From positions 32,001 to 96,000 of IMG/VR virus record IMGVR_UViG_3300028888_000053: DNA of 64,000 nt; one strand, 5' to 3'. Positions 1 to 64,000 of the stretch are shown here, piece after piece (the stretch's first letter is position 1; each line of letters starts with the position of its first letter). Origin of the DNA: a virus (lineage: Duplodnaviria > Caudoviricetes). The notes below the pieces were generated by a model that was not told where the DNA came from, made no database searches, and saw nothing but the letters and a program-made list of their open reading frames with translations. The translations under genes were made by a program, and so were the position numbers.

Positions 1-3000
1 ATCTCCAATCTTATGGACTCGTTTTTTTTTCTCTTCAGGAGTTAATTCCTCAAACTCTTTTTCGTACTAATCCATTCTTCGCTTCCATGTACTAGTACCC
101 ATCCAGCTTTCTATATCGTCGTCTTGATAACCAATATTATATGCTCTATTTGTATCATTAGTTTCTGTTTGACTTCTATTTGCAAACATTTGTTTAAATA
201 ACCTATTATGGTCTAATGCAACTTCAGGTGTATTTGCAATATACTTTGTTGGATTATCTTGCTAACCATAATGCCAAAAACCTCTAATTTTAGCTGCGTT
301 TTGATTGTATCCGGCAACATATTCTTCAAGAGATTTGCCATTATACGCATCATTATAATACGTATTTAAATCTCGTCCAACTAAATCCTAATTGTTAGTA
401 TAAGCTGTATTAAAAGCTTCTGGACTAGCTAAGTTCCAAATACTTTGTATTTCTTCGTCGGTCTTTCCTCTATTATGTGCATTTAACAACTTATCATTAG
501 CATACTATTTTCTTTCATATTGATCAGGAAATCCTCTTAAGACTAGTTGTGGATATCGCATTGTATACCAAGTTTCTTTTGCAGGAGTTATTCTTTCTAA
601 TGTAGTACCTGGTTTCGCTTTAACAATTCCTCCATTTTTTTTGAGTGCTAAAAGACGTTCTAATTTACCACCTTGTCTTTCTGTAGGAGTAGCTCCTTCT
701 ATTGGTTCTGCAGGAGTTCCTGCAGCAGGAGTTTCAGTAGTAGCTGGTTTGGTTTTTGGCTTTGTTGTTTTTGGTTTTGATTGTCTTGTTATTTTAAGAT
801 TTTCTATAAAATTATTAAAATATGATTCTTGCTCAGAAATACGTTCCGGTGAGAAACCTAGACTTTTCTGTTTCGCGATCTCCAATTTAAATAGCTTATC
901 AATAGCATCTTTTTGAGATTGATTTGTAACTTTGTTGGTAATTGCATTTGATGGCTATGTTAAACTTTGCACTAATTCAAATTTTCCATCTGCTGTTTTA
1001 ACTACCCATTTATAATTTGGTGTTACTTTTCCATTTTCTAACTAGAATACTATAATATCTTTAGGAGATTCTACATTTGTTCCTTTATTAATATTTAAAA
1101 ATTCATTAGCATCAGGAGCATTCGGGTTTAATTTATGATATCTATTAACATTTTCTTGCTAAATATCTGTCATTCTGCCGCGCGCAGCCGCCGCTCTTGC
1201 TTGTTCGTATAAGCCTCCTGGTTTTAGATATTCTTTCATAAATGTTTTATCATCAATAAAATTATCCCATGATCTAGTAGTCGTTGTTTCAAATGGACTT
1301 TGTTCAAAATGCCATCTCTATGGACGTGTCCGTGTAAATGCCGTTCTTGGCATATATTGTTTTTGAACTTCTAATGTAGCAGGATCAAATCCCTCAACCT
1401 GACTTGGATGAGATTGAGCCCATTGTCTCAATGCTTCATTTTGAGATTCTATTGTAGAAGCAGACTAAATATTTTTGATTAAAGTATCATCGACCCCTTG
1501 AATTTGCCCAGATTTACCAGATCCATCTTTGACATTTAAGTTTGTTGTTTCTGTACTTTTAATATTATTGCGACGAATTCCTTCACCTTTCAATCCCAAG
1601 CCGATATTTGCAACAGCATGTAATCCACGCAATAACTATACCATTTCATCCTTAGTAAGATCTGGTAAAGAGCCTGCACGATTAATTAATAACTTTCCTG
1701 CAGACACAACCTCTGGAACTGAAGAAGCCATCATATAACGACCTAACCATTTTAACTATGGCGCGAATCTTGTAGCCGTATTGATAAGGTGTTTATCTTT
1801 GAATTTCTTACCAAGAATAGGAATACCAGCAATAAATGCGGTTCCTAAATTTAATCCAGCATATTTCAACGCTTCAGACTTTGAGACATATGGGTCCCAT
1901 AAGTCGTTTCCAAGTCCAGTTCCAGAACTAAGAGCACTTAAAGCCCATCCAGCGGCTGGATATTTATACATAGCAAGAGCTCCTGTTAAACCAAGCGCAG
2001 CTTCTGCCATTCTAGAATAATCATCATAAGTAAGTTTTTGCGCACCAGCTTCAAGAGCTTCATCCGACCTGATATTCTATTCTCTAATAAAATTAAAAGG
2101 TAAAAATGGACTTTTTTCAGTTTCACTCTACTTATATTGATATTTTTCTGGCTCTATAGGTAACGTGTTCCCTCGTAACTCTGCTATTCTCTATGCTGCA
2201 TCTTTATTGTTCCATGGTTTTTTAGGGGTTTGTTGTTTAGTCGTTATTTGACCGGATTTTTGAAATTTCTGTATATTTGTTAAAATGCCACCAATTTGAT
2301 TTTTAGGAACATACTTAAATTTATTTCTGTTATAAAAATCTTTTCGCATTTTTTCAAGAAGTTTTGTGTGCTATTCTGGATCTATACGTACTTTTGATAA
2401 AGTGCCTTTTGTAGTATTAAATTTAGTTATAATACCAGTTTTAGGATCAAAAGAAGCATTAATTAAATATTCATTCTCATTTAGTTTAGTAAATTCATCA
2501 TTCTGCTAATCATTAAATTGGTCAACCATTAAATATAAGAATTGTGAAAATTCTTTAGATAGATTTGGCCTTAAATTTAACAGTTGTGAATTTTGGAACA
2601 TCTTTTCAAAGTTCGTTAAATCTAGTATATCATGATATTTATTATTGAAATCATTCCATTTTTTCTAAAATTCCTCTGGAGTCCAGCCTTTAATTTCTTT
2701 ATAATCAGGATCCGATAACGTATAAACAGTTTTTTCATAGAAAGGAGTATTGAATATCCTATTCTACTCTTCATTCCACTTCTAAAGATTCTCCTAATTC
2801 TTAAGCTAATCTCTTGTTGATTGTAATGACTATTGCATTTGAGCCTTGTATACATCTATGGCGTCCATTTGTCCCATCCATTCTGGATGAGCTTCTAACC
2901 ACCTATCAAAGTATAAATCCTGAACATCTTTTGGATCCATATCCTATAACCTCTATGACTATTCACTTTCTCCACTAATATTAGTAACATCAAAAAGTTT

Positions 3001-3744
3001 TCTATTTCCAGCCATTCCTAGATTATTGAAAATACTCTTCAAAGTATTTTGTTCTGTTTCACCATATTCAGGGCCAATAGTATTAAGGTCCTGAATAGCT
3101 TTGTCTAGTTTTGCAATATACGATTCCTTATTTTTATGAATTCCCCAGTCGTAATCTGTTGTTGATTCATTTAAATAATCCCTGTATTTTGGTAAATATT
3201 CTTTAAGCCATGCTAGACGATTAGTATTACTACGAACTTTTCTGTTATTTGGATCTATATCATCCTACTATTGCCAATCTAATTTCATCTGACTGGTTAA
3301 TTTATCACCTCCAAAAATAGTCTAAGCAAAGTATTTTCCAAATTCAGAATCGGCATTAAACTTAGTTTTTGCTTTTTCTTCTTCCTTTTCAGTCGTAGTA
3401 GTATTACGTTTTATAGGAGTCATCTAATTATAAATCTACTTAGTAAAATTAATTGCATACCCAATAAAACGATCATCAGAAATACCATTGCCATACCAAC
3501 GAGTATCTTTATCTTGATGAAGACTACCATCAGCGACAGCCTATTTAACTGCAGTATAAGCAGCCATAGCATGTTCTCTATCTTTGCGACGAGTAAACTG
3601 ATTTAAGAATACTTCTTCATTATGTGGATTATCAAGATTTGCTAATAATCTTTCAGCGTCGTAATTACCATACTATGTTCTTACTTGTAATTCAGGTTCA
3701 TCGGCAGTACCGCCACTTGCTAATTTCTTTATATATTGTGCCAT
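1..3744 (-). CDS. Large virion cargo/ejection-type protein (>1,248 aa, runs off left edge; TAG read-through)
   Basis: ATG at 3744 (MAQYIKKLASGG...). ORF-track fragments 1756..2010 and 505..885 are in the same frame, separated only by TAG. Contains hydrophobic Gly/Ala helices (AALGLTGALAMY, LGTAFIAGIPILG) and lies downstream of the muzzle gene, where crAss-like phages encode ejected proteins. Confidence 0.65.
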
Positions 3745-3756
3745 ATGTCATATATT

Positions 3757-3789
3757 AAAAAAGGAGGTATAAAATAATTTACACCTCCT
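3757..3789 (-). terminator. Rho-independent terminator
   Basis: Minus strand AGGAGGTGT-AAATTATTTT-ATACCTCCT followed by a T run, after gene 3819..4136. Confidence 0.75.
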
Positions 3790-3818
3790 CCACCTTAAAA
3801 CATTATAAGTTAATCTAA

Positions 3819-4136
3819 TTATTTTCTAATACGATATGCGATTTTCCCACCTGCACGATAAACGGGTTCACCTTGAGGCTCTTCCTGAGGAGCTCTACCA
3901 CCCTGTTGTGCTTCCTGAATAAGCTGAATAAACATGTTGCATACCTCCATGGCACTCTGACAATCATTATTTTGAATTGCTTGCATAGCTAATTGTGCCA
4001 TAACCATCATTGGATCTTGCTCTTGAGGAGCTGCTTCTTGAGGCTGTCCAACTGGTACTTCTTCTTCCATGGGCTCTTCAGCGGGAATTTGTCCGCCTTC
4101 CTAAAGATAATTAATTTTACGTAATTTAAGTTTCAT
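3819..4136 (-). CDS. Small acidic Gln/Pro-rich virion-associated protein (105 aa)
   Basis: ORF-track 83-aa ORF extends through a TAG to ATG 4136 (MKLKLRKINYL*EGGQIP...). Promoter-like motif upstream and terminator downstream. Confidence 0.7.
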
Positions 4137-4197
4137 GTTTTTAATATATTTTTAACGTTAATAAATATGTTGAATTTTCTGTAATTATTAAGATACA

Positions 4198-4229
4198 CAA
4201 TTATAATATATTGAATGTATTAATTCAAA
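4198..4229 (-). promoter_or_regulatory. Recurrent promoter-like motif TTTGAAT-N17-TATAATTG
   Basis: Intergenic. The same bipartite motif recurs at five other intergenic sites upstream of minus-strand genes. Confidence 0.6.
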
Positions 4230-4251
4230 TTTCTTTCTTAAAACCTGAAAA

Positions 4252-5589
4252 TTAGCCATTATCCTTATTGTTATCAAGACTAACATACTCAGCATCACGA
4301 GAATCTTGAGCATCTAATTCCTTGAATACATACTTACCTAAAGACCTACAATAATTATCAAACTTCTCGTTTTTTCTATTCTTATAAGCCTTCTTTGCTT
4401 TACGGATAATAACTCGTGTAGATGTTCTACTAAATATTCTCTGGCCAGATTTTAATTCATATTGTGATTGTCCGTCACTACCAAGAACAGACATTACATA
4501 TTCATCATCATCTCCTGGTAAATCCAAATCATCACCAGGTTGAACATCTGCATCTTTATCTAATTCTACAACAAACATTACATTGTCTTCATGAACTAAT
4601 GTTTCGTTCATTGGTTCGATTCGTTTTACAGAGATACATTCTTCATCATCATCAAAGAATGCTATAGTTAAAGGAATTAATGTATCTTTACCCCAGTAGT
4701 CAACCGATTGAGGACGATCGTAATAGAAGATCATACCTTCATTAGGTTCTAATTCTTTAATTCCCTGTAATCCTTTTTCTTTTTCTTCTGGTGTTTTGGC
4801 TTCCCATAAATGATATTCCTTACCACCAATTTGAGCTGCAATTTGATTCTCTTTCAATTCGCTTGTAGGTACTTCTTCTGGCTCTTTAACTTCATCACCT
4901 TCAGCATCTTTTTTGATACCACCAGCTTCTACTGGTAAGTTCTTTGTAAAATAGAATTTACCTTTAAAGAATCTGCCATCACCTTTCATAGTATGGACTA
5001 CATTCTTTCCACTAATATCATTCTTATCCAAATCATTAGGTAAGATTACAATTTCACCAGAGATAGCTTCTCTAACTTTGCGTTCAGGATTAATTTTATT
5101 ACCAGCTTCATCAAATTCAATATCACCACCATTTTTAAACAACTGCATTCCGTGAAATGCTTTTTCAATATGATCATCGTCCATTAAAGCGAATAATTTC
5201 TTTAAAGATGATCCTTGTTTCTGTTTTTCTTCACGGATCTTTTTAATGTCATCTTTAGTGTATTTCTTATCAATAGAAATCATGCCAAGAATATCTTTCA
5301 TCATATCAACGAAACTATCCTCCTCATAAGCCTTTTCTGGACCACCTAAAGATATAATAACTTCAGTTTCACCACCAAATAAATCAGCCAACTTTTCTGG
5401 TTTATAATCCCTTAAGATATGCTTAGGATGACCAAGAGATTCCATAATAGCACATAACAGACATTCGAGATCATCTTGTTCGACTTCTTGTTTATCATCG
5501 ATTTCTGTTTCACGTCTTGTCGTAGGCTCTAATCTCTCTTCTACCTCTTCGTTATATTCACTAATCAAGTCTTTAAATGTCTTACTCAT
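4252..5589 (-). CDS. DUF192-domain protein (445 aa)
   Basis: C-terminal half shows the DUF192 pattern (EAKTPEEKEKGLQG...EGMIFYY...YWGKDTLIPLTIAFFD...FVVEL). Start overlaps the ADH stop. Confidence 0.75.
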   Translation of the reverse strand: MSKTFKDLISEYNEEVEERLEPTTRRETEIDDKQEVEQDDLECLLCAIMESLGHPKHILRDYKPEKLADLFGGETEVIISLGGPEKAYEEDSFVDMMKDILGMISIDKKYTKDDIKKIREEKQKQGSSLKKLFALMDDDHIEKAFHGMQLFKNGGDIEFDEAGNKINPERKVREAISGEIVILPNDLDKNDISGKNVVHTMKGDGRFFKGKFYFTKNLPVEAGGIKKDAEGDEVKEPEEVPTSELKENQIAAQIGGKEYHLWEAKTPEEKEKGLQGIKELEPNEGMIFYYDRPQSVDYWGKDTLIPLTIAFFDDDEECISVKRIEPMNETLVHEDNVMFVVELDKDADVQPGDDLDLPGDDDEYVMSVLGSDGQSQYELKSGQRIFSRTSTRVIIRKAKKAYKNRKNEKFDNYCRSLGKYVFKELDAQDSRDAEYVSLDNNKDNG

Positions 5590-6679
5590 CGTCTTTAGAT
5601 TTTAATTTAGTCATATCTATAACAAATCTTCCATCAATATCTCCATTTAACATACGTTCATATGCTTTATTAATGGCCTCTGGAGTTGGTTCTAACTCTT
5701 CAACTTCTGGGTATATATCGTTTCTAATGCTAAATTTAGCACATAGCTCAGTTTCAGGAATACCACCAATCTGAGATCCCCAGATCTTAACTCCAGGATA
5801 ATTCAATATCATATCTTTAATATTAACATTTATGTCTTTACACTCTTCATATGGAGGTAGTCCAACAATAGCAAAATCACCATTATATTTCATTAATGGC
5901 AAATAAGTGTTCAAATCATATTGATATGGAATTGTCGAAATAATAAAGTCAAAAGATTTAGTCAAGTCTTCATCAGTATGAAATTTATCATCAACCTGTA
6001 CAAATTTAATACCTAATTCTTTTGCAAAATCAGCTTTATCTTCTTTATCAAAAGCAGTAATATCACAGCCTAATGCTTTTAGATATTTAACTGCCATATG
6101 ACCAAGACCTCCTAATCCTAAGACTCCACAAACACTATCTTCTGAAACATTAGCTTGATGAATGGGAGAGAATGTTGTAATGCCAGCACACATTAAAGAA
6201 GGACATTTCTTTAAGTCAGCGTTTTCTGGAATTTTAATTCCAAAATTCTCATTTAATACATATAAATTAGAATAACCTCCTTGTGTGATTTCATTATCAT
6301 GTCTCCAGTCTTTTGATGCGTATGTTAAAACTACATGTTTGCAATCTTGTTCTCTTTTATTTCTACATGCTGGACAATTCATGCAGCTATCAACCATACA
6401 GCCGACTCCACAGTAATCTCCAACTTTAAATCTTGTAACCTAAGAGCCAACTTCTTTTACTCTGCCTAAAATTTCATGACCAGGAATCAAAGGGAAATTT
6501 TCAACATTACCCCAGTGATTTTTAACAGTATGTAAATCACTGTGACAAATTCCAGCATAAAGTATTTCAATTAAGATATCGTATTCATCAAGAGGTCTTC
6601 GGGTAAAATGTATTTCTTTAAATTTATCAGCTGATTTTTCTATACCAAATCCAACTGCCTTTATTCGTTCTTTATTCAT
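5582..6679 (-). CDS. Zn-dependent NAD(P)-dependent alcohol dehydrogenase, cinnamyl-ADH/YahK-like (365 aa, one in-frame TAG)
   Basis: Fragments 6440..6679 and 5582..6397 are in frame across TAG 6440-6442. Motifs: GICHSD, PGHEILG, structural-Zn CxxCxxC...C, CAGIT, Rossmann GLGGLG, GRFVID. Confidence 0.92.
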
Positions 6680-6864
6680 AATTATTTATAATTCATTATA
6701 TAATTTACGCAATTCTATATCGCTTCCTTATAATTATCTGGGTATTCATCAATTTCGTGTTTATCATAATTCATTTAAACAAAAATATTTTAACAATAAA
6801 GGAATAGCTTTATAATGTTTATTTTTGAAAATTTCAGTAATTAGTGATTGACATAATATATTAT

Positions 6865-8094
6865 TCACACTTTTATTTCTTTTAACAATCCAGTTCTGTC
6901 ATCAGTATTCTCTATAATATCAATTGCTAATAATTCACCAGCTTTTCTAGCAATTTCGTCTTTATCCTTCTGTGTTTCTGCTTCATGATACTATTTACGC
7001 AACTCTTCGATTTCATCTGTTAATTCTTTATTTAAGATGATTTCATTAAGCTCAATTTCTGCTTGCTATTCACCTGATTCAGAAGATACAACAGGTATTC
7101 CTTTATGAGTAATCTCTCCCTTTAATTCTGGATTAACCTCTTCGAGATTGTGTTTTCTTGCATGTAATGCTCCTTCTGGAATAAGGTTCATCTAACCTCC
7201 ATTCTAGAATTTATCCACATCTCCTACTAACTAAATGTCAAGTCCAGAAAAATCGGGTTCTGCTTGATGCTAAGATCTATAAGCAACTCTATGTGCAATC
7301 TAAAAAGCTTTAAGATTACTTAAAATACCACCTTTTTTTGCCGCGTGAATTGCTCCTTGATCGTAACCACCATTCATTAAGTTCATGTATTCTTGATTAT
7401 TCATATCTTGTTGCTATGCTAATGATTGTAATCGCATTTGATTATAATCCATAATTGTATTTAATTCGTTTTGTGTTCTACCAGCATCTGAAATTAATTC
7501 ATTGGCTCTTCTTCTTTGTTTAGAAGACCAAGCACCATATTTGCCAATCCTACCCATGGCACTATTAAAATCCCCTTCAGATCCATTATAAGAATTTCCA
7601 GCTAATGCCCAAGTTCTATAATCTCTATCAATAGAAATAGTCTTTTTACCTCCAAATCCATTGATAAGACCTATATTCCAGTTAAAGAAATTAGAACCTA
7701 AGATAGCATCTTTTCTGGTTTTTCCATCAGTTCCACCACCTAATCTACCAAGCCCTTTTCCGAGTAATTCCATACCCTTCATTGCTCCTCCTGCTATCTA
7801 TCCCCAACCTGGAATATTCATAAGTGTATCACTGACTTTATCATAAGCAGCATCCATACCAGCGGTGATGTTTCCATATTCACCATCGTATTCATTCTTT
7901 GGTTTTATAAAAGCGCCAGCAAAATCAGCTGCTTGACCTACTGCTGAAGCCCAACCTCCGGCCGCCTAAGTTTTGGGACCAGAGGTAGACAACGCAGAGA
8001 AAAAGCTACCAGCATTGGAGGCAAAAGGCATGCCTCCTCCGCCAGTTCCATATGTGGGGCCACTAATGACACCACTACCAATATTTCCATTCAT
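6865..8094 (-). CDS. Gly-rich cargo-type virion protein (409 aa)
   Basis: ATG 8094 to TGA 6865 with TAG read-through, containing fragment 7414..7782. Gly/Ala-rich hydrophobic N-half, C-terminal EGALHARKH...GIPVV...AEIE motif. Directly follows the muzzle gene. Confidence 0.7.
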
Positions 8095-8095
8095 A

Positions 8096-11000
8096 TTATG
8101 AATAACTATTAGTATATAAAGTTAATATTCCAGAAATAACAGCTAAGTCCTCACCAGAATATCTAACCTTAATTCGTAAATATTTATCTTTTATTCTCAT
8201 CTCATGTCTTCCAGCATCCCATTTATCAAATGTAATGTCATTACCAGTATAATTTAACTACAATCTAGTATTCAATGGATCAATATTTAGTTCTTCTGGG
8301 AAGTCCTTAATATCTTCTGGTACTGGATTATTACCTAAAGCAAGTTTTAACTTCGGGTTATTATCATCTAAATGTGAGTTAAGATATTCATTCTTCTACA
8401 CATAATTAATAGAAGGAATCTATACATACCAAATATCTTCTTTATAATGCATATTACCTCTTAATCTACCATTCTTTGTAATATCAACACCCTAGACATG
8501 ATTGCAAATCTTAAATTCATTTAATAACTGATCATATATAATTTCACCGCCTGATAAATTCTGATATTCATAACCATTAGCGGTTAGAGCCTAATATGAA
8601 TCATATATCTTATTGTAATTCCCCTTTCTACTATAATAAAGTGGGAACATTGTTGATTTAAATACCTCTACAGGTACTACATCTTTAAAGTTCTTATTGT
8701 ATTTTATATTAGAACCCATACATATTTGATAGAATGCCTTTGTTAACTCCTATCTATAATACATATTAGGTTTATCACTAATTTGTTCTTTGAATGATCC
8801 TGGTGGCATTTTAATGTGATCAAGATCATAGCACTATCCAATTACTTCATAATGGAATGATTCTGGAGCTGCTTTATTAGAAATAATCCTCAAATCATTA
8901 AATATCTTGTGATTTATAGGATTATTATTTACTACAAACTCAAATTCAAATGGATGTTGTTCTCCATACCATTTAGTTGGTAATATTCTTTCCATATCTG
9001 GTACAAAGTCAGACTAACCATGTTTCCATAAATAAGTAAACCTTGTATCATCTACATCATCGATAATCTTCTTATCCGTTTCATGATTAAACGTGATAAA
9101 ATTATTACCAATATTACCAGAGAATGAAGGAATCCATGAATAGAAAGTCTACCATCCATTACCAGAATGAGCCGAGTTTAAATTATAACAAATATTCCAC
9201 ATTACATCTTCATTATAATCCCTGCCTACAACATCTACATTGTTGTAATCGTAAGCAGTGAACATTACATCATTTTTAAATGCATTGTAATGTGATTTAA
9301 TATTTGTTTTATTTAACTCTAATTCTTTATTCCACATTGATAATCCTTTATTCAAGAAGGACTATATTCTAAAGTCAGATATCAATTGGAATCCATGTGT
9401 AGTACCATTTGTATACCAAATTTTCTTTGCTACGGCATCTACTCCAAATACTCCATAAGGAGTTTGAATAATACTTTCAGGCCAAGTAGAACCATAAGTA
9501 TCAGAAATGATTACAGAATTTTCTGGTAACACATTTGGACTATTAATGAAGACTAATCCATTATTACCATTACCAGCCTATACTCTTTCTTTTACTGCTA
9601 ATGCTAAAATACCATGTTCGCAAACAACTAATAAGTCTCCACTTAATGTAAGTATTTTAACAATAGCTCCATATTGATCTGTATAATCTCTAAAATGAGT
9701 TGCAAGGAATGTTCTGTTGCCATTTTCAAAAGATCCATTAACCATTATATTAGAATAGGTAATTCTATTCTTATAATATGAATTATCAAAAATGGTATTA
9801 TTCTAATTCCAATACTATCTATCACTTCCAGATTTACTAAATGCAGAATTATAATTATCGGATTCTGGCATTTTGTATGAACCAGATGCGTCAACAGAGT
9901 GCAATGGATAGAACGATCTACTATTTCCACTCTAATGTTTCTCGTCAGTCCAAGATTCATCTGTACTTCTAATAGAAATATTCATTGATGAACGCACTGG
10001 GAAAGTAACCCAACTACCCATCTAAACAGCATTCAAGTCGCCAACATTGATTTTTAAAGCTGCTTTTGCGCCTGCTGGATCTGAAGAACCACTAGAATCA
10101 TTACCAGTAGAAGCTTCTATTCTTCGATATTCAACATCAAATATATCTTTACTAAATAATGATTCTACACTAGATGGGGATAATATCTCATCATTATAAG
10201 GCGCTGTTGCGTCGTTGAAATTTCTATTTACTCTATGGGTGAACCAGCCTATAAAGCAATCTCCTCTATATAATGAATCTGTTTCTACTAGATTAGTAGA
10301 CATTTCCATTCTATCACTAATAGCATAGTATTCAGATTTGTCATGATATCTTAATTCTCTATACTATTCAAACTAATCCGTAGAATAATTAGGAATATAT
10401 ATATTTACTATTCTATTAGCAAAATCTTTTACTGCGCGTTTCTTTGTATCACCTTCTGTATTATATACATATTCCTCAATTGGATAACAACCTAAATAAG
10501 GACCATATTTTCCACGTAATACATTAAATGGTACGTGCTAATTTAACATATAAATTCTATCATCCCGATTAATGGTAGTTTGATATGTGTTAGGCTTACT
10601 TATATCAATTTTGGCCGATTTTTCATCAGGAAAAACATATCCTAAGAATTTAGCTCCAGCAAATCTAAATGTAAAATCTTTATCACTACCACATTTCGTA
10701 GAGAAGTAAGCCGCTTCATTATGACGAAGATAAGATTTGCCAACTTCAACTGGATTGTTCATTCCTAAATTGATAGAACAAATAGTAATATCCTCTTCAA
10801 CTCCTAAAATCTTTGTAGTATATGTCTTGTTTTGAGTTTTTTCTAATTCTTGATTTTCGTATGTATATCTTCTAGAATTTTCACTTGTATTCAAGAAGGC
10901 TTCAGTTGTAGCGAATTTCGCAACTAAGTTACCACCAGTGAAAAAGTTGTTGTAATGTGCTTTGTATAAATCATATTCTGGACAAAATGCAGCATAAGAA

Positions 11001-13696
11001 TTAAATTCCATTGGATGAAAATACAAAGAATATTCATCGCTATCTTCATATGATTTTGGATATTCATATTTACCATCATACGTAGAAATGTCTTCTTTAT
11101 TATCATATACAGTTTCTTCAATAATTCCAGTATCATTTGGATCAACAACTATTTCTCGAATATAAGTAAAATGAAAATCTTTATAACTAGATGGAGTATA
11201 TTCTTTGTTAATACACTTATTAATAAACTATGTCAAAATATTTATTACATTTGACTGATTTTGTGCATTCTATCCATAACCTTCAGCATCAACTCGGTAT
11301 GTAATACCATTAAATTTAACATAACGGCACACTGGAGTATAATCTTTTAATGTTTTATTAACATTATCAAATCCTTTATCATACCAGTACTTTTGATATA
11401 ATCCTTCTCTTACATTTGTAACTCTAGTAGGTTCTTTACCTCCACTAGCAAAATCAATTGGGACATAGCCCTATGCTGTAAACTTCTAATTTTCAGTTGG
11501 AGAACATTCTTTTGCAACATAATTACTTCCAATACTATCTAGTTCAGCAGCTTCTTCACTACTTATTTTAGTGGCGAATAAAGCATAACACCAAAAATGA
11601 CGATCGTTATCGTAATTTAATGTATTTACATTATTAGCAAAAATACCAATAAAATCACTATCCTCCTTTTGCCATACTCGATAACCGGAGTACCAAAATT
11701 CTTTGTTATTACGTATAGACTGTCCATATTCTTTAACAAAGGCATTATAAGATACATTACCTAATACTTTTTTGTCTCTATAAATACGAGTGTGATCAGT
11801 TAAAGAGAATAATCTACGACTGTAAGCATTAAATAGCCTAGGTTTGTTTTCGTGCGAAATATTTTTAGGATAAAAAGCAGAATCAATGTCATTTGGTAAT
11901 TCATAAAAACTACCACCCATAAAAGATTCATACAAGTATCTTGCTTCACCATTAATGTCAGACTATAAATTAATGCTAGGAACATAAGCATCTTCACATA
12001 CATTAGTAGTATAAGCCTATGCTAAAAGAGTTGGAATTCTCTTCTGTCTTACAAAGAAGTAACCTTTATAGTTTTCTTGAATATAAGTATTCTACAAAGC
12101 TTCGATATTGAACTTAATACCAACAACAGTCATCTAATCCCAATCAGTTCCTTGATTAATTCTTGAAACACCAAATATATTGCAATGCTGATCTGATAAA
12201 GAAGATTCGTTATTATAATCAATTTGAGATTGAGAAACAAGTTTTATTGCTTTTAAAGTATCTTGGCTAGTTTTTTCTGTCAATTCATTAACACCTAATA
12301 CATCAAAGACACTCGTTAATGAATTATCTTGTCTTATATAAACAATACCAAATCTATAGAACTCTCCAATATGATAACCAGTAGATTCGTAACAGAACTT
12401 AGAATTATAATACGAATTCTATTCTTCACCTTCATCGTATTCATAGCTAGAACTTAAATTAACTCTTTTACTGGCATCCAACATTGGATACACCTAAAGA
12501 CTAATAGTTCTCAATTCATCATACTCATTATCATTTTTGTAATTCTCAGCTATATTACCCTAAAACAACATGTTCTATGTTAAACACTATGTTTTAACTG
12601 TATCTGCATTGAAATATCTTATATTAAGATCAGTAATTGCCATTGCTACTTCATCCTCAAAACCTGTAAAGATAATGTGAATAATACTATTTCCACCATC
12701 TTTTGTTACAGGGAATAATGTCTATACTTTATAAGCTAAAGTACTTGCATTCTAATTATTAGCAGCAGCAGTTCTAGTGTAACATAACTTTACGTAATGA
12801 TATGCACTATCTATATTTGTAATCGTTAAGTCTATTGATTTGTCTGATACTTGATTTTCAGATCCTCCATTTACACTAAAAGGATCTCCATCTGTTCCTA
12901 AAAATACAGGAATTACACCAGATTCACATATAATATCAGATTCATTGCCATCTTTGTCACACGCGATGACATATATTGTATATGTTCCTACTTTTAACTA
13001 ACCACCAGTTTGTAATCCATTAAACTGTATTTTAGGAATCTTATGAGAATCTCTATACAACGAAGTTTGCAAATTGAATAAAGTTTTATCATCTAATCGA
13101 TATCTATTAGTATGAACTGAATCATCACCAATTCTATCAATTATATAATATTCTCCATTTTCTCTTGCCTAGAAACCAGTGTTAATTAATTTAGGATTAT
13201 TTTTATTATCAGTAAAGATTAGATTTACCGAACCATCATAAGAATCCTCTGCTAACACTTCTACTGGATGATTTAAATCAAAATTAAAATATTCAGATCT
13301 TAAATCATACAATGAACCATTTTCAGTAATTCCAATCTTTAATGGGCTATATTTATAAATTAGTTTTCCTTTTTTGGCATCCCAATCAGGACTAGGGAAA
13401 CACCCAACTTCTCCTAATCCTCTTTCTTTACTATATGATATAATATACATGATATTACCGAATACTTTCAATCCGATTGGAACAAAAGTTTCGGTTAAGC
13501 ATGCATATGATGTTTCACCATTGTCTAAGTGATATGGAATTCTAACATTTCCCATATCATTCTATAGAATCTACTCATTACCGTTAAAGGTACTAATTGT
13601 AGCATTCAAAGCATTCGATAAGACATTTTTAGGTGTTGTGGCTATATTGCTGTCAAGAATTAATCCACCTTCAAACGTGTTTTGCGTAGTTTCCAT
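8096..13696 (-). CDS. Tail muzzle/stabilisation protein (~1,866 aa)
   Basis: Five ORF-track fragments (9149, 10022, 10538, 11486, 13169) share one frame. N-terminus METTQNTFEGGLILD...NALNAT...NDMGN and C-terminus RIKDKYLRIKVRYSG resemble crAss-like tail stabilisation proteins. Confidence 0.8.
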
Positions 13697-14273
13697 TTAA
13701 TATTTCGTATTGGTTTCTTGTTATCAACAAATCATGAAATTTCCATGCCGGAATAAACCCAAGTAATTCACACTTCGCAGGAGTATATTCTTTTAAAAAT
13801 AAACAATATCCAAAATCTGCAATATAAGGCACTCTAAACATATATTTAGGATATGTATGCTGTGCTTTACACTCATCTTGTAACTTATATAATTTTACAT
13901 TATGAAAAGTGATGCGTTCATGAATTCCTTCTGGTTTCTTAACTTGAGGTAAATATTCCTCTTCGTATTCTCTTCTATTAATACAGAAGTAGTAATATCC
14001 ATCCCACTTCATGTGCTTTTTCATAAACATAACTCGTAACTTACGAGCTAATTTATGTTGATATAATTTATATTGTTTCAATCTTTTAATTGGGATGCGA
14101 CCACTTAATAAATAAAACTCATCCGTGCATATATTAATATCGCATCCCAATCTATTATAGGATAGAAACTGATTCCATCCATATCTTAAAATTTTCTTTA
14201 TATCAGATAAAGGTACATTCGGATATTTTTCATGTACCTTGTCAACATAATCAGCAATAGTAGTAATTTTCAT
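13671..14273 (-). CDS. Basic conserved phage protein, possibly IHF/HU-like (200 aa)
   Basis: Complete ORF, Lys/Arg-rich. Its position just before the stabilisation gene matches the paired IHF-like genes of crAss-like phages (synteny-based call). Confidence 0.5.
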   Translation of the reverse strand: MKITTIADYVDKVHEKYPNVPLSDIKKILRYGWNQFLSYNRLGCDINICTDEFYLLSGRIPIKRLKQYKLYQHKLARKLRVMFMKKHMKWDGYYYFCINRREYEEEYLPQVKKPEGIHERITFHNVKLYKLQDECKAQHTYPKYMFRVPYIADFGYCLFLKEYTPAKCELLGFIPAWKFHDLLITRNQYEILNGNYAKHV

Positions 14274-14734
14274 GCTGTATACTATTTTCCATTATTCGTA
14301 TATTCCACTATTTTATCTCGGATTGTATGAGAAACATAAATTGGTTTTTCAATTGTTCTTTCACCTTTTTTCATAAAAAGATAGATCTAATATCCTCTAA
14401 AATTAGATGCATAAGGATCTATGTTAGAAAATTTGGAATATTTAGATCTGACTCTCAAAAAGTCTTTTTTCTCAAAGACCTTCATTTTTAAATAAGATTT
14501 ATATAATTCTCCAGGCAAAAGAAATTGAGCATCATTGTCAACTATATCATTAATAACAAGTTTTACTGATTCTCTAAAGATATTAGCGCATAACTATCTA
14601 CGCTAAAATTCCTTTATATCCGGATCCTCAATTAAATCTCTAAATTTAAACCTTAATTTTTTCAATGGGAAAGTTAAAAATAACTATGTAGCATTCAAAC
14701 AATGTCCGAAATAGAAATCACAATATTTTTTCAT
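14270..14734 (-). CDS. Basic conserved phage protein, possibly IHF/HU-like (154 aa)
   Basis: MKKYCDFYFGHCLNAT*LFL... is open only with TAG read-through (absent from the ORF track). TGA overlaps the next ATG. Confidence 0.5.
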
Positions 14735-14741
14735 TGTATTA

Positions 14742-15443
14742 TTATTTCATTGCTGGTTTAAATGATCTGCCATAAGTCTTCCTCATAAACGAACTCTTAA
14801 CGTCTAAGATATCATTTGCGTCATTCTGATCAAGATGTTCAGGAACTCTGGCAGCATCACAAAATCTATTCCATTCATTCTTTAAAAACTAAGCCTATTG
14901 TATTATTGCAGTGTTATTGGTTGCTAAACCTTCTTTAAATTTCATAACATATGCAACATAACATGCAATGGCTTGTACTTCTCTATCATTTAAAAATGGT
15001 AGACCTTCATCATCTAACATTTCTCCTTCGTATAGAATTAATACTTTGGGAAATGGATGCTGTACATATATTTTATCTCCAATTCTTTCGTAATGAATAT
15101 ATTTTCCTCTTAAATATAAAGGATCTTTGAAGTGTTTTCTTGCTTCACTGTATTCTTCGTTAAAAGAACTAATGATATCACCATTCCAATGAATGCCATC
15201 AGCATAAGTCCAATCTTCTGGCGGAATGGTAACAGCTTCTATCTCATCACAATTACATGGAAGGTCTATGCTCAATGTTACTGGGTCAACTTTACCTACA
15301 TATCTGTAGAATCTTAAATGTTTGGTACCAATTAATGAATGAGCTATTAAGCCCATTTCCTCAAAATCAGAACTATCATTAAAGTCTGTACCGTACAATA
15401 AGTTGGCCTAGAACATTGCTGTATTAAAATTATTTAATGCCAT
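14742..15443 (-). CDS. Tail ring/tubular protein (233 aa)
   Basis: Extends fragment 14895..15398 through TAGs. Contains IDLPCN, DDEGLPFL and AIACYVAY motifs. Size and position are typical of crAss ring proteins. Confidence 0.7.
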
Positions 15444-15453
15444 ATATAATCAA

Positions 15454-16143
15454 TTAACCTGGAGCATGTTGCTATGTATTAGGAGTAATAGGAGCAGCCA
15501 TTCTTCTATACAAATCAACATAATACTTAACCAGTCTATTAGCTATTTCATTATCTAACCATGTATATTGCTAATTTGACAACTCTTGACAGCAATTAAA
15601 CTGTTCAAGTTGTCTTGGATCTTTAAATACAGCAACTACAGATATTGTCTTCATTAAAGGAGCATTAAATATAAAGCAATCATACATTCCATTCTCATTT
15701 GGAGTAATATCAATGTATACATACGGTTTGTCTTTATTTCTCCTTCTATATTTGTGGTAGTATTGCCATTTCTATGATGATAGATAAAACACAAAAGGAT
15801 TCTACCTATCAGGACTCCCTATATATGCAATAGATCTACTTCCAAAATCAGTAATGATTTGAGGTATTTCAAAATGCATTGTAGGTGTTCCAATATTAGA
15901 ATTTGGATTACATATAGAACATCTTTCCAAATCCTTACAATCAACTTCTATACAATTGATCGCTAAGAGTAAATCATTAATTGGCAATATTCCTTTTAGC
16001 TAACTCTCTTTAACTATCTGTAATCGTGTAGAAACTATCGAGTCTTCTATCAATTCCATCGGAAGACTCATATTATTGTGTAGTCCACGTAATCCAGATA
16101 CAACATCCATCTAGATACGTGAAGCTAATTTATCGTACACCAT
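15454..16143 (-). CDS. Tail ring protein (229 aa)
   Basis: MVYDKLASRI*MDVVSGLRG...KYRRR..KPYVYI...VAVFKDPR, with TAG read-through. Includes fragment 15802..15987. Confidence 0.7.
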
Positions 16144-16159
16144 ATTATTATAAATAATT

Positions 16160-16198
16160 AAAGGCGAAGGCTACAATTGCCTCCGCCTTCTTTTTTTT
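16160..16198 (-). terminator. Hairpin/terminator after auxiliary capsid gene (possibly bidirectional)
   Basis: Minus strand AAGGCGGAGGC-AATTGTA-GCCTTCGCCTT, an 11-bp stem with one G-U pair. T-rich tails on both strands. Confidence 0.7.
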
Positions 16199-16242
16199 AA
16201 TTTACATTATGAAAGTTTTTAATATCAAAAAAGCTCTTAATT

Positions 16243-17214
16243 TTATTCGTTGCTCTTAGGGCCCTAAATACCATAAGATGTCATGTCAACAAACTCAACA
16301 CCAATTTCAGTGAGAGCGCTTTCAAAATCCTCTGCGAGGCCGTGCTGTACCCAGAATACATGAGTTGTCTCAGAAGTAATCTGTTCGCCAACACCACCAA
16401 GACCAGCTACCTGACCACGATCCACAATATAGTGGAGGATGTATTCGTCGTAAATAGCACCAGCAGCGGGCATTTCGTCTGCCATAGGTCTCTTCCAGCG
16501 AAGATTTGCAGCGGTAGGAAGACGGAAGTCTTTCTCGAGATGAGCGAAAGTACCAAAGCCTTCAGCTCCACCGATAACAGCGCCTTCAGTTTCTGTCATA
16601 TCAGCAACGAGAACCCAGCGTTCTGCGACACCGGCGGCAGCAGGAACAAACTTCTCAACAGCGAGTTTGGTAATTCTCATATACTCATTAGCAGCAACGA
16701 GATAAGCAACATCACTCATATCCTTAGCGGCAGGAGTCTTAATAGCAGAAACACGCTCTGTACTATCCACTTCCTTAGCGGGTTTCAAAACGGGCTTGTC
16801 AAGGGTAATATTCATGTACTTGTTAAGATTCTTAGCAAGTTCTACCTTTGCTGTCTTGCCTGTTGGAACAGTAAACTCTACATAGAAAGGTTTGCCCTTA
16901 AATACGAAATCATTGGAGAACAGAGGATCTGCATTACCAATCGAACGAATGTAGAGAGCCAAACGATAGATCTGATCTTCACCAGTACTATCTTTTTCAC
17001 CTGCAGTAATCTAAGGAAGTTTGCTCAAATCAATTGTATCAAGCCAAGCGTCATGACCCTCGGTCTTGTAAGCACAAATCTTATGAGTTTCATCCATTTT
17101 GTAAAGACCCTGATGCTTTACATAAACAACCTCACCCTTCTTCTCGATCAAGGGGAGACCGGTGCTATAGTCCTTAAGACTATTTACTAAAGTAGTTGTA
17201 GTAAACTAAAACAT
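16243..17214 (-). CDS. Auxiliary capsid (decoration) protein (323 aa)
   Basis: MF*FTTTTLVNS... extends fragment 16264..16962 at both ends through TAG. GC-richer codon usage like the MCP gene. Size and position match the crAss auxiliary capsid protein. Confidence 0.7.
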
Positions 17215-17280
17215 AATAATTAAATCAATTTAAATTACTCTTCGTAATGTTAATAAATATTATCTATAAACTCATTAATC

Positions 17281-17685
17281 TTAGCTAGCAGCCTGCGATG
17301 CTTGTTGTGCAGGATTAGCTATGGATTGCGACAAAGGAACATGAGTTTGAACTCTTTGATCCGTGGCGTTCTCCATAATAATATGAACTAATTCATTAAT
17401 AATCTCTTGACAAATATAATCAGGATATTCCATAATTTGCGACGTATCCTCAGTTTTGTCAATTTGTTCTTGGGTTAATCTTATGTATTGAGGTGTCTTA
17501 AGATAATCAACATGAACACCGGCTAATTCATAGACCGAATCATCATTGCCATATCTTATTTCCAACCTAACTTTACTTGTATTTCCATAACGATGCTGAG
17601 CATCAGGCTATACTAGATCAATAGTTTGGCCACCAATTTTTGTAGTCCTAGGAAATTCACTAGGAAATTTAACTATTTCTGGCAT
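17281..17685 (-). CDS. C-terminal half of a split tail-ring protein (134 aa)
   Basis: MPEIVKFPSEFPRT...RYGNTSKVRLEIRYG...DYLKTPQYIRLT...MEYPDYICQEIINELVHIIMEN. The DYLKxP strand plus terminal helix is a ring-protein C-terminus with no N-terminal helices. It has its own ATG in AT-rich context. Confidence 0.7.
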
Positions 17686-17710
17686 AATTTTATATTTTTA
17701 ATTCATGTTG

Positions 17711-17743
17711 GTAATTATAATATATCTAATTATAAAAATCAAT
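17711..17743 (-). promoter_or_regulatory. Promoter-like motif ATTGATT-N17-TATAATT upstream of ring C-half
   Basis: Same spacing as the motifs at 4198, 29905 and 50204. Lies about 28 nt upstream of ATG 17685. Confidence 0.5.
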
Positions 17744-17796
17744 TATTGCGAATGTTTATTGAAAAATAGATGTTTTATAACTGAATATTAAGCAGA

Positions 17797-20700
17797 TTAA
17801 TTGTTTTCATCTGTAGAATTAAGAGCATACTTGTCTACAATAACATTCCAATTAAATGCATTAGCACCACTAATCACATCTTTGGCATCCGTCCCATAAT
17901 AATAATCCGCAGTAATTAACCCTTCTCCAGGATTGTTATATGCATAATCAGATATCCAATAAGTTCCATTTTTAAATGTCTAATACTGACTTGTACTTGC
18001 ATCCTAGCCGGCAGCTGGCGCAATTGATGTATACATTTGTTCTGGGAATTTATTACATGTAAAAATTATACTTGTACATTTAGTGGTACAATTTAAATAA
18101 TCAACACCTTTGTCTAAATATTTAGAACAAGGCAAAAAAGTCCCATAATCTTCAGAAGATTCTATCTATGTAAATGCATCTAATGAACCATCATTTTGAT
18201 TTGATTCCCAAAGAGCCCTCCATAATTCCATAACAGGATAACTTGTGGCTATAATGCATCCTCTATAATACACAAGTTCTCTATGTAAATTTACAGTCAA
18301 AATCAATTTTTCACCCACAAAAGAGTCTGCGTAACGCATATATGCAATTGCGTCTTTACAATTTGTTAATGCTGGATTCGGATATGAAGTATATTCATAT
18401 GTGATTCCCCTTGTATCAAAAGAATTAATATATGACACATCATTATCATTTCTTACTTCAAAATAATAAGCAGGAAAATCAATATATACCTCAATAAAGG
18501 CATTATTTTCTGAATCCAGATTACTAAATCCATATCTACTCAACCAATCAGCATATCCATCATCATTATTAACTGTATCATCATAAGCTTCTTTAACCAT
18601 TGCCTATACATCTTCTGTCCATATAGTTTGTGTATGCTATAATTTTATATTAGTGCCATATTGTAATGGATTAAAATAATATTTAATAGTTAACTAATGG
18701 GTTTCATCTTCAGAAACTATACAATGTATATATTTCTTGTCAATATCAGCTAATTCAACTGTCTATTCACCAGCTATTGCAGTTCCCGAGAATCTTGCAC
18801 TAGTAGATTTACAAGTTAAATTACCATCTTTATCAACATAGAAATTAGGATTATCCTTATCTCCAAGCCATAATGGATATTTAGGAGTTGTTTCACTCTT
18901 TTCTACAACAGTAAACTATCCATAAGAAGTGCTGCCATCTTTTAATGTTACAGATCTTGTTGCCAGACTATCAATCTTAGCATTAGCAGCCAATAAGTTC
19001 TAGTAATAAGCAGACTATTCGGATTGAATCTACATCCAATGTTCGGAGTCTTCATACCAATTATTTGGCACAGTTGAAGTATATTTAATGGAAGATTTAC
19101 ACTAGTAAACGGCATATGGCTAATCACCTTCATCAATTATAATAAAATCAATAAAGTCATCAGTACCATCTTTATACTAGAAATCAACCATAGGATGCTT
19201 AAGACTTTTATAGAATGTACGAATTGTAGCACCACGTTGTCCAGAATCTCCTTGTTTACCTTCCTTTACAATAGAAATTGTTTCTTGATCCACTATGACA
19301 TCTTCATTATTTACCTTCTTTGTCAATTGGACTACAATATATTTAGGTAAATTAGCATCTGCATCATAGTGAATTGTATTATTTTCAATTGTAAACTAGG
19401 TTCCAGTATCATCCTTTGCAGTAATACCATAACCTTCTACGCCAATTACAGAATTAATTCCATTAGGAGAAATTTCTTGTGCACCAATCGTTATTGTCTA
19501 TGCAACATCTGCTTTATCATTATTTGTTGCGGTAATAACATCTGGAGTCAAAAGCAAACGATAAGAACTACCATCTTCAGATACATCAACAACTTTTAAT
19601 TTTTGGTATTTATACAATACTGTTGTACCAACTGTAATTGTATAAGTGATAGTATATGTTTCACCTGCAATTAAGTCTGCATTTTCGTTGATTTTAGATA
19701 ATATAACCTAACAATCTCCATTTTTTGTATTAGAGGAATCAGCTTTAATATTAGATCCGTCAGGAAGAGCAATATCAACACTATAATCAGAATCTTGTGC
19801 TTTATAGGTTAATTTTTCAGTGCCTTTAAATACCTAAATAAGTCCTGTTGATACACCTTTTAAAAGGTTATTAGTAATATTGTCATCAACAATGATAGTA
19901 TCATTAGTTAATGAAGCTGTAATACCGCTACTTCCTTGTTCTCCAGCTATACTAAATGTAATCTATTCACGATCAAATAAGACTAAATTATATCCACTAT
20001 TGTTAACTGCATAAGCTTCAACATAGATGCCTTTACAATTTGTTTGATTATATCTATTTAATGCGTTAGCTGGAAAGACAACTGTTTCTCCGTCACTGCT
20101 GGTGTAATATTGAACTTCGTCATTATCTGGATTATTATCTTTCATTACACGTAACATTACGTGTACTCTAGATGCTACAGTATTTATAGTCTCATATTTA
20201 ATTTCTGCTAAATCACCAGAAATTTTCTATAGCTTTACTTCAATATTTTCATCAAAACCAGCTTCTAATATTTGGCCATTATATCTTCTATAAAGTACAT
20301 CATTTGATAACATTAATTTATACGAACTACCATCCTCGGAAATATCAAAGACTTTTACTTTTTGTACAGTTTCAGCAATAATATTTCCTTCATATTCAGC
20401 ACGAATATGAATCGTCCGATATGGATCATCTGCCGATAAATAAGTATTTTCTTTTAACTATAAATAGAAAGTGTTATTACTTATTACTACATCAAACAAA
20501 TCATACTAACCACCTTCTTCGCTAATAGTAACAATATATGGTTTAGTTGTTTCAGATGAATTTTCTGAAGTGATAAAACACTAATTGGTTACATCTTCAA
20601 CGCCCTTCAATAATTTGATATTAGCTTTTGATACTTGTTCTATAACACCATTAGTAGCATTATCATCTAATACCACAACGTCATTATCAATTGTTAAAAG

Positions 20701-23700
20701 ATAAGGAGATGTACCGTCGGTCGTGTGTTGATACATTAAAACAGGATCACCAAAATTATTCCAACGATGATTTAAAGAATTCCATTTTCTTTGAGCCCAA
20801 TAAACATATTTTGATGTTTCTGTTGGCTATAATAAATCGTCAGACCAATGCTTATATTTTCTAGTATCATTAACAAGCTTATCGTAATCTTCAGAAAGCA
20901 CGGGTTCTATGATAGGTAAGAAATCATCATTTGTTTTAGCAACACTGTTTGTTTGCTATACAATTTGATATTTATTGCCAACCTTTACATAACCTCTGCA
21001 ATCATAAGCAATAGTTAAATTTGGATTGATTGTATCACTTAATAAATAAACATATTCAACGCCATTTCCATCCTAACCATCTTTAACAAACTGAATTGTT
21101 TCAGAGTCAATAATTAAATCATTTTTTACAGCCTGAACTTCTAATGCACTAAAATCAGTTAGTATTGTATATGGTATTCCAGCATTTCCAGTTGCAGTGC
21201 CAGTTAAATTAATTTTATACTCATAACCCTATTGCTAAGTAGTATCCATATTAGCAATACTAATATTCATTGGCTAACTTTCACTGTCATTTTGAGAATT
21301 TACATACCCTATAAATTGTATTTGAATACTATTATCATTCAAATTCTATCTAGTTACTTCTCCATTCTTAATCATATTAACAGAAATAGAAGCACTTGAT
21401 GAATTTGCAATACCATTAGAATTAATAGATATAGAATTAGGACTAACTACTAATTTGTAAACTTCACCATTACCAATATCCTTGATAAGAACCTTTTGAG
21501 ACTTACTAAGAACAACAGTATTATTATTTTCATCATCAAATGTAATAGATACATTTACAGTACCAGATGTTTCTACTACAGAAGCATTTGGTTTAAATGT
21601 GAGATGATATGATAAATTACTCTGATCAGTAACTGGCTCAAAGATGTTATTAAGATTACTAGAAACTGTTACATTTATTAACGGATTATTATCAGATACA
21701 TTTACTTGCTGTCCTTCATAATAGATACTAGCCTATGTCTGAGAAACGACTTCCAAATCACCAGAAACAGTATCATCATCAATTATAATATAATCATTAT
21801 CAAGTGTTAAAGCATAATTAGAACTAACACTCTCTCCTGTCTCTCCTTGGTAAGAGAAGGAAATTGGTTCAGTATCCCATTCAAATCCATTAACAAACAG
21901 TTTACAATTTATAATTGTTGAACTATTAACATAATCAAGAAATGCAGAATTACTAAAATCAATTGCAATGGTACCTAATTGAACTTGTTTCCTAGTTATT
22001 TTATAAGTATAATCAGCTCCGACAAATGATAATAAAATATAATTTTTATTAACAGTATCATCTGCATCTAATACTAAATTACTAACCTAATCACCGATAC
22101 TTTCAATTGCATTAAATGTAATTACAGTATTTTTATTAGTTTGTAATGTTCCAAGAACATCTTTATATAATACGTTTGGTGTTACATTTAATACGTAATT
22201 TCTACCATCAGAGTAATTCTATATACGAATATTCTATTGTAATGTAGCCACAACACCAGAACCAGCATCAACATAAGCTGCATATGTAATAGTACCATAA
22301 TATTGATGATCTTTAAATGGATATTGAACAGTTGAATCAAACTTTTCTGGATTTGGAATTAAATAAAATCCGACAGGTTTATTATTCTAATTATCTGCCA
22401 ACATTGCAAATAATCCTGGTTCTACCAATTGATCATTTTCGTCATATATAGACTAGGAAACAATATCTATTAAATATGTTCCCATCTCTTGTACAACATC
22501 TTCGTATTTTAATTCTGGTACAAAATAAGAAGCATTTTTTAAGCTTGAAGCAGTAGTATCATCATCAATTACAAGAGAATGTTGAAAATTTAATACATAT
22601 GGAGAGTATCCATCTTTACCATCTTCTGGCATGATGTATACATCACAATCCTCCTATGCTAGATATTCTTCGTTCTTTTTTAATGTAAATACAGCGTAAT
22701 CCAAATTGGCAAAATCATTACCAGTAATATCAGGCAGTTGAATTATTCCGTTTTCTCCGATTAAAGGTTGTTCACCTGTTCCATGATAAGTTACAGAACT
22801 AAGTACAGTTCTGTTATTTGTATATAAAGTAAGCTAAACATTGAAGTCACTAAAATTAGTTACTTGCTATGTAGTAGCTCCAATATAATGATTAATACTT
22901 AACTAAGCACTATTTCCATATACGTAGGTGCGATCTTTCTTTAAACGAATCTAAGATGGGAATACTTTAATATCATAGAATTCATTAGAATCTAATACTA
23001 TAATCTTCTAACTCTACTACCCTGTATATGTAACAGATGAATCATTTGGATCTACATATTCAAAATCTACTTCTACTCCAGTATCGCCAAAGACTTTAGT
23101 ACAATAGAATGACTTTGGATAATAATTGCTATCTGTATACCCAGAGTCTAATTCCGTATTTCCGTCTACTAATTTAAATTCAGCTGTAGTCTATTCACCA
23201 GGAGTGCGACCTATTTCTTTTACTTCTGTAATTCTATACTAATTACCACTTAACGGCTAACCATGATATGTAATAGTTAATGTGGCATAAGATGTTTTCT
23301 TTAAAGTAGCTTTTGCTTCATCCGATAAATTATTACCTAATAAAGTCTGATTTACTAATACATTTTCATTAATTAAATCACAATCAAAATCAGAGAAAGA
23401 TTCAGTACGTAATTTAGACTAATAGAATACAGCTATCGCCTAGTGGTCTTCAATCTCTTTATCAGGAGATAAGATGTAGGCTTCAATGTAATCGTTTACA
23501 TTATCACCACCACTCAAGAATTGCTACATTACATCCTAAGAGAATGTCCAACTACCATTTGTAGTAGTAATAGGTTCAGAATTCTCGTCTTCACTCCAAA
23601 TTTCTCTTACTGTATTACCATTGGTAAATGATAATTTAAAATAATGTGCGTTAGTAGTATCTACTGCATATTTCTATATCGTACCATCCCAATATAATTT

Positions 23701-24840
23701 ATTGGCAGTACATGTAATAGCAGGAGCTAAATTAGTACTAGGAATATTAATAACACCAGGTGCTACTGTTATTTTATAAGAATATTCTTTACTAGTAAAA
23801 CGCATCTGTTGCATAATGGTCATATTCTAAGCACCAACAGATACTAAGAATCCAACAGCAAAGAATGTCTCAGAATTAACTTTACTTAACACCGAATCAT
23901 CATCGACTGATTTAGTATAAGCCAAAACCTCATCAGTTGATAATTTATCATGATCTGTATCAGCCCATTCTAACCAATATACTTTGGCAGGAACTTCTAT
24001 ACCATTAATAGTAGTAATATCTTGCCCTGTACGAACTCTGAATCCATTTCCATTACCATCTGTAATTGGAGCAAAAGAATCCTGTAAAGCTATCGAACTA
24101 ATATTATTACTAGCAACTGGTTCTCCATTATAAAATACCTATAAAATAGTATAAGAAGCTTCTTTTAATGCTTTATTAGAAACTTTTCCATCAATACTTT
24201 TAGGTATGGATACGTTATAATTTGATAAACTACAACGATAAATATCATTACTTACACTTGTACTTGACGATACTCCACCACCACTCAATAAGAATGGTTT
24301 GGACCACTAAGCATTATTAGTAGTACCATCAAGGCCATAAAGTGTATAATTTCCATTCTATTCAACTTTAAAAAGACCATAACAAGCCCAGATTACCTGT
24401 CTATCATAATCAACTTCAACATTGAAAGATGCAGTCCATTCTGTGTTGTTTATAGCCCTTATTAATTCTTGGAAACTATTTGCTCTAGTAATTGTAGGAA
24501 TAGCAATCTTACTCTAATCAGTCTCACTATTTACTAAATAAGCGAAGATGGCTCGAATATCGTTAGACTAAGCTGCACCTCCGCTTTTAGCAACCAACTA
24601 ATTATCGATTATGTGATATTCCTGAATAGAACTTCTAGTCCCATTCACCCATCTAGCAACAGTAGCACCATCAGGAAGAGAAGAAACACCTAATGTTTCT
24701 TGTAGTGTAGAAATAATCTAATCTTCACTAACATCCCAAGGTCCATAATAAATGTCATTAGATGGCTGTGGGATGCCGTCTCTTAGCGATTGCATTTGAA
24801 ACGGCAATCCACGATAATATATTTGGTCTGTATTTGCCAT
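17797..24840 (-). CDS. Giant repeat-containing fibre/adhesin protein (~2,347 aa)
   Basis: ATG 24840 (MANTDQIYYRGLPF...YYGPWD) to TAA 17797. Fragments 18166 and 19963 are in frame. Beta-rich tandem repeats (L.ND.(I/V)..DD; DG..Y.L...P). Confidence 0.75.
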
Positions 24841-24862
24841 AATAAATAATTATTAATTATTA

Positions 24863-26080
24863 TTATACCTTTGTGACAACAACCTCATACGAGTTGTTCT
24901 AATATGCACCAACTGTAGAATCTCCATAATATACTACAGTATATTCACCAACAGTAATAGATTTCCATCCAGAATGATTTGTCTAGCCCCATAACTCAGT
25001 GTTAAAGGTCTTTTCAGTAATAGTAGTTACATTAAAATCATTTGTCTTAAATGCAAACCATACCACCTTGGTCTATGCTCCATCAAGATTAAATCTATAT
25101 TTAGAAGATGTTACAAATAATCTATTATTAGTTGGATCAGTAATATCTATTTCCATTGCTGGAATTTCATTCTTACCAGTATATATATAACCACCAGGAG
25201 TATATTGCGTAGCACCCTTCTAAATGGCAGTAAATGTCAATGTGTTATTGGATTCATTCTAGGTAAAATCAATATATCCATATCTAAGATTAGGAGTTGT
25301 ATTATCATTAGCAATGACATTTGTGCCATCAAAGTCCAACCAATCAGCATTCCTTACTTTATAAGTATAACCCTATATAGCAGGACTTTCATTGTTGATC
25401 TTCTTCGTACTCGTAACAGTAACAGGTAATTGACCACCAGCAGCTTCAAATTCATTTGTAAACTTATCAAGTAAGAATACATAAGTAGTATTTGGAGTCA
25501 CATCGGTACCTTTAATAATCTAACCATCATCATCCAATTCTATTGGATTAGTAGGACGATCAACAGAAGTATTGACATTATGAATATAATAGTAAGGTCT
25601 ACGAGGTAATGGACGAGCATATAAATTATTCAATATACCAGCCCATAAATCTGCAGTAAGCCTCTATGCTGCAACACTCCAGTAATCACCAGCATTATGA
25701 CAACCATCACGTTTCTTCAATTTGTAAATACATACGCAATTTAAAAGATGGAAATAATCATCTGGTAAATCAACTTCATAAGTGGCACCATATACACTAT
25801 CTATCATTTTAACGTCATCACCAACAACTCCACTAGCACCGCCTTCGAAGTCAGCGTATTCATATGCCTTGTGTGGCTTTAATAATGCGCCGGCTTTTAA
25901 TACGCGCATATTGTCTGTAGTCTGCTAATTAACATCGTAAATATTATACTATTTATTTACAAATTGCTAAATAGCCTTATTGAAAAAATAATTAAAATCG
26001 TCTAATAATACAGAGGGAGCATTCACCTTATTTAATTCAGTTAATACAGCCTCCATAATTTTACGCGCTGTGTATGCCAT
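24863..26080 (-). CDS. N-terminal half of tail-ring protein fused to BACON-like and adaptor domains (405 aa)
   Basis: MAYTARKIMEAVLTELNK...FNYFFNKAI*QFVNK...LPDDYFHLLNC...RPYYY is a ring-protein N-part. It is followed at ~25485-25215 by a BACON signature (AAGG...ADWL...NTT..RYGYIDFT*NES...TAI*). Confidence 0.75.
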
Positions 26081-26127
26081 AATTAAACGTATATAAAATA
26101 TAAATAACTATTATCTAAAAACAATTA

Positions 26128-26169
26128 AAGCCTTGCATTACTCAAACAACGGTGAGTAACACAAGGCTT
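26128..26169 (-). terminator. Long hairpin/terminator
   Basis: Minus strand AAGCCTTGTGTTACTCA-loop-TGAGTAATGCAAGGCTT followed by a T-rich tail. Confidence 0.7.
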
Positions 26170-26177
26170 GAGTATCA

Positions 26178-27032
26178 TTACTTGGACGGTTTCTTGTCCG
26201 CAAACAATTCGGGATAAACATCCTTACGAATCAATTCTAATACATTCTTGTTCTAAGGATGCTGCATCCAATTAATTACAGCATCATCCGTAGCACCAAG
26301 AATAATGTTATCACCGTAAACGTATAGCTTGTTCTTGTAAATGATAATCTTCTTATCTTTGGCGTCAGCAAACAACAATCTTAATGAGATATCTTCACCT
26401 CTATACAAATTAATAATCTTATCAGGACTCTTCTCAGCAACCTAATCCAAGAAATCAATTACATCAGTATCAGGCATGTTCTCCATTCTTCTGCCTAACA
26501 ATCTAGCTTTTGTTAAGCGACCTTCATACCCGCGCTCGTCTTCAAAAATGTAATTCAACGCTTCACGATACTTCGACTTCTTACTTACTCTCTGCTGAGA
26601 TTCCAAACCAGGACGGTCTACATACAATTCGGCAGTTCCGTAACGAGGAGTGGTGTTTCTATATCCCATTGTGCCATCAATAAGATAATTACCCTGTTTG
26701 TCCTTAGACCAACGCTCAGGTGCAATCATTCGATTATGCTTAATAGCTTCCCAGATAGCCTTATCTCTTGGGTTATCTAAGTTGAAAGTCTGTCCGTCAA
26801 CAATGGTGAACATAGAATTCTCAGGCAAAAATACATTACCACTATTCCGATCTTTATCAGAAAGAATCATGTCTCCGTGAGAATCAACTCTACGTACACA
26901 ATCAGGAAATTCACCAGTTTCAGGATCCTTACAAGGCTAAATAAAATACTTCATTCCAACCTTACCATAAACACTTCTTAGCACAACAACATTACTCTAT
27001 ATATCACTATTCTTAGTACTTTTAGTAGCCAT
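26178..27032 (-). CDS. Conserved post-MCP structural protein (284 aa; portal-vertex auxiliary-like by synteny)
   Basis: MATKSTKNSDI*SNVVVLRSVYGK... with TAG read-through, includes fragment 26442..26870. Immediately follows the MCP. Confidence 0.6.
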
Positions 27033-27065
27033 AAATTTTTTTGTTAATTATAATATATGAAAATA

Positions 27066-27097
27066 TTCTGGGAGAGGGTTTTAATGCTCTCCCAGAA
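27066..27097 (-). terminator. Hairpin/terminator after MCP
   Basis: Perfect 11-bp inverted repeat TTCTGGGAGAG / CTCTCCCAGAA. Confidence 0.75.
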
Positions 27098-27141
27098 AAA
27101 TCTATAGGTTATTTTATTATCTAAACAATCTCATTCATTTA

Positions 27142-28563
27142 TCAGATCTCACGAATGATGAACGAACGATAAGGATTAAATACTGCGATACCAGCATAAC
27201 CCCAAGCGACGAGCTTGCTACCAGCAACAGGAGTAGAAACCTGACCACTGGAGAGGCCGTCAAGACCACCAACACCAACAATCTGGTTAGTCAAATACTC
27301 ACCACCCTTAAGAGTGAAGCAAGCAATAGGAGGCTGTGCAGATGTCTTGTCAGCAGTTAAGTCGAGACAGAGGCAATAGCCCTTCTCCGAACCGTACTCA
27401 CGGCTAAGAGCTCTCTCAACCTTGAAGGTAACAGTATTACCAGCAAATTCATAAGAATTATAGGTAGCACCAACCTTTACATAATCATTTGCGGCCTGAG
27501 ACCACAAATAAGAACCATCGGTCTTAGCCTGTACGAGGTAGTCACCAAGTACGAGCTGGAGGTTCTGCCAGAAGCGTTCGTTGCAGATGAAGGTGTAGTG
27601 GTTACCAGTAGGAGTGGCAGCCTTCTCACCCAACATAGCGAGAGCGGTCTGGAATACTTCCATAGATAGACGGTTGTATGCATACTTGGATGCAAATCTC
27701 TCAACCTGAGGAATAAGACCCTCGGTAATGTAAACAGGTCTATTAGTATCGGGATCAACGATAGAAGCCTTACCATTAGCGTCTACATTACCCTTATTAA
27801 ACAACAGACCAGTGTTACGAGCGTACATGAAGTTATCAAGCAAGATCTTCTCTTGTTTGTCCATACGATAAATAACTTCGCTCATGTCGCCATTACCCTT
27901 ACCAGATGCAATCTTGATGAATACATCCTCGTGAGCAGCAAAGAGAGCAGAACGAGAAATATCGTTACGGAAGGTCTGGATAACGTTACGCATCTTGCTA
28001 ACGTTGCTCTGATACTTAACATAACCCTCTTCATGGAGCTCAGGCATAGCGTTGCTTAAGAACATGGTGGTATCACCAATGTTGCAACCAGTAACGTCAA
28101 GTACAGAACTGTAATCGTTGTCGATCAAACGAACCTGTACTTCCCAGTAGTTGTCACGTTTACGAATAGGCTTCGAAACAACCATGCACTACTGACCAGT
28201 TGCGTCAATTCTAAAGATATCATATTTCTCATAATATCTTTCTTTGAAAGCCATGGTAATCTCAGTACCATTAGCGCCATCCTCAGTAGGAACGTCAGCG
28301 AATTCAATACGCTTGATATTATTAGTGGAAATCTCCCACTCGAAATACATCGAATTAATGCTCTAGAATTTGTTGGATGCCTTAGCATCATTGTAGAAGA
28401 TATTTCTCAACGATTCAGTTAAATAAGAAGCGGTCATATCTTCATACATACGAGATACGATACCAAAACGAGTAGGATTAGTACCAATCCACTTACTAAA
28501 GTCTTCATATGTTGCAGTCTCGGACATTGCCGGATGCAAATTTACCATTGTTGCTACTTGCAT
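27142..28563 (-). CDS. Major capsid protein, crAss-like (473 aa; two in-frame TAG)
   Basis: Fragments 28363..28563 and 27142..28185 join through TAGs at 28363 and 28189. Motifs MYFEWEI, PELHEEG, EGLIPQVER, GIAVFNPYRS. Strong codon bias. Follows an acidic scaffold-like gene. Confidence 0.88.
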
Positions 28564-28590
28564 AAAATAATATTTTTTTAGTTGTTAATC

Positions 28591-29673
28591 TTACCAATCG
28601 ATATCATCGATTGACATACGTTTCTTTACCTCTTTATTCTCAGGCCTCTTTACAACAACTTTAGGATCTGCGGGCTATTTATTACTAGAAGCTTTTTTAA
28701 CTCCTTCTTCATAGCCAGCTCGGTGAGCTTTAGTGATCTCTGCCTTATAATAGTCAGAAACACTATTAATAACATCCTCACCCTTTAACGCAAACCACGC
28801 CATCTGCACAAGAGTCTCAGGATCATTCAATGCTTTCTGTAAATAACTAATACCAGCATTGTCAGTTCCAGTTAAAAATGTATAAATTTCATTTTTGTCA
28901 TCATCATCCATATCAACACTAAGCTCTCCAAGAGAGTCAAAATTGTTGATTGCATTTACAACACCATATGCATAACGATCGAAGTTGTCTTGTGCAAGTT
29001 GTTGCTAGTAAGCAGCATCTTTCTGATTCTTTTCATCTTCAAGTCTATGATATTCGTCTCTAAGTCCAGCAATTTCCTTGGCAAATAATGCTTCATTAGA
29101 TTTGGCTCTATCTAAAGCCTCTTGTAATTCCTCCTCAGTAATCTTATCTTGTCCAATACGTGCTTGTAGATCTAACACATAAAGCTCTTCATCCGTAAGG
29201 TCATCTATAGAATACGTTGGTTCAGGAGCTCCCTACTACTACATATATTCTGCTACACCCTGCTGTTTAATAGTTGCAACAAATTCCTCGGGAGTCATAT
29301 TACTGAGTCTCAATCTATTAATAAGATCTATTTCAGAATCATCTAATTGAGTGTTATCATCTACAGGCTATTCATTATTTTGAAGTATGTTGAGTTGTTC
29401 ACGTGAAGTCAAATCATTCCAGTTCTTTTCCTACACCTGATCATTATCATCTAAGAACTTAATCTTCGTAGGATCGTCAATACCTTTCTGCTTCAATAAA
29501 GAAGCAATGACGTCGATCTGTTCATCTGGCTCTTCAGGTTGATTATCTTCAACTACTAGTTCTTCTTCTCCTGTCTAAGTTGGTTCCTCCACAGTCTATT
29601 GCGCAGGATCCGTTTCACTTACGCTTACATCAACTACATCGTCGATGTCAATGTCATCAATACTTATTGCCAT
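28591..29673 (-). CDS. Acidic scaffold-like protein upstream of MCP (360 aa)
   Basis: MAISIDDIDID... very Asp/Glu-rich and helical, with TAG read-through. Includes fragment 28675..28911. Confidence 0.65.
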
Positions 29674-29700
29674 AATACATTAATTAAAAAAGTTAATAAT

Positions 29701-29736
29701 AAAAAAAAAGGAGATTTTACGGGCGTAAAATCTCCT
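29701..29736 (-). terminator. Strong Rho-independent terminator
   Basis: AGGAGATTTTAC-GCCC-GTAAAATCTCCT followed by a long T run on the minus strand. Confidence 0.85.
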
Positions 29737-29904
29737 GATGAAGAAAATATTATTCGATATAAATAAATTCAAATTATCAATGAGATTAACCAACATATTC
29801 TACTATACATATTTACATTTGTGTAGTCTTATTTACCGCTACACCCCTAACCTTAATTTTTGTGCAAATTGTGGTCATTTCATCTAAATCATTTATTACT
29901 GTCG

Positions 29905-29936
29905 CAATTATAACAATGCGTTATTGATAATTCAAA
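29905..29936 (-). promoter_or_regulatory. Promoter-like motif TTTGAAT-N17-TATAATTG
   Basis: Identical core elements and spacing to the 4198..4229 site. Confidence 0.6.
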
Positions 29937-29952
29937 TTATTTGTTGTTTTCG

Positions 29953-30339
29953 TTAAATTCTGTTAAAAACTTGTATGATATTGTTAAATATCACCTAAAT
30001 AAAGTCTCCCAACATAGTGGCAGATTCCTCTGGTTCATAGTCTCTAACAGTACTTATGTGATCTATTAAATGATAACATTCATGTACTAATGTATTCATT
30101 AATTCCGATGATGATGAAACTTCACCAATTCCAATTACGCTTTCTTCTAACATAAAATTAGAATATGTAAAGCCAATATCCAAATCATCATACTAAATCT
30201 GTTTCCTTGCTTTTTCGATTAAGGAAACAGGACAGTCTATGTCCTCTAAAGCATTCTTTATTTCGGGAAAATCCTCGCTATTAATACTATAAAATATCTA
30301 GACTGTCCATCCATCTAATTCATACGTCTACTTTTTCAT
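29953..30339 (-). CDS. Small HExxH-motif protein (128 aa)
   Basis: MKK*TYELDGW...NTLVHECYHL...EESA. ATG overlaps the upstream TGA. Confidence 0.65.
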
Positions 30340-30740
30340 AACATCTCTTCCCAATCTATAGCTATTCCGAGTTTGCATGTATCGGCGTACCACCGATTAA
30401 ATACAAGACCATCATAGCCGTCTTCATCTTCTATTACATCTTTAATGTATTTTGCGAGTTGAGCATCATTGGTAATGCTTGAACCATAGAAATCAGCGTA
30501 AGCCATATTAGCTACGTAGACATAATCATATAATTGATTGTTTTCTAGAGTGATTCCAGCATTCTTCAATATAGTATCAACCTTATCCTTATCAAGGGCA
30601 TTTAATCGCTTTCCACCTTTCATCATATAATGTGTTGCAAATTCACACATCTTGCGAGTAAAATGCCAACCATAATTAGACAGATACTTAATCATGTCTT
30701 TTGGTCTCTCATCATATTGGTCCAAGCTATTCCTCATCAT
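30336..30740 (-). CDS. Conserved hypothetical Bacteroidales-phage protein (134 aa)
   Basis: Complete ORF (YGWHF..KMCEFA; YDYVYVANM), translationally coupled at both ends. Confidence 0.75.
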   Translation of the reverse strand: MMRNSLDQYDERPKDMIKYLSNYGWHFTRKMCEFATHYMMKGGKRLNALDKDKVDTILKNAGITLENNQLYDYVYVANMAYADFYGSSITNDAQLAKYIKDVIEDEDGYDGLVFNRWYADTCKLGIAIDWEEML

Positions 30741-30946
30741 ACGTATCTACTCATTCTTTTTCCACCACGCATGTTATAACGTGCATCATAGTAATCTTCT
30801 TCATCGTCGTACTATTTGCGATGAGCTCTCTGATTCATAGTATCCTCTTCGAGAATCTCGCGAATAGCTTTAGCTTTCTTTTCAATGCAAGAAGCATATT
30901 CCATTACTTTGCCGTAATCGTCTGTGCTATATTCTACTACTATCAT
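30737..30946 (-). CDS. Small charged hypothetical protein (69 aa)
   Basis: MIVVEYSTDDYGKVMEY... with ATGA overlaps at both ends and one TAG. Confidence 0.65.
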
Positions 30947-31434
30947 TTTTCTTTAGTGGTTAATGCGGTTAATATTTTATCTATCTTATTCTCTACGCCT
31001 TCAAACTTTGATTCAAGCGTATTTAAACGATCATCACGTTCTTTATCCTTAGCAAACTGAGGACTCAGTTCTTTTAGAATCTTCTCGCCTTCTTCAATAT
31101 TCTTTTTATAAGTATCAATATTATTTAAGACTTGTTTGCTATTAGATATGATAGTTTCTACTTCTGATTGTAACCCTTGTTTAGTTTCACTCAATGTAAC
31201 CTTTCCATTGTTATAAGTAACAATAGAATACGAACTTGGGATAGAATTATAATCATAAATACTACCATCTATATTAACTTTAAGATCTACATACATAGTG
31301 CTTCCAAATGAATTGTTGACAAAAGCGTTAGCATGAGGAGCACTCACGCTAACTACTTCGCCAATCTTTAATTTTGGAGCATCTGTTTTATCTAGGATAT
31401 AGATCAAGCCTCCTTGCTACAATGAACTAAACAT
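30943..31434 (-). CDS. Hypothetical protein with C-terminal coiled coil (163 aa)
   Basis: MFSSL*QGGLIYILDK... extends the ORF-track ORF through a TAG. Confidence 0.7.
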
Positions 31435-31435
31435 A

Positions 31436-31747
31436 TCAAGCTACCAATTTAATTGTGTTAGAAACTTTATTAAACGTAATCAAATGATCACCTGCGGTAA
31501 TTTCTGTTAAAGGATCACCTTCAGCATCAGTTAATGCTAAAGTAGATTCATTAACAACAAGATCAATGCCAAGCACACCAGTTACTGCATCACTAAAGGT
31601 TACAATAACAAGTCCTGCTGGACCAACAAATCTAAAAGTGTGATCAGGTAAAGTATAACTAGCATCAGCAGTTGCACTTCCAACACTTGACTGAGTTGCT
31701 CTTACCGTAGGAATTCCTCCACGATTGCCAATAAGTACATTTGCCAT
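31436..31747 (-). CDS. Small beta-rich hypothetical protein (103 aa)
   Basis: MANVLIGNRGGIP...; ATG 31747 preferred because it follows the upstream stop at 31759. Confidence 0.65.
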   Translation of the reverse strand: MANVLIGNRGGIPTVRATQSSVGSATADASYTLPDHTFRFVGPAGLVIVTFSDAVTGVLGIDLVVNESTLALTDAEGDPLTEITAGDHLITFNKVSNTIKLVA

Positions 31748-31758
31748 AATCACATCAA

Positions 31759-32676
31759 TTAAGACCAAAAACCATTACCATAGCCATAACCATAACCATA
31801 GCCAGGATATAAACCCATTCCTACATAAGGAGTGGTGTTTACAGCTGTAAGATTAGGCCACTGAACTGGTACTGTATTTGGTTGTTTGTTAGCAATCTCA
31901 TTTACCTTTGCCTAAAGAGGGGTGATCAAACTATATAACTAGCTAGTCTGACGATCATTGTCTAACTGACCTCTTAACTGAGTAATGATATCACTCTGGG
32001 TGTCAATCTTAGACTGCATCTCACGCTCTCTAATATCACAGAACTCTTTAGTAATATTAGTTTGAAGAGCAGCGATAGCGTCAGTTGTAGCCCGACCATT
32101 AGCATTAATAGCGCCAACGACACTATTGGTATTACGATCAGCCTGAGACCCCAGTTGATTTGTTTGCTCGATGGTCTAGATTCTTGATTCATAACCCTAC
32201 TGAGTTGTTAAAAGACGATTCTCGCAGCAGCATTCACACAATTGATGTGCTAATGCGGCGTTTCCACTCTGAATTGCATTGATTGTCTATAAACCAGTCA
32301 TACCAACTTGAGAACCAACGCTAGTAATAGCATTATTTAAAGTGAAGATACCGTTCTAAACGGTCTATACTTCTGTATTCAAAAGACTTGCTAACTGACT
32401 TATAGCAGAACCATTACCTTGAATTGCATTCATAAGCAATTCACGACCTGTGTCATTGCTCATTTGATTAGAAAGGAAACCAGCTGCGCCGTTATTTCCA
32501 TAACCGCCAAAACCATTGCCACCCCAACCAAAGATCATCCACAAGAATAAAATCCATATCCAATTACCATTACCACCAAAACCATTGTTGTTCAACATTG
32601 TAGTGTAAAGTAAATTTGGATCTAAACTATTACCAGATATAGAATCTGGGAGCATAAATACTTTGCTGTCTGCCAT
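31759..32676 (-). CDS. Gly-rich membrane-anchored coiled-coil protein with CCC motif (305 aa)
   Basis: GFGGNGNWIWILFLWMIFGWGG hydrophobic segment, LCECCCEN, C-terminal GYGYGYG. TAG read-through beyond fragment 32365..32676. Confidence 0.75.
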
Positions 32677-32730
32677 AATTTAATTTTTAAATGTTAATAC
32701 TTAAATTCACTATTATCATCGATGACAATG

Positions 32731-32762
32731 CAATTATAGCCTCGCAAAAGTAGTTACGTAAA
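32731..32762 (-). promoter_or_regulatory. Promoter-like motif (TTTACG...TATAATTG)
   Basis: TATAATTG element with a weaker upstream box, between a terminator and ATG 32676. Confidence 0.45.
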
Positions 32763-32810
32763 CGATATTCAAAAATAATTTTAAGTAGAAAAAGTCAAAG
32801 ATATATAACG

Positions 32811-32840
32811 AAAAAAGGCCAGCTTTTTGGGCTGACCTTT
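32811..32840 (-). terminator. Rho-independent terminator
   Basis: Minus strand AAAGGTCAGC-CCAAAAA-GCTGGCCTTT followed by TTT. Confidence 0.75.
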
Positions 32841-32858
32841 GTGAACTCAATATTAATT

Positions 32859-33659
32859 TTAATGAGTCAATTTATATTGTTCATATTTATGAACTAATTT
32901 ATCGTAAAATTCAGGAAATTCTTTTAAAATATTATTGTAATACTCAGTATACACTTCTTTTCCATTACTATTTTTTAAAGCATGTTCCTGTGTCATAATG
33001 ATATTTGGAATAATTTCGTATATATGTTCCAGTGCTCGCATTCTCCTATTTTCTAAAACACAGAATAAATAATACCAACTCTCATCACAATTAGGAACTA
33101 ATCGCATAAATAAATCCCTATCAAAGAATCGTGGATCTGTAAATGTATGAGCTGGAAATAACATTCCAAAACATCCACTAGCAGGTTTCTATATTGTTAT
33201 TTCCTCATCTGGAACTAATTTATTAATTAATTCTGGCACACCTGATAATAATTCACATTTTATATTACCATTTTCTGGATATAATCCAAAGAAAGAACCT
33301 CCTATAATTACATCGTCAGGATATTTATTATGACTATTAATAAAATGATTAATCAATCCTTTCGGATACATTTTATCATCGTCCAATATCAATACTGGAT
33401 GATCAGGATATTTTTCTAATACTGGAACTAATTTCTTATGAGATCTAATATTACCTTTATCCCAAAGTATTTCAATGTCACATCCAGTAACTAAAGAACT
33501 AATAATCCTTGGTGTCTCTTTATCTGGAAACTCTTCTTCACTTAATACTAATACTAATTTCTAATCAGACATCTAATTAAGAATAGAAATTAAATTAAAT
33601 GGAAGAGTCTTGATTCTTGGTGGCCAACTTGTTAATGAAATGATCAATTGTTTTTCCAT
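32859..33659 (-). CDS. GT-A-fold glycosyltransferase (266 aa)
   Basis: IISLTSWPPRI...SILN*...SHKKL...ILDDD..YP...CDESW. Joins fragments 33189 and 32859 through TAG. Confidence 0.8.
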
Positions 33660-34011
33660 AAAACATTCGCATAAAATAATAAATAATAAACATACAAGCT
33701 ATCAGCAATATTAACAAAGTGTAGCTAGCATCAGAAATTGGTAATTTAAAATAAGAATCTATTAATGATAAAATATAGTATATAGATAAGAAATGGATAC
33801 ACAACCTATGTTTCCAACAGAAATGTAAAAGATAAGAAAGAATATATAATGCGTAAAGATAAACAAAGCTAGCACTTCCTATAAATGCTAGAAAATGTAG
33901 ATGAATATGGAAGAATTCAAACACTGTATATAATATACATATCGAAGCACTTATAATTGGAAGAAATCTTGTACAATAAGTTAATCGATTTAACAATGAT
34001 GAAGATATCAT
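33595..34011 (-). CDS. Multi-pass membrane protein (138 aa; holin-like possible)
   Basis: About four hydrophobic segments in a complete ORF. Confidence 0.6.
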   Translation of the reverse strand: MISSSLLNRLTYCTRFLPIISASICILYTVFEFFHIHLHFLAFIGSASFVYLYALYILSYLLHFCWKHRLCIHFLSIYYILSLIDSYFKLPISDASYTLLILLIACMFIIYYFMRMFYGKTIDHFINKLATKNQDSSI

Positions 34012-34301
34012 AACTTACCACCCTCTTTTTCAGAATAATATCTTGATACTGAACCCAATCTTGGTGCAGCAGTTGTTCTTTCTTTATGAGGACCTTTATA
34101 TATTAACTACTAAGGTATCTATTCTCTAACCTATTCTCCCTTCTCCTCAACTTTCTTATCCGTCTTTTTAATAAGAGAAAATAAATTATTGGCAGCATCC
34201 GCAAATCTTTTATGTAAAGCTTCCCATATAGCATTAGACTGTCGAGTTTCATTATCGTTAGTAGTCTATTGCTAATTTACTAATACTTCTTCGTCATTCA
34301 T
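34008..34301 (-). CDS. Hypothetical protein (97 aa)
   Basis: Open only with TAG read-through (six TAGs). TGA overlaps the next ATG. Confidence 0.55.
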
Positions 34302-34620
34302 TGTCTTTCTTTATTTTAAAAAAGTCCTTATCTTCCTACATCTTCTATTTGTATTCTTCTAATTCATCTTTATACCATACTAATTCATTAAAACCAAAAC
34401 GCTTTCTTCCTTGTGGTATTCTATCACATCTTAATAAATAATCAAATTTACTTCTAGAAATACCAAGAAATTGAAAAGCCTAAGTTTTACTCATAGGAGT
34501 CCTACCTAATAAATGAATTAACTATTCTTTCTCTTCACTAGTTAATTCACACTAATTATGCTCTATCTTATAAGCACTATCCCTTAAATACTACGCTAAT
34601 ATTTTATCAATAAATTTCAT
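34294..34620 (-). CDS. Helix-turn-helix DNA-binding protein, excisionase/HTH_17-like (108 aa)
   Basis: MSKT*AFQFLGISRSKFDYLLRCDRIPQGRKRFGFNELVWYKDEL. Confidence 0.7.
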
Positions 34621-34621
34621 A

Positions 34622-34651
34622 AAACACAAAAGGCCCTCCGTAGAGAGCCTT
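34622..34651 (-). terminator. Rho-independent terminator
   Basis: Minus strand AAGGCTCTC-TACG-GAGGGCCTT followed by TTGTGTTT. Confidence 0.7.
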
Positions 34652-34655
34652 ATTA

Positions 34656-35105
34656 TTACTCGACAAATAATGAATAGAGGATCTCAAGAAAATCAGCAGA
34701 ATCAACGTGCTGACCATTAATCTCTACATCATTACCAGCATTAACTTCGACGATTTCATTATATTCATCCTCTGTTAATGTTGCATGATTAATAGTCACT
34801 TCCTCCTGACCACGCTTAGAAACATAAGCGTTATACTCTTCATTAATTTGGTCTGTTAGTTCTTTTAAACGTTTATCTTCCTCTTCGGTTCTATCAGATT
34901 TTTGCTGTAATTCAGTAAATTCTGCAGGAATTAATTCTTTAGTAAACTCTTGAATATCAGCATCAAATGACTTGCGTACTTTTCCATACTCAATACGCAT
35001 TGCCATAATTTTAACCTTGAGGTCTTTACTTAATTGTGAATCTCCATCTTTAAATGCAACTTTTGTGATAAAGTTGTGTTTTGCTAATACTTCGTTTGTA
35101 GTCAT
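34656..35105 (-). CDS. Hypothetical helical protein (149 aa)
   Basis: Complete ORF bounded by a promoter-like motif and a terminator. Confidence 0.75.
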   Translation of the reverse strand: MTTNEVLAKHNFITKVAFKDGDSQLSKDLKVKIMAMRIEYGKVRKSFDADIQEFTKELIPAEFTELQQKSDRTEEEDKRLKELTDQINEEYNAYVSKRGQEEVTINHATLTEDEYNEIVEVNAGNDVEINGQHVDSADFLEILYSLFVE

Positions 35106-35149
35106 TTTCTTATAAACATTAAAAATTAAACATAAATCATAATCTTCTA

Positions 35150-35180
35150 CAATTATACTACAATTTTAGAAGAAATCAAA
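35150..35180 (-). promoter_or_regulatory. Promoter-like motif TTTGATT-N16-TATAATTG
   Basis: Recurrent motif with a spacer 1 nt shorter than the other sites. Confidence 0.5.
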
Positions 35181-35201
35181 TAAAATTAAAGAAAATTTAT
35201 A

Positions 35202-35657
35202 TTATGTATTTTTATATACTAATTTAAGCTTTTCTGGGAAAAACTCTCCATCTAATACAATATAAGTGTTGACTAATTTATGTACTTTAGAACAATCAAT
35301 AATAGATCTAAAACAATTTAACTTATAATCATTTAAATCCGATGGAAATATAACACAAGAATTACCATTAAGTACTTCTGGTAATGTCTTATTATCAGTT
35401 ATTTCTATATACTCACCAGGATTTAATAATATCAGATAATCATATTCATTTCGATGTATCGCTAACAACATTTCATATAAATCCTATATTTTATTTGGAT
35501 TATCATATGTATAACCAACAATATCTGCTATGGAAGGATATTCTTTTAAAGTATCGCTAATAAATATATAATCAGTAACACCTAACTTATCATGATATTC
35601 TTTCCATTCTTGAATATTGTCTTCTGAATCAATAATTGAAATTATTCCTATTTTCAT
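35202..35657 (-). CDS. Short/degenerate glycosyltransferase-like protein (151 aa)
   Basis: EDNIQEWKEYHDKLGV...EYDYLILLNPGEYI resembles the GT92/GT2_4 pattern EW..YH..LG...D.DE, with the DxD replaced. Confidence 0.5.
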
Positions 35658-35689
35658 GCTAATGTAGTATGTATCAAATATGTAAATTA

Positions 35690-38600
35690 TTATTTATCAA
35701 AATTAGATTGTAATAAATCTATTTTATGTACTGCTAAATCAAAATTATTAGCACCAGAATGACTTGATACATACAGAATGGAATCATCTCTGCATATACC
35801 TTCTGGTTCACGTTCAATATCCTCTAAAGAAATAATGTAATTAGTATATATCTATTTTGTTTTCAGATTAATTAATAATATTCCACCACGACCGCCTGTC
35901 ACATTATATGAAAATTCATAAAACATCATGTCGTTTTCAATATGAACATCTTGTTGAGCTCCCTCAAATGTAAATGAAAATTGATCAATAATGTTACTAT
36001 CTGTATATGTAACATTTCCAGACGTTGGATTTGGCAAAGGAAATTTAAGAGCAATTTTAGCTCCATATCTATCACTGGCAGATGCGGCATAACCATAACA
36101 CCAAAGATAACCAGTCTTAGCATCGACCGACCAATCCCAATTTAATGAAGTGTTAAATTTAGAACCATTATAACTAATCTTTTGAACACGACTCATAGTT
36201 ACATTTGTACCAGAAATTGACATTGTTTCAACGTGACAATTACAACTACCAGATGTCCATTCGCTAATATAAATATATGGAAAACTGCCTCCTTGTGGAA
36301 TGGTACTTGAGAATGATATTGCATTACAATGCATAGCATATGTACTCGTAGCTCCTTCCATAGCGCCACTTGCTATTACATTCATATTTTTCTTCTAAAG
36401 AATAAGTACTCGTCCACTTGTAAAGAATTGTACAAGATATTCGCCATAAATTGCCATTCCTCCTGCCCATTGATTCGTTACATTAAAATAATTTTGAAAT
36501 ATTCTAACCGAAAGTACAGTCTTTATATCCCAAGTATTTGGTACAATAATTACATCAAAATCTTCTCTATATACTGGAGCAACACTAAATGTTTGGTCAG
36601 AATTTTTTTTGAAATTAGCAATAAGATAATATTTATTACTTGCATTATACGTGGAAAGCTATGATACATCATGTACACTTGTAGCTGGGCCAATAGTCCA
36701 TGTCCAAGCAAACTCTGTTATGCGCCAAGATACATCTGCTACAGGATTATCTGGAGGCCAAAGTATCCCAGATGAAAAATGAGTAACTCTTGAAGTTGAC
36801 ACCATTCGAAGAATAAACGCTTTAACATCAGTGCCACCAATTTCAGTATATTCTGTTAGTACATTATTGCGTATAAATAAAGCTTCAGATGAATTTAATC
36901 CTCCTTTGTTAGTATCACTACCATCTTTATGATATAAATATTCAAATGGTAAAGCTGGAAACTTATCACTTATTTTTATCATAATACACGCTCTCTTAGA
37001 AGAGGTCGGTAAATATGTAATATCCTTGCCATTAAAAAAGATATTAAATTTGATAGCAGGATCTGAAACCAAACCTAATATTGTATTTGGCGTTTCAACA
37101 ATAGTTTCTTCACTAGAAGGAACGTGACCAGCTAAATTAATCGTTACTTTAGAATATTCAGGTACGCCAGTATTAGAATAAATTGTAAATCCATTATTAG
37201 AAGAATTGTTATTCTAAACAGTTAATAGTTTACCTGTTCTTTTTACAATATAAATATACTATCCTGTAACGAAATTAGATGGATGTGCACTAGTACTCCC
37301 CTTTGCTATACCATTATAGTTATACATAGGAGTATACACTCCATCTAATGAAGTATCAGATAAATCATAATGACATATATGGATAGGAGAATATAAAGAT
37401 TCAACAGTTGATGTTGGATAGGTAAAAGTTACCATAGATGATGCTGGAAATCCATATGCTGGGTTAGAATAAGTAGCTAGTCTAGAAAAGTTATAGCCCT
37501 ATAACCTTGGTGCTCTAAAAATATAGCCAGGATCTAATGAATTCTCAGATAAAGGAGTCGGAGATCCAATAAAAAAATACTCACATAACATTATCGCATT
37601 TGCAAATGTTATTTCTCCTATAGACCAGTAAGCAGGTGGTAATAAATATATATTAAAGGATACGCCATAATTATTACTAAGTGTTACTGCATATGGATCT
37701 GCATTATAGTAAGATGTACCATCAGTCTTAACACAAATAATATAATTTCCATCATTAGATTTGTCAACAATCCTAGCTGATGATATTCGAGAACCTACAT
37801 TCGTAATACTCGGTTGACTTGCTTTTCCTTCAATAGTAGAATATACTCTAAAATATCTTTCTTTACCATTATCAGATAAAGCTATATTTACAGGGAAAAA
37901 ATCCCAAATAATGTTTTTTAAATATAAAGATCCATCTTTATACATTTCTTTAACAACTTGTGCGTCATGTACACATGCTATTTCGTTTTGACGTAATCCG
38001 TATGAATACTATCTTAATGGATTGTAATATTTGATAGTTCCTTCTATAGGAGTTGATACACCAATTGAACTATTAACCACTTCTTCCGTCCCCCAGTCGT
38101 TAACATTGTAGCTCCACGCGCTGTCAGCCTGCCATTCATCGTCCAATAAATAATATTCTGTAGAAGATAATTCGTAGTTAAGATATACTCCAGACATTGC
38201 TGTTTTAAAAGCAGACGAAGTAGTATAAGCAGCAACATATGTATATAAACTACCATTATAATATGCCATTGCTTTTTCTGCATATTTCGGAGCAATAGGG
38301 CTTATTGAACCATAGAATCCATATGAACTTAAAATATTCGGTACATAAGATGTAGCTTTCACATTTGATAATAATGCCTGAAATCTAATATAACCAGAAT
38401 TAGCTGGAGCTTGCGAACCTCCCCAAGTAAGTGTTCCTAAATCAACAGTTCCAACTCTTTTCGCATACCATCTTTTTCCATCCTATATATAGATTTCATC
38501 CCTCACATCACCAGCTTGCAACATTCCATTTGGACATATACTAACACTACTACCAGTACCGTTTAATTTACCTGTTAGTAATGTTATATTAGGTCCACCA

Positions 38601-39784
38601 GTCTATTCCACATGAGCTTCGTAATCACCATCTCTAACACCATTTCTTTTGAAATTCAAAGTAAAATTAGAAATAGTTGTAGAAGAGGATGTATCTCCGT
38701 GTGTAATAAAGAATAAGACATATAAATCCTATGCAAAAGTAATGTCAAATGATGTAGTCGTATTATTACCATGATTTAGAAAGGCTTTGGCGCCAGAATT
38801 ATAATACCAGGACATAGTTGATGATTCTCGAACATCAGAATACTCTGTTATTAAAGTTCCATATAAGTCATATGCTCTCATATTTGTTCTCCATGAAGTA
38901 GCTCCACTTATATTAAATGAGACATGATAAGGAACTCCACCAATTACTTTGGTATAATATGTCTCACTAAATGATGGAGGTGAAGCATAATATTTTGCAG
39001 GATACACACACTAATTAAATCCTGTAGTTTTAATACCAGACATAGAAAAGTTTCTAATTTCTCCTGCACTATATGGTTCATAAGTTAGTTTTTTACCAAA
39101 CCAATTTTGATAGTCAGTTTCAAATTGTTCTGCAGTAGTAGGTTCGTTACCAGAGCCATAAAGAAGAGTTAGATCTATAATGAATACTTTTCTGAAATAT
39201 ATGTCAACAACAGTTGACGTGGTCGCGGAGGATGCGGTGTAAAACCATAACAGAAAAGATAATGGGGAATTTGCAGTTACGCTGATGATACTATTCTTTG
39301 TAGTCCAAGGTATATTTGCAGATAATCCTACAACATTTAGGTTGGAGTTATTCCCATATCGGCCATTGAGAGTCGCATTTGTTTGTGATGAACCTGTTTT
39401 GTAATCATAAGATACGTAATAAGTGTGACCTTTTATGGGTGCTGTTTGGTAAGCGGTTTTCATGAAAAAGTTAGGCTGAGCTGAAGTACCAGGAGTTGAC
39501 GTATGGGTTAAATGACATACTCCATACTCAAAGTCCTGTGTTCCTAAGTTTTTAGTCCAATAGGTTGCTTCCACTGGATATGCTTGCTAATTCCACACAA
39601 TACTTCTTCCCTTTAAACTCTTAATAAGTGCCATAGTTGCATTAGTCGTAGTCTGTGAATCATGAGCATCAGCGGTTTGTCTATAACTAAAATTAACATC
39701 CTACTCATAAGAACCTCTTTCAATCAAACTCTCCTAACAAGTAGATGTCTATAATAATTTTGGTATCGTTCTATATGAAGGCAT
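35690..39784 (-). CDS. Multi-domain tail fibre/receptor-binding protein with C-terminal beta-propeller-like region (~1,364 aa)
   Basis: Six ORF-track fragments are in one frame. Ser/Thr/Tyr-rich, with IDLTLLYGSGNEP and YEPY motifs and propeller-like blades (GMAIYG, HCNAISF, QQDVHI, EPEGIC). Confidence 0.75.
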
Positions 39785-39786
39785 AA

Positions 39787-41049
39787 TTATTGAGTTATAA
39801 AGTAAATAGTATTAGAATCAAATGAAGAAGGAGTAGTGGAAGTGATTTCAATTGAAGAAGTATCACCAGACAATTTTCTAAAACCACCATTTCTATAAGC
39901 ATACATAGTACCATCTGATACTAAATCAGCTCGATAACATCTATCATTTTCATAATCTGCATATACAGACTCTGCAACTTTAATATAGACTTTACCATCT
40001 GCAGAGGTTGGTTCTGTTTGAGTCCACCATGTATCTGCTAAAACAAAATAGCCACTACTATCAATAGTTCCTACTATATATACTGGTTTTCTAGGTAATA
40101 AATTACCAGTATGACCAGCAGTGGTGTTAATATTTAAAGAATATCTTAAATCAACCAACGATATATTTTGTTTAATTGTACCGTGTGCTGTATAACCACC
40201 ACTAACATCACCAGTACCAGAATAATAATAAATTTTTGAACCAGCAATAAATTGCGATGGATTTTTTGTTTTAGTAACTGCTGTTCCAGATGTTGTCGTA
40301 AATGATTCCCATGTCCCATCTTTTTTCTACATAATAAGACTCTATAGTTTTATTCCATTAGAACCAGCTAAAAGACGTGAATAATATATTTGCAAAGTCG
40401 TTGTATCATTACTATCACTCGTCTCTTGTAAACCTACAGTTGTGGCATTATAAGCATAAGAGGCATATTTACTTGCGTTATATACAGTACCATATGTTTC
40501 AATTGTTTCAGGAAAACTAACAGTACAATTCGTAGTACTTAAAACTTGGATTTCATAAGTTCTAGCTAGAGTAGTTGATGTATATGCTGAATATACTCTA
40601 ACTCCACATTTTATAGGGTCAGTTTGATAATATGTATTAAATTTAGCCTCAGTATCATAGTCTAATACTACATGCTAATAAATTGGATAATATGAAGTAG
40701 AATTAAACTAATTTAATATAGCAGAACATTCTGTAGTGCCAGATCTACTAATTCTCACATCGTAAATGCCCTAGCATCTATTATGTGTAGTTGTGATTTT
40801 AAGTCTATAATGGACTTCCCAAGGCACATACCAACTAGAAGTACAATGAACATTTAAGAAATAAAGATATCCATTTGCAGTATCATTTGCAGTGCAAGTA
40901 TGAGTATAAGTATGAAAGTTACTATCACCCTCGACAACACATGGAGGCACACATTCTTCTAATCGCTTACTAGAAAACATGCCCTTTAATTTTATAATAA
41001 AATTCTCTAAAAGATAAGTGAGTTTAGCTCTGTCTAAATATTTTGCCAT
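39787..41049 (-). CDS. Tail fibre-associated protein (420 aa)
   Basis: Fragments 40771 and 39787 are in frame. N-terminus MAKYLD..L, C-terminus DSNTIYFI. Confidence 0.7.
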
Positions 41050-41065
41050 ATTATTTACATTTTAT

Positions 41066-41767
41066 TCATTCTAACACGCGACGGTGTTTATATAACCATT
41101 CTTTCTACTTCTCTATATCTGTTTTCTTAGGATTCCAACTTGCACTACCATAATGTAAGATATATTCCCTTCTATTAATTTCTTTAAATGGTAAATTAGC
41201 ATCAACACATGCTTTATAAAACCAAGCACCTGTATCATACCATTTATTTGGATCTTTATCGGTTATCATCCATGTATAATCTTCATTGCAAAAACGTATA
41301 TTATTTTCTTTACACATTGGGACGTTTATATAGCACAAAAGTGGATTTACTCGTTTGATAACTTCTCCTGCATATATCTAATCAATTTGTCCAGAAAACA
41401 CTTTCGTTTCATCCCATAATGCTTTTGGATTCTTCTCTAGTAACGTATCACTATCTAATAATATGAATCCTTCTGGAATTAGATCGAAACAAATGTCTAC
41501 ACTTTTTATATGTCTAGCACTACCCCATCTATTAGTCGCTCCTAAAAACTATTGTTTATTAGGAAATTTATCAAGCCAAGCATCAAGGTTACATATCTAA
41601 CCTTTTGTATTATCTAAGATAATAACATTCTTATTATCTGTAACTAACGGCTTCTGATCAGAATTATCAAAAACATATAATGTGAATTTCTTAACATATT
41701 TATCAAGACTTTTGATTAATGCCTCCGTTAATTCTGGTGTATTATAATGTATTGTTAAAAAATTCAT
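41066..41767 (-). CDS. Glycosyltransferase family 2-like protein (233 aa)
   Basis: TIHYNTPELTEALIKSL...YVFDNS...FILLDSD...YDTG...ILHYGSASW. Confidence 0.8.
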
Positions 41768-41768
41768 A

Positions 41769-43784
41769 TCAATAAGAACTATAAGATCCATACGCGGCAG
41801 CATTATCTTCTGCTTCACCTAATATTTCATCAATTTCTGCTTCTGTAAAGGGTTCTAATGACATTGGAATACAATATTCCTCAAGAGATTTGCATTTTAC
41901 TTCTTCGGTAGAAGAGTTATATGTACAAATCGTAAGTATACAATAATATAAATTATCATCACTTAGATCCTCATTATTATAGTATGGGGTACTGATAAAT
42001 TTCATATTAGTATCACCATCATCTTCATCTTCATGACAACCCATATAAAAGTATATCTGGTCATTATTAAAAAATAGACAATGCTCTCCATCAGCAAATG
42101 GTTGAAAATCTTCCCAGTGCATTCTCATTCTACGACCAGCAACCAAAGAGCTATCACAAGCTACTATCTTCAAATCCGCCGCAATATTATCTACATACGT
42201 CTTAATTCCTCCACTAGTAACAGGATTAGTACTATTTGCTGTAGGTGTAGTATCAAACGTCAATTTATTCTATTTATTATTCCATGAATTCACCTATTCT
42301 TGAGTTGGTAGCGGTATATATTTACCGTAAGATACACTACTACTAATATAAAACTAAGCTAGATAGCCTTCTGTTACATGTTTAGTAATACCAATATAAG
42401 TATCACCATCTTTTTGTAAAGTTACAACTAACGAACCCGTGTAATTTGTTAGATTAACTCTTAATACTGGTATCTTAGAATTATTATAATCAGAATTAAT
42501 AGATGTATATGGATTGGTGTCTAATTTAATTGGATAGACATCCTGAGTATAGTTATTCCTATCAACCATGTCTTGCAAAATACCATAATCAGTTATAGTG
42601 ACAGTCCCATCACGATTTACATCAGCAGTACTATTAGATGTATTTAACCATGTACTCATAATAGCAGAAAGATCCAAGGAATCACATATACCATTACCAT
42701 CTACATCCCCTGGTAGCCAGCCAGTAACTGTAGTAACAGATATAGCGCTAGTACTTGGTAAATAAGGTCTCCATTTAATAGATCCAGAACCGTTAGAAGA
42801 TAATACATAATCTCCATTTTGTAATTTTCCCTCATCAGTGCTTCCTGTATAATTACCATTAACAGAAGGTGCTAATCCATTTGCAGAATAGGTTACTACA
42901 CTATGACCTTTATACCAACCTGGAGTACCGCTTGCCCCTGATTTACCAAGGACATAATATGAATCAGAAATATGTGCTGAATTTGTGGAAGATGCATCAA
43001 TATAACTTCCATTACCAAGAAGTATATTGTTGCCAGACATAGCCTATCCTGAAGAATTCAGTAAATTAACACCTTTGGTTTGAAAAGTACCAGTTGATTT
43101 AAATGTACCAGTCATTTTCAATGTACCATTTGCTACACACGTTCCAGTGAATATCATATCCTTTAACGTATCTAATGTCGCAAACTAGCCATAACTTAAG
43201 CAAAGTGGTTGATAAGTAGCCCTTCCAAGAGTATCTACTCCACATACTCTTAATTTTGGCACAGATACAAAACCGTTGCAATCAAATACGAACTGTGTTC
43301 CATATGACGAAGAAGAACTGCTTAATAATGTAATAGAATACTGATTAGCATCAACAGAATGACTAACCATTGTGCCAGATATTGCATTATTAATATCACT
43401 AGCTGTATAATTAACATTAAAATTAGTCATTACTAATTTGGCTCCACTCTCAAATAATACATCTTTACTAAATGTTTTCTCACCAGAAATAGTCTAATTA
43501 GTATTTAATGTTACATATGAATTATTCAAGGCTGTATACACAGCTCCAGATGTTACTAATCCAGTACTACCAGAAGTAACAGATGTTGCAATATCACGGG
43601 TAGTTAAAGTAGCTGAACCCTAACCAACTAATACTTTATTAGATGCTACAGAGGTTAAACCAGTACCTCCATATGTAACTGAAATTGCATTACCATTCCA
43701 TGTTCCAGCTTTTATTGTATTAAAATATGCATCTCCAATAAAACGAGCTGCTCCATTAACAATTAAGTCTTTTAAAATTGCCAT
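41769..43784 (-). CDS. Tail fibre protein with dockerin-like domain (671 aa)
   Basis: Fragments 43185, 42354 and 41769 are in frame. Fibre motifs (GGTG, T.Q TISG.KTF) and a duplicated GDVDGNG/ADVNRDG Ca-binding loop pair. Confidence 0.75.
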
Positions 43785-43786
43785 AA

Positions 43787-46093
43787 TTATATTTCTATTA
43801 ATTGATTACATTGTACCGTGGTATCATACTATCTATCTTCTGCAAGCAATGGTGTCGCTGCTGATCCTTTTTCTAACTTCCAAGCACCAATATGCATATT
43901 TTTATCTGTAGATGATGATGGATAATTATATAAATTTAACCATAAATTTTGCGCTCCAATACCACTTGCTTGTGATGATGTTACTGTAAATGTTTTAACC
44001 AAATGATCTGCATGGCTATTAGTAAAATCAGATGAAACATACCAACTAAATAATGATGTACTACCACCACCCCAATAAACCATTAATCGAGATGATGCAC
44101 TACCAGCAATATCTACATCCCATAACTACATTGTATACGTTTCATCAGCAATAAGATTTTCTGACATATCTAACTAATAAGCCATATAACCAGTAGGCGT
44201 TACAGAACGCGGTTCTTCTAAGAATAAATTAGAATTAACATATTTATAAATTTTACATTCATTATTAGATTCTAGTACATCAAATTGACTTACTCCATTT
44301 TTTCCAATACACCCTATACCATTCTCTTCAATTTCATAAGTATAAAAATTCTACTTGTTATCAACACTTGCTCCAACTTTATACAAATCTAATATATCAT
44401 CATCAGATAATACAGTAGTGTATATTCTAAAATCAGACATTAAACCATGATAAGAAGTTGCTCCGTCTCTAGAATCGCGTCCTATACGATATGTTGTAGG
44501 AAATGTTAAATTATTAAATGTTTGTGTAAAAGTCTGAATTAAAGCTCCATTTAAATATGCTTTAATTTCTGTGTTTCCACTTTTTGTGATTGCTATATGC
44601 TACCATTGATCATCCACAATTGTTAATGTAGAAGTTAAATCCGGAGAGCCATTCCACCATAATCTTAATTTATTTGTAGCTGTTTTTTCAATAGAAAATG
44701 AAGTATTTGAATAACTTCCAAAATAAACAGATCTCGCACCATTTTCACCATTTGGTTTTATCCAAAATGAATAAGTTAAAGCAGTATTAATAATATTACT
44801 CAAATTGAAATTTTGAATTAGTATACCACTTGTATTTCCATCGAATGACGTACTATTAGCGTATCTTGCTGCATCACTCTATATAGTCAGACTTCCTATA
44901 ATGCTACCATTATTTTGGTAACCAGAGGTGTCATAAACATTAGTCTCATTTCTTGAATTTACAACAAATGGAGTTACGTGATCTTTGCGTTCTACTTGCA
45001 CATTTGAAAAGAGAAAACTCTCTCCTTCACTAATATAACCAACTACGTATATATTAAACACGGAGCCAGATGGCGTATCGTAGTTCCAAGTATAAACTCC
45101 GTTTACTCGTTGCCATTCAGAAGTAAATGTAAAAGTTTTAATGATATTACCTTGAGTATTGGTGCCATTTGTACTATATATATAGAGTATCCCTGTTTTA
45201 CCAATAGTTGCCCCCTCTCCTTTAACATAGACTGAACCTACGATTTTATCACCTTTGGATAATGCTGTACCTAAAGAAGATGAAGTAGCCATTTCTATTT
45301 GGCGATTCACTGTAGTACTCTTACTTGTAACTCTGCATACCTAACCAGATACAGCTGGAATTTCATCGGCTATACTTTTTACACCATAACTTCCAAAGCC
45401 ATAAGAAGACCAACCAGTAGTAAAGTAGTTACTTTTAGTACCAAGTAAATTTGTTGTCGATTCTACATAAGGATCATCTAACTTATAATGTAATACTAAT
45501 CCCTATGCTAAATCATGTACTTCTTTAGGTGATAAACAATGATCGTAGATGCGAAAATCATTTAATATACCTACTAAATCATAACTATGACCATTTGAAA
45601 ATCCTCCTGCAATTTTAATTTCATTTGCTGATGTTGTTGTAGGATTTCTATAAGTTTTAGCTTTTCCATAATAATTACCATCAATATATAATAAACATTG
45701 AGTACCATCAAATGTTATAGTGTAATGGTGCCAAATATTATCAGAATGTGCAGTAACATCTGTACCATCATTTTGAAATGGATTCTTCAAAGAATCTCCA
45801 ACATTTAAATAATATTTGCCATTATATAACCAAAAATTTAAAAAGGCATATGTAACAGAATTAACAACAAAAAACATCGCATTTGCATCTGAAGTTTTGC
45901 TCCAAAAACAAAATGAGCAATTATTTGTTAATATAACTGGTTTGATAATCCAGTAACTTGATCCGTTACAATTTAATCCATTGCCTATTTTACCGGTAGT
46001 ATATGATGTAGTACCTGTTACTGTGATATTTATATCGCTTAATCCTTTATTTTCTAACGTCCCATTAAGTGGAAGCCAAACCTGTAATGCCAT
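43787..46093 (-). CDS. LamG/concanavalin-A-like multi-domain adhesin (768 aa)
   Basis: Two LamG repeats (WHHYTITFDG..LYIDG..NDFRIY; W*HIAIT..AYLNG..SDFRIY) alternating with carbohydrate-binding-like modules (EWQR...QVE; WKLEKGSAATP). Confidence 0.8.
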
Positions 46094-46095
46094 AA

Positions 46096-47007
46096 TTAAT
46101 TAAATACAAAATTTAAACATTTATTTGTTGTATCATACTACAACTAACAATTAGTACTAGAGGCTGAATTAGTAGTACTGCCATTAATCTTAATCGATTT
46201 TACTTCTGGTTCTGTAATATAATTTGTAGAAGTACCTATTGCTAAATTTGCCCAATATAATGCACTTGCGGTAGCATAAGAACTCAATGTTGTCGTTGTA
46301 CCATTGGTATTCCATACTTTAGAATTACTACCAGTTTCAACTGTACCAGAAGTGGTCATTTTATTTAAACCAACAATACCTAATACTCCAGTACTTGGTT
46401 TAAATTTTGCTAAATGAGTTGCATAAGTAGTATTGATAACTGATTCTAGATTAAATGTTGCATCATCACTGTAAGAATAACCTAACAGTAAAGGTCTCCA
46501 AGAAGTATTACCTGATGTTGTTTTTGTTTGAGTGACTTTAGTATCAGAAGACCGAGTTATAAACTCACACGTGTCGTCATCATAAATAAGAGCACGTTTT
46601 ATATCATCGCCATATATACTACAAAATTCATAATAATCGCCACTCTATCCATATGATAATGGGAGATAGTAATAAGCACCTACATCATTGTACTTCAACA
46701 ATACTCTTCTATTTACAGATAAAGCAGTGGTAATTTCAGAATATGGATGTCCAGGAAGAACTTGTCCATTGTCATCTTCATTTATTTCAATAATCAAAGG
46801 ATTATCCCTTTCTGCAGACTATGCCTATCCTGCATAATCGGCATATCCAGCAGTTTCGGCATATTCTGGTACTTCTGGATCCTAAACAACATATAAATTA
46901 TTAGCATCATAATTATATGTCACACCATCTATAGTTACAGATCCAGCAGAAATTAAAGTAGAATAATCTTTTTGCTTTATTTTTACTATTTTATTTAAAT
47001 TTGCCAT
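46096..47007 (-). CDS. Tail fibre-associated protein (303 aa)
   Basis: MANLNKIVKIK... with TAG read-through. Contains a DTKVTQ...RPLLL fibre motif. Includes fragment 46144. Confidence 0.7.
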
Positions 47008-47063
47008 AATAATAATTAAAAAAGGACGAGAAAACACAGTTGCCATAGACCCTGGCTCGTTTA

Positions 47064-47621
47064 TTATTCATAATATGTTATTGTCGCTAAATTAGAATTT
47101 ACTCCTGTTCTTTCATTATTTACATTATATCTAAAAGTTGCTCTGACAGTTACATTAACCTTATGCTTTTTCCAAATTATATAACGCTATTTAGATGTTA
47201 ATACGTTATGAATTTGAATAGAATATACCATTCCGACTTGAATCTATTCAATATCCAATGACTATCCACAAAATTTATGTTTTACAACATTTGCATTACC
47301 AATCTTTTTGCATCGAGAATATGCACAATGTCCAATAGATGTTTGTTTGGTTTCAATAAAAATACTTAAATGATTTAAATAAGCATTATTACTCATATGT
47401 TTTGCTATAGCAGTTTCTGATTTATAATCATCATGATCACCGTTTGTAATCATGTCTTTTAATTTCATGGCAAATTTACTCTATTTTAATTCGTAATATT
47501 TAGGAATTCTTATAACTTTCACATAAATATTTTCATCATCGTACCATAATTTTAAAGGATAAGGAAAGTTTGAATCATCACCATTTATAGCTACTCTATC
47601 TTGCGTTAAATTATATTTCAT
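47064..47621 (-). CDS. Basic hypothetical protein (185 aa)
   Basis: MKYNLTQDRVAING... is open with TAG read-through. Includes fragment 47262. Confidence 0.6.
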
Positions 47622-47627
47622 AGTTCA

Positions 47628-50174
47628 TTATGTTAAATCAAGTATTTCAATAGTTGTCTAATACGTATTTGAATCTAAAGAGCCATCTCCCTTTACGAAT
47701 TGCACTGAAGTTCCATTATTAGTGACGAACTTTGTAGCATATAAAGATGCAGTTGACGGCTAAGCATATATTCCTGTATTAAAATAAACAGGCTATGTAG
47801 CACTACCAGTGCTAATAGTTCCAGAACCATGATTATAGCTTAATAGCAATGCTCTATAATCAGTTGTAGTAGTATTCTACTATGCTACTTTAGAATCAGT
47901 ATTTGGATTAGAAGGCATTGTAACTTCAAATACCACATCACCCACACTACCTATTTCAACTGTTTCGCCCCATGTTAAAGTTGGGCTATTACCAGTGACA
48001 GCTTTCCATGATGGCATCTCAGATGTATTAGTCATCCAAATATTATTATTTGTATCTGCTGGAGGAGCAGGAAGGAATCCAGCTGAACCAGAGCTATTCT
48101 AACTTGCACCTAATTTTATTGTAAAATAATCAGCACTACCACTTTGTCCACTTCCTGTGCCTGCCGCTAAATACGAAACAGATAAAGGAGATTCTGCTGC
48201 AAAGTTTATAGCTTTTGTACTATTAGCTGTTCCAACTCTACTTGTACCACTTGTATATATATTTCTCCAGGTGTTAGTATTCGGATTAGAAGGAATAGTC
48301 AACGTCTTTTCAACTCCATTAATATTTACAGTTAAAGAACTACCCCATGTAGATCCGCCACCAGTCACAGATGAATTTCCTGCATGTAAAATATTATAAA
48401 AATTACCGCCAGTATCTCTATACTGTAGTTTTCCTACACCACCAGAATAAAATCCTATAGCACCTAATGAACGTTTATTGCCACTAGAATCTTTATTGGC
48501 AAAACTAATGAAAGCAATGTGATCTCCAGAACTTCTATAGAATTCTACAATACCTTTAGAATAACTAGAAATTGTAGAAGTAACTGTTTGTTCAGTAGAA
48601 CTCAATTTTAAATATGTATCATCTAAATTACTGATACCTAATGCCGTCTTAACACTCCATAAACCAGCCCATTTTGTTGTTCCGCCAGAAGCAAAAGAGT
48701 CAATTGTTAAAAAATACTAAGGACTAGTATTTTCTGGAAGTGCTGTATTATCTTTCCATTTTAATTGGCCTAACATAGTACCACCGGCAGTAGGAAGATA
48801 ATCATTTACATTTAAATTCTTCTATATTACATTATAATTACCAATCGTAGTTCCAGGATTATCAACTAAAGCAATAATCATATCTCCTGGTTCTACATAT
48901 GTTCCAAGAAAATATGTATTAGATGTACTAGAATAACTACCAACAATCCAAGTATATCCTTTCTTTAAAGTTGTTCCTAATGTTGGTTGTAATGAAGAAT
49001 CAACAACAGGAGCTGTATTTGTGCCAGATGCAGTAGGAGTATATAAACCAACATATTGTAATGCGCCATTTAATGTGGCGACAGAATTGGAAATAGCATT
49101 CTATACAAATGCAGTAGTAGCTATCTATGTAGTACTAGTACCAGCTGATGCAGTAGGAGCCTTTGGTGTACCTGTAAATTCTGGAGAGTCTAATGGAGCT
49201 AATGCAGTCTCACTCACAGAATATACTTTCATTATATCGCCTTCTGCCTTTAAATTAAGAGAAACTTTTACTGCTCCAGTCGTTCCGAACGCGCCAGCAT
49301 CTATAATAGCATTAGTATCTAGAATAACGTCGTCTTCGTCGCCCAGTGACACACTACCAATAAAATATAACATCCACCCATGGGATCCCGAATTATCATA
49401 ACATATTATTGGGACGACCCCATTTTGCATATCTGTCCGCAATTCACTTGGTGTAATACCTTGGATAGCTTCTCCTTGTGTATATTCAGTTATATAGTAC
49501 ACATGCACCTTTTTGTCAGCAATAGCAGTCTATAATTCCTGTTGACTTGCATAAGCAGTTGAATCAACAGTTCCATCTGCTTTTAAAAATTGAGACGATG
49601 TACCTCCTCTTTTAACAAAACTTCCAGCTTTTAAAGCGCCTGTACTTGGATTATATGTCAATCCAGTACTTGTATTAGCATTTACATACTATATTGTAGT
49701 ATCGGCACCACTTGCACTAAATGGAATAGTTCTATCACTCGATGTCCATGTGCTCCCCGCCTTAACAAAATATTTACCAGAAAATGCAGTAGCATATAAA
49801 TAACCATTATAGTTTAAACGAGTGTCTCCATTTGGTTCAGTAGTCCCAGTATAAAAACTCGCTCCAGTCTATTTACTATCATAAGGAGCTAAAGTATATG
49901 AAACAGAATTTGAACCACCAGTTCCAGTTAATTTCCAATACTAAGATGTAGCAGAAGCAGAAATATTAAAAGCTGTTGGTTTCTTTCCAAAATACTTTCC
50001 ATGAGACCATAGTATACCCTAATCCTTTATAAATACAATAGAATTATAAGGGATATTTCCTACATAACCATTAGTAGCCGTAGTAGTTTCCGAAGTGCTA
50101 TTTAAATAATTAGCACCCTAGAAAATCGCTAACGTATCAACTGTTATAAACTTAGACTATATTTTTCCTGCCAT
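47628..50174 (-). CDS. Tail fibre protein (848 aa)
   Basis: APLDSPEFTGTPKAPTA...T*IATTAFV, GGTSSQFLKADG and YLPTAGGTMLG fibre motifs. Fragments 49125 and 48099 are in frame. Confidence 0.8.
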
Positions 50175-50201
50175 AATATTCCTGTTAAATTAATTTTTCG
50201 T

Positions 50202-50233
50202 TTATTATAATATATAAAATGCGAAAAATCAAA
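50202..50233 (-). promoter_or_regulatory. Promoter-like motif TTTGATT-N17-TATAAT
   Basis: Lies between terminator 50249 and ATG 50174. Confidence 0.55.
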
Positions 50234-50248
50234 TTATTTTAAATAAAT

Positions 50249-50276
50249 AAAGCGGAGAATGATTTTCCCCGCTTTT
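50249..50276 (-). terminator. Rho-independent terminator
   Basis: Minus strand AAAGCGGGGAA-AATCA-TTCTCCGCTTT followed by ATTTATTT. Confidence 0.7.
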
Positions 50277-50295
50277 ATATTGATTTTTAATAAGA

Positions 50296-52011
50296 TTAAG
50301 CATAATATTTAATACCTTCATCATCAACTTCAGCCCAAACGAGATGTATTTCGGAACCATCCATATTGGAATTATTATCGATGTTAATTGCGACAAATTC
50401 AGAGCCAAAACATAACGAATTTGTCCTTATACCAGAATCCCATATCTTTGCAGCAGTTGTACTTGTCGCTCCCTAAGATGCAAGCTAATAAGCATTTACT
50501 GGACGCCAAGTATTAGTATCAGTCCAAGGAACATTGACATAAGGAACACCATTATCATCCAATGCAACGGCATAAGCTTTACCTGTAACGCCATTTCCAC
50601 TTAAAGTTTCATTTTCACCTAATACATTCAAACTAAATACATGATTGCTTAAATCTAAACCGTCTGCAGCTGTATAAGGAGTACTTCCAATGGTAATTTT
50701 TTGATCTGCTAATGTAATAGTCGCATCACCAGTTGTAGCTAACTAAATATGTGATACAGCACTAAAAGCTCCACCGTTTGCCTATGTGAGTAAATTTATA
50801 TATTTTCCAGTGCCAGAAGAATTATATGATGTTGAATTATTTGCTGTAGCAGTTATTAATGAATATTTATTATTAGTAGTTGTTACGGTTATTGTATCAT
50901 CGCTTGTTCCAGATATTGTTGTGCTGCCTGTAAATACTAATGTTTTAGCAGCACTTGGATTGTATGTTAAACTTGTTGGAGTGTCTTTTGTATCCTGAAT
51001 AGTTAATGACTAAAAACTAGCCCAAGTAGGAGATGAAGATCTTATTGCTAAATACTGATCATTAGATCCGTTAGCCAATGATTTAATAGCCTATCCATCT
51101 GCTCCTAAAATTAATGTATTATTGGTTAATACATCTGAAGCAGTAACTGCACCATCTATGTTAGCTTGAGCAACAGTCCAATGTGAACTTTGATACGATG
51201 GCTGGGATGACTGGCTGGTTGTTGCATCAGAAATAGCAATGATTAGATCTCCAACTTCAACGTGTATGGAACTTCCACTCGGTTTTGTAGAAACAAGTTT
51301 ACCAGCACTAGTAATCCATCCAGCCTCATTAACTCTATACGTCCATCCTGCTGAATAAGCACTTTTATCCAAAGTGTCACCAACTATTAAAACACCTTTA
51401 AATACCATGGCATTACTAGCGCCAAGAATATCATCTATTGCTGTTTTGACTGCTCCAGAAGTAATTAAATTAGAACTATTTTCAGTCACAGTACTGTCAA
51501 TTTTCTTTGTTTCAACCGCGTCAGTACCATTTCCAATTAATACTTCACCTACTGCTAAACTATCTTTACCAGTACCACCATACTATACATCAATTTTAGT
51601 ACCATTCCATTTTCCAGTTCCAATTGTACCTAAAGTAGTAATTTTAGTAGAACCAGTCCAGTTGCTTAACTCGTTTTCTGTGACAAGATCTGTCAATTTC
51701 GTCCATGTAACAGAAATTGTAGTATCTGCATTGTTTGTTAATACTGGGATAGAAGCTCCATCTGTTGACAGTGGCTTTGCGCTGGTTGTATTGCCGGCTG
51801 TACTATTATATATTAATCCAAGTCCATATGACGCAGCAGAAGAAAAATCTAACCCATGAGTAAGTAAATGGCCATCACCAGTAAATACTAAAGAGCGATA
51901 AAAATCATTTGAGCTATTATTCCACTCTTTATCATTAGAGTTATCTTTTAACCATTTCTTCGAAGAATTAAGATTTTTTCCTATATATACTAATTTCTAT
52001 ACGTTTGCCAT
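50296..52011 (-). CDS. Tail fibre protein (571 aa)
   Basis: MANV*KLVY...; YGGTG, AMVFKG, VEVGDLIIA and YVNVPWTDTNTW motifs. Includes fragment 51091. Confidence 0.75.
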
Positions 52012-52016
52012 AATTT

Positions 52017-53123
52017 TTATTTAACAATTTCTAACCAATTAATATACAACATCTTCTTGTCTGTGCCATCAAACTTGAAGTCTTTACTAATTGTAAGAGT
52101 ATCGTCTATGGCAGATATTGTATCATCATCTTCTTCTATTTCAATCTTTACAGGAGCAGGAATGCCAGCAATTCTAGTATCTACATAGTTCTTAGCTGTT
52201 GCCAAGGTATTATATACCAACTAAGGACTAGCAGCAATTCCATCTCCTTCTGGAGCAATAATAGCTCCACCATCTGTTTCAAATGTATTTTGGAGTATTA
52301 CTGTTCCTCTAATCTCTGTTGTAGCAGGCTATACCATATTATAGACTAATTGAGGACTGGCGGCAACTCCAGTTTCCTCTGGAGCTATAATACCACCATT
52401 CTCATCAGTTTCAAATTCATCCTATAATTTTACGATACCTGCTTTAATATTTGTTGCAGGAGCGTTTACTCCATGCTAATAACCGTCTACAAAAATACCA
52501 TCCTGTAAAAAGTAAACTCTTCCTTCTTCATTGTGAGTATCTCTATCAAAAACCTAAGTAATATCTTTAGCAAAAGTGACAGGAATCTCACCTTTCTTGA
52601 TGATAGAAGCATTTACTTCTATGTTATTGGCAGTTCTATTATTTTTAGGCCCAGTAAAAAGTAACTAAACTTGATACGGAATATCAGATAACTGTATTAA
52701 TACGCTCTATAATCCATAATAACAACTTTCTAAATCATTACTTGTTACTTTTAATACTATATCATATGAATTCTGCGTTTGTTCTTCATTAACTACGAAT
52801 GGAGTAGAAATTAAAGTCTTGACATTATCCTTAGCCTATATAGTACCAGAAAATGATACTGAATTTACTTCTAATCGCAAATTACGCTAAGAACATAAGT
52901 CACCAGTACTAGTTAATAGTAAAGTCTTGGTTAAAATAGTACCTATAGTATGATTCTATAAACCAGTTACTCTAAATGTGTACTCTAATTCGTTTTCTAA
53001 TGTTTCACCACCATTCAATATTTCAGCAGTATTATAAGTGCCAGACAGCTTCGTTAAAGCAGTAGAACTACCATTAATTTTAAAGGATGATAAAGTTGCA
53101 CTTATGTTGTCTATTACTGCCAT
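52017..53123 (-). CDS. Fibre-associated protein with duplicated tail-fibre repeat (368 aa)
   Basis: Two ~40-aa copies of PAT....G.V.LQ..FETD..G.IIAPE..G.AASP.LVYN at ~52460-52210. Confidence 0.7.
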
Positions 53124-54061
53124 GTTAATTGAGTAGCTATGTTATTAATATTTGTTGTATTTTGAGAAATATTGGTTGTGTTAGTGGAAATACTAGTAGT
53201 ATGCTACTATACTGTATTTGACAATGCAGAAATTGCAGAAGTATTCATGCCTATTGCAGTATTCATACCAGAGACAGTCGTGTCAGTATAAGCTTTTGCA
53301 GCGTTGAGAGCATCTGCTATATCTTTATCTGACTCACTTCTTGTTTTGTAATTTGATAAGTCAATAGAACCGCCTAAGGCATCCCAACCATCTGATGTGT
53401 ATACATAATTCATACCAGTGGTAATTACATTATATACATCACCTATAGTTGGATCTTCAATTTGTTGTAAAGCGTTTTGATTTTGAACACTACCTTTAAC
53501 TCTATATACTGAAGCAATTAAAGAATCCGCATAAGATTTTGCTGCCGTCTCTGCGGCGTCGGCTTTATCCTAAGCAACTCCTTCCAAATAAGTATTATTA
53601 GCTGAAATTGAAGTTGTTACATATTCCTCTGTGGCATAATATATATTACCTGTCTTTATTCCATTAGAATCAATTGTGATAACATTATTACCCTAATCAT
53701 CCTATACAAGAATACTTTCAGTAACGACACTGCCATCTGCCGAAAAATAATCAGCAAGAGTCTTTAGAATTGTACCACTCTAATTAATAACAACAGGGAA
53801 ATCTCCAAGATTTAAAACAACTACACCCGTTTTTCCATTTACAGAATCAACTGCTCCTCCACCTCCAGAACCGCCACCGCCTCCAGTGGTTCCATCGCCA
53901 AAGATTTTACCATCAACGATAATGTAATTACCAGTATTATCTGATACAAAACATATTGCCCCTGGTTCTGCATCTTCTGGAAGTGTAGCTAAAGCTAAGG
54001 CTTCAGCCTTTGTTTTACTTGCATAAAACTTTACACCTAAATCTTTTATATCTAAAGCCAT
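53114..54061 (-). CDS. Fibre protein with coiled-coil C-terminus (315 aa)
   Basis: VDSVNGKTGVV, VYRVKGSV...GDVYNV...WDALGG motifs. Fragments 53780 and 53207 are in frame. Confidence 0.7.
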
Positions 54062-54062
54062 A

Positions 54063-54272
54063 TTAATTCCAGTGTAAATTTTTGTTTAATAAATCTAATA
54101 TCTATTTATCAGTCTTAGACATTAATCCAGACTATTCTTCAGTGGCATCTTCTATTAGAGGAGCCCATTTGTTGTATTTGTATATAAGAATTTCTTTATC
54201 ATTCTTAATCCAAACATGTGAATATGTTGGAGGGGAAGTGACTCCCCTCCAAACTGATATATTCTTATTCAT
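54063..54272 (-). CDS. Small fibre-associated protein (69 aa)
   Basis: MNKNISVWRG...ATEE*SGLMSKTDK*ILD, with ATGA overlap. Confidence 0.6.
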
Positions 54273-54634
54273 TTGAAAATCTATTTTGCAATCTATTTAC
54301 ATTGTGATCTCCATAATTGAAATTCACGCTCTTCATCTTCATGATTACCAAGTCTAGCATTTGCCAATAAAGCCAACTCGTCATCTATTGAATACTTCTA
54401 ACGAATTAATTCGGAAACAGCATTTTCGTAATTAGTAGAAGAAATATAATATATATCACCATTGATAAAAACCGGTAACACTTCTTCTATTTCATCTTCA
54501 TTAAATGCAATCGATATTACCTTTCCGTTTTGAACCATGGTAGAAGGTCCTAATGTCACTTCTTCTAACAAACCATATTTTGTTTTTAATATATGTCCAT
54601 CAGAAGCCTTTAAAGATTTTTTAGTTTTTATCAT
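54269..54634 (-). CDS. Putative fibre assembly chaperone (121 aa)
   Basis: VSELIR*KYSIDDELAL...EF..WR..CK pattern, directly after the giant CotH-like gene. Confidence 0.55.
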
Positions 54635-54642
54635 AATACATA

Positions 54643-57600
54643 TTAATTTTGAAGTATGTCATTAATGTATAATCTAACATCATTCTTGTATGCCAAGAAA
54701 GCATCTTTAACAGACTAAGTATTTGTAGTTAAATATAACGCATTTCTTCTATTTGAACCAAAAGGTGTTGTAGGCGAAATTGTTGTTGGAACAACATCGG
54801 TATTAATATGGATAATATGTCCACTGTTTTCATAAGAAATAAATGCATTAGCTCCAATATACTATAAGTTAGTAAAATAAAATTCGTGAGAACGTGTGAG
54901 CTGCGAAAAAGCTGAAGCATAAATATGTGTTACATTATTAAACGTAACCCCTCCGTCATTAACTCCACCTGCCCTTAAAGGTGCATTAAAATTATTAAAA
55001 GCACTAGTTCCGATTTTTGAACACGATTGCCCAATTTTTATATTCCCCCAAGAATAAGTTGAATCGCAATAGAAACTTCCGTCGCCAATTTCTTCAATAT
55101 TATCAAATGTAATAGTGTTATCATTTGCTGGTGGTATTCCACTAGCTTTATAGAAGGTATATGATAATTTCTTAACATATGGAGCGAGTGTACTCCAATC
55201 GAAGCAAGGACTATTAAGTTTGTAACTTGAAACATATCCAATAGTCAAGTTTTTACTATTTATCGGAGCTCCTAATTTATACATAGGAGCGCCAGCATTT
55301 GCATAACTCCATTGTCCTCCACCTAATGTAACATTAAACATCGAATAACCCCAAAATGCATTTGTACTAGAATCACTAATTAATAAAGACCCTCCTATAT
55401 TAGTAACAATATTTCCTATTTGTTCAATAGTATTTGCTGGATAAAGAAATAATGGATTATCTACGCCTGTCGATAAATTCATTTCAACCGTTAAAGATAA
55501 ACTAAATATTCCAGCTGACTAAGATGTTCCATTATTAAAAATTTTCTTTATTTTCGTACATTTAGTAAGATCAAATTGCAAATTCGATAGTAAAGAAGTT
55601 AGACTACTCAGGTTCACAACAGCAGAATTTAATGTTGAAGGCAATACAATCTAGCCATAACCATAATAGTTAGAATATATTGACGTCCATAAAAATTCAG
55701 AAATACGTTCTGGTAAAACTAAATTTTTAAATTTAAATGATGTTGGCACAGTAAATAGAGTATTACTTACTCTAAAATACTATAAATAAGTCAAATCGTA
55801 AACAGCGCTATCTGTATCTGATTGTGATAAAATAGACGTTCCTGTGCCTGCACTACACTAAATAGTATTATTGCCAGTAGAAATTGTATACTTAACAAAA
55901 TGAGATCTTTTTAATTGCGTATCACCTAAATTATCTAAGACACCACCAGCAAATAAATCATTTAACCATTTCAATTCTGGATTGTAAGATGTTGTACCTG
56001 GTGTAAACTCATCTATATTACATACCACTTTATCATAATATAGTATTTTACTACATACATTTTTGCCATATAATACAATATTCAACGTACAATCATCTGG
56101 TGTCTATGAATCTGGAATATATCTTAATGTAGTAAGTATATGCGTTGTAGAATCATAAGAATATTCCAAACTTCCTGAAGTCACAGAAATAAGCACATTT
56201 GTTCCAATTTGAGTATCATTGAATAAATGCTATTTAGTACTTGCAGAATCTACATTTAAAGAAATAATACTACCATCTTGATTCACTATATCATATTCAT
56301 TTCCAACAACTGAAGCAACAACTGATGTAATAGGAATATACTAAACAGTAATTGGATTCGAAACTGCAGGTTCACCACTAACCGGTGTTGCAGTAATAGT
56401 TACCACACAAGATTTGCTTTCATTATTAGATATAGGCAAAGCGGTTAACGTTGCCATATATGAATCTGATTCGCTCGTATTAAGATTAATATATGGTTGT
56501 AATTCTGTGGCATTATCTCCAGAAATCTACATAGTGAATTTAGCCAATCGATTAGTATTAATTTGTATAGGATCTCCATTCTCTCGCAAATACTAGCTAG
56601 TTAATGTAATCCTAAATTCATCAGAGTCCATATTAATAATCGTTAACGCCGATCCAAATGCATTAAATAATATAGCCTTTTGCTCATCTGTAATAGTTAA
56701 ATTTCTTCCAGTACCAGAAATGGCAATATTTTCTATATTATAATTAGTAATTAACGTAGCTAACGTAACTAATTTAGATATTGTAGATGCACTTAAATCA
56801 TCTGGATTATCACCCTATCCAATAATAATCTCTACGTTAGAGAACTAACTATAATGATCAATAATTAAATCAAGAATTGTATTATATAAATAATCACTAC
56901 AATGATTAATAGAAATAGTATCAATCTACGATGAATTTTGAATTGTCAGATTAGCCAATGCAATATTATTGGTGAAATCAAGTTTAATTGGTTTATATAA
57001 TATAACGTCTTGTAGTTTCGATCCTTGTGGCAATGTGATATCTAAATAAGAATCAGTTGAATCTAATGTTCTCAACATAGATAAGGTACTTAAGTCACAT
57101 GATAAAGCACTCTCTATGTTTTTATTTAAATTTATTAACTATAATTCTTCAATATTCGGAATAAAAGCATTCTTAAGAAAGTCCAAATTATCAACATATA
57201 AATTTCCTGCAGAAGATCCGAGTATAAATTTTGTTAAATATGGAAGGCTATTATCATATGCAAACTATACTAATCTAGTATTATACTAATTTCCATAGAA
57301 ATTAGAAAAATCAATACTAGTTGCTCCATACAATCCAAATAAGTCATTTTCATTTGAATTTGCAGTATATTCAACATTAAGCTAACCTATTCTATCTGAC
57401 GGATTATCTGTAAGTGTTAATAATTTTGTTGGAGTATAAGACCTAGATTCTGCATCATAATAAAATCTCCATTTATTAAATGCCGATTCGATACTAATTG
57501 TATTATGTGCTAACTTTGAGATGTCATTTGCAAATTTAAAACCAAATTTATAATTTCTAATTGATTCGGCTCCATATAAAGCATCAAACCATTTTGTTCG

Positions 57601-60600
57601 TTTAGATAAGAACCATTCTCTATGATACTTTCTATTTCCTTGATATTTTGCCAAATTATTTACATCGTAATTAACGACATTAGTACTTGTATTAAGCACA
57701 GTAGGATACATATATTTAACTTCTGCATCGATATTATCTGCAGCATCAGGCATTTTACTGTTTAAATATCCAGCAATAACATTATCGGTTAATACTGTGC
57801 GTAATTTCTAATATGTTACTTCTACTAATTTACCAAGGCCTAATACATACTAATTACTAGTAGTATTATGTATATATGCATCATAGCAATATTCGATATT
57901 ACCCCAAATTGCATGATACGAAACATTATTCGAATCTATACCATTGTATACTCCACTTGTTTCATCAGCATCCCAAGGAAGCTCTAATAAACCAGTGTTA
58001 GCTATACCAAGAATTGTGTCATTGTCATAGAAAATATAGAAAGCTCGCATGTGACCCATTGGATAATTACCATTAGATCCGTCGTTATCAGAAACTTTAG
58101 GATCGCAATAAAATCCTAACATACAATTTTTAATACGCTGATCTGCATTAACGAACATTTTTGTTAAGACATAATATTTTAAGATATAATTTACATTAAA
58201 ATATAAATGTAAATCCCTAGCAAAAATAGCCGCATGACTTTCTTTTTGACTCTATGGCCATAAATATACATTATTTTTATATAACCATTTATATAAACTA
58301 TTTAATAAATATGGCGTCGTTCCATTCTAATAAGCTATATATCCAGCATCATCACTATCAAAATCAGGATATCTTGGTTCCCAAGCCTATTCTTGACAGA
58401 ACCAAGCTAAAGGCTAACCGACATCTGTGGTTTTTTCAGTAAATGGATTTAAATTACGATAAGTTGCATTCTCAGAATCTGGCATTTCTCTTCCAAATGA
58501 AGAATCGCCTTCTTTCATATAAGGAAAAGTAAATGCTCCAATATTACAACGTATTGATCCCAGTAAATTTAAATGCTCTATATTTGTTGGTTTATTTGTA
58601 GAGAATTCCCAACATTCTGTAGGATTAACATATGTATTATTAGAACTAGACGTAAATGTCGAATGCGTGTCATCAAATGAACTATCAGTAATACCAAATA
58701 ATTCTTTCAAATGATCAGCTTCATTTTGAACAATTTCATTATCAAAATAACTTGGTTCATTTCCTGATGTATTAGTAAAACCAAATACATCTTCTGAAGC
58801 TTTTTCATTATTTAAATTATATTTTCCAGCATATACTATATTACCAAGTGTGCCATCTTCATTCCTGCCCTAGAAAAATAAATAAATCTATCTACCATCA
58901 ATGCTCTAACGTACTTCATATGGAAATTCTGCCGCTTCATCAACATCATTCATTGGCAAATGAACGCATTCCTAATTATACAAAATATCGCCTTTATTGA
59001 TAATTGAGTCAGAAGATTCTAATGCATACTAAGTCATTCTTGCAAAACCCGTATTGTGCATACCTGAAGATTCTGCATAATCTGCTTTCAAACAGAATAT
59101 ATTGGCAGGCATGGAATTATAAGAACTTTCTTGCAATCCCGTCTCATCAATTCTATTTGTGTTAAATAGAGAATATTGTGCAGGGTTTGAATCAGTAACA
59201 TTATTAATAAATTCACTAGGATTAAAATTAATTCCTGTAACATTAGAACCAGTAACAAACGTCTTAGTATAAGAAATTGTATTGCCTTTTGGATTTGTTT
59301 TATCCCATCCAGTATTAAATGGTGCAATATCCGTAAGCTTTTTTCGGAAATAAATTCTAAAGTTTTTAATAGGATAATTCATTGAAGAAGTACCCTATCC
59401 AGAAAGAGCTATTCTATCAGCATAAAAATTACCAGCATAAGCAGTCTAATTAGAATTCATTTTTTTAATTAAGAATGTTTCTCCTGCTAATAATCGCCAG
59501 CTCTTTGTTTCATTACCGCTATTATCTCGAGCCAGTAATTCATTGATAGTTTTCCATGGTTCTCTCACTCCATTTTCATGAGCACGAATTAACATATAAA
59601 CAGAGCCAACAGGCAATGTATCTATAGTTACTTTTTGTCCATTACCAACATGGTTGGTATTTAGTGAAATGGCACTTGAGAAAATATTATTCTAAGTACT
59701 ATATTCACCAATATTGGTATTATTATGAATATTATATAAAGCCTAAACTTCACTGAAAGTTATTGCTTTATTATAATATTGTATACCATATAAATATAAC
59801 GAAGTGTTATTTGCGGTAATAATTACATTATTATCATTAGCGGTACTAGTCCCGCTGCCTAAAATCATCTAAGAAGTACCATTAACATAAATAATTGCTA
59901 CATTACCATAATTACTACCATACCATACAAATGTAACTTCTTTTATAGAATTTTCACTAGAAAACTATGTTGTTACACTTTGTGTTCCTTGATAAATCGT
60001 TGCACTTTGTGAAGTTATTTTAAATCCATCACAATTATTCTTGATACAAGAAATTAAAGTTTCATTTGTATTTTCATTCACAGTTGAAAATCTAAATGAT
60101 ATAGCTTTTGGCGTTGTGATATTTAATGGTTGAATATTGGCATTAATTAATGCTCCATTATTAATAATTATGGCTTTTCCATCATTAGACCATCCATTTG
60201 AAGACCAATCAAAACCAGTAAACTAGAAAGAATATCCATCGATATTCATTTCATCAACAGCGGAACTCTATCCGTTTGGTATAAAATCAATAACTGGATT
60301 TGATGGTACAATTAAATCGTTAGCTAATTCAATCGTATCAACTAATAATGTAAAGTAATAATTACCAACCGAAACCGTTATAGTATTTAAATCAGATTGC
60401 AACAACTAATGAGACCAAGATAAATTCTATAAAGAATCGCTTTTGCCAGAAATATTAATTGTATTTATTTCTTTTTCATTTACTTTATAAACAACCTATC
60501 TATCAGTTGGGATGTATGCATATAAATTTAAATTAATAGTATCATATTGTGTGGCAACTATTCTATTTTCAGCCTAATTAACATTAGGCATGCCAATAAT

Positions 60601-61551
60601 TTTAAATGCAAATTGAGGATTTGAGCCAGAAGGATTAGAAATTAACTAAAATAAAACAACATCAGATTCAATTGTTGTGTCTCCTAGCGTAATTGCACTC
60701 TATATATAAAACGGATATTCGTTTCTGGTTGCAGTAGAACCAACTATATTACTTAACGTAAGATTATTTAAAGATGTTCCAGTAAATGAATTCACTGTAC
60801 TATTCAATCCAGAATATATTGTTGTTGTAATATCATTTGCGCGAATACCATACGTGGCTGATGTTATATTTTTTCCTAAAGAATCTGTTAATTCTAAATT
60901 TAATCCAAAAATAGAACTTGTACTCTATACAATTGTTGATATATCGTTAATATTTGTTAATTCTGCATTTAATTTAAGTTTAAATGACAATATATCTTGC
61001 GTTGGTAATACACCATCACTTTGTGCAAAAGTAGCAGCGCCATCACTATCAGTATACGACATATCAATTCTGATAGTATTTTTACCTTCTATAATATAAT
61101 CACCAGAAATTACATATGTTCCATATCTATCACTATTTGAATATGTAGCAGGAGCATTAAAAGTTGCAATCAATCCATTATTAACATATAGATTAACTTT
61201 TGCTTGTTTGTTATTAATTCTAGAGTTGTCGGCAGTAATATTATATGAATATCTAACTGTTACATCTGTTCCAGGAAAAGCATAAGAAGGAACCACAAAA
61301 CTTGTTAAATTTATAAACTTTTCAGATTTTGGTGTAAGTTTGATATCATAAGGAGTTTTTGTCCCGTCTACCTTTGTTACTTCGACAGAAAATTCATCTG
61401 TATTTTCTTCGTGTGTAAACACAATATCCTAAACAGTTTTATTGACGGTAGTAACGATGTCATTAAATTGTGATTTTATTGCGTTCTAAACTTGTTGTCC
61501 AGTAAATGGTACTGAACCCCAATCTGTATTAATATCATTACGTAATTCCAT
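54643..61551 (-). CDS. Giant virion protein: Ig/LamG-like domains + CotH-kinase-like domain + leucine-rich repeats (~2,302 aa)
   Basis: Seven ORF-track fragments are in one frame. CotH-like motifs G*GTSSMNYPIKNFRI, CLKADYAESS..HNTG, IDG, GKYNLN, D*RIKN (DQRIKN) and FYDNDT. C-terminal LRR/BspA-like repeats (IEEIGDGSF, KIGTSAF). Confidence 0.75.
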
Positions 61552-61556
61552 AATAT

Positions 61557-61748
61557 TTAATTATTTTTCCATGATTCACTATTGCTCCAAGGTTTGTCAC
61601 TTTTCCAAGTTCCAGAACCAAAACAGCTTGTTATCATCTCCCAAACTACTTTTAAGCCATACATCACTCGCGATATTTGCAATCTTAAATAATAAATGGC
61701 AGAAATAGAAGCTTTTTCATTATTCTCACTAAAAGTATAATCTATCAT
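61557..61748 (-). CDS. Small protein with W-rich C-terminus (63 aa)
   Basis: Complete ORF filling the gap between two genes; SCFGSGTW...PW...W. Confidence 0.65.
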   Translation of the reverse strand: MIDYTFSENNEKASISAIYYLRLQISRVMYGLKVVWEMITSCFGSGTWKSDKPWSNSESWKNN

Positions 61749-61754
61749 ATCTTA

Positions 61755-62546
61755 TTAATTTTGATTGGTAAACCATGCAATATATTCTTTATCTGAATTT
61801 ATTGTAACAGTGTATGAACTATTTGTACTTACTGTATCCATAGAATCAGATCCATTGGAAGCTGATTTCCATGCAGCAAATGTATAACCATCTTTTGGCG
61901 TTGCAGTAATAGTTACTTGTGTGCCTTTTGATACATTAACATGATCTCCAGAATATGTTACAGTACCCATACTATCATCTATTGGTCTTGCATATATAGA
62001 ATATTTTAATGAATCCGTCCCATCATATAAAAAATAAATAGTATTAGGATTTAATTGTTTATTTGCTACTTTTTGATTATATGCTGTCGTGGTTAAAATT
62101 TCATATGATGCATCATAGTTGAGGTTTGCTGCTAAATTTTGCGCTATTTCATCAATTGAATCTATTTTATCAGATACTGCTGATATGGAATTTGCAATTG
62201 TCTATGCTTCATTTTTAGCAGTATTTGCATCTTCTGCAGCCTATTCAGCAGTTTGGATATCAGTACTAATAGATGTCATTTGCTACTTGATATTATCTAC
62301 ATCATTTTGAATTTCAGTAATTACCTCAGAACTTGAAATATTATTTTCTACTTCTTGTATTTTTTCTTTTAATGTTTTATTAACTTTAAATTCTAATCCT
62401 CCAAGTTCTGGATCAATAGTAGTATCACTCCAATCATAAGCAATGTCTTCTGCAACGGCAAGTACCTTAGATCCATCACTGGTAGCAAAATTAGCAGCGA
62501 GAATATTAGATATTTTCTAATAATTATAATTATTATTCTTTTCCAT
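61755..62546 (-). CDS. Coiled-coil protein with C-terminal InlB B-repeat/Flg_new-like domain (263 aa)
   Basis: GTQVTITATPKDGYTFAAW...YTVTI...YIAWF. N-terminal extension through TAGs to ATG 62546. Confidence 0.75.
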
Positions 62547-62548
62547 TA

Positions 62549-63829
62549 TTAATTAATTTTAAATTGATAACTTAAATTGTCATAAGATGCTGGCTTGATA
62601 TAATATACATTATATTTCACATCTCCCAACATAATTCCATTGCTATATGTTTGATACGACATGGCGGTAGATACCGAATTAGATATTTCAAACCAATGCT
62701 ATAATGATTTACCTTGTGGTAGACAGAAAAATAGATATGTATTTGATGATAACTATCCATTTCCTAAATCACAACCAGAATATTTATAAATATTATCTCC
62801 AGTAATATCTATAGTACCACTTGAATTTTTAATTGCAAATTCAGATCGGCCAACTAAATATCCACCAGTTAATGCTGCAGCTGGCGCATAACCAATATAG
62901 TATGTAGTTTCAGTTTGTGGTTGAGCACTTGAAGATACATTTACTGTTAATGTTTTTGTGAATGAATCATAAGTAAATGTTAAAGTAGCAGTTCCTGCGC
63001 TATTAATAACAATCTAATGTAGTGTTGTATCCCAATATGCTACAGATGCGTTATTTGTGTTTACTGTAACTAAATTTGTAATAACAACAGGTTCTATCTT
63101 AGAATGAATAGCATAAACCTCTACCGTCTAATTACCTGCCGAATCTGTAACTTCTAAAGTTGAAGCCCCAGTTCCAATTCTAATATCTGTAATAGTATCT
63201 GTTTGAAGTTGTGCTTCAATAGCATTTAATCGAACAAGAATACTATTCATATCAGGCTAATTATTTTCTAGTGTTGTAACTCTACTTTCTAAAGAACCAA
63301 TTCTAGTGCTTAATTCTGTATCATCATATGTACTACCAGAACCACCGTTCTCTAAGGCTCTAATTCTTTCAAGCGCACTAGATAATGAAGTTTCTACGGC
63401 TGTTAATCTAGTTCCAAGACTAGTGTCTCCACCTCCTTGTAATGCTAAAATATCTCGACTATTTCTCGCTACATCACTCCACAGTTTTTCAACTTCTAAT
63501 AATTTAGCAGAAGTTAAACCCTAAGTAATATTTTGAAGTTCTAAAACATTAGATCTTATGGTTTGTAAATCATATGCTAAAGTATCTAAGTGGTAGCTCG
63601 AGACAATTCTACTTTTCTAATCGTTTAATAATGAGTCTATGTTTGGTTTTCCAGCAATAGCTTCCCATGTTAATGAGAATTCGTCTGGAATACCTAAATT
63701 ATATCTAGCACGAGCTTTATCTACATCCGTTGTCAGTTCACTAAAATATCGATTAACTTTAAAGAACTCGCAAGGTTTTTCATGTAGACCATCCTTATGC
63801 GTCGATATGTGGATTTTTGACTATTCCAT
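62549..63829 (-). CDS. Coiled-coil + Ig-like fibre/adaptor protein (426 aa)
   Basis: ME*SKIH...KARARYNLGI, heptad repeats (RLTAVE, RIRALE, RVTTLE), then beta domains. Open only with TAG read-through. Confidence 0.7.
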
Positions 63830-64000
63830 AAAACTAATGCGTTAATGTCTCTAAATCTAAATAATCTAAGTAATATTCATCATCTCTCTTTATAACCTGT
63901 TTTATGGAATATACATCCATATCTTCTATGTTATCTTTGATAACTATATCAGAATAAGCACACCAGATATTATTTATAGGAATACTTATAATAACATTAT
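63795..64000 (-). CDS. 3' end of a hypothetical protein (partial)
   Basis: Open frame from the right edge to TAA 63795, with one TAG. Confidence 0.5.

Follow-up and report, generated by a model that had tools for sequence, protein, structure and literature searches.

The window analysed here, a stretch of 64,000 nucleotides, belongs to a gut crAss-like phage in which TAG is recoded. The three minus-strand open reading frames (ORFs) of the locus can be read only with TAG as glutamine; with translation table 11 the region is fragmented. Once TAG is so read, all three ORFs are present where the sequence-only reading had placed them: an ORF of 405 aa (26080..24863), a giant fibre-like ORF of 2,347 aa (24840..17797) with 60 in-frame TAG codons read as glutamine, and an ORF of 134 aa (17685..17281). 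The motifs that it had quoted from the first and the last of these were found as well. The giant ORF starts 22 nt past the stop codon of the 405-aa gene, and between it and the 134-aa ORF, with which it shares a reading frame, lies an AT-rich spacer of 111 nt (17686..17796, minus strand) that contains several in-frame stops. A promoter-like motif had been suggested ahead of the 134-aa ORF, but we counted 6 sigma-70-like sites where 5.4 were expected, which is chance level.

Genes that could be anchored with Pfam models (Crass_capsid, CrAss_Ring_2, CrAss_Ring_1 and crAss_MUZ) lie on either side of these ORFs, all of them on the minus strand. Upstream is the major capsid protein (MCP; 473 aa, 27142..28563; Crass_capsid, E 2e-12). 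Downstream are ring 2 (240 aa, 16176..15454; CrAss_Ring_2, E 0.0025) and ring 1 (233 aa, 15443..14742; CrAss_Ring_1, E 7e-4), both with sub-threshold matches, and the muzzle protein (1,866 aa, 8096..13696; crAss_MUZ, E 1.9e-19, and crAss_MUZ_C, E 2.4e-5). The orthologues of ring 1 and ring 2 at three other loci (L010, L016 and L019) have stronger precomputed Pfam matches. Across relatives the order is kept as MCP, a 284-aa protein, the ring gene, a 323-aa protein, ring 2, ring 1 and, further along, the muzzle protein.

The 405-aa protein (P0001) aligns with the N-terminal part of single-chain relatives up to residue ~181-195 (nt ~25496), in agreement with the switch that had been placed after ~25500, and the 134-aa protein (P0002) takes up the homology to these relatives again from residue ~9. 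We refer to residues 1-195 of the 405-aa protein (25496..26080, minus strand), which contribute the helices of the N-terminus and the opening strands of a beta domain, as the N-half, and to the separate 134-aa ORF, with its four beta strands and long C-terminal helix, as the C-half. The 212-kb genome, which CheckV rates as 100% complete, has one copy of each half. Compared with the intact homologue P0366, residues 4-181 of P0001 are 52% identical to positions 2-161 and residues 9-132 of P0002 are 55% identical to positions 189-312; identity of the 134-aa protein to the C-terminal part of single-chain relatives is 60-64%. Both halves are found in one ORF in MT835470 (318 aa), in MT835492 (331 aa) and in an IMG/VR contig (413 aa), and the tblastn matches of the two halves adjoin in MT835470 and MT835492, so that the single polypeptide earlier expected in relatives was confirmed. 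Intact relatives are encoded by one ORF of 313-649 aa spanning both halves, as are most of the homologues that we found (1,822; 821 representatives at 50% identity), and both halves are present in 92 of the 120 best homologues. In the window, both halves keep the residues that are invariant in the single-chain family. These results support the conclusion that the 405-aa and 134-aa ORFs hold the halves of one conserved gene, which relatives translate as one polypeptide. In the intact P0366 model the break lies within a loop of 27 residues that has low pLDDT and varies in length among homologues, as had been expected of a variable loop joining the halves, and in single-chain members inserts of up to ~330 aa occur at the same loop. 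The loop inserts of the single-chain relatives are varied, and no fibre gene lies close by them.

To describe the fold we used an AlphaFold model of P0366 (pLDDT 83.6, pTM 0.79), which is 52-55% identical to the window halves and stands in for the two chains of the window. The model matches the ring chains of phicrAss001 (7qoj_D/E/F) with E 2e-8 to 2e-7 and a probability of 1.00; against 7qoj_E the Z score is 15.0 and the rmsd 3.8, with 214 of 238 residues aligned over model range 1-300. The next-best fold matches are podovirus adaptors, namely those of SU10, Pa223, A4, KHP30 and GP4 (Z 8-9.6). The two-part fold of R3/R4/R5, made up of alpha-helices with a beta-sandwich, is present in the model, and the split gene sits at the gp34/gp35 position of phicrAss001, after the MCP gene and before the genes for the auxiliary capsid protein, R2, R1 and the muzzle. 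Fold and synteny thus bear out the earlier call of a tail-ring protein, and support its assignment, as judged from the model of the intact homologue, to the crassvirus R3/R4/R5 type. The corresponding Pfam family, PF25710 (CrAss_Ring_3_4; cut-off 27 bits), has no match at E<=10 in the whole 212-kb genome and none at E<=1 among 62 homologues, and we therefore regard the gene as a structural and positional homologue, not as a member of the Pfam family as modelled now. An hhalign comparison with phicrAss001 gp35 yielded only a weak N-terminal alignment (E 0.095), and the Pfam models THA, THB and AuxCP likewise have no match in this genome.

Matches to the beta domain cover residues 59-243 of the P0366 model and helical matches cover residues 20-288, and therefore both domains straddle the break. 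In the model, the beta domain draws strands from each half and the bundle a helix from each, and neither half alone contains a complete domain by the model and the alignments. Because each structural domain needs both halves in the intact model, assembly in trans is the natural reading of the locus.

The split layout is present at six further loci (L004, L009, L010, L011, L016 and L017), with N-half identities of 56-60% at L009-L011 and L017, and the order of N-half with extension, fibre gene or genes, and C-half is found in 7 of the 7 contigs that extend far enough to show it. In all split loci the C-half is preceded by a spacer of 58-114 nt, and stand-alone homologues of the C-half fall into about 24-25 clusters with 32 invariant columns. 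The layout is conserved in a diverged clade, with both halves under strong constraint, and where the sequence-only reading had envisaged an insertion, the arrangement is not a recent one but is old, is common to the clade and comes with several types of adaptor.

Beyond the N-half, the 405-aa protein carries an extension. Its residues ~212-292 (25205..25447, minus strand) form a BACON-like Ig domain, matched by PDB chain 2mqc with E 1.4e-4. The BACON domain proposed earlier finds partial support in this match and in a precomputed match to PF13004 in the relative P0005 (60% identical), but on the window protein itself the Pfam BACON model (PF13004, residues 244-287) scores 13.6 bits (E 0.067), under its cut-off of 25 bits. 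The remainder, residues 293-405 and the stop codon (24863..25204, minus strand), is a beta-rich C-terminal "adaptor" module, the putative fibre dock, whose equivalent is retained in relatives P0005-P0009. Shorter split forms, designated type B, are without the BACON-like domain, and the matching tail of the type-B protein P0022 is a confident beta-sandwich (pLDDT 80-90). No homology could be demonstrated between the type A extension (BACON plus module) and the type B extension (BLASTP E 24; hhalign probability 1.8%).

No sequence match to the 2,347-aa protein was found in Pfam, PHROG or PDB, and it is its size, its position, its modular repeats, with a recurring module-start motif, and its variable tip that suggest a fibre. 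It is 94% identical in L005, whereas in L004 it is 82% identical over residues 1-2125 and divergent beyond. Its N-terminal domain of ~100 aa (24541..24840, minus strand) contains an invariant Y-G-P-W; in an alignment of 8 fibres from 6 loci (alignment A5) the invariant positions are Y32, G33, P34, W35, P56, G58, V61, E74 and Y75. This YGPW domain is common to all inserted fibres, and one or more genes that begin with it come after the N-half at every split locus. We found it only at the starts of genes that follow split ring genes: the surroundings of five intact-ring genes, to about 9-10 kb, lack it, as do three whole records of intact-ring relatives. Across split loci the N-half ORF and the fibre ORF either overlap by 4-8 nt or are 2-22 nt apart. 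The co-occurrence of fibre and split tracks phylogeny, and therefore does not count as a set of independent events.

We propose that the ring gene underwent fission at a loop of its beta domain, that its product is reassembled in trans, and that the extension docks the fibre; we assign this statement as a whole a probability of roughly 0.72. A single R3/R4/R5-type tail-barrel ring gene would have been broken at a loop of its beta ("fibre-dock"-like) domain that is radially variable. Chain 1 (405 aa) consists of the ring N-half, the BACON-like domain and the beta-rich C-terminal module, and chain 2 (134 aa) of the ring C-half, with its own start after the 111-nt spacer. The two chains would co-fold non-covalently into one ring subunit, and twelve such subunits may form the distal ring or rings of the tail barrel. 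At the broken end of chain 1, the extension is predicted to point outward and to hold the YGPW domain of the fibre, such that fission would offer a topological solution for hanging an oligomeric fibre dock, together with a co-expressed fibre gene, at an internal loop. That the ring gene is split and its product assembled in trans we consider very probable; gene order, tight coupling of the ORFs and co-occurrence lead us to lean, with modest confidence, toward docking of the giant fibre by the extension.

A ring that is split and reassembled in trans might instead bear the extension as a surface decoration, an Ig/BACON-type binder of glycan or mucus, with the fibre attached elsewhere on the tail and its gene located here since insertion is tolerated at the broken loop. 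The diverse loop inserts of single-chain relatives that have no fibre gene nearby would fit such a role, as would the optional nature of the BACON-like domain. Furthermore, no relationship is detectable between the type A and type B extensions, in contrast to the fibre N-domains, and therefore the conserved partner of the fibre could be something else. We nevertheless judge decoration to be unlikely, as the extension gene and the fibre gene are strictly adjacent, with overlaps of 4-8 nt, in diverged lineages, the fibre N-domain is never found without a split ring gene in our sample, and no other hub candidate was identified.

Trans assembly itself would fall if the halves had diverged, with the N-half fusion serving as a free fibre-associated protein, the C-half being unrelated or decaying, and the barrel built of R1 and R2 only. 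The number of ring genes does differ among some crassviruses (PMC10172136). However, the retention of invariant single-chain-family residues in both halves, the lack of a complete domain in either half of the P0366 model, and a C-half as conserved as in intact genes (55-64% identity) make this explanation highly improbable.

Splicing that removes ~7.9 kb, a split intein that trans-splices the protein, or ribosomal bypass could also rejoin the halves into one mRNA or one polypeptide. In genomes of this kind group I introns and homing endonucleases occur frequently, the NUMOD1 ORFs in the MCP genes of relatives being an example, and the fibre and C-half ORFs of the window lie in one reading frame. 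The sequence-only reading had recognised no intein, intron or homing-endonuclease signature and had thought long-range splicing the less likely course, and our searches agree on both counts: no intein/Hint or homing-endonuclease domain was matched by Pfam at E<=0.1, an Rfam scan of 16000-29000 at E<=1 for group I/II introns gave one chance-level match to an unrelated family, and no repeats flanking the junctions were found. The C-half leader is short, with 1-12 variable residues ahead of F-P-R/E and no conserved nucleophile (+1 Cys/Ser/Thr). We rejected a split intein in view of this start and of the lack of Hint fragments, and a group I or group II intron at the junctions for want of a covariance-model match. 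Moreover, the extension is a conserved, foldable domain terminated by a real stop, the spacer has several in-frame stops of its own, and the "intervening" DNA is a conserved structural gene of 1,762-2,459 aa, all of which leaves rejoining with very little credence. Finally, a chimeric contig or assembly artefact, although the sequence is metagenome-derived, is practically ruled out by the same junctions in independent assemblies from other samples (the identical 405-aa protein is in two more Logan run assemblies, DRR595518 and SRR28623936) and by the layout of the six further loci, of which four are shown to be diverged by their N-half identity.

The fission that we favour had been presented as a new way to add appendages, but the same design has already been solved in the split nozzle of the Pseudomonas podophage A1002 (PMC13730344). 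Its nozzle-rope gp39 and nozzle-base gp42 were resolved by cryo-EM, and the fibre genes gp40/gp41 are numbered between them (PMC13730344). In both cases a tail protein that is canonically one chain is made as two, each ORF here being homologous to a different part of the single-chain protein; the A1002 parts supply each other's missing strands. One part bears a fibre-dock extension in A1002, as is predicted here, and the fibre genes lie between the parts. The A1002 nozzle is hexameric, belongs to an unrelated phage group, carries small dimeric fibres and was solved experimentally, whereas the crAss split, with its predicted dodecameric ring/adaptor and one giant fibre, is read from sequence and models only.

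Among crassviruses, R3 (gp35) and R4/R5 (gp34) of phicrAss001 (PDB 7QOJ) have the same fold of N-terminal helices, beta-sandwich and C-terminal helix, and their genes likewise lie between MCP and the auxiliary-capsid/R2/R1/muzzle genes. The ring protein described here differs in being encoded by two genes ~7.2 kb apart, and its single-chain relatives are ~80-400 aa longer than R3-R5 through the variable loop. Unlike in the docking predicted here, the fibres of phicrAss001 attach to distinct tail-hub proteins (THA/THB, on R1/R2) rather than to R3-R5. Many crassviruses have one R3/4/5-type homologue per genome (PMC10172136), and the count is the same here. Podovirus adaptors share the helix bundle with a peripheral beta domain, and in T7 gp11 and the SU10 adaptor fibres are docked by the beta domain with its radial loops (PMC6702177, PMC9509320), which hold the N-termini of trimeric fibres; the equivalence of those loops to the one broken here is putative. 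The T7 and SU10 adaptors are single chains with short loops, whereas in the present ring protein one or two extra domains are attached to the N-side end of a broken loop.

It is conceivable that gene order amounts to an assembly programme, in which the C-half would complete the ring fold only after the dock had captured the fibre, and that fission at the fibre-dock loop is a general, convergent means for short-tailed phages to attach large oligomeric fibres to tail rings of 12-fold or 6-fold symmetry, as in the crass ring and the A1002 nozzle. We offer this as speculation that will probably not hold; if true, construction of the distal tail barrel would have fibre loading as a checkpoint. The split itself looks like a way to graft a new host-recognition fibre onto the tail.

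Under the standard bacterial code (table 11) the region held nothing but short ORFs, and under table 4, in which TGA is read as Trp, the frames stayed closed. Reading TAG as Gln opened three minus-strand ORFs at the positions proposed by the sequence-only reading: a 405-aa gene (26080..24863) with 11 TAG codons, a 2,347-aa gene (24840..17797) with 60, and a 134-aa gene (17685..17281) with 1. As judged from their sequences, the neighboring genes identify the region as a Crassvirales structural module. The module runs from the major capsid protein (Pfam Crass_capsid, E 2e-12) through a 284-aa gene, the split gene and a 323-aa gene to ring 2 and ring 1, with two small genes separating ring 1 from the 1,866-aa muzzle protein (Pfam crAss_MUZ, E 1.9e-19). 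The 323-aa gene (16243-17214), which follows the 134-aa ORF and has no Pfam match, is in a position equal to that of the phicrAss001 auxiliary capsid gene gp36 (333 aa). At 212,277 bp the whole genome, of which the window is 32001-96000, is approximately twice the size of a classical crAss-like phage, and its split-ring relatives come from contigs 127-226 kb long.

The 405-aa and 134-aa ORFs had been read as two halves of what is one polypeptide in related phages, and contiguous homologues bear this out. In a TBLASTN search of GenBank phages, the matches to the 405-aa protein (residues 4-223) and to the 134-aa protein (residues 11-118) adjoined in two gut phage records with matching gene neighborhoods: a single 318-aa ORF spans both halves in MT835470 without recoding, and a 331-aa ORF does so in MT835492 with TAG read as Gln. 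An IMG/VR contig encodes a 413-aa single-chain form. The 405-aa protein had 1,822 homologues in a large protein database; among the best 120 of these, both halves were present in 92, and the N-half occurred without the C-half in the remaining 28, which include all of the closest relatives. Searched with a profile, 1.8 billion representatives yielded 821 family members, many of them single chains with an insert between the halves and a total length of up to 649 aa. Similarity to the single-chain forms ends at approximately residues 181-195 of the 405-aa protein, beyond which lies a C-terminal extension, and resumes at approximately residue 9 of the 134-aa protein. The adaptor modules of the extensions had no BLAST similarity to the loop inserts of the large single-chain members, and no evolutionary intermediate was found; Pfam gave no significant match for ten large-loop members.

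None of the three proteins had a match in PHROGs, and Pfam returned only sub-threshold noise for them. PDB sequence searches with the single proteins and with a 62-sequence profile gave no ring match, and neither PF25710, Pfam's HMM for the R3/R4 ring of phicrAss001, nor the Pfam THA, THB and AuxCP HMMs matched anywhere in the whole genome. Against phicrAss001 gp33, gp34 and gp35, hhalign produced weak alignments of the family profile, the one to gp35 being weak and N-terminal. For structure we took advantage of an intact single-chain homologue (P0366, 313 aa), which AlphaFold modeled from a diverse 62-sequence alignment with a pLDDT of 83.6 and a pTM of 0.79. Foldseek matched this model to the phicrAss001 tail-barrel ring chains 7qoj_D/E/F (E 2e-8 to 2e-7, probability 1.00), and VIA-align against 7qoj_E gave a Z of 15.0 and an rmsd of 3.8 A, with 214 of 238 residues aligned across model residues 1-300. 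The runners-up, adaptor proteins of short-tailed phages, fell well below (Z 8-9.6), and R1/R2-type chains (7qog) scored far lower. When a split-type protein of a relative (P0022) was the first row, the N-half was modeled at a pLDDT of 30-60 and the extension as a confident beta-sandwich, and fold searches gave no clear answer. The split gene occupies the gp34/gp35 position of phicrAss001, and in many crassviruses only one R3/R4/R5 homologue is present (PMC10172136). From the fold match of the intact relative and this position, we call the split gene a predicted R3/R4/R5-type ring protein, outside the Pfam family as now modeled; the proposed tail-ring identity is thus supported without a PF25710 match. 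Because even this fold-confirmed ring was missed, the blanks from PF25710, THA, THB and AuxCP are uninformative, and because the Pfam AuxCP, Ring_3_4, THA and THB models all miss this genome, the split-ring clade is poorly served by present annotation resources.

On the P0366 model, the N-half corresponds to residues 2-161 and the C-half to residues 189-312. The 27 residues between them form the sole long low-confidence stretch of the model, and it is in these residues that length differences within the family fall. The N-half contributes helices 3-16, 24-48 and 50-56 and strands within residues 60-146, and the C-half contributes strands 194-243 and the long helix 269-287. Among structural neighbors, those that match only the beta domain cover residues 59-243, and those that match the helical part cover 20-288; because these spans straddle the break, both domains are predicted to be built from both halves, with no complete domain in either ORF. 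It is chiefly for this reason that we think the two chains must co-fold.

Misassembly, which the sequence-only reading had raised as a possible source of the arrangement, does not explain a layout that further assemblies and relatives repeat. The identical 405-aa protein is present in two further Logan run assemblies, and one of those contigs, of 79 kb, has the order 405 aa, 2,300 aa, 134 aa, 331 aa. All contigs with sufficient reach (the window and, from relatives, L004, L009, L010, L011, L016 and L017) share one layout, in which the N-half with its extension is followed by one or two very large genes, a C-half of 130-136 aa, a gene of three hundred-odd codons, R2 and R1. The 134-aa query found 129 short homologues, among them approximately 24 clusters 122-136 aa long, and some stand-alone C-half clusters are on the contigs of 127-226 kb. 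The alignment of stand-alone C-halves has 32 invariant columns, and each sequence begins with Met and 1-12 variable residues, followed by a conserved F-P-R/E. The N-half, extension and C-half are each single-copy in the 212-kb genome (CheckV 100%), and therefore no intact paralogue serves as a back-up. We consider that the split is neither an artefact, nor a remnant, nor a one-off. In a FastTree phylogeny of N-halves, 31 of the 35 split forms fall inside one 41-row group, although support is weak and the polytomy also contains a nested intact clade. Another six "split" rows, placed outside the split-only clades, have short sequences and may be intact genes cut off at a contig end. A single origin of the split, or a few, would fit this distribution.

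The major capsid gene is itself apparently interrupted in relatives (L009:6601-9003, L011:6600-9002 and L016:1-1397), which have a 326-aa Crass_capsid ORF, a 244-305-aa ORF and a 149-aa ORF. Faint NUMOD1 homing-endonuclease matches in the 244-305-aa ORF suggest an intron or endonuclease insertion. In L010, four NUMOD1-type ORFs lie immediately upstream, and in L009 an extra 442-aa gene without a family match (L009:18341-19669) separates the giant fibre gene from the C-half ORF.

That the two ring halves are covalently rejoined is very improbable. No intein, intron or endonuclease signature had been recognized by eye, and the databases agree: Rfam found no intron over 16000-29000, and Pfam found no intein and no endonuclease. 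Additionally, the leader of the C-half is short, variable and unfit for a split intein, the junctions lack flanking repeats, the spacer contains several in-frame stops, and the extension is itself conserved as a protein domain, its counterpart in P0022 being a predicted beta-sandwich with a pLDDT of 80-90. A promoter-like motif claimed before the C-half was not upheld, as a promoter and terminator scan of this spacer remained at chance level. A 26-nt minus-strand motif, GTTT[A/T]TAGATAATA..., precedes the starts of the 405-aa and 323-aa genes by 17-57 nt (26097-26122 and 17246-17271), and a looser copy precedes the 284-aa gene (27115-27128). Its window-wide count was not above chance and no copy precedes the C-half; a late promoter or regulatory function is possible.

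The 2,347-aa putative fibre protein, whose gene lies between the ring halves, had no family match and no PDB match. A module-start motif recurs along its chain, and its last approximately 220 residues diverge between two strains that are otherwise 82% identical (window 17797-18460 versus L004:17525-18143): the alignment covers residues 1-2125 and ends there, the proteins being 2,347 and 2,300 aa, respectively. The L004 ring N-half gene is identical to that of the window despite this difference. These sequences suggest that the distal, presumably receptor-binding, fibre tip has been exchanged, and both the recurring motif and the variable end are typical of modular fibres whose tips can be exchanged. 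Every gene after a split ring carries a shared N-terminal domain of approximately 100 aa, in which Y-G-P-W, P, G, V, E and Y are invariant. L006, from a relative, has two such YGPW-domain genes in tandem (L006:9612-14497), one of 1,016 aa with a Cthe_2159 beta-helix match and the other of more than 604 aa, and a single type of dock may thus be shared by two or more fibres or tailspikes. No YGPW domain was found within approximately 9-10 kb of five intact ring genes, in three whole intact-ring records, or in the phicrAss001 fibres gp22-26. In five lineages the N-half and fibre genes share an overlap of 4-8 nt, in the others 2-22 nt separate them, and the spacer before the C-half is always 58-114 nt.

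Crassvirales are the most abundant human-gut phages, and to our knowledge fibre attachment in most of them is known from one structure only, that of phicrAss001 with separate tail-hub proteins. The split-ring clade appears to use a different solution, and we found no description of a split ring gene in Crassvirales in the literature. From sequence and analogy, we infer that the extension docks the fibre: the distal ring protein would be cut at a radial loop, the cut end would bear a docking module, and the fibre gene would be nested in the gap between the ring halves. In favor of this docking role, the extension-bearing and fibre ORFs adjoin and are tightly coupled, split ring and fibre co-occur, and there is an analogy with the T7 and SU10 adaptors, in which fibre N-termini are held by a peripheral beta domain and radial "fibre-dock loops" (PMC6702177, PMC9509320). 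Against it, split ring and fibre co-occur along phylogenetic lines, the narrow Pfam tail-hub models leave room for a conventional hub, and the extension comes in two types, A (a BACON-like domain and a module of approximately 113 aa, as in the window) and B (a module of approximately 120-145 aa alone, as in P0022), which have no detectable homology (BLASTP E 24, hhalign probability 1.8%) though the fibre N-domains are homologous.

The recently solved nozzle of the Pseudomonas podophage A1002 consists of gp39 (nozzle-rope) and gp42 (nozzle-base), which supply each other's missing strands; the fibre dock is an extension of gp39, and the genes between the two, gp40/gp41, encode the fibres (PMC13730344). 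The suggestion that the split ring represents a new way of adding appendages must therefore yield to a solved precedent of the design. We regard the split as well supported as a genomic fact and as plausible as a mechanism. For annotators, the 134-aa and 405-aa ORFs are two parts of one ring protein, both invisible unless TAG is read as Gln. If the mechanism is true, a split ring followed by a YGPW-domain gene would be a sequence signature of a host-range determinant in uncultured crass-like genomes, and tail-ring subunits would tolerate fission inside both domains. The split ring would also be an independent case beside the A1002 split nozzle, suggesting a convergent principle of tail evolution.
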